From an uncultured Bacillales bacterium (lineage in GTDB: Bacteria > Bacillota_I > Bacilli_A > RFN20 > CAG-826): a stretch of 64,000 bases of DNA. The position numbers and the translations under genes were made by a program. This document shows positions 1 through 64,000 of the stretch, piece by piece. Positions within the stretch are counted from its first letter, which is position 1. Each line of letters begins with the position of its first letter. Under the pieces are notes generated by a model that was not told the origin of the DNA, ran no database searches, and saw only the letters and a list, made by a program, of their open reading frames with translations. Location: positions 188,642 to 252,641 of the forward strand of contig CAMJWS010000002.1 of assembly GCA_946409515.1 (NCBI GenBank), written 5' to 3'.

Positions 1-761
1 TTATCGAAGTCAATTCTATGGCCTTTTGGCTTTTCCAAGTCATAGACTTGATTGACAAGATTCGCTGCATCTTTTTCATTAACACCGTTGAGTGTTGCAA
101 GTCTTTCGACTTCCTTCATTTCTTCTTTTCTGAAGGCTGATTCTTTGAGCTGCGATATTTCCTTTAAGGAAGCAAAGAACTCTTCATAATTGAACTGTCC
201 TTTAATCTTGCCTCTATTGCGACCTTTGACTACTTGTTTGCTATCAGCCGCTTCGACGAAGGCTTCATCATCAAGTTGTGGATGGAAGACTTCTGCGAAA
301 CTTGCGGTGATTTCTGTGCCGTAGTTTTGTTTAGCGTCCAGTAAGTAGATCTTCTTAAGTCGAGAAGCATTACTTTCACCGATGCTTCTAATGAGCATGC
401 CATATAGTAACGTATCATCGAAGAAGCCGCTTGGGGACTTAGGAGCATATAGTTCGTAATGGTAGATTTTGAAATCTTCACCTTCACTGACAAATGTCTT
501 AAGTAGACCCGCTGCTTCGAGATATCTTCTGGCATCAACAAACGCACTAGCAGGCATTCTCATACGTAAGAATACTTGCTCGTGTGTGCACAGCGGTGAG
601 ACTCTTTCGTTATTAGCTTCACTCCAAAGAGTCATGTACAAAGATAAGGCTTCAAAGCCTATCATTGGTTGGTAAAGATTGCTCAAAGTATCACGGTCAT
701 AATCCGCGATGAGAGAGGCTAATCTTACTTCTAGAAAATCTTGGTGAGCTAATACTTTCAT
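1..761 (-). CDS. dnaB: Replication initiation/helicase loader DnaB (Bacillus-type), 3' part outside window
   Basis: Manual translation from ATG at 761: MKVLAHQDFLEVRLASLIADYDRDTLSNLYQPMIGFEALSLYMTL; LYQPxIG..A.SLY is the DnaB N-terminal motif. Not in the ORF track because it runs off the window edge. Confidence 0.85.
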   Translation of the reverse strand, partial: MKVLAHQDFLEVRLASLIADYDRDTLSNLYQPMIGFEALSLYMTLWSEANNERVSPLCTHEQVFLRMRMPASAFVDARRYLEAAGLLKTFVSEGEDFKIYHYELYAPKSPSGFFDDTLLYGMLIRSIGESNASRLKKIYLLDAKQNYGTEITASFAEVFHPQLDDEAFVEAADSKQVVKGRNRGKIKGQFNYEEFFASLKEISQLKESAFRKEEMKEVERLATLNGVNEKDAANLVNQVYDLEKPKGHRIDFD

Positions 762-852
762 AAGGGAGTCTTTCAATGTTGGTGTCGCTATTATCACACA
801 TAGAAAAAGCAAAAGTAAAATGAAAAAGATATGCACATTTTTAGGCGCATAC

Positions 853-951
853 TTATCCACATCATGTGTATAAGCATTTATATATCAATATATAAATAAG
901 TTGAAAAATCACACTTTTTTAAAACTTATCCACATTAAAATTTGTGGAAAA
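853..951. promoter_or_regulatory. DnaA-box cluster (4 boxes)
   Basis: TTATCCACA at 853-861 and 926-934; TGTGTATAA (=TTATACACA) at 865-873; TGTGGAAAA (1 mismatch) at 943-951. Confidence 0.75.
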
Positions 952-1034
952 AAGAGTTTTTGAAAAGACTTTTGCAAAATTGAGTATATAATGTTAGTCG
1001 TAATAATAATTTTATTATTAAGGAGAAATGACTC

Positions 1035-1997
1035 ATGATTAGAAAAATTGCGATCTTAACAAGTGGCGGTGATGCCCCAGGTATGAATGCGTGTTTACGC
1101 GCTTGTATCCGTGCAGGCTTATACCAAGGCAAAGAAATGTATGTTGTCTATGATGGCTTACGTGGATTAGTCGAAGGTGATATCCGTCAAGTTAATAAAG
1201 ATTTCACACAAGATATCATTAATAGAGGCGGCACAATTATTAGAAGTGCCCGTATTCCAGAATTCAAAGAAGAAGCTGTGAGTAAGAAAGCAGCGGATAA
1301 CCTTAGAGACTTTGAAATCGATGCTTTAATTGGTATCGGTGGCGATGGCACTTTTAGAGGCTTACAAGCCTTATCTAAACATGGCGTAATCTGTATTGGT
1401 ATTCCAGGTACAATTGATAACGATGTCGGTAGCACTGATGAAACAATTGGCTTTGCCACCGCTTTAAACACTATTTGTGATTGTGTCGATAAACTTAAAG
1501 ATACATCTGGCTCTCACCAACGTTGTTCCTTAATTGAAGTTATGGGTCGTCACTGTGGTGATTTGGCAATGTTTGCTGCTTTAGCAGAAGGTGCTGAAGG
1601 TGTCATCTGTGTCGAACATCCACTTAAGAAGGAAGTCTTATTCCGTAAATTAAGAAAAATGAAAGCCCAAAATAAGAGCCACGCGATTATTATCGTCAGT
1701 GAAAACTTATTAGACATTAACGAATTAGCGGGTGAAATCGCTAAGGAAACAGGCTTTGATACAAGAACTGAAGTTCTTGGTAGATTACAAAGAGGTGGTT
1801 CTCCAACCGCGCACGACAGAATCTTGGCCGCAAGATTCGGTGCTAAAGCTGTTGAACTCCTTTGTGATAAAGAACCAACAAGTAGAATTGTTGGTATCAA
1901 ACAAAACGAAATCGTTGATTACCCAATCGACGAAGCCGTTGAAATGAAACATAGGCATACACATGGATTAAGGGACTTAATCGATATGTTGCAATAA
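1035..1997 (+). CDS. pfkA: ATP-dependent 6-phosphofructokinase
   Basis: TSGGDAPGMNA, GGDGT, PGTIDND and EVMGR motifs; SD AAGGAG. Confidence 0.97.
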   Translation: MIRKIAILTSGGDAPGMNACLRACIRAGLYQGKEMYVVYDGLRGLVEGDIRQVNKDFTQDIINRGGTIIRSARIPEFKEEAVSKKAADNLRDFEIDALIGIGGDGTFRGLQALSKHGVICIGIPGTIDNDVGSTDETIGFATALNTICDCVDKLKDTSGSHQRCSLIEVMGRHCGDLAMFAALAEGAEGVICVEHPLKKEVLFRKLRKMKAQNKSHAIIIVSENLLDINELAGEIAKETGFDTRTEVLGRLQRGGSPTAHDRILAARFGAKAVELLCDKEPTSRIVGIKQNEIVDYPIDEAVEMKHRHTHGLRDLIDMLQ

Positions 1998-2057
1998 ATT
2001 AGGCATTAAGCCAAAGGATAAGCCCGCTATTGTATTGCGGAGGGAAAGAATTAAATT

Positions 2058-3857
2058 ATGAAAGTACAACAACATGATGGTTCCATTATTGAAATGGAAA
2101 AAACAAGTGCAGAAGCATTAGAAGTATTAAACCATTCTACTTCTCACTTATTAGCGCAAGCTATTACTGAACTTTATCCAAAAGCCTTATTTGGTTTTGG
2201 ACCTGCCATTGAAAATGGCTTCTACTACGATATCGATTTCGGTGAAGATGTAATTACCGAAAACGATCTTCCTGCTATTGAAAAGAAAATGAGAGAATTA
2301 GCAGGAAAAGATTTAAGAATTGTTCGTGAAGAACTCTCTAAAGAGCAAGCTCTTGAACTCTTTAAGAACAATCCTTACAAAGTTGAATTAATCAAGGAGA
2401 TTAATGAAAGCATCACTACATTCAAACAAGGTGACTTTATAGATCTCTGCCGTGGACCACATATTATGTCCACAGGACTCATTAAACATTTTAAACTACT
2501 TTCTTTAGCAGGTGCCTACTGGAGAGGTAATAGTAAAAATAAACAATTAACAAGAATCTATGGTACCTCTTGGTATACCGCGGAAGATTTAAATAAATGG
2601 CTCGAAGTTCTTGAAGAAAGAAAGAGAAGAGACCACCGTATCTTAGGCAAACAATTAGGCATCTTCATGTATGATGACCTCGTTGGTAAAGGCTTACCAA
2701 TGTGGTTACCAAATGGTTTCTTAGTGAGACGTTTATTAAGTGACTATATCATGGATAAAGAAATAGCCTTAGGCTATAAACACGTCTTAACTCCATGTTT
2801 AGGCAACGTTGAATTATATAAGACATCTGGCCACTGGGCCCACTACCAAAAGGATATGTTCCCAAAGATGGATGTTGATAATGAATCATATGTCCTAAGA
2901 CCAATGAACTGCCCACATCACATGGTCATGTATAGAAGTGCTTTGCACTCTTATCGTGAATTACCATTAAAGATTGCGGAAATCGCAGCTGACTTCCGTT
3001 TTGAAGCCTCTGGTGCATTAACTGGTATTGAAAGAACAAGAGCGTTCTATCAAAACGACTCCCACATCTTCTGTATGCCATCTCAAATCGGTGATGTCTT
3101 CAAAGAAGTTACAAAGCTCATTCTTGATGTCTATCATGACTTTGGTTTCCAAAACTATGCATTCCGTTTATCCTTAAGAGATCCTAACGATACCGAAAAA
3201 TATTTCGGTAATGATGAGCTCTGGGAAAAGAGTGAAAACCAATTACGTGAAGTTTTAAAAGAATTAGGTGTTGAATATTATGAAGCCATTGGTGAAGCCG
3301 CTTTCTATGGTCCTAAACTTGACGTTCAAGTTAAAAGCGCTATTGGTCATGATGTCACATTATCCACTATTCAATTAGACTATCAATTACCAGAAAGATT
3401 TGAACTTACCTATATTGATGAAAAAGGTGAGAAAGCTAGACCAGTTGTTGTTCATAGAGCGATCTTAGGTTCTTTAGATCGTTTCATCGCCTTCTTAATC
3501 GAAGAAACAAAAGGTGCTTTCCCAACATGGTTAGCCCCAGTTCAAGTTAACCTATTACCAGTTAACAATGATTACCATTTAGAATACGCTAACGAATTAT
3601 TAGCGAAGTTCAAAGAACATGGTCTTAGAGTGACTCTCGATGATTCTAATGACAAGCTTGGTTATAGAATGAGAAGTTCACAAATGAAGAAGATTCCATA
3701 CACTCTTGTTCTTGGTGATCATGAACGTGATGATAGAACAGTGACTTATAGAAGATTCGGTGTTCAAGAACAAATCACTGTCAGCATTGATGAATTCTTA
3801 AAACTCATTGATGATGAAATCAAAAATAAAGCATTACTCAATACTGAAAACAAATAA
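2058..3857 (+). CDS. thrS: Threonine--tRNA ligase (short N-terminus)
   Basis: HSTSHLLA, DLCRGPH, RDHR, RPMNCPHH, GEAAFYGPK, HRAILGS. Confidence 0.98.
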   Translation: MKVQQHDGSIIEMEKTSAEALEVLNHSTSHLLAQAITELYPKALFGFGPAIENGFYYDIDFGEDVITENDLPAIEKKMRELAGKDLRIVREELSKEQALELFKNNPYKVELIKEINESITTFKQGDFIDLCRGPHIMSTGLIKHFKLLSLAGAYWRGNSKNKQLTRIYGTSWYTAEDLNKWLEVLEERKRRDHRILGKQLGIFMYDDLVGKGLPMWLPNGFLVRRLLSDYIMDKEIALGYKHVLTPCLGNVELYKTSGHWAHYQKDMFPKMDVDNESYVLRPMNCPHHMVMYRSALHSYRELPLKIAEIAADFRFEASGALTGIERTRAFYQNDSHIFCMPSQIGDVFKEVTKLILDVYHDFGFQNYAFRLSLRDPNDTEKYFGNDELWEKSENQLREVLKELGVEYYEAIGEAAFYGPKLDVQVKSAIGHDVTLSTIQLDYQLPERFELTYIDEKGEKARPVVVHRAILGSLDRFIAFLIEETKGAFPTWLAPVQVNLLPVNNDYHLEYANELLAKFKEHGLRVTLDDSNDKLGYRMRSSQMKKIPYTLVLGDHERDDRTVTYRRFGVQEQITVSIDEFLKLIDDEIKNKALLNTENK

Positions 3858-3874
3858 GAATCATTAACTAAACT

Positions 3875-3898
3875 GCCTACCTATATGGTAGGCTTTTT
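3875..3898 (+). terminator. Rho-independent terminator after thrS
   Basis: GCCTACC-TATAT-GGTAGGC-TTTTT. Confidence 0.8.
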
Positions 3899-3975
3899 AT
3901 TCCACTTTTATCTTGCACACATAATGTGATAAATTAGAGATAATCGGAACATTTTTAAATTTTAAGAGGTGTTTT

Positions 3976-5502
3976 ATGAAAAAAAGTATTATTGCATTTG
4001 CGATAGTTGAAGCTAGTCTATTAGCGACATCTTTATTAGGTTGTTCCACTCCTAATTCTTCTACGCCTATTTCTTCAAGCGATAATAGTTCAATATCATC
4101 CAGTATAGAATCCAGTTCTTCTAGCGAGTCATCTAGTTCATCTAGTGTACCTGTTCATGAGATTGATTCTCTTAGAGAGTTGAACTTTACATATAACTCT
4201 ACTACTGATAGCTATTGGCTTGATGGCGCTAAATCTACAGATATCTCTGGTAATTTAGTCATCCCAAGTACATATAATGGAAAACCTGTAGTCGGTATTA
4301 ATATGCAAGCTTTTCAGTTTTGTAAATCATTAAAATCAGTGGTCATTCCAAGTTCTATTAGAGAAATAGAATCTGAAGCCTTTGCGTTATGTGAAAATTT
4401 AGAATCAGTCACCTTGAATGAAGGTTTAACAATAATTAGTTATTATGCTTTTCATAGATGTGAGAAATTAAAATCAATCGTTATTCCTGATACCGTCACC
4501 TTCTTAGGAGACTGTTCATTTTTGGACTGTCTTTCTTTAGAAAGCGCAAAGCTAAGTAAATATATTACTGTGATTGGTGACTATATGTTTGAAGGATGTT
4601 CAAAATTGAAATCAGTTAACATTCCTGAAGGGGTTACTCGCATTGGCGAATTTGCCTTTAGAAGTTGTGATTTCAATGCGGTTACAATACCAAATACTGT
4701 TAAAGAAATTGCCGTTAGCGCTTTTAATGGCAATAAATCTTTAAAGAGTGTCACTATTCCAGAAAGTGTGACTACTTTAGATTCTTCCGCTTTTATCAAT
4801 TGTTCATCATTAGAAGCAATTAATGTAGATACAAACAATACTGTGTATTGTTCTATTGATGGTGTCCTTTTCAACAAAGAAAAAACTACACTGATGAAAT
4901 TCCCATCAAACTGGGCAAAGGCTTTTACTTTTCCAAGTAGCGTTACCACTATTGGTGACTATGCGTTCAATAGCTGTGATCGTTTAGTATCATACGAAGT
5001 TCCAAACAACATTACTTCTATTGGTAAAAATGCTTTTTCTAGTTCCAAACATTTAGAATCAATTAATATTCCAAATAGTGTCACCTCAATTGGAATGTAC
5101 TGTTTTGCGTGGGATACCGCTTTAAAAGAGATTACCATTCCTGGAAGTGTTTCCACTCTTGATCAAGGAACATTTAGAGATTGTAGCGTTCTTGAATCAG
5201 TAACATTAGAAGAAGGCATTACCTATATTGGCCATTCACCATTTATGTGGTGTACATCTTTAAAATCAATTGTTATTCCTCATAGCGTCACTAATCTTGG
5301 CTTACAAGCTTTATATGAAAGCTTCTTCAATAATATCTACTACAAGGGAACAGAAGAAGAATGGAACAATATTGAAAGTCTTTCCAGACCACCATACATT
5401 TATAACGTGAGTGAAACCACTTTATCTTTCTATAGTGAAACTATACCAACAGGCACTGGTTCTTATTGGCACTATGTAAATGATGTGCCTACCATTTGGT
5501 AA
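3976..5502 (+). CDS. BspA-type leucine-rich-repeat surface lipoprotein
   Basis: Signal peptide with LLGC lipobox, Ser-rich linker, many LxxVxIPxxVxxIGxxAFxxCxxL repeats. Confidence 0.9.
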   Translation: MKKSIIAFAIVEASLLATSLLGCSTPNSSTPISSSDNSSISSSIESSSSSESSSSSSVPVHEIDSLRELNFTYNSTTDSYWLDGAKSTDISGNLVIPSTYNGKPVVGINMQAFQFCKSLKSVVIPSSIREIESEAFALCENLESVTLNEGLTIISYYAFHRCEKLKSIVIPDTVTFLGDCSFLDCLSLESAKLSKYITVIGDYMFEGCSKLKSVNIPEGVTRIGEFAFRSCDFNAVTIPNTVKEIAVSAFNGNKSLKSVTIPESVTTLDSSAFINCSSLEAINVDTNNTVYCSIDGVLFNKEKTTLMKFPSNWAKAFTFPSSVTTIGDYAFNSCDRLVSYEVPNNITSIGKNAFSSSKHLESINIPNSVTSIGMYCFAWDTALKEITIPGSVSTLDQGTFRDCSVLESVTLEEGITYIGHSPFMWCTSLKSIVIPHSVTNLGLQALYESFFNNIYYKGTEEEWNNIESLSRPPYIYNVSETTLSFYSETIPTGTGSYWHYVNDVPTIW

Positions 5503-5564
5503 AACTCTAAATAAATAATTGACACATTATATTAATAATGATAATATCTTAACGCAAAAACGTA

Positions 5565-5669
5565 GAAAGCAGAGGCACCCGCTTCTCGCCAGACTGACAA
5601 AAGTTAGTTGGCTAACGCTACTTCTTATGGGCTAAGAATGTTAACGGGTGCTGTACGCATCCGTTTTTT
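5565..5669 (+). ncRNA. L20 ribosomal protein leader with attenuator
   Basis: AGCAGAGGCACCCGCTTCTC...ACGGGTGC-TGTAC-GCATCCGT-TTTTT upstream of infC-rpmI-rplT; TTGACA at 5519. Confidence 0.8.
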
Positions 5670-5684
5670 AAATCAAAAAGGAGA

Positions 5685-6248
5685 GTGATACTTATCATCG
5701 ACAATCGCTACGCCAATAACAAAAAACCTGGCAATAATCAAAACAAAGATTTAGTAAATGAAAACGTTCGTTTTCCAGAAGTCCTTTTAATCGGACCTAA
5801 TGGTGAGCAACTCGGAACAATGTCTTCTCGCGAAGCACAATTTAAAGCCAATGAATATGATTTGGACTTATTATGTGTTGCGCCAGCGGCCAAACCTCCA
5901 GTTTGCAAGATCATTAATTACAGCAAATATCGCTTCGAGCAACAAAAGAAAGCTAAAGAAGCTAAAAAGAAACAACATACTGTAGAAATCAAGGAAGTCC
6001 AATTAACACCACAAATTGGTGGTCATGATATGGACACTAAAGCCAGAGCCGCACAAAAATTCTTAGAAGCGGGTAACAAAGTTAAAGTAGGCGTACGTTT
6101 CCGTGGCCGTCAAATGACTCACATCGAAGTCGGCCAAGAAGTCATGGATAAGTTTATCGCTCTATTAAGTGATTACGCGAATATTGAAAAGCCATCTGCG
6201 ATGGAAGGTCGCTGGATGTACGCAATACTCGCCCCAAAGAAGAAGTAG
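5685..6248 (+). CDS. infC: Translation initiation factor IF-3 (true start probably ATC at 5694 or 5697)
   Basis: NENVRFPEV, PPVCKI, KVGVRFRGR motifs; first gene of infC-rpmI-rplT. Confidence 0.97.
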   Translation: MILIIDNRYANNKKPGNNQNKDLVNENVRFPEVLLIGPNGEQLGTMSSREAQFKANEYDLDLLCVAPAAKPPVCKIINYSKYRFEQQKKAKEAKKKQHTVEIKEVQLTPQIGGHDMDTKARAAQKFLEAGNKVKVGVRFRGRQMTHIEVGQEVMDKFIALLSDYANIEKPSAMEGRWMYAILAPKKK

Positions 6249-6260
6249 GAGGAAAGTATT

Positions 6261-6455
6261 ATGCCAAAAATGAAAAGCAAAAGAGCTTTAATGAAAAGAA
6301 TTAAAGTTACCGGCACAGGCAAAGTCGTTAGACATCACGCCTATGTTTCACATTTAGCCCCACACAAAACCACAAAACAAAAGAGACACTTAATGAAGTC
6401 CGCTGTCTTACACAAGACCGACTACAAGAGAATTAAGTTTCTCATCGTTAAATAA
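6261..6455 (+). CDS. rpmI: 50S ribosomal protein L35
   Basis: MPKMKSKRALMKRIKVTGTGK; synteny. Confidence 0.97.
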   Translation: MPKMKSKRALMKRIKVTGTGKVVRHHAYVSHLAPHKTTKQKRHLMKSAVLHKTDYKRIKFLIVK

Positions 6456-6470
6456 GGAGGACACTAGAAT

Positions 6471-6821
6471 ATGGCAAGAGTTAAAGGTGGCACAGTCACA
6501 CACGCCCGTCGTAAAAGAGTATTAAAAAGAGCCTCTGGTTATTTCGGTAGCAAACACTTATTATTCAAAACTGCGAAAGAACAAGTTATGCACAGCTTAC
6601 GCTATGCGTACATCTCTCGTAAAGACCGCAAGAGAGATTTCCGTAAATTATGGATCAGACGTATCAACGCTGCTTGCAGATTAAACGATATCTCTTATAG
6701 CAAATTCATGTTCGGTTTAAAACAAGCCAACATCAACATCAACCGTAAGATGTTATCTGAATTAGCGATCAATGATCCAAAAGCTTTCGCTGATTTAGTG
6801 AAAACTGCTAAAAAGGCCTAA
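6471..6821 (+). CDS. rplT: 50S ribosomal protein L20
   Basis: [33 protein letters not shown]. Confidence 0.98.
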
Positions 6822-6840
6822 TTAATAATTAAGGTTTGAT

Positions 6841-6866
6841 AAAAGGACGAGTAATATCGTCCTTTT
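6841..6866. terminator. Bidirectional terminator
   Basis: AAAAGGACGA-GTAATA-TCGTCCTTTT between convergent genes. Confidence 0.8.
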
Positions 6867-7572
6867 ATTTATATTCTTTAAATCCCGCTTGCTTTAATAA
6901 AGCAATATATTCATCTGAAATATCTATTTTTGATTCTTTCTTACTTTGCTTTATTTCAGCATCACTTCGTAAAAACTTATGTATGCTTTTTACTGAATAC
7001 ATATTCATCTTTTCATCAAAGGTTATTTCCTCTAATAAGTCATAAAGAATGTGACATTCTAGTCGATAATATTTATTGTTTTCTTTTGAATAAATGATAC
7101 TTGAAATCATTTCCGCGTTTGATTCAATTGTTATTCTTTCTAGATAGGAAACACAATCAGAAACTTCCACGATGTAATTTAGGCGATTATCAAGACTAGA
7201 GAAAGAATAACGAAAGTTTCCATTTACTTTGTAAATGATATCGCCAAATAAATCTATTTCACCATTATTTTCATATACGTATCTAAGGGAATCGTTTTCA
7301 AATAAGTAAGTAAAATATGAACCATGTTTTGGTTTATTCTCTAATAGATTATCTACTTTTTTAATACCATCTAAATAATCCAAAGAATGAGCATAATATC
7401 CTAAATCAGAATAATGATATTTCATACTGATTCTAGAATAGCGAATCATTGTGGGTTTGAATGTTTTAAAACTATTCATGGCCCCACTATTTAAATAAGA
7501 AAGCCAAAGCTCTTTCGCGTGCTTTCTTAAATATAAAACATGTTCATGAAAGTCTTCTTCTTTTAAAAACAT
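6865..7572 (-). CDS. Hypothetical protein (Tyr-rich, soluble)
   Basis: 235-aa ORF starting 1 nt after the upstream stop; no motif recognised. Confidence 0.65.
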   Translation of the reverse strand: MFLKEEDFHEHVLYLRKHAKELWLSYLNSGAMNSFKTFKPTMIRYSRISMKYHYSDLGYYAHSLDYLDGIKKVDNLLENKPKHGSYFTYLFENDSLRYVYENNGEIDLFGDIIYKVNGNFRYSFSSLDNRLNYIVEVSDCVSYLERITIESNAEMISSIIYSKENNKYYRLECHILYDLLEEITFDEKMNMYSVKSIHKFLRSDAEIKQSKKESKIDISDEYIALLKQAGFKEYK

Positions 7573-7573
7573 A

Positions 7574-8167
7574 TTATTTATCTTCTTCTATGGGATTATT
7601 CTCGTTTCTTCTTATAAAGAAGACTGATTTATTTCTCGTGTCATACTTTTTAGCGATGATATGGATAAGATTGATTTCTACGCCACTATATAAGGCAATT
7701 GTTCCACCCACGATCATATAGATAGTCCATAATAATGGAATCTCTCCTATAAAGAAGAATGGGAAGGCATAGACTAATAAGCCTAAGGCTTTATTAGCGT
7801 ATGTATGAATCGCGCTAAACCTATTGAATTTAATCGCACATATAATATAAGCGATAAAGTGTAATGCGGTTGGTGTACCAATAATCGCCCATTGATATGG
7901 TAAAAGTAATCTTTGGAATGTTGGGAATAGCTTAGCCGCCATCACGCCATAGAATAATAAATCAGATAAACTATCTAGCGCTGAACCAAAGCTAGATTGT
8001 ACCCCTAATTTACGGGCCACTAAGCCATCAAAAGCGTCAGATAAGCCACACACACCATAAACGATAAAAAATGGCACAGAAAGCGGTTCTAATGCAACCA
8101 AAGCAATTGCACCAAAGATACGGATTAATGTAATTAAGTTAGCAGCGTTTTTCTTAAAGAAATTCAT
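7574..8167 (-). CDS. CDP-alcohol phosphatidyltransferase family protein
   Basis: ANLITLIRI and DAFDGLVARKLGVQSSFGSALDSLSD motif; start taken at MNFFKK. Confidence 0.9.
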   Translation of the reverse strand: MNFFKKNAANLITLIRIFGAIALVALEPLSVPFFIVYGVCGLSDAFDGLVARKLGVQSSFGSALDSLSDLLFYGVMAAKLFPTFQRLLLPYQWAIIGTPTALHFIAYIICAIKFNRFSAIHTYANKALGLLVYAFPFFFIGEIPLLWTIYMIVGGTIALYSGVEINLIHIIAKKYDTRNKSVFFIRRNENNPIEEDK

Positions 8168-8308
8168 AACTAACTCTAGTATAGTCTCTTTAAAAAATGT
8201 AAACAAGAAAGGTAACAAGATGTTACAGCGAGAATATATATGTTAAGTATTTATCGACTTTTTATTGTCTTATTTATTCCTTAATTAATATAGTGAAAGT
8301 GTGAGGTA

Positions 8309-8656
8309 ATGCATATGAAACGCAAATTTCCACCATTAGTATTTGGCATTATTGCTTTAGTTATTGTCGTTATCTTGTTCTTACTTTCCATGGTTGTTAG
8401 AAGCATGGATCCAGAGGATATAAATTGGTATTGGAACTCACCTTTCTTAATGTGGTTTTGTATTTTTCCAATATATATGCCATTTGCCGCTGTCGGTATT
8501 GTACGCAGCGTTAAGCGTATCCGTTACAAAGAAGAAAGAGAAATGGCTATTACTAGCGCAGCAATAGCTGCATCAGCAGTCTTATTAGGCGCCATACTAG
8601 TCATCTCTTTTGTCATGTGCTATCAAAATTGGCCACGATTCTGGATCACACATTAA
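8309..8656 (+). CDS. Small membrane protein (about 3 TM)
   Basis: Three hydrophobic segments; GAGG SD (start may be 8315). Confidence 0.7.
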   Translation: MHMKRKFPPLVFGIIALVIVVILFLLSMVVRSMDPEDINWYWNSPFLMWFCIFPIYMPFAAVGIVRSVKRIRYKEEREMAITSAAIAASAVLLGAILVISFVMCYQNWPRFWITH

Positions 8657-8659
8657 AAT

Positions 8660-8690
8660 TAAAAGCGAGCATTCATTGCTCGCTATTTTT
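8660..8690. terminator. Bidirectional terminator
   Basis: AAAAGCGAGCA-TTCAT-TGCTCGCTATTTTT. Confidence 0.75.
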
Positions 8691-9879
8691 ATAAGAGATC
8701 GTTATCTTGTGTTTCGCTTGTAATAATCTTGACTTCGACATTATTAATCGCATCTCTGATCATTGATTCATAGTCAAATTTCTTTTCAAATTCTTCGACT
8801 TCATCTTGATGAGGCATTGTCTTAGGAGCCTTTGGTGTAAAGATTGTACAACAATCTTCATATGGTCTAATGGAGATATCATATGTTCCAATCTTTTTAC
8901 TAATCTTAATGATTTCTAACTTATCAGTGGTCGCAAGTGGACGAATAACTGGTGTATTAGTGACCGCGTTAATAACGTGCATTGATTGAAGTGTTTGACT
9001 GGCGACTTGACCAATAGATTCGCCACTACTGATGACTGGACATTTTCTACGTTTAGATAAAGCATCCGCAAGTCTAAACATCATACGTCTCATAAGAGTA
9101 ATACAGTAGCTTTCAGGAGCGTTATCATAGATCGCTTCTTGAATCTTAGTGAATGGAACAATATGCAATCTAATACGAGGTTGATATCTAGTTAAGACTT
9201 TTAATAAGTCTTCTAACTTATAGATAACACCCATTTGGGTATATGGAGGAGAAGCAAAATGGATACATTCAATGCTGACGCCTCTTTTCATCATTAAATA
9301 TGCCGCGACTGGTGAATCAATACCACCACTTAACATATGCATAGTTTTACCGCCTACGCCTAATGGGTAGCCACCCGCTCCTAGATATGTCTTACAGAAG
9401 ATATAGGCAGCTTCTTGTCTAACTTCGATAGAAAGAAGGATATCAGGATTATGGACATCCACTTTTAAGTGTTCGGTATTTCTTAAGATATGACTAGCCA
9501 CGATTCTAGTGATTTCATCAGAGATGAGGGGATATGTTTTATCGCCTCTTTTGACTTTAACTTTAAAGGTTTTACCTTCTTCCTCTTTAATTAGGTTTAA
9601 AGTGGACTGTTTCATATCTTCGATTTCTTTAGAACATCTATAGACTAAAGATAAAGCATGGATACCAGATACATCTTGTAAACGTTCAATAATTGGATGA
9701 TAGTCTAAACCATTTAAACCGACATAGATATGGTCATATCTAGTTTCAAATGACAAGCTTGGCCAATCCTTAAGAGCGTTTTTAACATTATCCGCGAGGG
9801 TGCGGATAAAGTCTTTTTTGTTTTTACCTTTAGTGGATAGTTCACCAAAGCGAATCATAATATGGTCATAAGTGATCAT
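8689..9879 (-). CDS. thiI: tRNA 4-thiouridine synthase ThiI
   Basis: RFGELSTKGKN, THUMP domain, PP-loop SGGIDSPVA, PYEDCC. Confidence 0.97.
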   Translation of the reverse strand: MITYDHIMIRFGELSTKGKNKKDFIRTLADNVKNALKDWPSLSFETRYDHIYVGLNGLDYHPIIERLQDVSGIHALSLVYRCSKEIEDMKQSTLNLIKEEEGKTFKVKVKRGDKTYPLISDEITRIVASHILRNTEHLKVDVHNPDILLSIEVRQEAAYIFCKTYLGAGGYPLGVGGKTMHMLSGGIDSPVAAYLMMKRGVSIECIHFASPPYTQMGVIYKLEDLLKVLTRYQPRIRLHIVPFTKIQEAIYDNAPESYCITLMRRMMFRLADALSKRRKCPVISSGESIGQVASQTLQSMHVINAVTNTPVIRPLATTDKLEIIKISKKIGTYDISIRPYEDCCTIFTPKAPKTMPHQDEVEEFEKKFDYESMIRDAINNVEVKIITSETQDNDLL

Positions 9880-11012
9880 TGTTTAATCTCCTTAAGGATT
9901 TCTTCTAAGTTTTTAATTAGTGCCTCTACTTCTTCAAGGGTGTTATCTTTATCAAAAGATATACGAATCGTATTATGGGCAAGATTTAAATCTTGATACA
10001 TCGCATAGACGACTTTACTATAGTCTTCATTCTTCGCGTGGCATGCGCTTAATGAGGAAACCATAATACCGCGATTAGATAAGGCTTCTACTACGACACT
10101 GGCTTTATGATGAAGTAGAGAGAAGTTAACGATATATGGATTATCTTCATTATATGAATTAATAAGATATTTATCTTTGTTATCTTTTAGATAGCATAAC
10201 AACCTTTCACTTAAGGCTTTAACTTTGTTAAAGTTAGTAGTCTCACCTTCAATCGAAAGTCTAAGGGCTTTCGCTAAGGAAGCAGAAAGGGCTAAGGTGT
10301 TAGTGCCGCTTCTTAAATTGTTTTCTTGCCCCCCGCCTTGGTTCACCGCTTTTAGGATGATTTTCTTTTCTTTAATTAATAAACCTGAACCTAATAAGCC
10401 ATGTATCTTATGACCAGCGATAGAGAACATATCGATATTATTGAAATCCAATGGTAATTTACCAATGGCTTGAACCATATCAACATGGAAGGCAATTTTA
10501 GGGAATTTCTTAAGGTATTCGCCAACTTCTTTAATTGGATTAATGGCCCCGACTTCATTATTGACCATCATAAGAGAAACTAGGATTGTATCTTCTCTAA
10601 TTGCTGCCTTTAAAGAATTAACCTCTATTTGCCCTTCTTTATTAACTGGAAGAACAGTGACTTCAAAGCCGAAATCTTGCATCTCTAAAACCGTGTTTAA
10701 AACTGAAGGATGCTCAGTTGCGCTTGTGATAATGTGTTTACCACGGTTACGATTCGCAAAGCAGTATCCTTTTATAGCGAGGTTATTAGCCTCTGTAGCG
10801 CCACTAGTAAAGATCACCTCGTGATGAGTGAGTTTGAGAACATTTAAAATTTGTTCACGACTTTTATCTAATAGACGTGAAGATTCTTGACCAAGAGAAT
10901 GGATGCTGCTCGGATTTGCGAAATATTTAAGTGTAATTTGATTGTAAGAGTTTAATACTTCAGGATCAACTTTAGTTGTGGCAGCATTATCTAAGTAGAT
11001 AACATTAGTCAT
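9876..11012 (-). CDS. nifZ: Cysteine desulfurase (NifZ/IscS-like), ThiI partner
   Basis: YLDNAATT, FTSGATEANN, GHKIHG, RSGT, SSLSAC; ezrA-nifZ-thiI synteny. Confidence 0.92.
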   Translation of the reverse strand: MTNVIYLDNAATTKVDPEVLNSYNQITLKYFANPSSIHSLGQESSRLLDKSREQILNVLKLTHHEVIFTSGATEANNLAIKGYCFANRNRGKHIITSATEHPSVLNTVLEMQDFGFEVTVLPVNKEGQIEVNSLKAAIREDTILVSLMMVNNEVGAINPIKEVGEYLKKFPKIAFHVDMVQAIGKLPLDFNNIDMFSIAGHKIHGLLGSGLLIKEKKIILKAVNQGGGQENNLRSGTNTLALSASLAKALRLSIEGETTNFNKVKALSERLLCYLKDNKDKYLINSYNEDNPYIVNFSLLHHKASVVVEALSNRGIMVSSLSACHAKNEDYSKVVYAMYQDLNLAHNTIRISFDKDNTLEEVEALIKNLEEILKEIKQ

Positions 11013-12741
11013 TAGCGGTACCTGTATCCTCTACGTGCATACGCTTAAAGATAGCGTTGGCTTCGTGATAAACTTTAACGAATTCGCCTTGATAGAATTC
11101 TTGTTCAAGAGCACTTAATTGTTGATGGACATCATCTTGATGATTTCTATCTCTATTAGCGTAGACAACCGCTGATTCGGCAAGTTGCATTTCTCTAAAC
11201 TTGTTTTCGATTTCATCGAATAAGGCATTGGCGTTACCTTTTAAGCTAGCGACCTTTTCGTTGATTTCATCAACAGCGATTGGTTGGACTTTAATGGCTT
11301 TATCGATTTCGTTTAATAAGTCGTAGCAATCCTCAATACGCACTTTATATGGTTCAGAGAATTCTGGAATAGCGATTTCTCTAAGTAAGCTTTCTTCTTG
11401 TTTGAGTCGATAATAATAAACAAACACTAAAGTGTAGGCTTCTTCACTACTGGTCTTTAAGAATTCGATGTATTGTTTGAATTCTTCCATACCTTCTTTA
11501 GCGGTAGCATATTGGTTATTTAACTCATCAAGTTTACCTTTTAAGGTAGAGAAAGGTTGTTTTAAGGAACTATGAACATAGTTATCTAAGGACTGTTTAG
11601 TGGTACCTAGGGAGTTCATAGTTTGCTTTAATGCTTCGACCTTTTCTTTACGCTCATCTGTCACTACATATGTGCGGTAAAGACCTGGTAAAAGAGAGCA
11701 GATCTTTAAGAATGATTTTTCTAAATCGACGACATTTTGATAAATTTCTTCATTATGTGTTTCAAAGAAGTTCTTATCGCTTTGTTCGTTGTTTAAGAGT
11801 TCTCTCATCTCTTCAATTTCACTTTGAAGTGCATCCAAAGATTCCATGATATTACCAATTTGTAACTTAGTTAAACGAGTGCGAATGATATTTAAATCAT
11901 TGTTCCATTCACCTAACTTAGTTTGGAAAGCAAGGTTATATAATGGTAGACCTTGTGCTTCTAATGCTTCATAGTCTTTCTTTAAATCTTCGATTTTTTC
12001 TGGGATCACTGTATTCACTAAGATACAGAGATTTGGTAATTGGCTTAAAGCGCTTTCTAAAGCAGACACCACTTTAGTGATTGTTGGTAATAAACTTTGA
12101 GCATCATCATATTCCGCACTTTCGATATGTGTTTCAAATTCCACGAACATTTGATCGAGCTTATCAAATACTTGGTTAATAGAGGAGCTGACTAAATCTA
12201 AGTCAGAGCTATTCGCATAGAATGTTTGTTTAACACGTCTATAACTTTCTTTGAGTTTAAGAATGGATTGACGAGAATCTTCTTCTGGCTTAATAAGTGT
12301 ATATAAGTCATTATCTAATGCGTTAACTTTATCTTCGAAGACTTTCATCGCTTTCTTGGTGTCACCGATAACAGTTTTAATATTTTTGAACTGCTTATTA
12401 TTAATAAGAGCGTTTAATTGTTTGAGCATGGATTCCGCGAACTTATCATCGTTTTCATAGATTTCTTTAAATCTACGAGAGAACTTTTCATGCTTATCAA
12501 CATAAAGTAAGTTTGTTCTAGAAATGATTTCTAAACGATGGATGTATTGGGAGTCTTGACCAATTAAAAGAGCATCAAGATAGGAGTATTTCTTTTGTAA
12601 TTCACGAACTTGGTGTTTGATTCTATTTCTGGAAATAACAAAGTGATAAAGAAGGAAGAGTAAAACACCGAGCACTATAGAGCCACCAATGGCAGCGACA
12701 ATAACTGCTACTCGTTCACCACTAGAAAGAAGTATATACAT
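11005..12741 (-). CDS. ezrA: Septation ring formation regulator EzrA
   Basis: N-terminal TM, long coiled coil, C-terminal YANR patch; position beside nifZ-thiI and rpsD. Confidence 0.85.
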   Translation of the reverse strand: MYILLSSGERVAVIVAAIGGSIVLGVLLFLLYHFVISRNRIKHQVRELQKKYSYLDALLIGQDSQYIHRLEIISRTNLLYVDKHEKFSRRFKEIYENDDKFAESMLKQLNALINNKQFKNIKTVIGDTKKAMKVFEDKVNALDNDLYTLIKPEEDSRQSILKLKESYRRVKQTFYANSSDLDLVSSSINQVFDKLDQMFVEFETHIESAEYDDAQSLLPTITKVVSALESALSQLPNLCILVNTVIPEKIEDLKKDYEALEAQGLPLYNLAFQTKLGEWNNDLNIIRTRLTKLQIGNIMESLDALQSEIEEMRELLNNEQSDKNFFETHNEEIYQNVVDLEKSFLKICSLLPGLYRTYVVTDERKEKVEALKQTMNSLGTTKQSLDNYVHSSLKQPFSTLKGKLDELNNQYATAKEGMEEFKQYIEFLKTSSEEAYTLVFVYYYRLKQEESLLREIAIPEFSEPYKVRIEDCYDLLNEIDKAIKVQPIAVDEINEKVASLKGNANALFDEIENKFREMQLAESAVVYANRDRNHQDDVHQQLSALEQEFYQGEFVKVYHEANAIFKRMHVEDTGTAND

Positions 12742-12887
12742 AAAGGAAGCCTCCTTGATAATTGACTAATAAAACATATGGCTTTAGCCACACTATTATT
12801 CTAACGAATTTCACCCTTGAGTTAAAAGTATTTTTAAGAAATATTCTATTTATTAAAGATAGTGAGACAAAAAACACTAACATAATT

Positions 12888-12916
12888 TTGCATTTTCTTT
12901 AGCAGTTTTCTATATT
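12888..12916 (+). promoter_or_regulatory. SigA-type promoter of the small membrane gene trio
   Basis: TTGCAT-17 nt-TATATT. Confidence 0.6.
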
Positions 12917-13028
12917 TAATGTGTCTAATAAGCGAGAGGCAAAAGCCACGATTGATATCGATAATTAATGGTCTCTCTAGTGTTATAGATTTATAACCTA
13001 CTTAACCACTAAAGAAAGGAACAATATT

Positions 13029-13331
13029 ATGGGAGCCGTATTTCTCTTATACTTGTTATATCCATTCATTATCATCATCGGTGCACTTCTGCTTGGAGCA
13101 GTAATTATTTCTTTAATTGTGTTTATTAATAACATGAAAAACGGCGCGAATAATAAATGGCCTACAAAGAATATAGTGGGCGCAATTATCTCTGGGATTA
13201 TTTTCACCATTGCTTTAATCATTATTATTGTTTGTTTCATGGGTACATTTGACTCCTTCTCAATTGGTTCTCCAGCTTCTAATCCATCTTCAAGCGAAGC
13301 CGCTATTGCTTTGATGGCTATGAATCTATAG
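13029..13331 (+). CDS. Small 2-TM membrane protein, NKW family copy 1
   Basis: SD AAAGGA; hydrophobic hairpin with KNGANNKWP loop. Confidence 0.75.
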   Translation: MGAVFLLYLLYPFIIIIGALLLGAVIISLIVFINNMKNGANNKWPTKNIVGAIISGIIFTIALIIIIVCFMGTFDSFSIGSPASNPSSSEAAIALMAMNL

Positions 13332-13349
13332 AAAGGTGGAATAAAGCTT

Positions 13350-13565
13350 ATGATGTCAGGACTTGGAACTGCACTAGGTAACTTAATAATGATTTTTACG
13401 GGACTTTTGCTTATTCCTGCAGTAGCAGTATTCATCATTTTGTTAATAAAATGCATTAAGAATAAATGGAAAAGAGGATTGCTTGCACCATTTATCGTTA
13501 TTTCGATAATCATAACAATCATAATCGTTTGTGAAGCTTCTTATCTCATTGATATGATGTTTTAA
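13350..13565 (+). CDS. Small 2-TM membrane protein, NKW family copy 2
   Basis: SD AAAGGTGG; KCIKNKWKR loop. Confidence 0.7.
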   Translation: MMSGLGTALGNLIMIFTGLLLIPAVAVFIILLIKCIKNKWKRGLLAPFIVISIIITIIIVCEASYLIDMMF

Positions 13566-13605
13566 AACAATTGCGATTAATTCATAAAAAATGTAGAGTA
13601 TTGTC

Positions 13606-13935
13606 ATGGCGTTTATTGGAGCATTTTTTGTTACAATTCTCATCGGCATCTTTGGTGTACTAGTCTGGATTGCATTAGCACTCATCGTTTTAGCAATCCT
13701 TTTTATTTTCATTCCATGCTTAATCATCGCCATTATCAATTTAATAAAGGGCGCTAAGAATAAGTGGCCAAAGAGAAATGTAATTCCTCTTGTGATTACT
13801 GGTCCAATTTCTATATTGTTCCTTCTTGCAATCACGATTTTTTTAATTGCGGCACTTGTCGTTTATATATCAAATCCATCTTTTGGATCTAGCAGTAGCA
13901 GTTCCGCTCAAATCGCTCTACTTTACTTCATGTAG
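13606..13935 (+). CDS. Small membrane protein, NKW family copy 3
   Basis: KGAKNKWP loop and NPS..SSSS.A.IAL tail shared with copy 1. Confidence 0.75.
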   Translation: MAFIGAFFVTILIGIFGVLVWIALALIVLAILFIFIPCLIIAIINLIKGAKNKWPKRNVIPLVITGPISILFLLAITIFLIAALVVYISNPSFGSSSSSSAQIALLYFM

Positions 13936-13970
13936 GAGTTATATTTAGACTATTAAACTATTTGCCACAC

Positions 13971-13997
13971 GACTTGCTTTATAAGCAGGTCTTTTTT
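13971..13997 (+). terminator. Rho-independent terminator
   Basis: GACTTGCTT-TAT-AAGCAGGTC-TTTTTT. Confidence 0.8.
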
Positions 13998-14061
13998 ATT
14001 GGTGGATTAAAAATATAATTTTTTGGTTGACTGATTTAACAGATTTCTATATATTATTAAC

Positions 14062-14225
14062 TGCATGTAATGCAGCATGTGAATACAATCCGACCGACGT
14101 TTGATACGGCTGTGACGAAGTAACCAAAGCTCTAAGGTGAAACGTATAATCAAACATCCGGGATAAGGAATTCACACCTATTCATTATTTTGCGAAAGAA
14201 AAATAAAGGAAAGGAAGGATAGATC
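14062..14225 (+). ncRNA. Probable rpsD (S4) autoregulatory leader
   Basis: Promoter TTGACT-17-TATATT (14027-14055), then about 165 nt of relatively GC-rich leader with nested pairings (TGTGAAT/ATTCACA, GTTTGAT/ATCAAAC). Confidence 0.6.
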
Positions 14226-14831
14226 ATGAGATACACAGGATCAGATTGGAAAAGATCTCGTCGTTTAGGTTTTTCCACATTAGAAACTAACAAAGAATTA
14301 GCAAAACGTCCTTATGGCCCAGGCCAACATGGTAACACCCGTCGTAAAAAGAATTCTGAATACGGCAAACAATTAATTGAAAAACAAAAATTAAGACAAA
14401 TGTACGGTGTTAACGAAAGACAATTCAGACGTTTATTCATGCTTGCTTTAGCAAGTAAAGAAGTTACTGGTGTTGCTTTCATGAAATTACTCGAATCCCG
14501 TTTAGATAACTTAGTTTATAGAATGGGTTTTGCTAGAACTAGAAGAGGCGCTAGACAATTAGTCAACCACGGCCACATCGAAGTTAACGGCAAAAAGTTA
14601 GACATCCCATCAGCTTTATTAACAGTTGGTGATGTCGTGAGCGTGAGAGAAAATAGTAAAGACCTCAAAGTGATTAAAGAATCCCTCGAAACCTTAGGCA
14701 CTAAAGTGGGCTGGGTTGAAGTGGATGCTGAAAAGTTATCTGGTAAATATGTCCGTGAAGTCGAACGTAAAGAATTACCACAAGATATCACAGAATCACA
14801 AATCGTCGAATACTACAACCGTAAACTCTAA
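14226..14831 (+). CDS. rpsD: 30S ribosomal protein S4
   Basis: [38 protein letters not shown]. Confidence 0.98.
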
Positions 14832-14847
14832 TATTAAAGAGCAAACT

Positions 14848-14877
14848 AAACTGTTCCAGAAATGGGACAGTTTTTTT
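14848..14877 (+). terminator. Rho-independent terminator
   Basis: AAACTGTTCC-AGAAAT-GGGACAGTTT-TTTT. Confidence 0.8.
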
Positions 14878-14941
14878 ATGCTTTTTATTCTTTATTTATC
14901 CTATAAATATTTATATAATCATTTTCTTGGAGGGTAAACCA

Positions 14942-17323
14942 ATGAAAAAACATATATTAAAGTCATTAGTTTTATTAGCCAGTATCTCTTTAGCCGCTTG
15001 TGATATTCAAGGTGGTAAGAGCGATACATCTTCTAATACATCTAGTGAGCAACCAACAGTTACTTCCAGTTCATCTAGCGAAGTAACAAGTGCGGATTCT
15101 ACTTCTAGTAACTCATCTAGTAGTACAGTAAGTAGTTCTTCTAGCGCATATAACACAAGTAGTAGTTCATCCACTACTTCATCAAATCCTATTTCAAGTT
15201 CTAGTAGTTCATCTTCTAGTAGCAGTGTCATTCCTGATGATACTTCTTTAGATGCGGTGATTGCTAAATTCACTGATGGTTTAAATTTTAAAGTGCCATC
15301 ACTTAACAAATATAGCTTAGATTATTTTGTCTATTACTATTACGCTTATGAGGAATATCGTGTTGCTGCGACCGCTTTAGTGGGTGGTGATGCAATTGAA
15401 AGTGAGCTTGTTACTTTATGTAATAACGAAACCACATTAGTCTCTATGAATGACGATTACCTCTACCCTGTGGAAGAAGTCGGTTATATGTATGGTAACG
15501 ATGAATTTGGTAGCGATGTCTCTATAACATTCTATAGTGAAGGTGACCAATTCTATTTTGAAATTGGTAGAGCTGAAGGTGCTGGTAAATTAGATGTCTC
15601 TGGCGTTGATACTAATTGGTATGTTGACTATGTCAACTTTGAAGGCTATACCGTTGTGGAAACTTTCCCAAGTGCCTTAATTAATAGTTTCTTCGAAACA
15701 AATGTTACTATCCCATCTATGGGTGAAGGTAACTATCCAGCCTTAATTATTCCTTATACTGAAGATGAAGACGGCACAGTCTCTCCTGATTCATTCCGCT
15801 TCATCATGGAAGGTGATAAGATTAACGCTTTCGCTACTGCTTTAGAAGGCGCTGGCCTTGGTGTTAATGTCCAAGAAGAAATTGGCTTAGATGAAATGTG
15901 GGAAGAATATACATATTATATTGGTTCCGCTTATGATCAAGCTCATAGCTTATATTTCTCCTTCATGCTCGATAATAGTTCTAACACCTTAGTGGCCGTT
16001 AATAAGTTCCATGATGTGATGGTTGACGAATTAACCGAAAACACTGATTGGACAGATGATGAAAAAGCCTTAATGGAAAGCACCTTATATGAATGCTTAC
16101 CATTTATGAAGTTTGGTGTTGATTACTATCTAGAAGATGAATCTGATGAAGACTATAACTACTTATTCTTAGGCGACTATTATTATCAAGATTTAACAAG
16201 CGCATACGCTGAAGTCTTAAAAGCCAACGGCTTTAAAGAAGATTTAGAAACATACTACACTCCTTGCTATACATTAGATAATGGTTGTGTCTATATTGAA
16301 ATCTTTATTTATTACAACTTCGGCAACTGCTTAGAAATCTATTTCTCAGATACACACAAACCAATTCTTTGCGACTTCGCTTTAAATATTAGTGAATTAG
16401 ATATCGTTAAAGGCGTTGGTTATCAATTACAACCAGTCTTTGATCCAGAAGATGCCTTTAATAAGATTATTTGGACAAGTGATAACGAAAGTGTCGCCAC
16501 TGTTAATGATAACGGCTTTGTGAGTATTAAGAATACCGCTGAAGAAGGCGCTACAGCCACTATTACAGCCACATGCTTAAACGGTATGAGTGCAACTTGC
16601 ACATTCACCGTTAAAGAAAACGTTGTCACTGGCATTATGTTCGAACAAGATACTTACACTATTGTGCCAGGAGAATCTATCCAAACTCAATATGCTTTAT
16701 TACCATATGGTGCTACTTCATCATCATATGAAGTCGAATACAGCGTTAATCCAGCTGATGCAGGTATTAGTGTTGGTCCTTATGATGGAGTGATTACCGC
16801 TAGTGATGATGCAGTAGCGGGTACTGAAGTCACATTAACTATTACTTATAACGGTGTTTATACTGGTACCGCTAAAGTTATTGTTAAGAGTGCTTCTATC
16901 ACTCATACCTTAAATCAAGAATTCTTTGGTTTAGAAGATGGTAAGACTGTTTATGACACACATACAGTTACCACTGATGATGGCACCTATTACGAAGCAT
17001 ACTGTGCTTCTGAACACGGTATCCAAATTAGAACCAAGAAAAATAGCTCTGGTATCATCGCTCGTAATGATAATTTGAAATGCAAATCTATCACTATTAC
17101 ATTTGATAACAATACCATTAGTGGAAGAGTTGTTGAAATCTATGCTTCTGTAACCGCATTCGATATCACTGATATGTATGGTACTTCAGTCACTAAAGTG
17201 GGCACTATTTCCGCTGATGGAAATAGCTTCACTTATGAATTCACTGATAACTATTCCTATATCGGTTTAAGAAGTTCTGATGGCGCTATTTATATCACTT
17301 CTATTGATATCATTTGGGGCTAA
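14942..17323 (+). CDS. Large acidic lipoprotein with Ser-rich linker and Ig-like (Big_2) domains
   Basis: MKKHILK...LAAC lipobox; about 75-aa Ser/Thr tract; WTSDNESVATVNDNG...ATITAT Ig-like motif. Confidence 0.85.
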   Translation: MKKHILKSLVLLASISLAACDIQGGKSDTSSNTSSEQPTVTSSSSSEVTSADSTSSNSSSSTVSSSSSAYNTSSSSSTTSSNPISSSSSSSSSSSVIPDDTSLDAVIAKFTDGLNFKVPSLNKYSLDYFVYYYYAYEEYRVAATALVGGDAIESELVTLCNNETTLVSMNDDYLYPVEEVGYMYGNDEFGSDVSITFYSEGDQFYFEIGRAEGAGKLDVSGVDTNWYVDYVNFEGYTVVETFPSALINSFFETNVTIPSMGEGNYPALIIPYTEDEDGTVSPDSFRFIMEGDKINAFATALEGAGLGVNVQEEIGLDEMWEEYTYYIGSAYDQAHSLYFSFMLDNSSNTLVAVNKFHDVMVDELTENTDWTDDEKALMESTLYECLPFMKFGVDYYLEDESDEDYNYLFLGDYYYQDLTSAYAEVLKANGFKEDLETYYTPCYTLDNGCVYIEIFIYYNFGNCLEIYFSDTHKPILCDFALNISELDIVKGVGYQLQPVFDPEDAFNKIIWTSDNESVATVNDNGFVSIKNTAEEGATATITATCLNGMSATCTFTVKENVVTGIMFEQDTYTIVPGESIQTQYALLPYGATSSSYEVEYSVNPADAGISVGPYDGVITASDDAVAGTEVTLTITYNGVYTGTAKVIVKSASITHTLNQEFFGLEDGKTVYDTHTVTTDDGTYYEAYCASEHGIQIRTKKNSSGIIARNDNLKCKSITITFDNNTISGRVVEIYASVTAFDITDMYGTSVTKVGTISADGNSFTYEFTDNYSYIGLRSSDGAIYITSIDIIWG

Positions 17324-17340
17324 TTAATAAGCACATAAGA

Positions 17341-17372
17341 AAAAATGCTGTCTCGGTTGGGACAGCATTTTT
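17341..17372. terminator. Bidirectional terminator
   Basis: AAAAATGCTGTC-N8-GACAGCATTTTT. Confidence 0.85.
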
Positions 17373-17477
17373 ACTAAACTACGATAATTCAAGAATTATT
17401 ACTTTTCTCTCATTTTTTCCCACATAAGACCACGAGTGTGATATGGCTCTTTTTCATCAAGTCTCGGTCACTTCTCC

Positions 17478-18743
17478 TTATTTTATTGTCTCCACTATTC
17501 GGATATATCTACGCAAGGCATATTCACCATCATGACTTTCACCTGGTAACATTCTAGAATTGTCTCCTAATGGGGTGATTCTTGTGACTCCCGCTTTTGC
17601 GAGATTTCTTACTATTTCTTCTTTATCCTTAATATTTATATTAATAGAGACTGTTTGTAAGAGATTCTTATTTGGTTTTAAGACTCTGATAATATCTTCT
17701 TTCTTTAAGGCTTTGATCCAGATGTTTTGGAATAGATATGATAACTCCAATTTATCATCATCTTTAACTATGATGGATATTCCATCTTGGTTATAAATAT
17801 TAGGGGCATTTCCCTCTAACTTCTCGTTATAGATAAGTAAGGAGTTTTTAGCTTTCATAGTTAGAGGCAATGTATTCATCTCTTTACTAACTTTAGCGAA
17901 TATTGGTAACACTCTTTTAGCAAAGCTATGTAGTTCTTCTTTACTATTTGTATTCATATAGATGCCTTGAGATGATGAACAGAATAATTGATTAGATAAG
18001 CATATGGATTTACATAAGGCTTCTATCTCTTCATCGGTCACACTATTATCGACATAACTAAAGGATATCTTATGTCCCCAGGAGATGATGGATGAATGGA
18101 TATCGACAAATGCTCTAGCGGCCCTTTGGGCTTCATCCCCACCCCACACTATTGTGGCGTCAGCGAGATTAGATAACTCTTTAATAGTGTCTACTTCTGT
18201 GCTTGGTACGTCAAAGACGTAAATATAATCTTTTAATAATGGTTCTTCTTTAATGAGTTCTTTTAGTAATAAGACTGATAAACCATTATCTCCTGTTGGG
18301 AGTTTTAAGATATTGATATTACCCACTAGTAGGCCTTCCACGACACTATAGGCTGGAAGAAGATCAACATTACCCGCGGCAATATGGAATAAGATACCTA
18401 ATGGTTCATAATAACGGTTATTATCATTATCTAAAGAGAGTACACCATTCTTTAATTCCCCTAATTCGATATCAATCTTTTTTAATAATCCTTCCTTAGA
18501 GAAACAGTTCGCGTATCTTTCTAGTGCACTATAAGGCATATTAAGGGCTTTTAATAAAGGTAAAGCAACATCATCAAATTCATGATTCATCACTCTTTGA
18601 TATAACTTATCACAAGCGCTTATGACAGTTTGATAAGATAATGTTCCATTATTCTGCAAAGTCAAAAGCATATCTTCTTTTAGGCTAGAGATAAGTTCAT
18701 TTTGTTTATCATTAGGATAGATATTACCTTTATATAGAATCAT
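17478..18743 (-). CDS. luxC: LuxC-family acyl-CoA reductase
   Basis: PLGILFHIAAGNV, WGGDEA, GHKISF, NQLFCSS (putative catalytic Cys), GVTRI...SHDG. Confidence 0.88.
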   Translation of the reverse strand: MILYKGNIYPNDKQNELISSLKEDMLLTLQNNGTLSYQTVISACDKLYQRVMNHEFDDVALPLLKALNMPYSALERYANCFSKEGLLKKIDIELGELKNGVLSLDNDNNRYYEPLGILFHIAAGNVDLLPAYSVVEGLLVGNINILKLPTGDNGLSVLLLKELIKEEPLLKDYIYVFDVPSTEVDTIKELSNLADATIVWGGDEAQRAARAFVDIHSSIISWGHKISFSYVDNSVTDEEIEALCKSICLSNQLFCSSSQGIYMNTNSKEELHSFAKRVLPIFAKVSKEMNTLPLTMKAKNSLLIYNEKLEGNAPNIYNQDGISIIVKDDDKLELSYLFQNIWIKALKKEDIIRVLKPNKNLLQTVSININIKDKEEIVRNLAKAGVTRITPLGDNSRMLPGESHDGEYALRRYIRIVETIK

Positions 18744-19864
18744 ACTTTATCTCCTTTTAAGAGTTCTTCCGCGCCGGCAGCGCAGGTCTTAATATCTTCA
18801 ATACCACTTCTGCCTAATATTTCTAGATACATCGACTTTTCCCCACACGGACAACTTTCTTCATGCAAGATACCTAAGTCATCAGTCATGATAGATAAGA
18901 TAGGAGTGCCTATACTCATAGGTGTTAATAAATTAATTAAACCAACTTGACCTGGTTTAAGTGGTTTAAGTGTTTCAACATCTCTAATGATGATTCTCGC
19001 ATAGTTAGGGATATGGAAATGATGATAGCGACAATCTGTATAGAGGATTGGATGTTCCACCGCGCCAAAGAATTCAAAGACGTGTTTATCATCGATTCCT
19101 AATATTTCATTAACTAAATCATAGAAGACTTGTTTATCAACTTTCTCTTTATAGAATGATTTCCATCCTCCCCCTAGGGATATAATCGAACCTTTGGGCA
19201 TTTTTAGCCTGATTCCTTTATTTTTCATCTGTTCTAGAAGGAAATATGTATAAGCAGGAAAACCAAGCGTCCTAATCGGTGTTTTGCCTTTAGAGTATTT
19301 AATTAATTTCTTTTCTAAATTATCAAGATCTACTTTATAGCCTTCTTTAGTCCACCTAATAGCGTAGTCCTTACTTAAGGCAGGAGATAAGAAAGTAAAC
19401 CCATGCGCGGTCTTCGCTATTGCTTTATCATTACCTTTATGTGGTTCATAGCCAAACACTATATAGCGATGTGGTCTTATTGACCATAGATGATGATAAG
19501 AAAACACTCTTCTCACCATATCCCAACCTCTTAATAAGTCAGTAAATGTGAGGCCCACTAAAGAGACATTCTTACCAGATGTACCACTAGAAGTGGCTTT
19601 AACCCAGTAACGGTTATTCTTAAGAGTCAACAAATTATGATGTTTAAAATATAAAGTTGGTAAGAATGGGATATTGGCTAAATCATCATAACTATTTAAA
19701 TCAGTTATAGGATTAAAACCCATCTTATCTAATAGCGCTTTATATTGTTTATTATGCTTATAGTGATATAGACAGTTCTCTTTCATCGCCTGATAAAAGA
19801 GATCGTCATTAAGACAATAAATCTTTTTCTTTCTCGTTTTAAATAACGATGACATTTTGCTCAT
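18740..19864 (-). CDS. luxE: LuxE-family acyl-protein synthetase
   Basis: IPFLP, TSSGTSG, LGFPAY, GGGWK, FGAVEHP, SIMTDDLG, ILGR...TCA; start uncertain (19864-19882). Confidence 0.88.
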   Translation of the reverse strand: MSKMSSLFKTRKKKIYCLNDDLFYQAMKENCLYHYKHNKQYKALLDKMGFNPITDLNSYDDLANIPFLPTLYFKHHNLLTLKNNRYWVKATSSGTSGKNVSLVGLTFTDLLRGWDMVRRVFSYHHLWSIRPHRYIVFGYEPHKGNDKAIAKTAHGFTFLSPALSKDYAIRWTKEGYKVDLDNLEKKLIKYSKGKTPIRTLGFPAYTYFLLEQMKNKGIRLKMPKGSIISLGGGWKSFYKEKVDKQVFYDLVNEILGIDDKHVFEFFGAVEHPILYTDCRYHHFHIPNYARIIIRDVETLKPLKPGQVGLINLLTPMSIGTPILSIMTDDLGILHEESCPCGEKSMYLEILGRSGIEDIKTCAAGAEELLKGDKV

Positions 19865-19885
19865 AGAAAAAGAATACATCATTAC

Positions 19886-19917
19886 AAAGAAAAAGTCACT
19901 TGCGTGACCTTTCTTTT
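19886..19917. terminator. Terminator after the large LRR gene
   Basis: AAAGAAAAAGTCAC-TTGC-GTGACCTTTCTTTTT. Confidence 0.65.
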
Positions 19918-19935
19918 ATTTATAGATGTGAATCA

Positions 19936-22809
19936 CTAGAGAGTGATATCACCATCAGTACAATGGATGGTTTTTAAGTTTGGACATTGTGATGAACTAT
20001 ACCAGTTAGATGATTTTTCAATCGCATTCCACATCGCTTTAGTGCCGTTATAGTTAATCGCGGTTAAGACATCATTATGTGAGAAGATAGAGGCCGCTTT
20101 TAAGCTCACTAATGTGGATGGTAAGCTTACGCTTGCTAATGATCCACAATAGTCAAAAGCGTTACCATTAATCTTTGTTACACCTTCAGGGACCACGATG
20201 GCCTCTAATGCATCACAGTGATTGAAAGTCATTGATTGTATTTCAGTAATCTTATTACCTTTGAAGGTAATTGATTTAGCGGCCTTACAGCTGGAGAAAG
20301 CTGATTTACCAAGTGTTTCAACATTTGCGCCCACTACAAAGGATGTTATTTTTTGCGCATCAATGAAAGCAAATTCACCAATACTTGTGACTGAATCAGG
20401 AATCACTAAGGCGCCTGCCATATCTGAATAATAGAAAGCATGGTCGCCAATGGTTTGAAGTCCTTCATTCATGATGACATTAGCGGAGCAATGATAGAAT
20501 GATCTATTCGCAAGGTTAGTGACACCATTTAATGTAATCTTTTCTAACTCATTACAATCAGAGAATTCATATCCTAAGAAAGTACCACCATCGACGGTTA
20601 CATTCTTTAGTGATTTTGGGATGTAGTAATAAGTATAATGACTGGCATCGTATTGTTGATGAGCACCGTAGGTGATGGTATTACCATATGTTGCCTTGGA
20701 GAAGAGCACACCAAATAAGGTATTGAATGATGGTTCTGTGGCATCTTTATCATTACCAACATATGGAATTGTTAAATTGACTAAAGAGTTAGCACCTGCT
20801 AAAGCTTCTTCATTCATATATAAGACTTGATCAGTAATCTCAATTGTGGTCAATGCTGTGCCTTCAAAAGCTTTACTTGAAAGGATGCCACCTGTATCTT
20901 TGAAGGTCTTTAAGGTATTTGGAATATAGTATGTTTCACCACCAGATGTAACAGCGGAAGCACCAGTAAATTCAGTGCTACCAAATAATGTTCCAATATG
21001 ACCATATAATGGAATAGCAAGATTGACTAAAGAAGAACAACCTAAGAAGAGGTCCCAACCAATATTGATTAAATTACCTTCATTGTTATTCGCAGTAAAT
21101 GAAACCATTAAATTCATGTTTGCAAAGGCATTATTACCGATTGATTTAATGCTATCTGGAAGAGTTAATGTCATAACATTATTAGCGCCATTAAAAGCAT
21201 TAGCCGCGATAGCGATAACTGGTTTATTTAAGAGAGTTTCTTCCACTTCTAATTCACCGTTATAGTCTAATTCGACTAAACCAGTAACTGTCCAGCCATT
21301 CTCGCCTTCACTCATGTAGAAGCGGCTCTTTTCATATGTGGCAGTATAAGTGATATTACCATTTACTGGAGAGATTTCCTTATCCCAACCTTTGAAATAG
21401 TAGGTATAGGTTTCATCTGTTGCTCTTGTTGGAGTAGCACCATTGTATTCAGGAGTTGTACCAGGATACATATCAGTATCTGTTTCTAACACTGTGCCAT
21501 CATAGTTTTTCCATGTCACGGTATAGGATGCCTTATCAATTTGGATGAAGAATTCACCACTACTAGTGCGACCACCTGTAGTGAATTTGAAAGTTCCATC
21601 AGGAGAGATGAAAGTATTAAAACTTTCTCTTACAAAGTTTGATTTACTCACTAATTTATCATAATAGAAAGAACGTACATGGTCTTCATAGTCAGCATCG
21701 GTGCTATTTTTTAATCCATTGAAAACGATTTCTATTGTAGTGGCAGAAGAACTCACACTATAGGATGTAATTGCAGCATCTCTATAAGCCGGAATATCAA
21801 ATGGAGTTAAACCAAGAGTCGTAAAGCCACTAGCGATTTGTTCACTTGGCCATTGAGCGTATGTAGAAGGTAATAAAGTACCGAGATTTACTCTATATTC
21901 ATAGCAGTTCCAATCATCCATTGGTCCTACGACATAGTTAGTCATCTCATCTGAATAAAATCTACCTGTTTTAGTAGCAGGTGTCGTTGATCCATTAGCG
22001 TAGACATCAACATTTTGCAGAATAGTTGAATTGCCTTGTCCTTGATATTTGATATTTGCGTCTTCCTTAACAAAAACATAAACTTTAGCCACTACAGCTT
22101 TTCCTTGTAAGGAAGCAGGTATGCTATACCAATAATCATCATTAACTGTTCCAAAAGGAATGGCTGTACCGCCAATTTCATATTCAACTAGCAAGAAGAC
22201 TAACGAATTATCATCATTTTTGAAACTATATGTGAAATCGTTGGCTCTGAATTTAAGTCGATCATCAACGTGGAGATTAGGAAGTGTGATATTCATTTGA
22301 TAATCACGACCATTTTTTGCACCACAATGTGAACAGACATACTCTAATGTATCTGGATTCTTAACGTAGTTATGGTATTCATCAGAGGCAGGAATTGTTT
22401 TATGTGTTCTAGATATTTCTTGATGACAAGATGTGCAGTAGATAACTTCATCATAGCTACCGGCTTGTTGACATGTTGCGGCAACAACATTTTCTTGTAC
22501 GGCAGTTCCTGGAGTATGTGTGTGAGTACTAGAACTACTACTAGAAGAACTACTAGATGGTTTACTGCTAGAACTACTAGAAGATGGTTTGCTGCTTGTA
22601 TTTGAAGTACTGCTAGAAGATGGTTGACTACTTGGGTTAGTACTTGTGTTTGATGTTGATTGTTTAGAACCTCCGCCACTAGTGGATGCTATTGATGGAG
22701 TAGCACTACTATTGGATGGTCTTGGTTCTACAGTTGTTTGAGTGCCACAAGCACAAACAGAAAGTAAAACCGCTATAGCAACTGCAAATAATGATTTTCT
22801 TTTTTGCAT
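19936..22809 (-). CDS. Large mosaic BspA-type LRR surface lipoprotein
   Basis: VCAC lipobox, Ser tract, HTH..ATC..CxxC module, B-repeat-like YTVTWKNYDG...FKGWD...YTATY, C-terminal LRRs. Confidence 0.88.
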   Translation of the reverse strand: MQKRKSLFAVAIAVLLSVCACGTQTTVEPRPSNSSATPSIASTSGGGSKQSTSNTSTNPSSQPSSSSTSNTSSKPSSSSSSSKPSSSSSSSSSSTHTHTPGTAVQENVVAATCQQAGSYDEVIYCTSCHQEISRTHKTIPASDEYHNYVKNPDTLEYVCSHCGAKNGRDYQMNITLPNLHVDDRLKFRANDFTYSFKNDDNSLVFLLVEYEIGGTAIPFGTVNDDYWYSIPASLQGKAVVAKVYVFVKEDANIKYQGQGNSTILQNVDVYANGSTTPATKTGRFYSDEMTNYVVGPMDDWNCYEYRVNLGTLLPSTYAQWPSEQIASGFTTLGLTPFDIPAYRDAAITSYSVSSSATTIEIVFNGLKNSTDADYEDHVRSFYYDKLVSKSNFVRESFNTFISPDGTFKFTTGGRTSSGEFFIQIDKASYTVTWKNYDGTVLETDTDMYPGTTPEYNGATPTRATDETYTYYFKGWDKEISPVNGNITYTATYEKSRFYMSEGENGWTVTGLVELDYNGELEVEETLLNKPVIAIAANAFNGANNVMTLTLPDSIKSIGNNAFANMNLMVSFTANNNEGNLINIGWDLFLGCSSLVNLAIPLYGHIGTLFGSTEFTGASAVTSGGETYYIPNTLKTFKDTGGILSSKAFEGTALTTIEITDQVLYMNEEALAGANSLVNLTIPYVGNDKDATEPSFNTLFGVLFSKATYGNTITYGAHQQYDASHYTYYYIPKSLKNVTVDGGTFLGYEFSDCNELEKITLNGVTNLANRSFYHCSANVIMNEGLQTIGDHAFYYSDMAGALVIPDSVTSIGEFAFIDAQKITSFVVGANVETLGKSAFSSCKAAKSITFKGNKITEIQSMTFNHCDALEAIVVPEGVTKINGNAFDYCGSLASVSLPSTLVSLKAASIFSHNDVLTAINYNGTKAMWNAIEKSSNWYSSSQCPNLKTIHCTDGDITL

Positions 22810-22887
22810 TGTGATAATCTCCTTTTATTTCCATTTTTTAATATAAAACTTAATTATTTATTTTTTAATAAATTGGGAACACGTTAA

Positions 22888-23056
22888 GACAAATATTTGA
22901 AATATAAGTACATTTTTATGCAAAAAGAGTTAAATAGAACTAACGAATTTGATTATTAGACACGAATTATCACAAGTTTACAAAACTAAAAATGTGTTTC
23001 TCTTTTATGTGCTTAAACAACGTTTATCGTTGCATTAATGGACAAATATTTGAAAT
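22888..23056. repeat. Two exact copies of GACAAATATTTGAAAT
   Basis: Copies at 22888-22903 and 23041-23056, each containing the palindrome CAAATATTTG. Confidence 0.8.
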
Positions 23057-23065
23057 GATATTTAT

Positions 23066-23935
23066 ATGAGTGTCAGAACAGCGCACGCGAAAGATGTTAA
23101 CGAATTAGGGAAATATGATTTCATATATTCCTTAAGTTACTTCTCTATCGCTGAAAACGTTATAGAAAATAAAACTCTGGTATTAAAGGAATTTAAGCAT
23201 ACCCACGAGGAATATGAATTCCTTATTCCTTTAACCACGATTCCTTTACTTTATTACCATAAGGCCAATTATATTGGGGAAGTGGGTTTTATCTATCCTG
23301 TTAATCCATATGTGGAACATGGTTTAGAAGTAGATTTACATTCTAGAGTTATTTCTATTACTATCTCACAAGCATATGTTGAGAAGATTAAAGAACAACT
23401 TGGTTATACTGGTCACTTCTTTTATACAAGATTCATGTATAAGAGTGCTTTCTTAGATGTCATTAAAGCTTATGAAGAAGAATATGTAAGAAACCCTAAT
23501 TCTAAGAGACTTGATGAATTAGCTATGGAGATCACCACTACTTTGGTGAAGCTTGGTTTAGAAAGCGGCGAAGATAATAGAAGACCTGAAAAGAGATACG
23601 CTAAACATATGAAACAGATTCTTCTTTACATTGAAGAAAACTATAAAAATCCAGAACTAAATATCGCTAAGATTGCGGAATATTCTGGCTATTCATTAGC
23701 GTACTTTACTAAAGCCTTTAAAAAATATATGCATGATACACCAATCATGCACCTTAATAAACGAAGAATAAGTGATGCGAAAGCATTATTGAAAGATAAG
23801 AATCTCCAATTAATGGATATCGCCACTGCTGTGGGCTATAAGAATTTATCAACATTCACTGAAGCATTTAAAAGATGTATGGGATTACTCCCAAGTGAAT
23901 ATCGTAATAAATACATTCAAGATAAGAAAAACTAG
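23066..23935 (+). CDS. AraC-family transcriptional regulator
   Basis: Cupin-like HTHEEYE N-terminus; C-terminal IAEYSGYSLAYFTKAFK...IATAVGYKNLSTFTEAFKRCMGLLPSEYR. Confidence 0.93.
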   Translation: MSVRTAHAKDVNELGKYDFIYSLSYFSIAENVIENKTLVLKEFKHTHEEYEFLIPLTTIPLLYYHKANYIGEVGFIYPVNPYVEHGLEVDLHSRVISITISQAYVEKIKEQLGYTGHFFYTRFMYKSAFLDVIKAYEEEYVRNPNSKRLDELAMEITTTLVKLGLESGEDNRRPEKRYAKHMKQILLYIEENYKNPELNIAKIAEYSGYSLAYFTKAFKKYMHDTPIMHLNKRRISDAKALLKDKNLQLMDIATAVGYKNLSTFTEAFKRCMGLLPSEYRNKYIQDKKN

Positions 23936-23956
23936 TTATTTGACTAGTTCTTTTTA

Positions 23957-24472
23957 TTAGTCATATAAGACTTCATAATCTGGTAAGGCTTTCCATTCAT
24001 CTGATGCTTGAACGGTATCAATGATTAGATAGACAAGTTCTACGAACTTCTTACCTTTACTTGATAAGGTTTTTTCATCTGCCCCTACACCGATTGGGAA
24101 GTCTTTGACTTCGATTATCTTATCATCGATGGCTAGGTAATAATCAATGTTAGGATTACTTGCAATGTGATGTTTTGTGGCAAATGGATCAAAATTTCTC
24201 GCGTAGGAATAAGGATTCATTTTTTTAACTTTGTTATATATTTCTTCTAGATTTGGTAATTGGTAGGTTGTGATATATTCTTCAGGCTTTCTTTCTCTGA
24301 CTTTATTAGTTTTAACTACTTTGCCAGTCTTACTATCATAAGAAGAATCAAGTTGAACACCCCAGTTTAATCTAAAAGAAAACTCTTCGTATGGAGTGTC
24401 ATATGGTTTAGCTGAATCGCAACTAGTTAACGCGATAGCAATTAATGGTAAGAATAATAAAGACTTTTTCAT
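23957..24472 (-). CDS. Hypothetical lipoprotein
   Basis: MKKSLLFLPLIAIALTSC lipobox. Confidence 0.8.
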   Translation of the reverse strand: MKKSLLFLPLIAIALTSCDSAKPYDTPYEEFSFRLNWGVQLDSSYDSKTGKVVKTNKVRERKPEEYITTYQLPNLEEIYNKVKKMNPYSYARNFDPFATKHHIASNPNIDYYLAIDDKIIEVKDFPIGVGADEKTLSSKGKKFVELVYLIIDTVQASDEWKALPDYEVLYD

Positions 24473-24518
24473 AGATATTGGCCCTCACTAATTTAGACGA
24501 ATTAGTAAGAGAAAACTG

Positions 24519-25403
24519 CTAATCGTTTTCTGTAGCCGCTTTAATGTGGTCAATAAAAGCTTCATCTAATAAGGATAAAGGTTTGTTCTTAAGCCAGACG
24601 AAGAGATATTCGACATATCTTTCTGGGTTAACAATCTCTTTAGCCACGAGTTGTTCGTTTAAGATATATGAGGTTTTTGGGAATAAAGAAATACCAATAT
24701 TACGTCCCGCGAGAGCGGCAACATCTAAGTAGTTATCCATACGGCAAACAATATGCGGCTCAGCGTGTATTTCTTTAAACCACTTTGTAATCATTCTATT
24801 CATTGATTCTCTAGATGGGATAATTAATGGTTTATCTTTTAACATTGATAAATCAATTGTGTTTCCAGGAAGGGCGGCTAATGGGTTATCTTTGCTCATA
24901 AAAGCAGTCATCTTTTCTTGTCCTACTTTAAAGCTGTTTAATAATGTGTTATCACATGGAGAAGTAATGACCGCCATATCGATAAGACCACTTCTAAGTT
25001 TAGCGATTAATTCATCACTATTACCATCCACGACTGAGAACTCCACATTCTTATAGTTATCGAGGAATGTTTCAATCCATTCCGCAGCAATAATAGGAGC
25101 GGAACCTTCCACTAAACCGATAGCGATTTTACCACGCATACCCTTATTCATTGCTCTTATTTCTTCACTAGTTTTATTAACTAAAGATAAGATCTCTTTA
25201 GCGTGTCTATATAATAGTTTTCCAGATTCTGTTAATTGAAGGTGTCTTTTACCTCTAATAAATAATGTTGTATCAAGTTCTTCTTCTAAGGCTTTCATTT
25301 GACTGCTTAAAGGAGGTTGACTCATACACAATTTTTCAGCGGCTTTAGTGATGTTTAGTTCTTCGGCGATAACGACGAAATAAGATAAAGTACGGACATC
25401 CAT
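24519..25403 (-). CDS. LysR-family transcriptional regulator
   Basis: MDVRTLSYFVVIAEELNITKAAEKLCMSQPPLSSQMKALEEEL HTH; divergent from purA. Confidence 0.95.
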   Translation of the reverse strand: MDVRTLSYFVVIAEELNITKAAEKLCMSQPPLSSQMKALEEELDTTLFIRGKRHLQLTESGKLLYRHAKEILSLVNKTSEEIRAMNKGMRGKIAIGLVEGSAPIIAAEWIETFLDNYKNVEFSVVDGNSDELIAKLRSGLIDMAVITSPCDNTLLNSFKVGQEKMTAFMSKDNPLAALPGNTIDLSMLKDKPLIIPSRESMNRMITKWFKEIHAEPHIVCRMDNYLDVAALAGRNIGISLFPKTSYILNEQLVAKEIVNPERYVEYLFVWLKNKPLSLLDEAFIDHIKAATEND

Positions 25404-25418
25404 AACAATATTTCCCCT

Positions 25419-25439
25419 ATCATACATAAAACGTATGAT
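25419..25439. promoter_or_regulatory. LysR-type operator palindrome, copy 1
   Basis: ATCATAC-ATAAAAC-GTATGAT (T-N11-A core); -10 TAAAAT at 25483-25488. Confidence 0.8.
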
Positions 25440-25583
25440 TACTCTAATATTATACGTATTGGTTTTTAAATAAACAAACAATTAAAATTGCGGTGTTAGT
25501 TGAATGTATCGGTTATACCGAAAGCGATTAAGCAATTGGATGTTTAATTGTTTCTGAAACATTCAAAAGGAAAAGAAATACAT

Positions 25584-26858
25584 ATGAAAAATAGCGCAAT
25601 TGTGGGCATTAACTGGGGCGATGAAGGTAAGGGTCGTATTGTCGACTTATTATGTGGCTCCTATGATTTTGTGGTTCGTTATCAAGGTGGCGGTAATGCT
25701 GGTCATACAGTTGTTATCGAGCAAGGTAAGTTTGCTTTACACCTCATTCCTTCTGGTATTTTCCATAAGGGTGTAATCAATATCTTAGGTAACGGTGTCG
25801 CTGTTGATCCAGAAAGCTTATATGAAGAAATTGAGATGTTACGAAATAGAGGCATTGATGTTGGTCCGCATAATCTAAAGATTAGTGATCGAGCTTCTAT
25901 TCTTTTTCCATGGCATAAAATGCTTGATGCCTTAGAAGAAGAAAGACTTAAAGATAAAAAATATGGTTCCACCAAACAAGGTATTGCTCCTTTCTATAGT
26001 GATAAATATCAAAAGAAGACTGTTTTATTAGGAGAACTTCTTTATAACAAGAATTTAAAAGAACATGTTAAAGATATCCTTGAATGGAAGAACTTAACAT
26101 TAAGCGGTGTTTATAAAGTGGAGCCTCTTACTTTTGAATTTATATCTAAATGGATTGAAGAATATAAAGAGAAATTAGCTCCTTATATCTGTGATACCGG
26201 TAAACTTCTTAAACAAGCTGAAAAAGAAGGTAAGAGTGTTTTATTTGAAGCACAACTTGGTTCATTACGTGACTTAGATTATGGTATCTATCCATACACT
26301 ACTTCCTCTAATACCTTAGCCTCATATATTCCTTTAGGTTCTGGTTTAGCAAGTGTCAAGATTGATGAAATCATCGGTATTGTTAAAGCCTATAGCACTT
26401 GTGTTGGTGAAGGACCGTTTGTTAGTGAATGGTTTGGTCCTGATGCTGAAAAACTTAGAGAAGTTGGTATGGAATATGGTGCGAAGACTGGTCGACCAAG
26501 AAGAGTGGGCCCTATTGATATTGTCGCTACGCGTTATGGTGTGGAAGTACAAAACGCTACTTGTATCGCTTTAACTAAGTTAGATTGCTTGTCCTATATG
26601 GATAAGATTCCTGTTTGTGTTAGATATGAACTTAATGGTAAAGAGATTGATGATTTCCCATTCCCATCACTACTAGATGAATGTAAACCAGTGATTGATT
26701 ATCTTCCTGGTTGGAAAGTTGACGTTTCTAATGTTAGAAAATGGGAAGACTTACCAATAGAAGCAAGAAGATATATTGAATATATTGAAAAAGCCATAGG
26801 CTGTCCGATTAAATATATCTCAGTTGGGCAAGAAAGAAATGCCTATATTAAGAGGTAA
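25584..26858 (+). CDS. purA: Adenylosuccinate synthetase
   Basis: WGDEGKG, QGGGNAGHT, EYGAKTGRPRR, TKLD. Confidence 0.97.
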   Translation: MKNSAIVGINWGDEGKGRIVDLLCGSYDFVVRYQGGGNAGHTVVIEQGKFALHLIPSGIFHKGVINILGNGVAVDPESLYEEIEMLRNRGIDVGPHNLKISDRASILFPWHKMLDALEEERLKDKKYGSTKQGIAPFYSDKYQKKTVLLGELLYNKNLKEHVKDILEWKNLTLSGVYKVEPLTFEFISKWIEEYKEKLAPYICDTGKLLKQAEKEGKSVLFEAQLGSLRDLDYGIYPYTTSSNTLASYIPLGSGLASVKIDEIIGIVKAYSTCVGEGPFVSEWFGPDAEKLREVGMEYGAKTGRPRRVGPIDIVATRYGVEVQNATCIALTKLDCLSYMDKIPVCVRYELNGKEIDDFPFPSLLDECKPVIDYLPGWKVDVSNVRKWEDLPIEARRYIEYIEKAIGCPIKYISVGQERNAYIKR

Positions 26859-26862
26859 TATT

Positions 26863-28299
26863 ATGCAAAATTACGATAAATATGTTTCACCATTTTCTGA
26901 AAGATATGCCTCAAAAGAGATGCAATACCTTTTCTCATACAATAAGAAGTTCTCCACTTGGAGGAAGCTTTGGCTCGCTTTAGCGGAATCTGAAAAAGAA
27001 TTAGGTTTATCACAAATCACTGATGAGATGATTAAAGAGATGAAAGAACATATATACGATATTAACTATGATGTCGCAAATGATTATGAACTTAAGTTCC
27101 GTCATGATGTGATGGCTCATATCCATGCTTATGGGGAAGAGTGCCCTACTGCGAAAGGCATTATCCATTTAGGCTCCACTAGTTGTTATGTTGGTGATAA
27201 CACTGACATTATCGTTATGAAAGAAGCTTTAGAACTTGTTAAGAAGAAACTAGTTAACGTGATTGATATCTTGGCTAAGTTCGCGAATGAATATAAAGAC
27301 TTACCATGTTTAGGGTATACACACTTTCAAGCTGCTCAACCAACCACTGTTGGTAAAAGAGCCACGTTGTGGTTACAAGACTTCTTAAGTGACTATGACG
27401 ATTTAGAATATGTCTTAGCATCTCTTAAGTTATTAGGTAGTAAGGGCACTACTGGTACACAAGCATCTTTTGTTGAATTATTTAACGATAAAGATGCTCC
27501 TAGTAAGTTAGATAACCTTATCGCTAAGAAGATGGGCTTTGATGGTGTTTATCCTGTTTCTGGACAAACATATTCTAGAAAAGTTGATTGCAGAGTTTAT
27601 AACATCTTGACAGGCATAGCCACTAGTGCGACTAAGATGACTAATGATATTCGTTTATTGCAACACGAAAAAGAAATAGAAGAACCATTTGAATCTAACC
27701 AAGTTGGTAGTTCAGCGATGCCTTATAAGCGTAATCCAATGAGAAGTGAAAGAATTGCATCCTTAGCAAGATATGTCATTTCTAACTCTATGAATCCATA
27801 TATGACAGCCTCTAGTCAATGGCTAGAAAGAACATTAGATGATTCAGCAAATAGAAGAATCACGATTGCGGAAGGTTTCTTAGCCATTGATGGTGTCTTA
27901 GATTTGTGTATTAACGTCACTAATGGCTTAATCGTTAACGAAAAGGTCATCGAAAAGAACTTAAAAGAAGAATTACCTTTTATGATTACAGAAAATATCC
28001 TTATGGATAAAGTCAAAGAAGGTAAGGATAGACAAGAACTTCATGAAGAGATTAGAAGATTATCTATTCAAGCGGGTAATCGCGTGAAAAAAGAAGGTTT
28101 ACCAAATGACTTATTTGATAGACTTTGTGCTTCAGAAAAACTTCATATTTCCAAAGAAGAAAAAGAAGCATATTTTGATGCCCATAAATATACAGGCAGA
28201 GCTAGTGAACAAGTCACCGACTTCTTAACTAATGATGTGAATCCTGTTCTTAAAAAGAACAAAGACTTACTTGGTATTAAAGTAACCATCAATAAATAG
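26863..28299 (+). CDS. purB: Adenylosuccinate lyase
   Basis: [28 protein letters not shown]. Confidence 0.97.
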
Positions 28300-28307
28300 G
28301 AGTTAAT

Positions 28308-32106
<3,799 letters not shown>

Positions 32107-33333
32107 TTAATCTATTCTGCTTTTTATTAACTTTGGAAGTCTACTTGCTTCACTTTTATTTATAGCGCACAAGGCAATACGAAGCGCACTATGGGTGCAG
32201 ATGGCATACACTCCATCTTTATGTAGTTCATTCATTAATCTTTCAGGATCTTTACTAGGAACACAGATGAAGAAGCCTTTTTCATAAGGTAATGTTTCTA
32301 ACCCCACTTCTTTAGCGGCTTCTAAGAACGCGATACTTCTTGCTTCTAGCATTGCGCAGACTGTTTTGATTTCTTCTTCATATGAAGAGATATATTCTTC
32401 ATTAAGCACTAGTTTTTCAATAATACTCATTCCTAGGGTAGAGGCACTTGACCACTTCGCTCGGCATGAAAAGCTACTAACTCTTTTAAAATCTTTGATT
32501 TCTTCTTCATCTTTAGATAAAGCGCATAACGCCCCGATTCTAAGACCATATAATCCAAATGATTTGGAACCAGAGAAGACAAATAACGCTAATGCGTTGT
32601 TTGGGATATCTTTAAACCTAGCGTATCTCTTCTTAATGATATTTGGATCAACGTTATAAAAATCAAAGTAAGCAACATCCATTAAATAGATGAAGTTAGT
32701 ATTAGGATTATTTCTTGCGATATTAATGAGTTTATCATAATCCTTTTCCTTCATGCAGAAACCTGTTGGGTTTTCACATGGGTCATTGATTAAGATTAGT
32801 ATCTTATTCTGGGTATGTTTGAGATTAGTGACTTTATGATTTAAGTCATCAATATCAAAATTACCATCTTTGTCAAAGAGGGAATAAGTCGCACTGTTGA
32901 AGCCCATTTCCACTCCATATGAGAGATAGTTCTCCCACATATGGTTTGGTAATAAGACTGTTTCGCCTTTATCAACATAGTTAGTAAAAGTTAAGTTAAG
33001 CGCGCCACTACCACCTGGGGTGGCTAAACAATCTATAAAAACTTTTTCCTTAACTTCTTCTAAGTATTTGCCAAAGATTGATAAAAGCACTGCTTCAGCA
33101 TATTTAGGAGTACCTGTGGAATTAACATAGGCAAACTTCTCATTAACGTTTAAGTCTTTGATAACAGATTCAACACTTTTGAACTCATACAAAGAACCAT
33201 CCTCATTCTTGAGCATGCCTGTTGTAGCGTTAATAACACTACTATCAAGCTTCTTGGCTTTGACAGCTTCTGAGGCTAAAGCAAGAATATTATTCTTAAG
33301 TTCTTTATGTTCTGCGCTTTTATTGATAAACAT
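32107..33333 (-). CDS. Class I/II PLP aminotransferase (aspartate aminotransferase-like)
   Basis: INATTG, TPGGSGAL, NDPCENPTG, DVAY, SGSKSFGLYGLRIG. Confidence 0.9.
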   Translation of the reverse strand: MFINKSAEHKELKNNILALASEAVKAKKLDSSVINATTGMLKNEDGSLYEFKSVESVIKDLNVNEKFAYVNSTGTPKYAEAVLLSIFGKYLEEVKEKVFIDCLATPGGSGALNLTFTNYVDKGETVLLPNHMWENYLSYGVEMGFNSATYSLFDKDGNFDIDDLNHKVTNLKHTQNKILILINDPCENPTGFCMKEKDYDKLINIARNNPNTNFIYLMDVAYFDFYNVDPNIIKKRYARFKDIPNNALALFVFSGSKSFGLYGLRIGALCALSKDEEEIKDFKRVSSFSCRAKWSSASTLGMSIIEKLVLNEEYISSYEEEIKTVCAMLEARSIAFLEAAKEVGLETLPYEKGFFICVPSKDPERLMNELHKDGVYAICTHSALRIALCAINKSEASRLPKLIKSRID

Positions 33334-33388
33334 AGCTCAATAATAGCGACATAGTTAAAACATATAAAATACTTATATTGTTAGGGTT

Positions 33389-33409
33389 ATCATACGTTTT
33401 AAATATGAT
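33389..33409. promoter_or_regulatory. LysR-type operator palindrome, copy 2
   Basis: ATCATAC-GTTTTAA-ATATGAT, 19/21 identical to the reverse complement of copy 1. Confidence 0.78.
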
Positions 33410-33416
33410 ACTTTTA

Positions 33417-34283
33417 TCAAAAGCGACGACTTTTATTACTATAGAATTCGGTTCTAGTACCTTTTTGCATATTGCAGCGATGACAAAGTGTTTGCAAATT
33501 ATCATATGTTGTTTTGCCACCCTTAGCGATAGGCACTATATGGTCTATTTCAAGATCGCCCGTTCTTCTACCACACTTTCTGCAACGATTGCCATCTCTT
33601 TCGTATATGGCAAACCTTAATCTATTACTAACTTTGCCTCTTTCGACACGACATATTGCATCCCAAATTCCAGTGTCGTTATAAAAATCACCACTTTTGT
33701 TGTTGATTCTTTGTATTAGTTTCATTACATCAGGTGAATAATAAGTTTGGCATTTGCTGTCTCGATGCACTCCATTAATTTTTGTTAATTCCAAGCAAAC
33801 GTAGATTGAAAAAGCAGTTATAGGTTGCTTTGTTTTTTGCTTAAACATTCTCGCCTCTGTCCTAAGTAGTTTCTTTTCATTTGAAAGCAATTCATCCGTA
33901 TCAAATGTTCCAAGTATGCACTTTTCAGCGATTTCTTCCTTGTACTTTTCGTGTAATTCTTTATTTGCTTGAGCGGCTTTAATTGATTTTATTACTTCTT
34001 TTTGAGCATGAGCCAATTGGTATATCAAGTAATCTCTGGTTGATATGGTGTCAAAAAAATTCTCGTTATCGTATGAATGTCTTAAGTCAAACAACTTAAC
34101 AGCGTTAAAACGATAAGCGGCATTAATTTCATCAAGCTGTTTGAGCGATTCGCTATGTTCAATAACAAACTTTCTGTACTTAGCATTTAGAGAGTTGATT
34201 AAAACAGAGAATGCTACTATACCAGCAACAACATGCAAAAGTAATATCAAGAGAATTAGGGTACGAATTTGTTCGGCTGTCAT
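33417..34283 (-). CDS. Membrane-anchored HNH endonuclease
   Basis: N-terminal TM helix; C-terminal RDGNRCRKCG..LEIDHIVPIAKGG..NLQTLCHRCN. Confidence 0.9.
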   Translation of the reverse strand: MTAEQIRTLILLILLLHVVAGIVAFSVLINSLNAKYRKFVIEHSESLKQLDEINAAYRFNAVKLFDLRHSYDNENFFDTISTRDYLIYQLAHAQKEVIKSIKAAQANKELHEKYKEEIAEKCILGTFDTDELLSNEKKLLRTEARMFKQKTKQPITAFSIYVCLELTKINGVHRDSKCQTYYSPDVMKLIQRINNKSGDFYNDTGIWDAICRVERGKVSNRLRFAIYERDGNRCRKCGRRTGDLEIDHIVPIAKGGKTTYDNLQTLCHRCNMQKGTRTEFYSNKSRRF

Positions 34284-34339
34284 ACTCTATTTAGAAGTTT
34301 TAATTGATGGGTTATCATAGAAACGATCTTTTTCTTGTC

Positions 34340-35101
34340 TTATTCATTAATTGTTCCCTTTTTATAGAATTTGAGCTTTCTTGTCATAGAAGCATTGATG
34401 TCCATAATGTCTTTTTCTTGCAAACAAATAACTGTAACTTTTAGTTGTTTGTATGCTTTCATCTTGTAGTTTTTGGATTTAGTATATTCAACGTTACTTT
34501 CGTTGTATCCCCAATATTCGATATAAATATCGTCTGGATCATCGCCATAACCTGGCAAGCAGAAATCTGGATGCAAATCATGGCTTTCGTTTGCATCTAT
34601 TGGTAATTTCTTCTCATAGGCATGTGGAATGTTGTGATCGAATAGCCAGTTATCAATGATAGTTTCAGATTTTGATTTAACGATATGGCCGTCTGTACAG
34701 GTGAACTTGCCTTCATAGGAATCATCTAAAATTGTGATGTCTCTGCAGTTATTGATTTCCACTAATAGCTTTTTATCAGCGTATTTCTTATAGCAAGATG
34801 GGCAGAATAAGAATCCTGGTTTAGTTTCTTTGCCACAGGCAATACACTTCGCCACTCCTTCATATTCCTTTTGTTCTTTCGCTTCTTTTGGTTTAGCAAC
34901 TTCTTTCTTTGGTTCAACATAATCTTTGTTCAAGATTTTGCCTGTTGCCTTATCAACAAATAAACCTTTGTCGTTAACTTCGATTTTGCCTGCTTTTAAT
35001 TCATCTGCGTGTTTACCGCACAATAAATCCTTACGAGCATTACCCATATAAACACGGGTTGGTTGTCCACAAATAGGACAAACTAACTTATTATCTGCCA
35101 T
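34340..35101 (-). CDS. Zinc-finger plus PD-(D/E)xK-like nuclease domain protein
   Basis: CPIC..CGKH and CIAC..CPSC fingers; DGHIVKSKSE..IDNWL..YE..PDF..IYIEYWG. Confidence 0.75.
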   Translation of the reverse strand: MADNKLVCPICGQPTRVYMGNARKDLLCGKHADELKAGKIEVNDKGLFVDKATGKILNKDYVEPKKEVAKPKEAKEQKEYEGVAKCIACGKETKPGFLFCPSCYKKYADKKLLVEINNCRDITILDDSYEGKFTCTDGHIVKSKSETIIDNWLFDHNIPHAYEKKLPIDANESHDLHPDFCLPGYGDDPDDIYIEYWGYNESNVEYTKSKNYKMKAYKQLKVTVICLQEKDIMDINASMTRKLKFYKKGTINE

Positions 35102-35159
35102 ATATAAAACCTCATTTTTCATTGTATCGTGCAGGCAAGCGCGAATGCAACGAAATCAA

Positions 35160-36110
35160 TCAAAGCTCATATCTGTTTTTCGGTTCTTCGTTAATTAGCG
35201 CCATCATTTCTTCGGCAGCCAATTGTTTAATCTCTCTAACAGTATGCAATAGCTTACCTGAACTGGATTTGGCTCCAGGAATATTCAAGACCTTTAATTG
35301 GAAATAGTACTTAATCTTTAAAATGTCCTCTGTCTCAAGGATTATATATTGCGGATTGTTGCTGAATCTGAAGTTCAACAGGCACTTATCTCCAGGAAGC
35401 ACCACTGTGTTTCCTTCGCAAACAACCCAATTGTTATCATGATGAATTCTTTTAATTTCAAACATCGATAGATTTGAATTTTCTAATTCAACAAAAACTT
35501 CGCAAGCATAAATGTCTTTTTCTAATGTATCTGACATGCATAGTTTTTGAACAACATTCTCCACAGTTGGTTCTTTGCGAAGCATGTTATAGGAAAAAAT
35601 TGGTCTCGACTTTTTTATTTCATCTTCTCTTCTATCTTTATCTGATTTCTTAAACGTCCAAGACACGCCAACTAATGTAATTAGACCACCATACACAGCT
35701 GCGATAATTGGGATAACTATTTCTTTAATATTTTCATCAGAAATAATGTAAATTAAATAGATTGTGAAGCCGATTCCGACAATAAAGTCTTGTATCATTC
35801 CAAATTTTTCAATAAAGGACCTTTTGTCTTTAGGAAAAGTAAAAGCGGCACTCAAATTTACGAAAATAATAATCATTGCAGCTCCACCAAAAATGTATTT
35901 GCAAACAATGTTGTCGATAAAACAAGACATGTAGAATAAATCACACAATTCGTAGAAAACTATGAGCTTAATAGTGAACCAATTAGCATGCTTTCTAACT
36001 TTAGGCGTTATTTCTACAGTAGGATTCTTAAAAGCTATGTGTCTCATGTATAAAGGACCTACTAAAAACGCCAAAGCCAATACACTAAACGATATCCAAT
36101 ATCCGATCAT
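35160..36110 (-). CDS. Hypothetical multi-TM protein with C-terminal soluble domain
   Basis: SD AAAGGAG; about 5 hydrophobic helices, then about 160 aa beta-rich region. Confidence 0.75.
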   Translation of the reverse strand: MIGYWISFSVLALAFLVGPLYMRHIAFKNPTVEITPKVRKHANWFTIKLIVFYELCDLFYMSCFIDNIVCKYIFGGAAMIIIFVNLSAAFTFPKDKRSFIEKFGMIQDFIVGIGFTIYLIYIISDENIKEIVIPIIAAVYGGLITLVGVSWTFKKSDKDRREDEIKKSRPIFSYNMLRKEPTVENVVQKLCMSDTLEKDIYACEVFVELENSNLSMFEIKRIHHDNNWVVCEGNTVVLPGDKCLLNFRFSNNPQYIILETEDILKIKYYFQLKVLNIPGAKSSSGKLLHTVREIKQLAAEEMMALINEEPKNRYEL

Positions 36111-36219
36111 TTTGTTATCTCCTTTCTAAAATGTCTTCGACTTAATAGTAAGAAACCATCTAACTTTTCGCAATATAAAACTTGTGACTTTTGGGACTGT
36201 GTATTATATAGTCACAAAT

Positions 36220-36250
36220 AAAAGACCTCAATGCGTTTGCACTGAGGTAT
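36220..36250 (-). terminator. Terminator after glmS
   Basis: Minus strand ACCTCAGTGC-AAAC-GCATTGAGGT-CTTTT. Confidence 0.75.
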
Positions 36251-36254
36251 TTAT

Positions 36255-38033
36255 TTATTCAACGGTAACACTCTTAGCGAGGTTTCTTGGCTTATCAACG
36301 TTAAGTCCTTTAGCGAGGGCTACGTAGTAAGCAAGATAGAACGCAATTGACGCAATAGCGACACTACTTAAGTAATAGGCATAGTCTTCCACCATCATCG
36401 TATCTTCTGAGCGATATAAGCTCTTTGTGGCGATAGTATAGACTTTTGCCCCTCTAGTTTTAACTTCTTCGATATTGCCCCTCATAGATGAAGCGGTATC
36501 TGGGTCAGTAATAAAGACGATAACAGGGATACCTTTTTCAATTAAAGCAATTGGACCATGTTTAAGTTCTCCACCAGGGATAGCTTCACTATGGATATAA
36601 CTGATTTCTTTGAGTTTTAAAGAAGCTTCTAAGGATAAGAAATAGTCAAAACTTCTTCCAAGGAAGAATACTGATTTCTTATCTTTGATTTCTTCAGCGA
36701 CTTTCATGATTAAAGGCTTATAGTGATCTTGGATACCGTGTACGACATCAAGACAGTTTCTTAAGTCTTCAACCACTTGTTTATCATTGCCTAAAGCACC
36801 CGCGAGCATCGCTAGTAAGGTGACTTGGGCCACATATGCTTTAGTGGAGGCCACTGATACTTCAACCCCACTATGGAGGAGAAGAGAATACATACAGTTT
36901 CTATCTAAAGTGGAACCACCAGTATTAGTGATAATTAAGTTCTTTAAGTTATGTTCTTTAACGATTTTCAAACAGTGAATCAAGTCAGCGGTTTCACCGG
37001 ACTGAGAAATCATAATAATAAATGGTTTAGCCCCTGGATAAGTTGGATGGAAAGCCCATTCAGAAGCGATGAATCTACTTGTAGATTTGTTATATTTTTC
37101 TAAATAACGCCCACCGACTAGACCAGCGTGATAAGAAGTACCACAAGCAATAAAGATGATATGGTCAGATTCTTCTAAATCTTTTAATAAGTTTTTATCA
37201 AATTGATATTTACCTTTTTGGAAATAGGTATTGATTAATCTATTAACGGTTTGGGGTATCTCCTCTATCTCTTTGAGCATATAGTGAGGATAACCTTTTA
37301 AGTCATGAGAGATTAGTTCAACATCCTTATGGATAGCTTGTTTATCAATTGGTTTACCCGCTTTATTAAAGATGGCGACTTTATCATTAGTGATATAGCC
37401 AAATTCTTTATCTTCAAGTTCGATAAACTCATTAGTGTATTCAATCATTGGGGAAGCATCAGAGGCCACGAGATTAAATCCTTTACCAAGGCCCACCACT
37501 AATGGGGAGGCGTTTTTTAAGACGTATAGAGTGTCTTTTATATCATCGGTGAAGAATGTTATAGCGTAACTACCTTTGATCTCTGACATGACCTTTTTGA
37601 TAGTTTCAATGATGTCACCATATTCTAAGTAATAGTATTCAAGTAAATTAGCGACGACTTCTGAGTCAGTTTCACCATAAAAACTATAGTTCTTACCTAA
37701 GAGGAACTTTTTAAGTTCAACATAGTTTTCAATGACCCCATTATGCACTAAGCAGATACGTTGATTGAAAGAGATATGAGGATGGGTATTAAGTTTTGTA
37801 GGAGAACCATGAGTGGCCCAACGAGTATGACCAATCATGATATTGGTTTTGATTTCTTCTGGAACGATTGTTAATAAGTGTTCCACACTACCAACATCTT
37901 TATAGATCTTAATGCCACTATTAAAGTAGGCCACACCTGCGGAATCATATCCGCGGTAATCTAACATTTTTAAGCCTTTAAAGACATACTCTTTTGGACT
38001 AATTAAGCCCACTGCACCAACAATACCGCACAT
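36255..38033 (-). CDS. glmS: Glutamine--fructose-6-phosphate aminotransferase
   Basis: MCGIVG, YRGYDSAG, GHTRWATHG, SQSGET, PRNLAKSVTVE. Confidence 0.98.
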   Translation of the reverse strand: MCGIVGAVGLISPKEYVFKGLKMLDYRGYDSAGVAYFNSGIKIYKDVGSVEHLLTIVPEEIKTNIMIGHTRWATHGSPTKLNTHPHISFNQRICLVHNGVIENYVELKKFLLGKNYSFYGETDSEVVANLLEYYYLEYGDIIETIKKVMSEIKGSYAITFFTDDIKDTLYVLKNASPLVVGLGKGFNLVASDASPMIEYTNEFIELEDKEFGYITNDKVAIFNKAGKPIDKQAIHKDVELISHDLKGYPHYMLKEIEEIPQTVNRLINTYFQKGKYQFDKNLLKDLEESDHIIFIACGTSYHAGLVGGRYLEKYNKSTSRFIASEWAFHPTYPGAKPFIIMISQSGETADLIHCLKIVKEHNLKNLIITNTGGSTLDRNCMYSLLLHSGVEVSVASTKAYVAQVTLLAMLAGALGNDKQVVEDLRNCLDVVHGIQDHYKPLIMKVAEEIKDKKSVFFLGRSFDYFLSLEASLKLKEISYIHSEAIPGGELKHGPIALIEKGIPVIVFITDPDTASSMRGNIEEVKTRGAKVYTIATKSLYRSEDTMMVEDYAYYLSSVAIASIAFYLAYYVALAKGLNVDKPRNLAKSVTVE

Positions 38034-38037
38034 TTAC

Positions 38038-39372
38038 TTATCTACCTAAATATTTCTTTAATTCGAATTCACTAACAGTGGTATGGTATTCTTTCCATTC
38101 CTTTTCTTTAGCTTCGATATATTTTGGGAACAAGTGTGTTCCTAAAACTTCTTTTAAGATACTACTATTTTTGAAGTCTTCAATAGCAGCGTGTAAAGTT
38201 TCTGGTAAACAGACGATCTTTCTTTCTTTAATTTCATCATCTGTTAAGTCAAATAAGTTATCTTTCACTGGTGGGATGATATCTGCATCCTTAGTGTTTT
38301 TGATACCTTCTAAACCACAGGCAAGGATACCCGCGAGAGCAAGGTATGGGTTTGCACATGGGTCAACGTTTCTAAATTCTGTTCTAGTAGCCGCACCACG
38401 AGCCGCTGGGATTCTGACTAATGAACTTCTATTAGCGTCACTCCAACAAGCATAGATTGGGGCTTCATAACCACTGACTAATCTCTTATAAGAGTTAACG
38501 ATTGGGTTTGTTAATAAGCTTAATTCTCTAGCGTGACTAAGAACACCTGTAATCCATTTTTCACACATTGTGCTTAATTCCATTGGTGCTTTTGGATCAT
38601 AGAATAAGTCACCTTTTTCTTTGGTGAATAAGGAACAGTTAGTGTGCATGCCATTACCTGCTTGTTTATTAAGTGGTTTTGGCATGAAACTTGCTAAGTA
38701 GCCGTTCTTTCTTGCAATCATCTTAACGACTTGTTTGAAAGTTTGGACTCTATCGCACGCTGATACAACATCTGTATATTTGAAAGTGATTTCATTTTGG
38801 CCTGGGCCAACTTCGTGGTGAGAGGCTTGGACTTCAAAGCCCATCTTTTCTAACATGAGGGCGATTTCTCTTCTCACATCTTCACCACCATCGAATGGGG
38901 ATAAATCAAAGTAACCCGCTCTATCGCTGCAGTTAGTGGAAACACTACCATCAGCGTTTAATTTGAAGAGATAGAATTCTGGTTCGAAACCAACATACAT
39001 GGTTTCAATACCTAAATCATTCATCTTCTTGACTTCTTTTTTAAGAATATAACGTGGATCACCAATGAATGGTGTGCCATCTGGCATATAGACATCACAG
39101 ATGAATCTAGCAACGCCACCGATAGCGCTATCTTCAAATGGTAAGACTAAGAATGTATCTAGATCTGGATGAAGGTACATATCAGCTTCTTTAATTCTGA
39201 CAAAGCCTTCAATAGATGAACCATCAAACATAATCTTATTGTTTAAAGCATCATCGATTCTATTAACTGGGATTTCCACCGCTTTGATATCACCTAACAT
39301 ATCTGTGAATTGCATTCTGATATAGGAGATATCGTTTTCTTTAATGATTTTTTTGATTTCTTCCTTATTCAT
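38038..39372 (-). CDS. glnA: Glutamine synthetase type I
   Basis: FDGSSI, EPEF, HHEVGPGQNE, FMPKP, GNGMH, NSYKRL. Confidence 0.98.
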   Translation of the reverse strand: MNKEEIKKIIKENDISYIRMQFTDMLGDIKAVEIPVNRIDDALNNKIMFDGSSIEGFVRIKEADMYLHPDLDTFLVLPFEDSAIGGVARFICDVYMPDGTPFIGDPRYILKKEVKKMNDLGIETMYVGFEPEFYLFKLNADGSVSTNCSDRAGYFDLSPFDGGEDVRREIALMLEKMGFEVQASHHEVGPGQNEITFKYTDVVSACDRVQTFKQVVKMIARKNGYLASFMPKPLNKQAGNGMHTNCSLFTKEKGDLFYDPKAPMELSTMCEKWITGVLSHARELSLLTNPIVNSYKRLVSGYEAPIYACWSDANRSSLVRIPAARGAATRTEFRNVDPCANPYLALAGILACGLEGIKNTKDADIIPPVKDNLFDLTDDEIKERKIVCLPETLHAAIEDFKNSSILKEVLGTHLFPKYIEAKEKEWKEYHTTVSEFELKKYLGR

Positions 39373-39404
39373 AGTATTAAACCTCTTTCAAAAAACATGC
39401 TTAA

Positions 39405-39433
39405 AATCTAATACTACGAAAATATCATGTCAA
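39405..39433 (-). promoter_or_regulatory. SigA-type promoter of glnA-glmS
   Basis: Minus strand TTGACA-17 nt-TAGATT. Confidence 0.65.
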
Positions 39434-39512
39434 TATATTTCTATGTCAATTTTGCTTTACATACATATCTATATATAATATTAACTATGTTAAATAATAA
39501 GGATATATAATA

Positions 39513-39533
39513 ACCATACGATTTACATATGAT
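39513..39533. promoter_or_regulatory. LysR-type operator palindrome, copy 3
   Basis: ACCATAC-GATTTAC-ATATGAT, 18/21 identical to copy 2; upstream of glnA. Confidence 0.65.
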
Positions 39534-39534
39534 A

Positions 39535-39558
39535 AAAAACACCTCTTTCGAGATGTCT
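39535..39558 (-). terminator. Terminator ending the glg-leuS-pncB-GNAT run
   Basis: Minus strand GACATCTC-GAAA-GAGGTGTT-TTTT. Confidence 0.75.
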
Positions 39559-40120
39559 ATTTATCTAAGTAGAGAACCATCAGCTCTTCATCAAGATATT
39601 TGCCGTTTGGTAATCTAAGCACTCTTGGACGATCACCGGTTTTAACAAATCCTTTTGATGTATATAGACGTTTAGCTCTTTCGTTTTCTTTTATGACTTC
39701 TAGTTCTAATTGAGTAACGTTCTTTCTCTTTTTAGCAAGTTTAATCATTTCATCAAAGAGTAAGGAACCAATGCCCATGCCTCTATACTCTTCAGTAATA
39801 GCGATACCGATTCTACCTCTATGTCTAGTTTTGATATTTCCTAAGAAATCTAAGAAGCAGTTACCAACGATTATGTCATTGACATAAACTGCAATTAGAT
39901 AGCTATTATCGTTATCGTTACTACCACTTATAAAGGCTTCTTCTTTAGACATATCATCTAAATACTTTTGATAGTCTTCTGGAAGAGAGGTGATATAGTC
40001 CGTTGTGGTGGAAGTTTTAATAATACTATCTAAGAGTTTTGGTGCATCAGAAATCTCAGGAGACTTAAGAGTCACCTTTAAACCGTTCTTCAATGTAAAT
40101 TCTTTTGCGGCGTAAATCAT
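39557..40120 (-). CDS. GNAT-family N-acetyltransferase
   Basis: EYRGMGIGSLL acetyl-CoA motif; NERAKRLYTSKGF. Confidence 0.92.
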   Translation of the reverse strand: MIYAAKEFTLKNGLKVTLKSPEISDAPKLLDSIIKTSTTTDYITSLPEDYQKYLDDMSKEEAFISGSNDNDNSYLIAVYVNDIIVGNCFLDFLGNIKTRHRGRIGIAITEEYRGMGIGSLLFDEMIKLAKKRKNVTQLELEVIKENERAKRLYTSKGFVKTGDRPRVLRLPNGKYLDEELMVLYLDK

Positions 40121-40121
40121 A

Positions 40122-41219
40122 CTAGTAAATTGGATAAGGAACTTTCTTTAATTTGTCGTTTCTATAGTTAGCGCGACCTTCTTTAGCTTGAGGTTGACCG
40201 TCAAGCATGACGAGGTCACCTGTAAAACCACAGGTCATATTGTTAACAAATGATGTACCTACACCATACATAGTAACAGGAACACCTAATTTCTTCCATT
40301 CTCTAATCTTTTCTGCGTTGAAAGAAGAAGAAACTGTAATACCGACATAATTGAATCCATTATCATCTAAGGCTTTTCTTAAAGCGATGATAAGTTCTTT
40401 ACAAACACCATGAGGATCAAAACCACTTGTGTCTTTATCATCAAAGTAATGATCGATAAGGGCTTTAGATGTATCCACTCTCACGCCTCTTAACTTATGA
40501 CCTAAGTGTTTAGCGATAATTAAAGTATCTCTAACTACGTTATTATGATAGTCAATAAGAGCTGTGACTTGTTCATCTGGGAAACTCTTTAAATAGCAAT
40601 CAGCGGCTTTACAGATATCACCACCACAAATTTGGATTAAAGCATGAGGCATTGTGCCCATACCTTTACCACCCCACCATAAGCCTTGAGCATCAGTGCT
40701 AACTCTATTAATACCAGCGACATAGGTGGCATAACCATCACCGACTTGGGTGAGGTAATCATCTTGACGATCCGCCATGGAGAAGACTGGTGTATCACCT
40801 GCGGCATCAAGCACTTCTTTAACGTTAGTGGCTACACTACTTCTACGTGCAAGGACACCATCAATAACGGACTCTAAAAAGCCGAAATTTTCATAAGTAC
40901 CAGTCACTTTTAAAACTGGTTCATTAGCCTGGATAATATCCCCGTCATTTAAGGCTTCAATCAATAATTCTTCTGGATGAACAGCGAAAGTATGAAGAAT
41001 CGCGATTGCTTCATCAATGCCACACAACATGCTGTTATCTCTTCTTTGGAACCACTGCATTGTGACAATATGTCCTTGAAGGTTTTCACTAACAATCTTA
41101 CGGCTCTTTAAAAAGTAATTCGCACTGTAGAAGCCTTCACCTAATTCTTTTGGAAAATTAAATGTTTTGTTTGTAATACGGGAGATCTTTCCCGCTTTCT
41201 TTAATTCTACTTCCATCAT
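40122..41219 (-). CDS. pncB: Nicotinate phosphoribosyltransferase
   Basis: YSANYF, DGYA, GTMPHALI, LIDYHNN, GVRVDTS. Confidence 0.85.
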   Translation of the reverse strand: MMEVELKKAGKISRITNKTFNFPKELGEGFYSANYFLKSRKIVSENLQGHIVTMQWFQRRDNSMLCGIDEAIAILHTFAVHPEELLIEALNDGDIIQANEPVLKVTGTYENFGFLESVIDGVLARRSSVATNVKEVLDAAGDTPVFSMADRQDDYLTQVGDGYATYVAGINRVSTDAQGLWWGGKGMGTMPHALIQICGGDICKAADCYLKSFPDEQVTALIDYHNNVVRDTLIIAKHLGHKLRGVRVDTSKALIDHYFDDKDTSGFDPHGVCKELIIALRKALDDNGFNYVGITVSSSFNAEKIREWKKLGVPVTMYGVGTSFVNNMTCGFTGDLVMLDGQPQAKEGRANYRNDKLKKVPYPIY

Positions 41220-41710
41220 ATTTCTCTTTCCTCCATTTGGAAAAAATCTTTATCTAAATCGTCATCAGTAATTTCATCATCTAAGACGATTTCTTTTTCT
41301 TCTTCATTTATATCTAAATCCTTAAAGGTGGCCACTCTATCTTCTTTAACAAATGAACCATCTGCCACTAAGGTATCTTTTCTTACTTTTACTTTGTAAA
41401 TATTATTCTCTTTAGCGATATAGAAGCCTGATTCATCTTTACTAAGGAGCATAATGTCATATTTACCTAAATAGCCATTTAATATGGCAACTAATTCATA
41501 GTTAGGTAAAGTGATTAAACCTTTGAATTTAATCTTTACATACTTCTTTAAATTGAAGATATCGATACGATAAATCTTATCGTTCTTTTCATAGATAAGT
41601 AGGTCACCATCTTGCTTAGGTAAGAGGTTTTTAGGAAGTTCGTCAAAAATGACACTTAGATAAGCGTTAATTTTATCAAAATGATTAATTAATCCATATT
41701 TAGCAATCAT
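41216..41710 (-). CDS. Hypothetical protein with acidic tail
   Basis: 164-aa ORF coupled by ATGA overlaps on both sides. Confidence 0.75.
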   Translation of the reverse strand: MIAKYGLINHFDKINAYLSVIFDELPKNLLPKQDGDLLIYEKNDKIYRIDIFNLKKYVKIKFKGLITLPNYELVAILNGYLGKYDIMLLSKDESGFYIAKENNIYKVKVRKDTLVADGSFVKEDRVATFKDLDINEEEKEIVLDDEITDDDLDKDFFQMEEREI

Positions 41711-42315
41711 AACTTCTCCAAGATTAAACGATAGATTGGCTGGCCTAGTTCACGGAAACTAGCTTCATATTCTGTAATCTCATCAAATGGATCTTTACCA
41801 TCATAAGAATAGTTAGCTTCCACGAGTTTGAAAGTTGAGTTTTCAAGTATCTCTAAAGAGTAGGTAAATAAGTCATAATTATCGGTTTTAAAGATGAGCT
41901 TACCACCACGCTTGAGGATACGATAGTATTGTCCTAAGAACGAATCAGAAGTTAACCTTCTTTTTGCGTGTCTCTTCTTTGGCCATGGGTCAGAGAAATT
42001 AAGGAATATTCCTTCCACTGATTCCGCTTCGATGGATGGTAAAACTTGACCAGCATCAGCGTACACTAGCTTTGCGTTAGTCACTTCCCCTTCCACGAGT
42101 TTCTTCGCGGTAAAGCCCGCGCAGGTGACATTACGTTCCATGCCGATAAAGAATGTATCAGGATGGCTCTTAGCCATATTGACTAAGAACTGACCTTTGC
42201 CTGAACCAATCTCTAAATAATAATTTTTGCAATTATTAATAGCATCAAAAGCACACATCACTTCGGTGTGTTCTTCAATATATGGTTTGGCCCAAGGTTT
42301 ATATTTTGTTCTCAT
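41707..42315 (-). CDS. trmB: tRNA (guanine-N7)-methyltransferase
   Basis: LEIGSGKG, NFSDPWPKKRHAKRRLT, FKTDN, TEYE. Confidence 0.97.
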   Translation of the reverse strand: MRTKYKPWAKPYIEEHTEVMCAFDAINNCKNYYLEIGSGKGQFLVNMAKSHPDTFFIGMERNVTCAGFTAKKLVEGEVTNAKLVYADAGQVLPSIEAESVEGIFLNFSDPWPKKRHAKRRLTSDSFLGQYYRILKRGGKLIFKTDNYDLFTYSLEILENSTFKLVEANYSYDGKDPFDEITEYEASFRELGQPIYRLILEKL

Positions 42316-43682
42316 TATTTAATTAAGTTTCCTAATTCGACGATAGCATGAGCGTAGATACCCATGGATTCAACGAGATATTCTCTCTTGGTATTTTCAT
42401 TAACCCCATGCATCTTTGGATCATGACCTGGATATTCCATACCAAAGGCCACGACACTATCCGCTTCTTTAGCGTATGTACCACCACCAGAAGCGATGAT
42501 TTGTGTTTCATAGTCTCCAGTTTCTTCTTGATAGACATTTAATAAGGTTGTAATAAGTGGACTATCCTTTGGATAGAAGAGAATTGGAGAAATGCCTTCC
42601 ACTTCAATTTCAAATGGTTTAGAGGCTTCTTTAATGTTGTAAATCATATCTTCCGCTTTCACGGTTTCAACGTGACGGTAGTTAACAGTGACTTCTAACT
42701 CTTCATTTTCATAAGAGATTAAACCAACATTAAGGGAGTTAGTGCCCATATTTTCACTATTAGCGGCAGCATTAACACCTGCACCTCTTGGGTCATTTAA
42801 TAATTCGTATAACTTAATAAAGTCAGCGTTCTTATAATATTCGCCTAAATATTTAATAGCGTCTAAGGCAGCGTTTTTACCCATCCATGGGATAGAACCA
42901 TGAGCGGCTACACCATTGAATGTTAATAACATTTCATCCCCTTTAGCGAGGTAAGAATAATCTGCTTCTTTATTATTTAAATAAGAGATGAGGTTAAGGT
43001 CTTCTTTAAGAAGCACTTCGCACTTTTCAATAACAGCGTTACTTGCTACACCACCCTTAATATATTTAACTTCAGGGAATTTAATATTCTTTTTAACTTT
43101 AAAGCCAATAATACCTTTTTCAGCGTAAGTAAGTGGATAAGCGCTATCTGGAGAGAAACCATATGTTGGTTGTTTCTTTTTTAAAGTATGGAAATAATGT
43201 TCCATGCAAGCACTACCACGTTCTTCATTGCCGCCCACTAAGAAACGGACTTGATAATTACCAAGTAAGTTATTATCTCTTAAGGCTTTTAAGCCATAGT
43301 AGCAAGAAAGTAATGGGCCTTTATCATCAGCAACACCACGGGCGTATAAGAAGCCATCTTTTTCCACCATGGTAAATGGATCTTGAGGCCAACCTGTTCC
43401 CACTGGAACAATATCAGCGTGGGCCATAATGGTAATGTTTTTATCTAATTCGTTAGTTAAGATTTCAACAACGTAGTTACCATAGTTATTTACAATAAAG
43501 CCATCCTTTCTAGCTAGTTCAGCGATAAACTCTAAGGCTTTAGAAACACCTTTACCGAATGGATTATTTTCATCTACTGTTGATTCATCATAAGTAGAAT
43601 CAATAGCGACGAACTTTTTCAAATTTTCCATCATTTCCGCTTCATAGGAAGCAGTAAGCTTTTTGTAAAATTCTTTTTCCAT
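42315..43682 (-). CDS. pepV: M20 dipeptidase (PepV/Sapep family)
   Basis: HADIVP, ARGVADDKGP, NEE, AHGS, GGGTYA. Confidence 0.9.
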   Translation of the reverse strand: MEKEFYKKLTASYEAEMMENLKKFVAIDSTYDESTVDENNPFGKGVSKALEFIAELARKDGFIVNNYGNYVVEILTNELDKNITIMAHADIVPVGTGWPQDPFTMVEKDGFLYARGVADDKGPLLSCYYGLKALRDNNLLGNYQVRFLVGGNEERGSACMEHYFHTLKKKQPTYGFSPDSAYPLTYAEKGIIGFKVKKNIKFPEVKYIKGGVASNAVIEKCEVLLKEDLNLISYLNNKEADYSYLAKGDEMLLTFNGVAAHGSIPWMGKNAALDAIKYLGEYYKNADFIKLYELLNDPRGAGVNAAANSENMGTNSLNVGLISYENEELEVTVNYRHVETVKAEDMIYNIKEASKPFEIEVEGISPILFYPKDSPLITTLLNVYQEETGDYETQIIASGGGTYAKEADSVVAFGMEYPGHDPKMHGVNENTKREYLVESMGIYAHAIVELGNLIK

Positions 43683-43684
43683 AA

Positions 43685-44458
43685 CTACTCCTTCTTAATA
43701 TTTTTATTAACAATGATATTGAGCCCATCTAGATTGAGATTTTTATCATAGATGAAACTATCACCAAGAATTTCCTTAACATAAACAGCACCACCACCAG
43801 TAAGAATATGCTTACATGGGTAGCCGATTTCTTTTTCGATACGATTAATTAAGCCTAAAATCATATCAGCGTGACCGTATGTGATACCAGCGTTCATAGA
43901 ACTTAATGTGTTCTTCGCTAAAATTGATTTAGGGGCGATTAAACTAACTTCTGGTAATAAAGCTGCTTTATTTGAAAGAGATTCCGCACTTAAGGTCAGA
44001 CCAGGCATGATAAGGCAAGATACAAATGTTCCTGTTTTATCAAGTAAGAGAATCTTACTCGCAGTACCAAGGTCAGCGATGATACATGGATAACCAAACT
44101 TCTCTTTCGCGCCCACTAAATCGGCGATTAAGTCATTACCGATTTCACTAGGATTATCAACTTTAATTGATAAACCTGTTTTAGTGCCTGGACCAATTAA
44201 GATTGGTTCAATATTTATTAAGCTTTTTAAAGCATTTAAGATTGATAAATTGATTTGAGGGACAACAGAAGAATAGATGATGTTTTCAACATCATTTAAG
44301 TTGATATTTAATTCATTAATGTTGTTTTTAAACAAGTGATAGAATTCATCTTCTGTTAATTTAACATCAGTGTTAAAAGACATTCTTTCAACAAGAACGT
44401 TATTTTCATAAACACCAATCCCAATTGTGGAATTACCAACATCAAAACAAATGTTCAT
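43685..44458 (-). CDS. coaX: Type III pantothenate kinase
   Basis: DVGNS, SSVVP, EIGND, DLGTA, TGG. Confidence 0.93.
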   Translation of the reverse strand: MNICFDVGNSTIGIGVYENNVLVERMSFNTDVKLTEDEFYHLFKNNINELNINLNDVENIIYSSVVPQINLSILNALKSLINIEPILIGPGTKTGLSIKVDNPSEIGNDLIADLVGAKEKFGYPCIIADLGTASKILLLDKTGTFVSCLIMPGLTLSAESLSNKAALLPEVSLIAPKSILAKNTLSSMNAGITYGHADMILGLINRIEKEIGYPCKHILTGGGAVYVKEILGDSFIYDKNLNLDGLNIIVNKNIKKE

Positions 44459-44466
44459 ATCTTCTC

Positions 44467-46863
44467 CTAGATAGCCACGATGTTAACGATACGGTTTTTA
44501 ACAACGATGATCTTTTTGATTTCTTTACCTTCGATGTTACGTTTAACACCTTCAAGGGCTAAAGCAGCGGCTTTCACTACTTCATCATCTTCATCTTTAG
44601 CGATTTCAAGTTCGCCTCTCACTTTACCGTTAACGGAAACACCCATTTTAATGGTGTTAAGCGCTAATTTAGATTCATCATATTTTGGCCATTCTGCGAA
44701 AGCGATTGTTTCTTTATGACCAAGTAAGTGCCACATTTCTTCACCAAGGTGAGGGCAAATACAAGAGATGAGTTTAACGAAACCTTCAGCGTATTTCTTG
44801 CTTAATTTATTAACGCGATAGACTTCATTAATGAAAATCATCATTTGGCTAATCGCTGTATTGAATGATAAGTTAGCGAAATCTTCGCTCACTTTCTTAA
44901 CAGTTTGGTTATAGACTAAATCAAGTTCTGGAGTGTCTTCTTCAGAGACAATATTATTTTCAATAATAATACGGTACACTCTTTCTAAGAATTTATGAGC
45001 GCCTTCGACACCTTGATTAGACCATGGTTTACTAGCTTCAAGTGGACCCATGAACATTTCATATAAACGGAGAGTATCCGCACCGTACTGCGCGACGATA
45101 TCACTTGGGTTAACAACAAATTCTGGATAACGTTTACCCATCTTAATGTTATTACTACCTAAGATCATGCCTTGGTGAACGAGTTTTTGGAAAGGTTCAT
45201 CAAAACTGATATAGCCTTTATCATATAAATATTTAGTCCAAATACGAGAATAGATTAAGTGACCAACTGCGTGTTCTGGACCACCGATATAGAGGTCCAC
45301 TGGTAGCCAGTGATCAGCGAGCTTCTTATCACAGAATGTTTTATCATTCTTTGGATCAACATATCTTAAGAAATACCAAGATGAACCCGCACTACCTGGC
45401 ATAGTAGATGTTTCACGTTTACCATGAAGACCATTATGATTATATTCTTTCCATTCAGTAGCGTTCTCTAATGGCGCTTTACCATTATGACCTTTATAGT
45501 CATCTAGTTCTGGTAAAACGAGTGGTAATTCATCATCGTCAAGAGCGTGGACTGTGCCATCATCAAGATGGACGACAGGAACTGGTTCACCCCAGTATCT
45601 TTGTCTAGCAAAGACCCATTCTCTAAATTTATAGTTAACTTTTTGTTCACCGATGCCTTTTTCTTTTAAGAAATTAATCATCTTATTAATAGCGTCTTCC
45701 TTATTTAAACCATCAAGGAAACCACTATTGATGTGCAAACCATCTTCTTCATAAGCTTCTTTAGAAATATCTCCACCTTCTAAGACTTGGATGATATCTA
45801 AGTTATATTTCTTAGCAAAGGCATAGTCTCTACTATCATGGGCTGGGACTGCCATAATAGCGCCTGTACCATAACTTGCTAAAACATAATCAGAAATATA
45901 AATTGGAACTTTCTTATTGTTTGCAGGGTTAATTGCATAAGCGCCAGTAAAGCAACCAGTCTTATCTTTAGAAGTTGATGTTCTTTCAATTTCACTCTTC
46001 TTACTCGCAGCGTCAATATAAGCAAGAACTTCTTTCTCTTGTTCTTTACTCATAATCTTTTTGATTAAAGCGTGTTCAGGAGATAAGACACAATATGTGC
46101 AACCAAATAATGTATCCGCGCGTGTAGTAAAGACAATGAATGATTCATTACTATCAGCGACTTGGAATTCAATTTCCGCACCAATAGATTTACCAATCCA
46201 GTTTCTTTGGATTTCTTTAGTGGATTCTGGCCAATCAATTCTATTTAAGCCTTCTAATAAGCGTTCAGCAAATTTTGGTTGATCAATAACCCATTGTTTA
46301 AGATTCTTTCTAATAACTGGATAGCCACCACGTTCACTCTTACCGTCAATAACTTCATCGTTACTTAAAACAGTACCGAGTTCTTCACACCAGTTAACTG
46401 GCATATCAATGTATTTAGCGTAGCCATCTAAGAATAGACCTTTAAATATCCATTGGGTCCATTTATAGAAAGATGGATCACTTGTGGCGATGACTCTATC
46501 CCAGTCATAATCAAAGCCGAGTTCTTTTAATTGTTTTGTGAAGTATGCAATATTCTTTTGGGTAAAACCTTCTGGGTGATTACCTGTTTGAATGGCGTAT
46601 TGTTCCGCGGGTAAACCAAAAGAGTCGTAGCCCATTGGGTGAAGGACATTATACCCTTGCATCCTTTTCATACGACAAACGATATCAGTGGCGGTATAGC
46701 CTTCTGGGTGACCAGCGTGTAAGCCCACACCACTTGGATAAGGGAACATATCTAACGCATAGAATTTAGGCTTACTAAAATCATAGACGTCAGTCTTAAA
46801 TGTTTTATTATCTTCCCAATACTTTTGCCACTTGGCTTCGATTTCACGATGATTGAATCCCAT
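44467..46863 (-). CDS. leuS: Leucine--tRNA ligase
   Basis: [40 protein letters not shown]. Confidence 0.98.
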
Positions 46864-46893
46864 AATACATACTCCTTTAAGAGGGCTAGTTAT

Positions 46894-48330
46894 TTATTTA
46901 ACTAGCATCTTATAAAGTTTAATGTATTCTAAGGTACTCTTCAACCATGAATTATCAGTATTCATTGCATTTTTCATCAATTGATGAAGTAATTTCTTAT
47001 TATTGTAGACATCAAAAGCGTAATGAGATGTTCTAGTCATCTCATAAGCACTATAGGCATCAAAGCCAAAGCCGTTACTAGTTTCAGCGTTATTTCCGTC
47101 ATAACAAATAACACTATCTTTTAAGCCACCTGTTCTACGAACAATTGGTAAAGAACCATATCTTTGAGCAATCATTTGGCCTAAGCCACATGGTTCAAAT
47201 AGGGACGGCATGATAAAGAAGTCACTTGCAGCGTAGACTTTATGCGCGAGGTTATCGCTATAGCCGATAAATAGACCAATACGGTCTGGATATCTATTTT
47301 TTAATTCTTCCCATTTTTGTTCGTATTGACGTTCGCCACTACCGAGCATAAAGATATTAGCCCCTCTAGCGATTAATTCTTCCACTGCAGGGAAGATGAT
47401 ATCAAAACCTTTTTGCCAAGTAATACGTGTGACTAAAGCGTATAAAGGGGCTTTAGGATTCTTAATGCCATATTGGTAGCATAAAGCTTCCTTATTAGCC
47501 TTCTTACCACTGACTAAGTTCTTCGCGGTATATTCTTGAGCGATTTGTTTATCAGTCTCAGGATTAAATTCTAAATAGTCGATACCATTTAAGATACCAG
47601 AGAAGTCCCATTCTCTATAACGAAGCACACTATCTAGACCCATGCCACCTTCTGGAGTTAATAATTCAAGATGATGGGTTGGGGAAACAGTTGTGATTTT
47701 ATTTGAATAAACAATACCCGCTTTTAAGGTGGATACTTGATCTTTGAAACGGACTGAACCGTTATCAAAATATTCATCTGTTAAGTTATAGAAATCACCT
47801 AAAGTGAATTTAGGCATTAAGCCTTGGAATGCTGGGTTATGGATGGTAAAAACAAATTTTGTTTTAGCGAATTTTTCTCTGCATTCTTCATCCACACGTA
47901 AGATACATGGGAGCATACCAGCTTGCCAGTCATGAACATGGATGATGTCTGGATGAGCGCGTTTAGTCAACAAGAACTGCTTAACAGCGACGGTAAAGAG
48001 CGCAAAGCGTTCACCATCATCAAAATCACCATAAATATGGCCTCTTTCAAAATATTGTTGGTTTTCAATAAAGTAATAGGTGATGCCTTCATTTACTAAT
48101 GAATAGACATCGACAGTTTGTTTGCGCCAAGACATGTGTGTCTTATAAGAAGCGGCTTTCTTTAAAGCTTTATCTGATATTTGACGACGAATTGAATCGT
48201 AGAATGGTAAAAATACGGAAACTTCTTCCCCCATCTTTACTAATTCTTTAGAAAGAGAATAAACGACATCAGCAAGACCACCTGTCTTACAAAAAGGACG
48301 GGCCTCGCTAGCAACCATTACTATTTTCAT
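46894..48330 (-). CDS. glgA: Glycogen synthase
   Basis: KTGGLADV, HDWQ, TIHN, PSLFEPCGLGQ. Confidence 0.97.
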   Translation of the reverse strand: MKIVMVASEARPFCKTGGLADVVYSLSKELVKMGEEVSVFLPFYDSIRRQISDKALKKAASYKTHMSWRKQTVDVYSLVNEGITYYFIENQQYFERGHIYGDFDDGERFALFTVAVKQFLLTKRAHPDIIHVHDWQAGMLPCILRVDEECREKFAKTKFVFTIHNPAFQGLMPKFTLGDFYNLTDEYFDNGSVRFKDQVSTLKAGIVYSNKITTVSPTHHLELLTPEGGMGLDSVLRYREWDFSGILNGIDYLEFNPETDKQIAQEYTAKNLVSGKKANKEALCYQYGIKNPKAPLYALVTRITWQKGFDIIFPAVEELIARGANIFMLGSGERQYEQKWEELKNRYPDRIGLFIGYSDNLAHKVYAASDFFIMPSLFEPCGLGQMIAQRYGSLPIVRRTGGLKDSVICYDGNNAETSNGFGFDAYSAYEMTRTSHYAFDVYNNKKLLHQLMKNAMNTDNSWLKSTLEYIKLYKMLVK

Positions 48331-48331
48331 G

Positions 48332-49444
48332 TTAGATATTAGCTCCGAAACTTATATACATGTAGTGATCTTCTTCACCGGCAACATCACGGATTTCTTT
48401 GATTTGAACGTGTTTATCCGCGACGACATATTGGAGGTGAGAATTCTTTCCAACTTTAGTTTTACTAAAGAGAATGCAGTCTTTAACCACCGCTCCTTCT
48501 TCGACAACAACGTCACGAGAAAGGATGGAATTTATAACAGTACCCTTAATTGTGGAACCGTTAGAAATGAATGAATTACTAACGTTAGCCTTTTCACCAT
48601 ATAAGGCTGGAGGAGTATTGTGTGTGGTTGTATAAATTGGCCAATCTTCTTTGAAGAGTTGTTTTCTTACTTCATAAGATAAAAGTTCCATGGAGTATTT
48701 TACGAAACAGTCAAAGTCTAAGATTGGAGCGACATAGCCATCGAACGAGAAGGCATTGACTTCATATAAGCCATTAGTCGCACAGTAATTAACTAAATCA
48801 CGGATATTAAATAAGGTAGAAATCTCTCTTGTTTTGTTAACAAGTTGACAGAATGTTTTATAGTTGAAGATAAAGATTTCTAAAGAAATCATCGCTTCTT
48901 TGGCGGTGCCCATATTAATGGAGAAGTTCTTCACTAATTTGTTTTCTGTTTTGATGACATCGCAGTTTAAGAATTCTTCCTTAGCGTTCTTCACTCTCTT
49001 ATAAATAAGAGAAATCTCACGACCTGATTCGATATGTTTTTCAATATAGTCTCTAAAGTCGATGGACATTAAGAAGAAGGCTGGGGCTACGACAACGTAG
49101 TCAGCATTGATATCTTCAAAGTGCAATCTATTAGATAATAGGTTATTTACGTCGGTATTAAATTTTCTACTTGGAACGTTTTCGTTATAGAAAATTCTTT
49201 GGTTACCCAACTTAGTATTGTTGATCCAAATAGAACCATCTCTCACGTGAGAAACCACGGAGTGAAGATGTCTATCAACGAGAATACCAACATTATCAAT
49301 ACCAGAGTTAGAGAAGTTTGATAAAGTGAAGTCCATTAAGCCATATCTTCCTAAGAAGGAGACAGTACCAATTGGACGTTTTTCAGTGAGCTTGCCTAAT
49401 GAAGGAGCATCATGTAAATTACAAAAACCATAGACTTTTGGCAT
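48332..49444 (-). CDS. glgD: ADP-glucose pyrophosphorylase subunit GlgD
   Basis: LTEKRP..GRYGLMDFTLSN; GlgC paralog lacking the GGxG motif. Confidence 0.93.
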   Translation of the reverse strand: MPKVYGFCNLHDAPSLGKLTEKRPIGTVSFLGRYGLMDFTLSNFSNSGIDNVGILVDRHLHSVVSHVRDGSIWINNTKLGNQRIFYNENVPSRKFNTDVNNLLSNRLHFEDINADYVVVAPAFFLMSIDFRDYIEKHIESGREISLIYKRVKNAKEEFLNCDVIKTENKLVKNFSINMGTAKEAMISLEIFIFNYKTFCQLVNKTREISTLFNIRDLVNYCATNGLYEVNAFSFDGYVAPILDFDCFVKYSMELLSYEVRKQLFKEDWPIYTTTHNTPPALYGEKANVSNSFISNGSTIKGTVINSILSRDVVVEEGAVVKDCILFSKTKVGKNSHLQYVVADKHVQIKEIRDVAGEEDHYMYISFGANI

Positions 49445-49445
49445 A

Positions 49446-50570
49446 TTAGTGAGACACCTTTCCGCCGACTAAGGCAATTTCTTTGCTATTAGCGTTGACC
49501 ACAACACCACTTTCAATTGTGGTATTTGGGGCCACGATTGCGTTATAGACTTTAGCGCCACGTTTAATCACGGAACCTTCCATGACTACGCAGCGGTCAA
49601 CAACAGCATCTTCTTCAATTAAGACTTCATTAGAAATAACAGAAGAATTAACATTACCTAAGACAATAGCACCTTGGTTACAAATCGAAGATTTAATAGA
49701 AGCTTCTCTACCTAAATAATGTGGTAAAGAATATGTATCTTCGGTATAGATTCTAGTGCTTCTATCACCATGGAAATGTAAATCACTTCTATCAAGAGCG
49801 ACGTCCATATTAGCTTCGTGTAAGGAATCTAATGTACCAACGTCTCTCCAATAGCCTTTAAATCTATAGGCTTGAAGTTTTAAACCATCATTAAGCATCG
49901 CTGGGATAATATCGCCACCGAAGTCATGGTTTGTATCTAATGCTTTATCAGCGATTAAGTATTTTCTTAATACTTTCCAAGTAAAGACATAAACACCCAT
50001 AGAGGCTAAGTTGCTCTTTGGTTTCTTTGGTTTTTCTTGGAATTCGGTAATACGGTCGGTTTTATCAACCGCCATAATGCCAAAACGACTTGCTTCTTTA
50101 GGATCAACTTCAATAACGGAAATTGTGGCGTCAGCACCACTATCAACGTGGAGGTCAATCATTTCGTTATAAGTCGTTTTATAAATATGGTCACCTGAAA
50201 GAATCAGGACATAATCTGGGGATAGACCGTCAAGAAATTCAATGTTTTGTGTGATGGCGTCAGCGGTGCCTTTGTACCAGTTAGCGCCTTCATCTGTTTG
50301 ACGCGGGGCAATGGATGTGAGGAGAGCATGGACACCATTGAAACCCCATTTTTCACCATTACCGATATAACTATCGAGAACGGTTGGTTCGTATTGGGTT
50401 AAAACACCAATTGTATTGATTCCACTGTTAGCGCAGTTACTAAGAGGGAAATCAATAATTCTGTATTTAGCCGCAAAAGAGACAGCAGGTTTTGCCATTT
50501 TTTTGGTTAAAAGACCTAATCTTGTCCCCTTGCCGCCTGCAAGAATCATTGCTACGACATTGTGTGACAT
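49446..50570 (-). CDS. glgC: Glucose-1-phosphate adenylyltransferase
   Basis: LAGGKGTRL, AKPAV, GTADA, SGDHIY, YWRDVGT. Confidence 0.97.
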   Translation of the reverse strand: MSHNVVAMILAGGKGTRLGLLTKKMAKPAVSFAAKYRIIDFPLSNCANSGINTIGVLTQYEPTVLDSYIGNGEKWGFNGVHALLTSIAPRQTDEGANWYKGTADAITQNIEFLDGLSPDYVLILSGDHIYKTTYNEMIDLHVDSGADATISVIEVDPKEASRFGIMAVDKTDRITEFQEKPKKPKSNLASMGVYVFTWKVLRKYLIADKALDTNHDFGGDIIPAMLNDGLKLQAYRFKGYWRDVGTLDSLHEANMDVALDRSDLHFHGDRSTRIYTEDTYSLPHYLGREASIKSSICNQGAIVLGNVNSSVISNEVLIEEDAVVDRCVVMEGSVIKRGAKVYNAIVAPNTTIESGVVVNANSKEIALVGGKVSH

Positions 50571-50665
50571 AATATGCTCCTTTTTGTTCGTTTAAATTAT
50601 AACACTGCGCACGCGTAGTTTAAAAACATTTTTGCTACTTTTACATAACTAGTTATAATAAGGGC

Positions 50666-51115
50666 ATGAAAGTCCCAGTTGACCGTCGTAGAACGATATT
50701 AATCTTTATCATCGCAGATCTCTTATTTGCAGTAGCAATATTCCTATCCTGTATGACCCTTTTTCTTTTTCAAAGATGGGGTGTAATACAAATACTCATT
50801 ATTATTCTTTATGTATTAACTAGTATTGGTATGTTAGTGCTCTCTTTAGTGAGGAATTTCTACGTCATTGAAAACAAGTATCTAGTCCAAGTAAGAGCGT
50901 TTAAAGAAGCTTATTACCACTATAACGATGTAGTGTATATCGATAAAAGACAAGCGGAAAAGAAAAGAACACTAGCGTTCTACACTAATAAGGGACATGT
51001 TAAATATCTACCGTTTGATAAAAACGGTGAAATCTATCAGACCATGCTTAAAAAGTGTAATAACTTGTTAAGTGAAGAAGAATTTAAGAAACGTTATCCA
51101 AACGTTAAAATCTAA
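50666..51115 (+). CDS. Membrane protein (2 TM plus bacterial PH-like/EbsA-like domain)
   Basis: Two N-terminal TM helices followed by a short beta-rich domain. Confidence 0.65.
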   Translation: MKVPVDRRRTILIFIIADLLFAVAIFLSCMTLFLFQRWGVIQILIIILYVLTSIGMLVLSLVRNFYVIENKYLVQVRAFKEAYYHYNDVVYIDKRQAEKKRTLAFYTNKGHVKYLPFDKNGEIYQTMLKKCNNLLSEEEFKKRYPNVKI

Positions 51116-51272
51116 ACAAAATAGAGGTTAAATAATATCGACCTCTTTTTTATTAGTTAATCGTTAACTGAAAATTTTGATTTTCAATGATACAGCAAAA
51201 AACAAATTTATTGTTGCTATGATTTTTATCTTATGATAATATTAATCGGCAACAAATCAGGAGGACGATGAT

Positions 51273-51467
51273 ATGTCAAGAGTTTGTCCAGTATTAGGAA
51301 AAGGTCCAGTAAGCGGTAACAACCGTTCCCACTCTTTAAGAGCTACACGTCGTAGATGGAACACCAATCTTCAAGTTCGTACCGTCGTTGTTGATGGCAA
51401 AGAAATGCGTATTCGTATGTCTACAAGAGCATATCGTAGCCTCAATAAACAATATAAGGATCGCTAA
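51273..51467 (+). CDS. rpmB: 50S ribosomal protein L28
   Basis: MSRVCPVLGK..GNNRSHS..TRRRWNTNLQ. Confidence 0.97.
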   Translation: MSRVCPVLGKGPVSGNNRSHSLRATRRRWNTNLQVRTVVVDGKEMRIRMSTRAYRSLNKQYKDR

Positions 51468-51491
51468 TCTTTTACTAAAAAGACAAGATAT

Positions 51492-51521
51492 AAAAATCGA
51501 CTCAGAAACGAGTCGTTTTTT
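51492..51521. terminator. Bidirectional terminator
   Basis: AAAAATCGACTC-AGAAAC-GAGTCGTTTTTT. Confidence 0.75.
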
Positions 51522-51529
51522 ATTTTTCC

Positions 51530-52213
51530 TTAAGCAATAAAACTAAGTATTACAAGAGGTAAAGGTGAAAGCATATAAGTGATAATAGCCCACCACTCAT
51601 TAAGGGCAATCGGGATGGACTTAGGTCTAGCCATCACTTCATTACCATCTTTATCAACACTTTTATCTAAATATATTTTATATGTAGCGCGTGGATTAAA
51701 TAAGAAGATGACCATAGTGACCGCTAATATAACGCCTACCACTATGGCAACAATACTTAACGCTTTAGCGTAGTTCTCATCATTAATTCTGACCGCTTCA
51801 TAGCCTAATAAGGCATTAAGCGCAGGCATTGCAAAAGCAAAAGTCATTGCTAAAGTAGAAACAATAATATGTGTTCTTAAGAATTGAAGCGGCATGAATA
51901 ATAAGCAACCGATTAACGCAGCGGTAATAATAGAAAGCACCACTAAAACGTAGATCGTAATACTTTGAGAATGGGTATTGCTCATCTTATAGATATAAAA
52001 AACAATAACGCCCACCATTGCTAAGACTAAAGCGATATTGCCGTATATATTCCTTTTAAAAGAATTTGGATAATTAAACTCATACGGAAACATTCTTCTA
52101 ATAGAATATTTCACATCGTGTTTTTTATAGTAAAAAGCGGAGGAAAGAAAATATCCACCGACAAAGAGTGATAAGCTCGCTAAAAAGATTGAAAGGGAGA
52201 TTAAACCAGGCAT
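51530..52213 (-). CDS. Hypothetical membrane protein (about 6 TM)
   Basis: Multiple hydrophobic helices; last gene of the gmk-rpe run. Confidence 0.8.
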   Translation of the reverse strand: MPGLISLSIFLASLSLFVGGYFLSSAFYYKKHDVKYSIRRMFPYEFNYPNSFKRNIYGNIALVLAMVGVIVFYIYKMSNTHSQSITIYVLVVLSIITAALIGCLLFMPLQFLRTHIIVSTLAMTFAFAMPALNALLGYEAVRINDENYAKALSIVAIVVGVILAVTMVIFLFNPRATYKIYLDKSVDKDGNEVMARPKSIPIALNEWWAIITYMLSPLPLVILSFIA

Positions 52214-52215
52214 CT

Positions 52216-52875
52216 TTACTTAAATAAACTATCGTATCTTTCCTTAAAGTTATCTGCGCTGAATAAGTAGTTACCAGCAACCAAGACATCAGCGCCAATA
52301 TTTAAGCAGTCTTTACCGGTGATGTCGTTAATACCACCATCGACAGAAATTAAAGCGTGACTTCTTGTTTCAACAATCTCATCGATTAAAGCGCTAATTC
52401 TATCTAAGGTTTCTGGGATGAACTTTTGACCACCCGCACCAGGTTCAACACTCATGACGAGTACTAAATCTAATTTTTCTAAGAATGGAAAGACCTTTTC
52501 AATTGGTGTTCCAGGCTTAACAGACAAGCCCGCTTTCATCTTATATTTATGGATTTCATCGATGACTGCATCGACTTCATCATCATTCTTGCATGCTTCA
52601 TAATGGAAGGTTAAATAGTCAGCGCCTGTTTTAGCGAACTTTTTAACGAAACTCATTGGGTCTTCCACCATGAGGTGAACATCCTTTACAAAGTCGATAT
52701 CTTTAAACAATTTTTCAAAGAAGATATTACCAAAAGAAATATTCGGAACAAAGTGACCGTCCATGACGTCTAAGTGGATCCATGTACCACCAGCATCCTT
52801 AATCTTTTTTAACTCATCTTCTAAGTGTAAGTAGTCACACACTAGAATGGATGGGGAAACGATCATACTTTTCAT
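52216..52875 (-). CDS. rpe: Ribulose-phosphate 3-epimerase
   Basis: HLDVMDGHFVPN, DVHLM, MSVEPGAGGQ, VDGG. Confidence 0.97.
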   Translation of the reverse strand: MKSMIVSPSILVCDYLHLEDELKKIKDAGGTWIHLDVMDGHFVPNISFGNIFFEKLFKDIDFVKDVHLMVEDPMSFVKKFAKTGADYLTFHYEACKNDDEVDAVIDEIHKYKMKAGLSVKPGTPIEKVFPFLEKLDLVLVMSVEPGAGGQKFIPETLDRISALIDEIVETRSHALISVDGGINDITGKDCLNIGADVLVAGNYLFSADNFKERYDSLFK

Positions 52876-53738
52876 TTTGAATACCTCTCTTTTTTAAAAA
52901 TTGCTTCTTCTGATAACTTTTTATAGCATTCATAGGCGAGATTAGAAATCTCACCATTATGAACCTTCTCTTTTACTAAACACCTATTTTCGCTTAAATG
53001 CAAGCAATCCGCAAAATAACATTTATTATATAAATTGGTAAAGCCTGGATAGAAAGCAGCGAGGTCCTCTTTATAGAGATTGAGCTCTAAGGAAGAGAAT
53101 CCTGGAGTGTCGGCAATATAGCCACCTTGATATGGTAAAAGGATGACTTCTTTTGTTTGGTGCTTGCCTCTTCCTAGGGCCATAGAATATTCGCCAACAG
53201 CTCTTTCATAATTGCTATCAATCGCATTGATTAAGGAAGATTTTCCAACTCCAGTTTGACCCATAATGCAGCTTACTTCATCTTTGAATAAAGCCTTCAC
53301 TTCTTCGAGTCCTTCTTTGGTTTTATTGCTGATAAAATAGGTTTCGACATTGATACTAGCAAATGTCTCTTTAATCTCATTTATGAGTTTTTTATCATGC
53401 TCTTTATCAATCTTGGTAATCACTAATTTTGCCTTGATATCATGCATATTAGCGTAGGTTAGATATTTAAACGCTAGAAGATAGGAAAAATCAGGTTCTT
53501 TAAGAGAGAACACTAAGATGATTTGAGAAATATTAGCGATTAACGGTCTTTTCAAAGAAGACGTTCTTGGATAGACATTTTCTATCACCAATTCGTTTGG
53601 ATCAAATTCGATATTATCACCCACAACTGGTTTTATTCCTTGGTTACGGAAAATGCCACGTGGCTTACATTTATAGATGACCCCTTCCGCTTCTATAGCG
53701 TAGAGACCACATGTAATAGCAACAATTAATCCCTTCAT
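52872..53738 (-). CDS. rsgA: Ribosome small subunit-dependent GTPase A
   Basis: TKID, GQTGVGKSS, GRGKH, DTPGF, CYFADCLH.E..C. Confidence 0.96.
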   Translation of the reverse strand: MKGLIVAITCGLYAIEAEGVIYKCKPRGIFRNQGIKPVVGDNIEFDPNELVIENVYPRTSSLKRPLIANISQIILVFSLKEPDFSYLLAFKYLTYANMHDIKAKLVITKIDKEHDKKLINEIKETFASINVETYFISNKTKEGLEEVKALFKDEVSCIMGQTGVGKSSLINAIDSNYERAVGEYSMALGRGKHQTKEVILLPYQGGYIADTPGFSSLELNLYKEDLAAFYPGFTNLYNKCYFADCLHLSENRCLVKEKVHNGEISNLAYECYKKLSEEAIFKKERYSK

Positions 53739-54625
53739 TATTTAAACCCGAAAATCCTCGCTAAGAGCGGTTTCTTTTCTTTTAGTAAATCTGGACGCTT
53801 ACTTATTTCTAATAAGTCATCGTAGAATTCATCCGCTCCTTTATAACGATCGCCTAAGCGTTTTCTTGTCGCATTAGCGATAATCTTTTCAATTTCTTTT
53901 GGACAGTTTGGTACATACTTCTTAACAGGAGGAAATCTTTCCTTAATATGAGCAACTGCAACATTAACTGGAGTGTCTTTATCAAATGGAACATGACCAG
54001 TTAATAATTCATAGAAGGTCACACCAGCGGCATAGATATCTGATTGAATTGAGGCCGGTTTACCTTGAGATATTTCAGGGGCTAAGTAATGGACGGAACC
54101 CACGATTTCACTAGTTTTTGTAAAACTATCATCCACACCACCAGCTTGGGCAATACCAAAGTCACCTAATTTAATCGTGCCATCAGGCATGACATAGATG
54201 TTTTGTGGCTTGATATCACGGTGAATGATGTTATGTTGATGTGCATAAAATAACGCTGATGTAAGTTGGAGCATATAACTAACCGCTTCAGCGATTGGTA
54301 TAGACGTTCTAAAATCGAGCATGTCTTTCATGTTTTGACCGCGCACATATTCGTTAGCGATGTATGGGCGACCTTCAATTGTGCCATGGTTAAAAACCTT
54401 CACGATGTTAGGGTGATTCAAACTTGAGGCAATTGTGGCCTCATTTTGGAAACGACGAAGATTGATTGGATTTTTCATCACGTCTTCCCTAATCATCTTA
54501 ATGGCAACTTTACGTTTATTAATAATGTCAGTGGCTTCATAGACCTCCGCCATACCGCCATGACCAATTCTTGCTTCAATACGATAGCGCCCGTCAACGA
54601 GGGCACCGATTTTAATTGTACTCAT
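53738..54625 (-). CDS. prkC: Hanks-type Ser/Thr kinase (PrkC kinase domain only)
   Basis: GHGGMAEVY, VAIK, HRDIKPQN, DFGIA, GSVHYLAPE; lies between prpC and rsgA. Confidence 0.93.
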   Translation of the reverse strand: MSTIKIGALVDGRYRIEARIGHGGMAEVYEATDIINKRKVAIKMIREDVMKNPINLRRFQNEATIASSLNHPNIVKVFNHGTIEGRPYIANEYVRGQNMKDMLDFRTSIPIAEAVSYMLQLTSALFYAHQHNIIHRDIKPQNIYVMPDGTIKLGDFGIAQAGGVDDSFTKTSEIVGSVHYLAPEISQGKPASIQSDIYAAGVTFYELLTGHVPFDKDTPVNVAVAHIKERFPPVKKYVPNCPKEIEKIIANATRKRLGDRYKGADEFYDDLLEISKRPDLLKEKKPLLARIFGFK

Positions 54626-55380
54626 TATTCTTGTGCCTCCCATATGACCACGGCGATATTGTCACTACCACCATTTTTATTGCCTATAGCAATAAGTTCA
54701 TCGACTTTCTGTTCGACTGTGTCTTCGCCTTTTAAAACTGAGGCGATGTCATTAACAGGCACATTGTTATATAAACCATCGCTACATAAGAGCACGGTTT
54801 CACCCATGTATGGGAATGATTTTACATCCACGCTTGCGCTTGGATAGACACCCAAGGCGTTCATGAGTACGTGTCTTTTTGGATGGGTTAAAGCTTCTTC
54901 TTGACTAATTTGTCCGGTTCTCAATAAGTAGCCAACATATGTTTGGTCTTCCGACATTTGGACGAATTCACGTCTGTTTCTTAAGAAGTAACAACGAGAA
55001 TCACCAACATGGCCTAAGATAGCTGTATCTTTGATGATGAGTAATAAGGTAATTGTGGTACCCATACCATGATAAGACTTGTTACTTTGTGATTGTTCAT
55101 AGATTGATTTATTGGCCTCACGGATCACTTGACCAACCCAGAGTTTTGCAAAGTAACGGTTTAGGAAGCCTTTACGGCTTTTAAATGCTGTCGTAATTGT
55201 ATTAATCGCTAAAGATGAGGCTAAATCTCCTTTGCTTTGACCACCCATACCATCACAAACAACGAGTAAAACATTACCCGAAGCATTGATAAGAGCAGCA
55301 GCTTGGTCCTCATTACTCAAGCGGATTCTTCCAATGTCAGTTTTATATGAGAAGCGACCAGATAGATATCTACTATTCAT
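54625..55380 (-). CDS. prpC: PP2C-type Ser/Thr phosphatase
   Basis: TDIGRIR..NED, VCDGMGG, HVGDSR, CSDGL, GGSDN. Confidence 0.95.
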   Translation of the reverse strand: MNSRYLSGRFSYKTDIGRIRLSNEDQAAALINASGNVLLVVCDGMGGQSKGDLASSLAINTITTAFKSRKGFLNRYFAKLWVGQVIREANKSIYEQSQSNKSYHGMGTTITLLLIIKDTAILGHVGDSRCYFLRNRREFVQMSEDQTYVGYLLRTGQISQEEALTHPKRHVLMNALGVYPSASVDVKSFPYMGETVLLCSDGLYNNVPVNDIASVLKGEDTVEQKVDELIAIGNKNGGSDNIAVVIWEAQE

Positions 55381-56428
55381 CTCTGTTCTCCTCTTCTACT
55401 TTGGCTTTTAATTGACCGCATGCAGCATCAATATCACTACCAAATTCTTTTCTAATTGTCGCGGTAACTCCACCCTTCATCAGATAGTCTAAGAAGGCGT
55501 GAACACGGTTACCACTGGAACGATGGAATTCTGGGAATTTGTTTGTCTCATTATATGGAATGAGATTAACATAGCCCATTGTTCCTTTAATTAATTTAAT
55601 TAACTGTTGAGCGTGTTCTTTTGTGTCATTGATACCTTCTAAAAGAAGATATTCATAAGTGACACGACGCTTAGTTTCTTTTTCATAATAACGCACCGCT
55701 TCCATGACTTTATCCAAATGATAAGCACGGTTGATTTTCATCAGTCTACTTCTTAGTTCATCATTAGGTGCATGTAAAGAGATGGCTAAGTTAGTTTGTA
55801 AATGTTCATCAGCGTATCTATAGATATTTTCCACAATACCACATGTTGAGATGGTGATATGTCTAGCGCCAATCGCTAAACCTTTTGGATGGTTTAAGAT
55901 TCTAATGAAATCTAAAACGTTATCGTAGTTATCAAATGGTTCACCTGTTCCCATCACAACAACGTGAGTAACATGTTGGCCTTTGTTTTCTTCTTTGAGA
56001 AGTTTATTAATTAATAAGATTTGTCCCATCATTTCTTCTGGAGCAAGATTTCTTTGCTTACCAAGAATACCGCTGGAGCAGAAAGAACAACCCATATTAC
56101 AACCCACCTGGCTAGATACGCATACTGCACAGCCATATGAGTAGCGCATTAAAACACATTCGACTTTATAGCCGTCTTTTAGTTCGACGAGTAATTTAAT
56201 TGTGCCGTCTTTACTCACTTGTTTGGTATAAACAGTTGGTAAGTCTAAGCAGTACTTTTCTTTAAGAACTTCACGGAATGATTTAGATATGTCACTCATC
56301 TCATCAAAGGATTCCGCTTTCTTTTCATAAATCCACGAGTAAAGTTGCGTGGCGCGGTAAGGTTTTTGACCTTCCTCCTCCATCAACTTGATGAGTTTAT
56401 TCATTTCTAATCCGTAAAGATTAATCAT
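55373..56428 (-). CDS. rlmN: Dual-specificity RNA methyltransferase RlmN
   Basis: CVSSQVGCNMGCSFC, MGTGEP, ISLHA, DIDAACGQL. Confidence 0.97.
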   Translation of the reverse strand: MINLYGLEMNKLIKLMEEEGQKPYRATQLYSWIYEKKAESFDEMSDISKSFREVLKEKYCLDLPTVYTKQVSKDGTIKLLVELKDGYKVECVLMRYSYGCAVCVSSQVGCNMGCSFCSSGILGKQRNLAPEEMMGQILLINKLLKEENKGQHVTHVVVMGTGEPFDNYDNVLDFIRILNHPKGLAIGARHITISTCGIVENIYRYADEHLQTNLAISLHAPNDELRSRLMKINRAYHLDKVMEAVRYYEKETKRRVTYEYLLLEGINDTKEHAQQLIKLIKGTMGYVNLIPYNETNKFPEFHRSSGNRVHAFLDYLMKGGVTATIRKEFGSDIDAACGQLKAKVEEENRDE

Positions 56429-57680
56429 TCTTTTTGGCCTTTTTTAATGCTGCAAAATAATAGGAACCACCATATTTCTTATATGGGAAATATAGCTTAT
56501 CTCTCACTAATGTGAAGTTTTCATTATTAGCGAGGAATTCATTGATGATGTTGATACTTTCTTTCTTTGAAAGAGTGTCCACTAAGTAGAGGAGATAACC
56601 ATCTTCTTCCACTTGTTCAGCGGCTTCTTTTAGAGCAAGTTTTTGATTGGCGATTAATTCATCGAGTTTGTTGAAATCAAATCTTAAGAAATAATCTGGT
56701 AAAAGTTGTAAGAGATTGAATCTAGAATTATCAGGCATGACCACGAATGTATGCACAGGCTTAGATAAGCATGTGATAATTGAGGAAGCTTGTGCTTCAT
56801 AGACATTAACACCTCTTACTTGGTTCTTATTCAAGAAATTTCTAGCGTTAGATGCTGTCGCTAAATTACCAGCGATGAATTCCACACCAGAAATACTTTC
56901 TTTTCTAGAAAGAAGGTCGATGAGTAAGTCATTTGGATATTCGGTATAGATGGCTAAGCCTCTTAAAAGATCCACATCACCTTCATCTAACATTTCTTTG
57001 AACGCTAAAGCGTATGGAGTGGCAAGAGCTTTTTCGTTGACTTCATGGTTTTTAAATTTACCTTCGCCTTTATATAAAGCCATGCCATTAACACCTTCAA
57101 TTCTTTCGAATTCAGGGTATTTATTGAAGAAGTCTTCGTCTTCAATTTTCTTATTATCAATTCTTAAAACGACTGGAGCAGGTTTGCTATTAGCCTTTAG
57201 GGCTTTGCTAACCGCAATATGACCGAACTGTTTATTCCACATCTTGATGATTTCCGTAGGTGTGTTGTAGCGGAAAGAAAGGAACTCAAAAGAACCGACT
57301 TCAATATTTTCTGGAACGAGTTTCTTCTCTTGGAGATATGGTTCAATGAAGTCTTGAGCTTTGATATCTTCTTCTTTGAGATATTGCTCTACTTCTTTAT
57401 TGCAGTCCTCTTGATCAAGTTTCTTAATGAATAAGGCATTGCTAAAAGCAATCATTAAAGCAATCGCACCGACACTATCTAAGTCAGGATATTGTTTGTT
57501 TATCACATTGGATAAAACCAGATAATGGCGAAGTACACATCCGACCATCGCGGATATATTCGCTTTATCCTCCTTAGAAACTTCGTTCTTTTTGAAAGCT
57601 TGCTTTAAGGCAAGAGAAAACGGTGTGTTTTCGTTAATGATTCTGTTTAGGATGTCCCTAGCTAAAACTTGTGGAGTCAT
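56421..57680 (-). CDS. rsmB: Degenerate RsmB/Sun homolog (catalytic motifs lost)
   Basis: NusB-like N-domain, sun position before rlmN, C-terminal fold pattern retained but no PC or TC motif. Confidence 0.75.
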   Translation of the reverse strand: MTPQVLARDILNRIINENTPFSLALKQAFKKNEVSKEDKANISAMVGCVLRHYLVLSNVINKQYPDLDSVGAIALMIAFSNALFIKKLDQEDCNKEVEQYLKEEDIKAQDFIEPYLQEKKLVPENIEVGSFEFLSFRYNTPTEIIKMWNKQFGHIAVSKALKANSKPAPVVLRIDNKKIEDEDFFNKYPEFERIEGVNGMALYKGEGKFKNHEVNEKALATPYALAFKEMLDEGDVDLLRGLAIYTEYPNDLLIDLLSRKESISGVEFIAGNLATASNARNFLNKNQVRGVNVYEAQASSIITCLSKPVHTFVVMPDNSRFNLLQLLPDYFLRFDFNKLDELIANQKLALKEAAEQVEEDGYLLYLVDTLSKKESINIINEFLANNENFTLVRDKLYFPYKKYGGSYYFAALKKAKKND

Positions 57681-57701
57681 AATGACTTCTCCTATTGACG
57701 T

Positions 57702-58154
57702 TTAGTCCTTGTTGAAATCACGGAAGATATCACCAGTGAAGATTTCATCCTCACCATCTCCTTCTTCCATATCTTCATAATCCTCATTAGCAACGTCGAC
57801 TAAATTATCGCTAGCGATAAAGCGTGGATAATTGTCATTAAATTTGCTGTAGCGATTATCTTGCGAATAATAATAGAATTCAAGAATTTTATTAATCGCG
57901 ACATCGCCGATACTTTCTAAAATTAAATGTGCTGCTTGTTCTTGTAAGACAGCGACTTTCTTTGGAGCGTGGACATGAATAATGATATTCCAGGAAGTTT
58001 GTTCCACTCCGTTATGGAAGACCATGTTTTCTGGGGCCACGAATAAAATTTCGTCTTCGCTTAACTCATAAAGTTTGGCTAAATTTGGAGTCATTTCACG
58101 AGATAAACGACCGACTACAAATTGATCTAAACCGTAAATGGTAATAGTAATCAT
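57702..58154 (-). CDS. DUF1904/tautomerase-fold-like protein with acidic tail
   Basis: Sequence pattern resembles DUF1904 by eye; SD GAGG. Confidence 0.5.
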   Translation of the reverse strand: MITITIYGLDQFVVGRLSREMTPNLAKLYELSEDEILFVAPENMVFHNGVEQTSWNIIIHVHAPKKVAVLQEQAAHLILESIGDVAINKILEFYYYSQDNRYSKFNDNYPRFIASDNLVDVANEDYEDMEEGDGEDEIFTGDIFRDFNKD

Positions 58155-58202
58155 ATAAAATACCTCATGAATTAGTATAATACAGACTCTACATTTTTAG
58201 TA

Positions 58203-60398
58203 TTAAAAATTGTAAGGATCTATATTAATCAATAATTCGTAGGCACTGTTATAGGCAAATAGCTCCTGCATTTTAAGGAGAATATCGTGTGCTTTTTTAG
58301 GATCTTTGAATTTGATAAGAATGGCTCTAACATGTAGGCCCATATCAAACGGAATATATGGTGTTGATGGTCCTAAGATTTGTCCATCATCTAAAAATTC
58401 ATCGTTTAAGAAGTCCACTATTCGAATGGTATTTTCAATAACAGTTTCTTCACTTTTACCGCGTATTGTCACGCTCGCAAGATAAGCGTATGGAGGATAA
58501 AATTGTAGTTTACGCATTTCCATCTCTTTACGATAGAAAAGTTCATAGTCTTGTCTAGCGGCAAATGTAATCGCATAGTGACTTGGTAAATATGTTTGAA
58601 TGATTGCCATACCTGGTTTTTCTTTTCTTCCTGAACGTCCTATTGCTTGGGTAATAAGTTGGAAAGCTCTTTCATTACTACGGTATGATGGCATAGATAA
58701 ACCGATATCCGCTAAAACAATACCGACAAGTGTCACGTCAGGGAAATCATGGCCTTTAGCAATCATTTGAGTACCAATTAAGACATCAGCTTCTTTCTTT
58801 CTGAAAGCCTCTATTACTTCTGGAATCTTACTCTTATTCTTTGCAGAGTCACTATCTAATCTCAGTGTTCTAGCGCTTGGGAAAAGACGTTCCACTTCTT
58901 CTTGGATTTTCTCTGTTCCAAAGCCTGTTTTCATTAGATATTTAGAACCACATTCTGGACATGTTTCTGGTAATGGCTCAACATAGTCACAGTGATGACA
59001 TTTCAGCATATTATCTTTCTTATGGTAGGTTAGTGCAATTCCACAAGTTGGACACTTAAAGACATGTCCGCAGTTACGACATGTAACATGTGTAGAAAAA
59101 CCTCTTCTATTAATAAGTAAGATAGCTTGTTCGCCTTTCGCTAAGGTCTTATGAAGTTCATCTCTTAAGGCATGAGAGAAGATATAGGAATCTCGATCAA
59201 TATTATGATAATCGAGCATATTAACTATTTTTGTGGTTGGTAGTTTTTGATTATTAATACGCTTTGTTAAATAAAGCATATGATAAACACCTTTTTGTCC
59301 TCTCGCCCTACTTTCTAAAGAAGGAGTGGCACTAGCAAGTAACACTTTAGCGTGATTATATTTTCCACGCATAATAGCCACTTCTCTAGCGTGATAGAAA
59401 GGTAAGTTATCTTGTTTATATGATTCGGTATGTTCTTCGTCTAATATAATTAGACCAATGTTTTTTAAAGGAGCGAATATTGCACTTCTAACACCAACGA
59501 CAATCTTACAGTCCCCTTTAGCGATCTTACGATATTCATCATATTTTTCCGCTGGAGTAAGTTCACTATGCAAGATAGCGACGTTATTAGAAAATCTATG
59601 GAGGAAGTATTCCACCATCATTGGGGTTAAAGATATTTCAGGAACAAGCATTAAAACAGACTTACCCGCTTTAAGAACTTGTTCGGATAAATTTAGATAA
59701 ACTTCAGTTTTACCTGAACCGGTAACACCCTCTAACAGATAGACACTATCGTTTGAATTGTTGAACTCATCTATGACCTTGTTTTGGTCTTCACTGAGTT
59801 TAGGAGGAGTTTGATATTGATAGTCAGGAACTTTTAACCTGCGTTTTTCCTCTTTAACGATTTGAATTCTATTCTTTTCTAAAAGCTTATCAATAATACT
59901 AACTTGCTTAATATCGCGCTTTAAAACACGACCTTCAAGTTTGATAAATCTTAATAGTTCTATTTGTTTGTTTGTTAAGTCTTCTTCACTTTCATCAATG
60001 ACTTCTAAATATTGATCATAGGCAATCTTAGGAGCCTTTAAAGATGATTTCCTTGGAGATAAAGAAGGAGGCAGCATTGATTGAAGAACACTAATCTTTG
60101 GGACTAGATAATAAGAAGATACTTCGTCTAATAAAGAAAGTAATTCTTCGTTCAACAACGGAACATCATCAATAACATCTTTAATCTCACTGATGGAGAA
60201 GCCTTTTTCTTCTTCATATTGTTCTAAATTGAGATTAGTTTCTGTTACGTTTATTACATAACCGATTAAATCACGGTGATTGAACTCTAAAAGAACTCTA
60301 ATGCCTTTAACTAGTTTTTTGTTGCCTTTATAGCAATAAGAAAAAGGACGGTTTAACGAACTCTTGGCATATTCAATAAGAACTTCCACTATTTGCAT
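58203..60398 (-). CDS. priA: Primosomal protein N'
   Basis: GVTGSGKTEVY, DEEH, SATPS, four CxxC motifs, GTQMIAKGHDF. Confidence 0.98.
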   Translation of the reverse strand: MQIVEVLIEYAKSSLNRPFSYCYKGNKKLVKGIRVLLEFNHRDLIGYVINVTETNLNLEQYEEEKGFSISEIKDVIDDVPLLNEELLSLLDEVSSYYLVPKISVLQSMLPPSLSPRKSSLKAPKIAYDQYLEVIDESEEDLTNKQIELLRFIKLEGRVLKRDIKQVSIIDKLLEKNRIQIVKEEKRRLKVPDYQYQTPPKLSEDQNKVIDEFNNSNDSVYLLEGVTGSGKTEVYLNLSEQVLKAGKSVLMLVPEISLTPMMVEYFLHRFSNNVAILHSELTPAEKYDEYRKIAKGDCKIVVGVRSAIFAPLKNIGLIILDEEHTESYKQDNLPFYHAREVAIMRGKYNHAKVLLASATPSLESRARGQKGVYHMLYLTKRINNQKLPTTKIVNMLDYHNIDRDSYIFSHALRDELHKTLAKGEQAILLINRRGFSTHVTCRNCGHVFKCPTCGIALTYHKKDNMLKCHHCDYVEPLPETCPECGSKYLMKTGFGTEKIQEEVERLFPSARTLRLDSDSAKNKSKIPEVIEAFRKKEADVLIGTQMIAKGHDFPDVTLVGIVLADIGLSMPSYRSNERAFQLITQAIGRSGRKEKPGMAIIQTYLPSHYAITFAARQDYELFYRKEMEMRKLQFYPPYAYLASVTIRGKSEETVIENTIRIVDFLNDEFLDDGQILGPSTPYIPFDMGLHVRAILIKFKDPKKAHDILLKMQELFAYNSAYELLINIDPYNF

Positions 60399-60412
60399 GT
60401 TCTACCGTCTCT

Positions 60413-60985
60413 TTAGTCTCTATCAAATTCCTTAAGGATTTTTATAATTTCATCACCAGCGCGATTAATACGATCGTTCATAATAACGAAATCATAATTC
60501 TTGGCTTTTTCCATTTCGGCTTCCGCTTTAGCAAGGCGCTTTTGGATGACTTCTTCAGTCTCAGATTTTCTCTTTCTAATACGTGCTTCAAGCTGTTTCA
60601 TTGATGGCGGTTTCAAATAGAAGGAAACGACTCTATCATCTTTAACCTTCGAAAGTACTTGTTCCGCGCCATTGATTTCAATCTCAAGCAAAACATTTTT
60701 ACCTTGATTACGGAGATCTTCAACAATGCTTCTTGGTGTACCATAACGGTTGCCAACGAACTCCGCCCATTCAAGGAAATTATCGTTATCAATATTCTTT
60801 TGGAATTCTTCTTTACTAACAAAGTAATATTCCACACCATTAGTCTCTGTGGCCCTTGGTTCTCTTGTGGTCATAGATACTGAAAACACCATCGGGAATA
60901 ACTCACGATTCATAATGTATTTTCTGACAGTGCCTTTGCCGACACCTGATGGACCACTAAGAATAATTAATAACCCTTTTTTCAT
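60413..60985 (-). CDS. gmk: Guanylate kinase
   Basis: SGPSGVGKGT, TTREPR, YGTP. Confidence 0.97.
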   Translation of the reverse strand: MKKGLLIILSGPSGVGKGTVRKYIMNRELFPMVFSVSMTTREPRATETNGVEYYFVSKEEFQKNIDNDNFLEWAEFVGNRYGTPRSIVEDLRNQGKNVLLEIEINGAEQVLSKVKDDRVVSFYLKPPSMKQLEARIRKRKSETEEVIQKRLAKAEAEMEKAKNYDFVIMNDRINRAGDEIIKILKEFDRD

Positions 60986-61078
60986 AGTACGACATATTTT
61001 ATAAGATATTTATAAATAAGGCAACACCTCTTACCCTATTTTCTTAACTATATTCAACATTTTTGCTAATATATTTCC

Positions 61079-62452
61079 ATGAACTACTATTCTTACTCTT
61101 CTTTTAAGAAGGTTATTGATGAATTAAGAAAGAAAATCATTGGTTGCAGAATTAATAATATTACTGTGATTAATTCTCATGATTTCTTATGTACATTATC
61201 AATGATTAAGGACGAAAAGTTACTAATTTCACTTAATCATCAGCACCCATTTTTAGCCTTAATTAATGTTAAGAAAGTTGAACCCACGATTACGGGTAAT
61301 TTAAATGAGTCTTTAAGAAAATTCTTAAAGGATGCCTATATTGTAGATATTAATTTAAATAATGATGACCGTATCGTGGAATTTGTTATTCAAAAGGCTA
61401 ATGACTATTATGAGAAAGTAGTTACTCACCTATATTTAGAATGCATTCCTCAAAGAGCCAATCTCTTGTTTGTGAATGAAGAAGGTAAGATTATTCACGC
61501 TTTACATTACGCAAGTGTCACAAGCGCTAGACCTATCTTAAATGGTTTAACTTATGAATATCCTAATAAAGGTGTATTGAAAGAAGAAAATGAAGTTCCT
61601 TCTCTAGAAGAAATTAAAAATCAAGCGGTGAACTATTATGAAAACGCTTTACAAGTGCATAAGAAAGAAAAGTTCACACCACTTTATCGTTATATTAAAA
61701 GTCGTATTAAATCACTCAATAAAAAGAGTGTCGTTTTAAGAAGCGAGATTGAATCCGCGAAAGAACATTTAAAAGACGCTGATCACGGTAACTACTTATT
61801 AGCGTTCCAATCTGATAAAGAGTTATTAGATGAATATCTTAAAGATAACAATCTTAAACTTGATGAATCTAAGAGCATCGTTGAAAACGCGAATGCGATG
61901 TTTAAAAAATATAAAAAGAGCAAACGCACTATCGAGATGGCGGAATTAGAAGTCAATAAAGCTAAAGAAGAGGAAGAATATCTTTCCTACTTATTAGTGA
62001 GTTCACAGTATATGGATGATGAAGAATTATTCTCCTTATCCCAAGAGTTACTTCCAAAGCAGCATTTAAAAAAGAAATTATTACCAATTAGATGCTCATA
62101 TATCACTTATGATAACGTGAAGATTTCTTTTGGTAAGAATGCCTCTAGTAATAACGAATTAACATTTAAAATCGCTAATAAGGATGATTGGTATTTACAC
62201 ATTAAAGACTATCATGGCGCGCACGTTATTATTCATAATCCAAATCCAAGTAACGCAGTCAAACTCGTGGCCGCGGAACTTTGTCTCATTCTTTCAAATA
62301 AATCCGCAGGCGATATTATGATTGCCAATATGAAAAACGTTAAAAAAGGCCACGCTTTAGGCGAGGCTAATTTGCTTAACTATTCCACGATTACTTTAAA
62401 CAAAGTAAGAGAAGAAACTTTCGCGTTACTTTCTAACAAGCAAGATTACTAA
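61079..62452 (+). CDS. rqcH: NFACT/RqcH (FbpA) family ribosome quality-control protein, shortened
   Basis: N-domain DDRIV, coiled coil ENANAMFKKYKK, C-domain GKN..NNELT...LHIKDYHGAHV. Confidence 0.88.
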   Translation: MNYYSYSSFKKVIDELRKKIIGCRINNITVINSHDFLCTLSMIKDEKLLISLNHQHPFLALINVKKVEPTITGNLNESLRKFLKDAYIVDINLNNDDRIVEFVIQKANDYYEKVVTHLYLECIPQRANLLFVNEEGKIIHALHYASVTSARPILNGLTYEYPNKGVLKEENEVPSLEEIKNQAVNYYENALQVHKKEKFTPLYRYIKSRIKSLNKKSVVLRSEIESAKEHLKDADHGNYLLAFQSDKELLDEYLKDNNLKLDESKSIVENANAMFKKYKKSKRTIEMAELEVNKAKEEEEYLSYLLVSSQYMDDEELFSLSQELLPKQHLKKKLLPIRCSYITYDNVKISFGKNASSNNELTFKIANKDDWYLHIKDYHGAHVIIHNPNPSNAVKLVAAELCLILSNKSAGDIMIANMKNVKKGHALGEANLLNYSTITLNKVREETFALLSNKQDY

Positions 62453-62961
62453 TCTTTAAACAAGAAATCTGGTCCTTTAATTGCTTCCTCTGTCGCTAAG
62501 TCAGGGAACTTTTGTTGTCTAAGGACTTCATAAGCCACTAAAGCGACACAGTTAGAGAGATTTAAACTTCTAGCTTCAGGAACCATAGGTATACGCATTA
62601 ATCTATCTTCATGCATCTTTAAGATATCATGAGGAATACCGGTTGATTCTCTTCCAAACATTAAATAGATGTTTCTGGAAGGATTGCTTAAATCATATGT
62701 GGAATAAACAGTTCTAGCGTATCTAGTCACATAATATGTATCAGCGTTAGGATTTTCTTTTACAAAAGTTTCATAGTCTTTATAAAAGTGCATTTTTAAA
62801 TCATCAATGTAGTCCATACCCACGCGTTTGAGGTCTTTGGAGTCAATAGAAAAAGTAATTGGTCCAATGATGTGCAATGTGGCGTGAATAGCGACACATG
62901 TACGCATAATGTTACCAGTGTTCTGTGGTTTTTCTGGACGATATAAGACGATATGAAGCAT
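62449..62961 (-). CDS. trmL: tRNA (cytidine/uridine-2'-O)-methyltransferase TrmL
   Basis: PEKPQNTGN, FGRESTG, RIPM..RSLNLSN. Confidence 0.95.
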   Translation of the reverse strand: MLHIVLYRPEKPQNTGNIMRTCVAIHATLHIIGPITFSIDSKDLKRVGMDYIDDLKMHFYKDYETFVKENPNADTYYVTRYARTVYSTYDLSNPSRNIYLMFGRESTGIPHDILKMHEDRLMRIPMVPEARSLNLSNCVALVAYEVLRQQKFPDLATEEAIKGPDFLFKD

Positions 62962-63524
62962 TAATAGCCTCTGGCTTTTCTTTCCGCGGTGATACGTGGC
63001 TCAATATCGTGGTGATATTTATCTAAACTACGTTGAATAATAGCTTCCGCTTCTTTTCTATCTTTAAATACTTCTACGGAAGTATCTTTGCCTTCTAAGG
63101 ATTTATAGACCATAAAGAAGTGTTTGATTTCATCCATGATATGGGCGGGGATTTCACTAATATCGTTATAGCCGTTATAGAATGGATCATTTTTCGCAAC
63201 AGCAATAATCTTTTCATCGTTAAGGCCATTATCAGTCATGATAAGCACACCAATTGGGGTGCATTCCACCATAGACATAGGAACGATTGGTTCACTACAT
63301 AAAACTAAGACATCAAGTGGGTCATAGTCATCCGCGAAAGTACGTGGAATAAAACCATAGTTTTGTGGGTAGTGAGTACTTGTAAAAAGAACACGGTCTA
63401 AAATGAGATGACCTGTTTCTTTATCAAGTTCGTATTTATTTTTGCTACCTTTAGATATTTCAATGACTGCTAAAAAGTCACTTGGGGTTACTCTAGAGAT
63501 TTTTACATCATGCCAAGAATGCAT
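62961..63524 (-). CDS. ppa: Family I inorganic pyrophosphatase
   Basis: EISKGSKNKYE, YPQNYGFIP, DYDPLDVL, DEK. Confidence 0.95.
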   Translation of the reverse strand: MHSWHDVKISRVTPSDFLAVIEISKGSKNKYELDKETGHLILDRVLFTSTHYPQNYGFIPRTFADDYDPLDVLVLCSEPIVPMSMVECTPIGVLIMTDNGLNDEKIIAVAKNDPFYNGYNDISEIPAHIMDEIKHFFMVYKSLEGKDTSVEVFKDRKEAEAIIQRSLDKYHHDIEPRITAERKARGY

Positions 63525-63535
63525 AATAGTTCCTC

Positions 63536-63937
63536 CTAATCGTCGTTTTCATAAACGCTAATACGGTTATTAGCCCTATTGAGCGCTTTTTGGGCTCTTT
63601 CTACGTCAATATTCACTAAAGTTGCTAAACGCTGTTCTGCTCTCTTTTTAGCGTCCTTTGCTCTATCGATATCGATATCGTTTTTACTTTCAATGGACTC
63701 TAAAAGAAGAGTGACACCATCTTTAGAAATATTGAGTAAGCCTTCGCCGATAGCATAACACTTTTTATCACCGTTTTGGACGATGAACATTTTAGAAACT
63801 TTTACTTTGGACACTAATGGAGTATGGTTAGGTAATATACCTAAAACATAATCATCTGTTTGGATGACTAATTCTTCGACATAACGGTCAAAGTATTTAC
63901 CAAAAGGTGTAAATATTTCTAAAAGGAAGGTGCTCAT
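63536..63937 (-). CDS. atpC: F1F0 ATP synthase epsilon subunit
   Basis: GILPNHTP, DIDIDRAKDAKKRAE, ALNRA.NR. Confidence 0.95.
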   Translation of the reverse strand: MSTFLLEIFTPFGKYFDRYVEELVIQTDDYVLGILPNHTPLVSKVKVSKMFIVQNGDKKCYAIGEGLLNISKDGVTLLLESIESKNDIDIDRAKDAKKRAEQRLATLVNIDVERAQKALNRANNRISVYENDD

Positions 63938-64000
63938 TGTTTATATGACTCCGCTTTTTTTCTGGCTTCTTCGATAGTACCAACATATAAGAAAGCGATT
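63934..64000 (-). CDS. atpD: F1F0 ATP synthase beta subunit, C-terminal end only
   Basis: Manual translation IAFLYVGTIEEARKKAESYKQ*; TGA overlaps the atpC ATG. Confidence 0.85.
   Translation of the reverse strand, partial: IAFLYVGTIEEARKKAESYKQ

Follow-up and report, generated by a model that had tools for sequence, protein, structure and literature searches.

A LysR-type regulator and a shared operator as a candidate control of glutamine and aspartate nitrogen genes in an uncultured Bacillales bacterium

We propose that, in an uncultured Bacillales bacterium of the gut with a small genome (assembly GCA_946409515.1) and in many other uncultured gut anaerobes, a LysR-type regulator and one shared operator probably govern genes that supply or use the amino nitrogen of glutamine and aspartate, on its way into nucleotides, amino sugars and amino acids, a reading based on comparison of sequences. 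In the window analyzed here (64,000 nucleotides of contig CAMJWS010000002.1), the regulator would control three units, namely purA-purB-guaA-pyrG-DUF1275, an AspC-like aminotransferase gene and glnA-glmS (Table 1). A sequence-only reading of this DNA had suggested that one GltC-like LysR protein coordinates the whole amino-donor network; comparative genomics, the one kind of evidence used here, largely supports that interpretation.

Table 1. Positions of the regulator gene, operators, promoters and target units in the window
Feature	Position	Strand	Description
lysR	24519..25403	-	LysR-type regulator, 294 aa; Pfam HTH_1 and LysR_substrate
Box 1, copy 1	25419..25439		ATCATAC-N7-GTATGAT; putative regulatory (high-affinity) site; 16 bp upstream of lysR start codon
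Box 2, copy 1	25440..25462		Inferred activation-site region
Inferred purA operon -10	25483..25488	+	TAAAAT, 54 bp from box-1 centre
purA leader	25493..25583	+	Predicted three-stem junction fold
purA-purB-guaA-pyrG-DUF1275 operon	25584..32106	+	25584-26858, 26860-28299, 28308-29840, 29858-31462, 31459-32106
AspC-like class I/II aminotransferase	32107..33333	-	408 aa; Pfam Aminotran_1_2
Inferred aminotransferase -10	33340..33345	-	TATTAT (33345-33340), 54 bp from copy 2 box-1 centre
Full module, copy 2	33366..33409	-	Box 1 33389-33409 and box 2 33366-33388, facing the aminotransferase gene
glnA-glmS operon	36255..39372	-	glnA 38038-39372, type I glutamine synthetase; glmS 36255-38033
Proximal glnA promoter	39405..39433	-	TTGACA-17-TAGATT
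Box 1, copy 3	39513..39533		Upstream of glnA; without box 2

The regulator and the operator copies

Pfam identified both domains of the LysR type in the lysR product (PF00126 at 1e-20 and PF03466 at 5.8e-35), the effector domain included. The ATG at 25403 and its ribosome-binding site AGGGGA were verified in the sequence, and a longer, TTG-started reading frame extending to 25481 was rejected as over-extended. No NCBIfam equivalog reached its cutoff with this protein (the best, AlsR, scored 171 bits against 430), nor did any of the curated LysR families, and searches of the Protein Atlas and a large protein search returned generic 'LysR family' names alone, with no cultured carrier. We take the product to be a LysR regulator of the classical type, from a subfamily so far without a name.

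The operator module spans about 44 bp and consists of box 1 (ATCATAC-N7-GTATGAT; ATCATACATAAAACGTATGAT in copy 1) and box 2. The three 21-bp palindromes described in the sequence-only reading were recovered at the same coordinates with the same identities: copy 2, taken as the reverse complement, is identical to copy 1 at 19/21 positions, and copy 3 to copy 2 at 18/21. The match of 16/21 between the 21 bp adjoining copies 1 and 2 was likewise reproduced on recomputation. In the genome of 1,323,416 bp, copies 1 and 2 are the two exact occurrences of ATCATA-N9-TATGAT; allowing up to one mismatch raises the number to 15, copy 3 included.

In a scan of the genome, a 21-bp matrix built from nine sites of other genomes only placed copy 1 first and copy 3 second. 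A broader matrix (65 distinct sites, again from other genomes only) gave the three copies ranks 1–3 (copy 1, 28.2 bits; copy 3, 27.1 bits; copy 2, 25.5 bits), above the fourth genome site (21.9) and above the maximum across 10 first-order Markov genomes (22.2). On a 44-bp matrix, copy 1 scored 48.4 and copy 2 scored 36.3 (45.2 in a second scoring), compared with 5.5 for the next genome site and a maximum of 10.2 in five shuffles; copy 3, which is box 1 alone, scored –1.7 in that second scoring. The fourth-ranked site of the broader scan (C5:44665) precedes a lipoprotein gene, and the fifth hit (C1:56182) lies between a TfoX-like gene and a hypothetical gene; neither has a nitrogen link, and both were set aside as chance or unexplained. 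The matrix scan of the genome found no operator site at its gdhA-like gene. The whole network of the earlier proposal is therefore too broad a claim for this genome; the core of the proposal, a nitrogen-gene regulon, is favored by the comparative evidence.

Promoter geometry and target units

In PMC11495319, the layout of LysR-type promoters comprises a high-symmetry T-N11-A regulatory site near –65 and weaker activation sites extending to –35. The geometry of the module agrees with that layout as given there: box 1 holds T-N11-A inside ATAC-N7-GTAT, as a strong dyad whose centre would lie some 66 bp ahead of the predicted start of the target transcript, and box 2 would reach the target –35, ending at its TTG. 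The distance of 54 bp between box-1 centre and –10 hexamer, previously read at copies 1 and 2, agrees with the positions of TAAAAT and TATTAT. The former aligns with TATAAT of a relative (L015), and in 42/68 distinct sequences a –10-like hexamer begins at this same distance of 54 bp. Once bound, LysR would activate its targets in the usual sliding-dimer mode.

Read on its reverse strand, the module contains TTGAAA-17-TATAAT, the –10 of which falls within box 2. At copy 1, this TATAAT (25454–25449) would serve as the lysR –10, and the lysR leader would begin with a transcribed box 1. Because the lysR –10 would lie inside box 2 and box 1 in the lysR leader, LysR is predicted to repress its own gene. 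Such a divergent architecture, predicted from sequence, fits a bidirectional LysR promoter.

In the first target unit, purA, purB, guaA and pyrG were identified as NCBIfam equivalogs over cutoff and DUF1275 by Pfam; the intergenic gaps are 1, 8, 17 and –4 nt, and a terminator-like hairpin (32098–32120) closes the region. The aminotransferase matched PRK08637 and PRK09257 under their cutoffs. Its promoter, TTTATA-17-TATTAT, has the –10 only 6 nt ahead of the ATG, so that the mRNA is probably leaderless; this arrangement recurs in three relatives (G012, G015 and G010). Both glnA and glmS are NCBIfam equivalogs over cutoff, separated by 4 nt in one operon, with a terminator-like hairpin after glmS (36248–36225).

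The strong proximal glnA promoter is kept in 8/8 glnA upstream regions of the genus. The centre of copy 3 lies 113 bp upstream of the –10 of this promoter, compared with 54 bp at copies 1 and 2, and copy 3 itself falls between the two hexamers of a weak promoter-like sequence (39535–39507). Copy 3 is the weakest of the three sites: it is a lone box 1 at an unusual distance, and two relatives carry it without a detectable LysR; the sequence-only reading had rightly treated it as less certain.

Two further observations concern transcripts. An RNA search gave five runs with small shares, all available as contigs, and the four that were compared with the window yielded short contigs of relatives over lysR, purA, purB, guaA and pyrG; contigs are uninformative on transcript starts or levels. 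The purA leader has a predicted three-stem junction fold (MFE –22.4 kcal/mol, z –4.39), with 20 pairs in an alignment of five sequences (92.9% of cells paired, two pairs with compensatory change), and matched nothing in Rfam. This RNA was found in only five related genomes: a DNA search of 61 family genomes returned G000 itself and one weak partial match, and a covariance model run on 121 relatives returned the five training genomes and one match that lies antisense within a transporter gene.

Operators away from lysR and footprints in the genus

Sites of at least 14 bits that do not adjoin lysR numbered 17 in 494,742 bp, compared with 1–3 in total in shuffles, and 15 of the 17 were intergenic, upstream of purA, glnA, pyrG or GSIII. 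In a spirochaete genome, an asnB gene that is not linked to lysR has a module of 61 bits ahead of it. A pattern scan of the spirochaete gave five non-lysR sites, four of which scored 16 bits or less with no nitrogen gene near and were taken as chance.

Within the genus, the purA operator footprint was found in 4/4 assessable close relatives, and box 1 upstream of glnA, in the position of copy 3, at about –160 in 5/8 loci. No site was found upstream of glnA in G015, G011 and G007, the last of which also had none at the aminotransferase gene. A LysR ortholog was not found by profile (E ≤ 1e-10) in G006 (94% complete), G021 (80%), G011 and G019.

These footprints bear on an alternative in which LysR acts solely on itself and the adjoining gene, and in which copies 2 and 3 and the distant sites are inert leftovers of rearrangement, that is, moved promoter cassettes. 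We consider it unlikely, even though three observations lean its way: a deletion that joined two operator copies has made the lysR-purA spacer of this genome chimeric, box 1 of glnA persists in G006 and G021 (24.6 and 21.2 bits) despite the lack of a detectable LysR, and the spacing of copy 3 is non-canonical. Against it, the full copy 2 module stands exactly at –76 from the aminotransferase ATG in four of the five genus loci, each with a different upstream neighbor. Moreover, distant sites retain the 54-bp geometry and box 2 where no adjoining lysR needs a promoter, and all three copies score above every other site in the genome.

Orthologs and partner genes across genomes

We collected LysR orthologs from 80 public loci (58–98% identity), labelled Bacillota, Mycoplasmatota and Spirochaetota according to their MAG records; because many of these loci are close kin, the counts overstate independence. 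Sequence upstream of lysR was available for 78 loci, and in 72 of these the module adjoins the gene with a score above 25 bits; it also adjoins lysR in 12/12 loci of the same genus (G000 counted). Outside the 72, two loci carry weaker variants of the module, and in L090 it lies farther from lysR. Partner genes were mapped by tblastn, with Pfam confirmation on representatives and with glutamate synthase outside the query set. The partner was a nitrogen-assimilation or amino-donor gene in 74 of 79 scorable loci: GSIII (21), PyrG (15), AsnB (14), aminotransferase (8), Amt-PII (7), GdhA (3), PurC (2), downstream GlnA (2), GlmS (1) and PurA (1), with none or an unassignable one in the remaining five. 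The divergent partner requires at least 20 changes on the LysR tree. In gut and rumen anaerobes, the regulator and its operator are attached as a pair to amt-PII for ammonium uptake, glutamine synthetases of types I and III, gdhA and asnB, and also to aminotransferases, pyrG, guaA, purA/B/C and glmS. Since the partners across genomes are nitrogen genes, we read LysR as a probable nitrogen-status regulator.

The constancy of this adjacency, under three phylum labels, argues against some other protein as the binder of the palindrome, with the neighborhood of lysR being coincidental or due to co-regulation of lysR. Such a protein would account for the sites in the two genomes without a detectable LysR, but the dyad is of the T-N11-A form and has the ATAC-N7-GTAT core of the solved relatives BenM and CatM, whose helix-turn-helix LysR shares. 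We regard this alternative as improbable.

Still less probable is that the element works as RNA, folding into a hairpin in the leader of lysR or in those of the targets. Its predicted transcription at the start of the lysR leader is compatible with such a role, but at the targets box 1 lies upstream of both the –35 and the –10 and is thus outside the transcript. The arms are seven A/T-rich pairs without an Rfam match, the half-sites are conserved as those of a protein site would be, and compensatory arm changes that keep the pairing but not the sequence were looked for across orthologs, with none seen. Finally, a short promoter element that is mobile or repeated and has no regulatory meaning, which three copies inside 15 kb and the frequent change of the gene beside lysR might suggest, is hardly credible given just three copies in 1.32 Mb, a fixed placement relative to promoters and one functional gene class across the 80 loci.

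Comparison with known regulators

In model Bacilli, orthologs of glnA, purA/purB/guaA and glmS are governed by GlnR/TnrA, PurR, CodY, the glmS ribozyme and the purine riboswitch. The presence of glnR, tnrA and purR had been left for checking in the sequence-only reading. We found no match to MerR_1 (PF13411; GlnR/TnrA-type) anywhere in the genome, and no PII, CodY or PurR (PuR_N); because the genome is 91.75% complete, these absences are not proven. Neither the glmS ribozyme nor the purine riboswitch, nor any other Rfam family, was found in the window. GlnR and TnrA belong to the MerR family, whereas the regulator here is LysR-type, and the proposed system would put one protein in place of several separate controls.

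NAC of Klebsiella and E. coli is likewise LysR-type and controls sigma-70 nitrogen genes. It is not known to use a co-effector, is under NtrC/sigma-54 and has a mostly catabolic regulon, whereas the regulon proposed here comprises assimilation and amidotransferases, and lysR seems to have a self-repressed promoter of the sigma-70 type. The two are not orthologs (NF008410, 114.8 bits against a cutoff of 309). The 15-bp NAC consensus ATA-N9-TAT, as given in a preprint (bioRxiv 10.1101/2023.07.10.548335), is contained in box 1 (ATAC-N7-GTAT), a match at the level of sequence.

GltC of Bacillus and Listeria is also LysR-type and activates a nitrogen-assimilation operon divergent from its own gene. 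It activates the glutamate synthase genes and responds to 2-oxoglutarate and glutamate. GltC diverges from those genes and controls one operon, whereas LysR here diverges from purA and has several candidate operators per genome. The scores of LysR with NF053705 (129.7 against 350) and NF047354 (84.1 against 300) indicate that it is no ortholog of GltC; in the earlier description as GltC-like, the assignment to the LysR type stands and descent from GltC does not.

The nearest solved relatives are BenM and CatM, regulators of aromatic catabolism in Acinetobacter (E 4e-30), and the helix-turn-helix of CatM is almost identical to that of LysR. The BenM logo is ATAC-N7-GTAT, and these systems and the LysR module, as predicted here, have in common the core half-sites and the arrangement of regulatory and activation sites at a bidirectional promoter. 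The effector domain has diverged (NCBIfam, CatM 102.7 against 580 and BenM 77 against 600), and the BenM/CatM regulon is unrelated to the nitrogen-donor regulon proposed here.

Implications for nitrogen control

Through the shared operator, LysR would set the levels of ammonia-fixing enzymes and of those that use glutamine or aspartate. The effector might be 2-oxoglutarate and/or glutamine, a guess from analogy with other nitrogen sensors that we hold somewhat more loosely than the following reading, itself tentative and a little short of even. This LysR subfamily may be a master nitrogen regulator of many gut and rumen anaerobes (small-genome Bacilli, Erysipelotrichaceae-like lineages, Lachnospiraceae, Oscillospiraceae and rumen spirochaetes), standing in for GlnR/TnrA or NtrBC. 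It might pass from one phylum to another along with its operator, respond to the balance of 2-oxoglutarate and glutamine, and couple ammonium assimilation to the glutamine- and aspartate-using enzymes that supply nucleotides, asparagine and amino sugars. We know of no described nitrogen regulator that spans such a combination.

Textbook accounts of nitrogen sensing are drawn from a few model phyla and leave most uncultured anaerobes of the gut and rumen uncovered; the regulators that they describe were not found in this genome. The present finding offers a candidate regulator, an exact operator, a promoter geometry and a list of targets across phyla. It suggests that cells may place the makers of glutamine and aspartate and the biosynthetic enzymes that use these amino acids under common control, which bears on the use of nitrogen in the rumen.

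The palindromes in the source genome

The sequence-only reading had taken three copies of a 21-bp palindrome (box 1, ATCATAC-N7-GTATGAT) as the mark of a regulon in which a GltC-like LysR protein governs amino-donor genes. All three copies lie where it placed them, and its figures were reproduced by script: copy 2, read as the reverse complement, matches copy 1 at 19 of 21 positions, and copy 3 matches copy 2 at 18 of 21. Between copies 1 and 2, the 21 bp adjoining box 1 agree at 16 of 21 positions, and at both copies the box-1 centre lies 54 bp from the –10 hexamer. We refer to the adjoining part as box 2 and to the whole, of about 44 bp, as the module.

Features of the window around the three palindrome copies
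Feature	Position	Remarks
lysR	ATG at 25403	start is not the upstream TTG; 294 aa, HTH_1 and LysR_substrate domains
lysR–purA spacer	25404-25583	
Copy 1	25419-25439	lysR/purA
–10 hexamer of copy 1	25483-25488	TAAAAT
purA leader	25493-25583	predicted closing stem round two hairpins, z –4.39
purA, purB, guaA, pyrG, DUF1275 membrane protein		divergent from lysR; gaps 1, 8, 17, –4 nt
Terminator-like hairpin	32098-32120	of the purA–DUF1275 run
AspC-like aminotransferase	32107-33333	minus strand
–10 hexamer of copy 2	33345-33340	TATTAT, minus strand
Copy 2	33389-33409	aminotransferase
Three unrelated genes	33417-36110	minus strand, between glmS and aminotransferase module
glmS and glnA		4 nt between; closed by hairpin at 36248-36225
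glnA promoter region	39405-39470	two TTGACA boxes 16 bp apart, then TAGATT
Copy 3	39513-39533	glnA–glmS
GNAT gene		own terminator; end just upstream of copy 3

In the genome holding the window (G000; 1,323,416 bp, 16 contigs, ~36% G+C), ATCATA-N9-TATGAT has two exact matches, copies 1 and 2, and 15 matches, including copy 3, when one mismatch is allowed. We scanned G000 with a matrix of nine non-redundant lysR-upstream sites, all from other genomes of the genus. The 21-bp model ranked copy 1 first and copy 3 second, and copy 2 scored 18.8, inside the range of shuffled maxima (16.6–19.8); the 44-bp model gave 48.4 for copy 1 and 36.3 for copy 2, compared with 5.5 for the next site and 10.2 for the maximum of five shuffles. 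With a broader matrix of 65 distinct sites, again all from other genomes, the three copies took ranks 1–3 (28.2, 27.1 and 25.5), above the fourth-ranked site (21.9) and the maximum of 10 Markov-simulated genomes (22.2). The palindromes are confirmed, and their occurrence is well beyond what chance would give. Two further box-1-like sites of G000 are intergenic, one on contig C5 at 44665 (21.9 bits, before a lipoprotein gene) and one on contig C1 at 56182 (14.7 bits, beside a TfoX-like gene); inspection of their neighbouring genes revealed no nitrogen link for either.

The three minus-strand genes beside copy 2 encode an HNH nuclease that weakly matches IscB/Cas9 HNH, along with a zinc-ribbon and a membrane protein; they look like an inserted island, since in G015, a genome of the same genus, glmS directly precedes the module. 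The aminotransferase –10 ends 6 nt upstream of the ATG, with no ribosome-binding site between the two (33331-33345), which suggests that this mRNA is probably leaderless; the –10/ATG arrangement is the same in G012, G015 and G010.

The operator and its partner genes beyond the source genome

LysR orthologs were found in 11 of the 22 other genus genomes (identity 86–98% or 60–62%), and box 1 and box 2 lie directly upstream of lysR in all 12 genus loci, G000 counted. A profile of the orthologs retrieved 178 relatives from a species-level genome collection, and the best 80 of these (58–98% identity) formed the wider set. According to the labels of the MAG records, these 80 belong to Bacilli, Erysipelotrichaceae, Acholeplasmatales, Lachnospiraceae, Oscillospiraceae and other Clostridia, and to Spirochaetales/Sphaerochaetaceae/Treponema. 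Upstream sequence was available for 78 loci; in 72 of them a module scoring above 25 bits lies no more than 200 nt from lysR. These counts are not independent because the loci include close kin. Weaker variants were present in L052 and L053 (18.5 and 12.3 bits), L090 carries the module 313 nt upstream, and the matrix scan found none within 200 nt of lysR in L026, L058 and L067.

The lysR-adjacent gene was identified by Pfam on representatives and mapped by tblastn in all loci. Partners were counted where LysR is close to full length, which holds for 79 loci; L065, with a partial LysR, was left out.

Partner genes of lysR in 79 loci
Partner	Loci
GS type III	21
PyrG	15
AsnB	14
Class I aminotransferase	8
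Amt-PII fusion	7
GdhA	3
PurC	2
GlnA downstream of lysR	2
GlmS	1
PurA	1
None or unknown	5

Second genes of the partner operons belong to this set too: purA, pyrG, guaA, GSIII, glnA, asnB and purB (tblastn). Mapped on the LysR tree, the partner label changes 20 times or more, with a possible minimum of 10 and a shuffled mean of 52. A Spirochaetota clade of 19 rows is nested among Bacillota rows; the root is a midpoint root only, so we claim no direction of transfer. The ammonium transporter beside lysR in L015 (1155-2873) and six other loci is a single 572-aa reading frame, and is called an Amt-PII fusion because Ammonium_transp and P-II domains share that frame. In L011 and L012 (genomes G005 and G020), the stretch between the module and pyrG includes a leader of ~150 nt containing a short open frame, and this leader may represent separate pyrG leader control.

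Operators away from lysR

In the 80 loci, 494,742 bp in total, the box-1 matrix found 90 sites at 14 bits or more; shuffles gave 1–3. The location of the sites suggests a role wider than control of lysR itself: 73 are no further than 250 nt from lysR, and the other 17 lie upstream of pyrG (8), upstream of purA behind amt-PII (4), upstream of glnA as full modules (2), next to GSIII (1) and inside genes (2). The two inside genes were taken as chance. Several of the loci concerned nearly duplicate one another. Allowing at most one mismatch, the box-1 pattern matched 10 sites in five spirochaete genomes (reversed control, 0). Five of these are lysR sites, and another is a full module of 61 bits ahead of an unlinked asnB, in a genome where lysR pairs with pyrG.

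Conservation of target-gene sites within the genus

The module stands at –76 from the aminotransferase start codon in four of five genus loci, whose upstream neighbours differ, and was not found upstream of that gene in G007. Eight genus loci have an upstream region specific to glnA; box 1 occurs at about –160 in five of them and was not found in G015, G011 and G007. The glnA gene directly follows guaA in G020 and G005, and G019 was omitted as its contig starts inside the gene. For purA, box 1 lies at –163 to –165 in G000, G015, G012 and G010, sites in G020 and G005 reach 13–14 bits only, and the four distant genus purA genes (42% identity) have no box 1 upstream; the G007 contig is cut too near purA for assessment. 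A scan with the 65-site matrix found no site at the gdhA-like gene of G000.

Copy 3 had been regarded as less certain, and we concur: it is without box 2 and lies 113 bp, rather than 54 bp, from the –10 of the strong, conserved glnA promoter (TTGACA-17-TAGATT), between the two elements of a weak promoter-like pair. Its mode, if any, could be repression of a distal promoter or action at a distance. Four genomes, G006 (94% complete), G021 (80%), G011 and G019, yielded no LysR ortholog to a profile search at E ≤ 1e-10. Two of them, G006 and G021, still have box 1 upstream of glnA; either lysR is unassembled in these two, or the box is a relic or is bound by something else. A short palindrome, TAACATAGTTA, lies upstream of the glnA promoter region; both are kept in 8/8 genus loci (L096–L102 among them), including those lacking box 1, and may form a second control element.

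The lysR–purA spacer is a chimera relative to L015 (880-1175 and 2830-3025): its box 2 matches the lysR/amt-PII module of that locus, and its box-1 spacer and whole purA leader match the amt-PII>purA spacer. Judging from this alignment, a deletion running from one operator copy to another apparently removed amt-PII from G000. In the purA leader, 92.9% of cells pair across five related genomes, with compensatory change in 2 of 20 pairs. The leader has no Rfam match, and its covariance model found only those five among 121 genomes searched; it may thus be a lineage-restricted regulatory RNA or merely a conserved leader.

Promoter geometry and proposed mechanism

Of the 68 distinct sequences that were aligned, 42 have a –10-like hexamer, agreeing with TATAAT at 5 or 6 positions, whose first base is 54 bp from the centre of box 1; the number rises to 49 if a shift of 1 bp is allowed. 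Box 2 has a conserved end, which provides the TTG of a weak target –35. The reverse strand of the module reads TTGAAA-17-TATAAT with the –10 inside box 2, so that the lysR start would fall at the box 1/box 2 junction; box 1 would then lie in the lysR leader, mostly 14–20 nt before the start codon. PMC11495319 describes the standard LysR layout as a symmetric regulatory site, weaker activation sites that cover the –35, and autorepression arising from a bidirectional promoter. As predicted from sequence, the present arrangement is this standard layout: LysR would bind the module, activate its targets and repress its own gene.

Relation to known regulators

The nearest solved relatives of the G000 LysR are CatM and BenM, and its helix-turn-helix is almost identical to that of CatM. 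The BenM logo (ATAC-N7-GTAT) is the core of box 1, and the Klebsiella NAC consensus (ATA-N9-TAT) is contained in it. No curated NCBIfam family takes in this LysR, all matches being below cutoff: AlsR, the best (171 versus 430), CidR (162 versus 415), GltC (129.7 versus 350) and NAC (114.8 versus 309). The description 'GltC-like' holds for function and not for sequence family. Among 5.8 billion proteins searched, 951 were relatives at E ≤ 1e-60; where these carry a name at all, it is just 'LysR family transcriptional regulator'.

Domain searches of G000 (91.75% complete) gave no match for MerR_1 (GlnR/TnrA family), PII, CodY or PuR_N; in 14 control genomes each family was found in 2 to 13, Bacillus subtilis always among them. 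Amt, GSIII, AsnB and PurC were not found in G000 by tblastn. Rfam gave no family in the window at gathering scores, nor at E up to 1 over 24400-40200, which leaves the window without a glmS ribozyme, a purine riboswitch or a glutamine riboswitch.

Nitrogen-gene partners in most of the 79 loci and operators before unlinked genes support the idea of a LysR regulon, which on these genomic comparisons would extend well beyond G000. The full-text literature, subscription journals aside, yielded no description of such a LysR nitrogen regulator in the parts available; as far as we found, a classical LysR mechanism is here in a use that is apparently undescribed so far.
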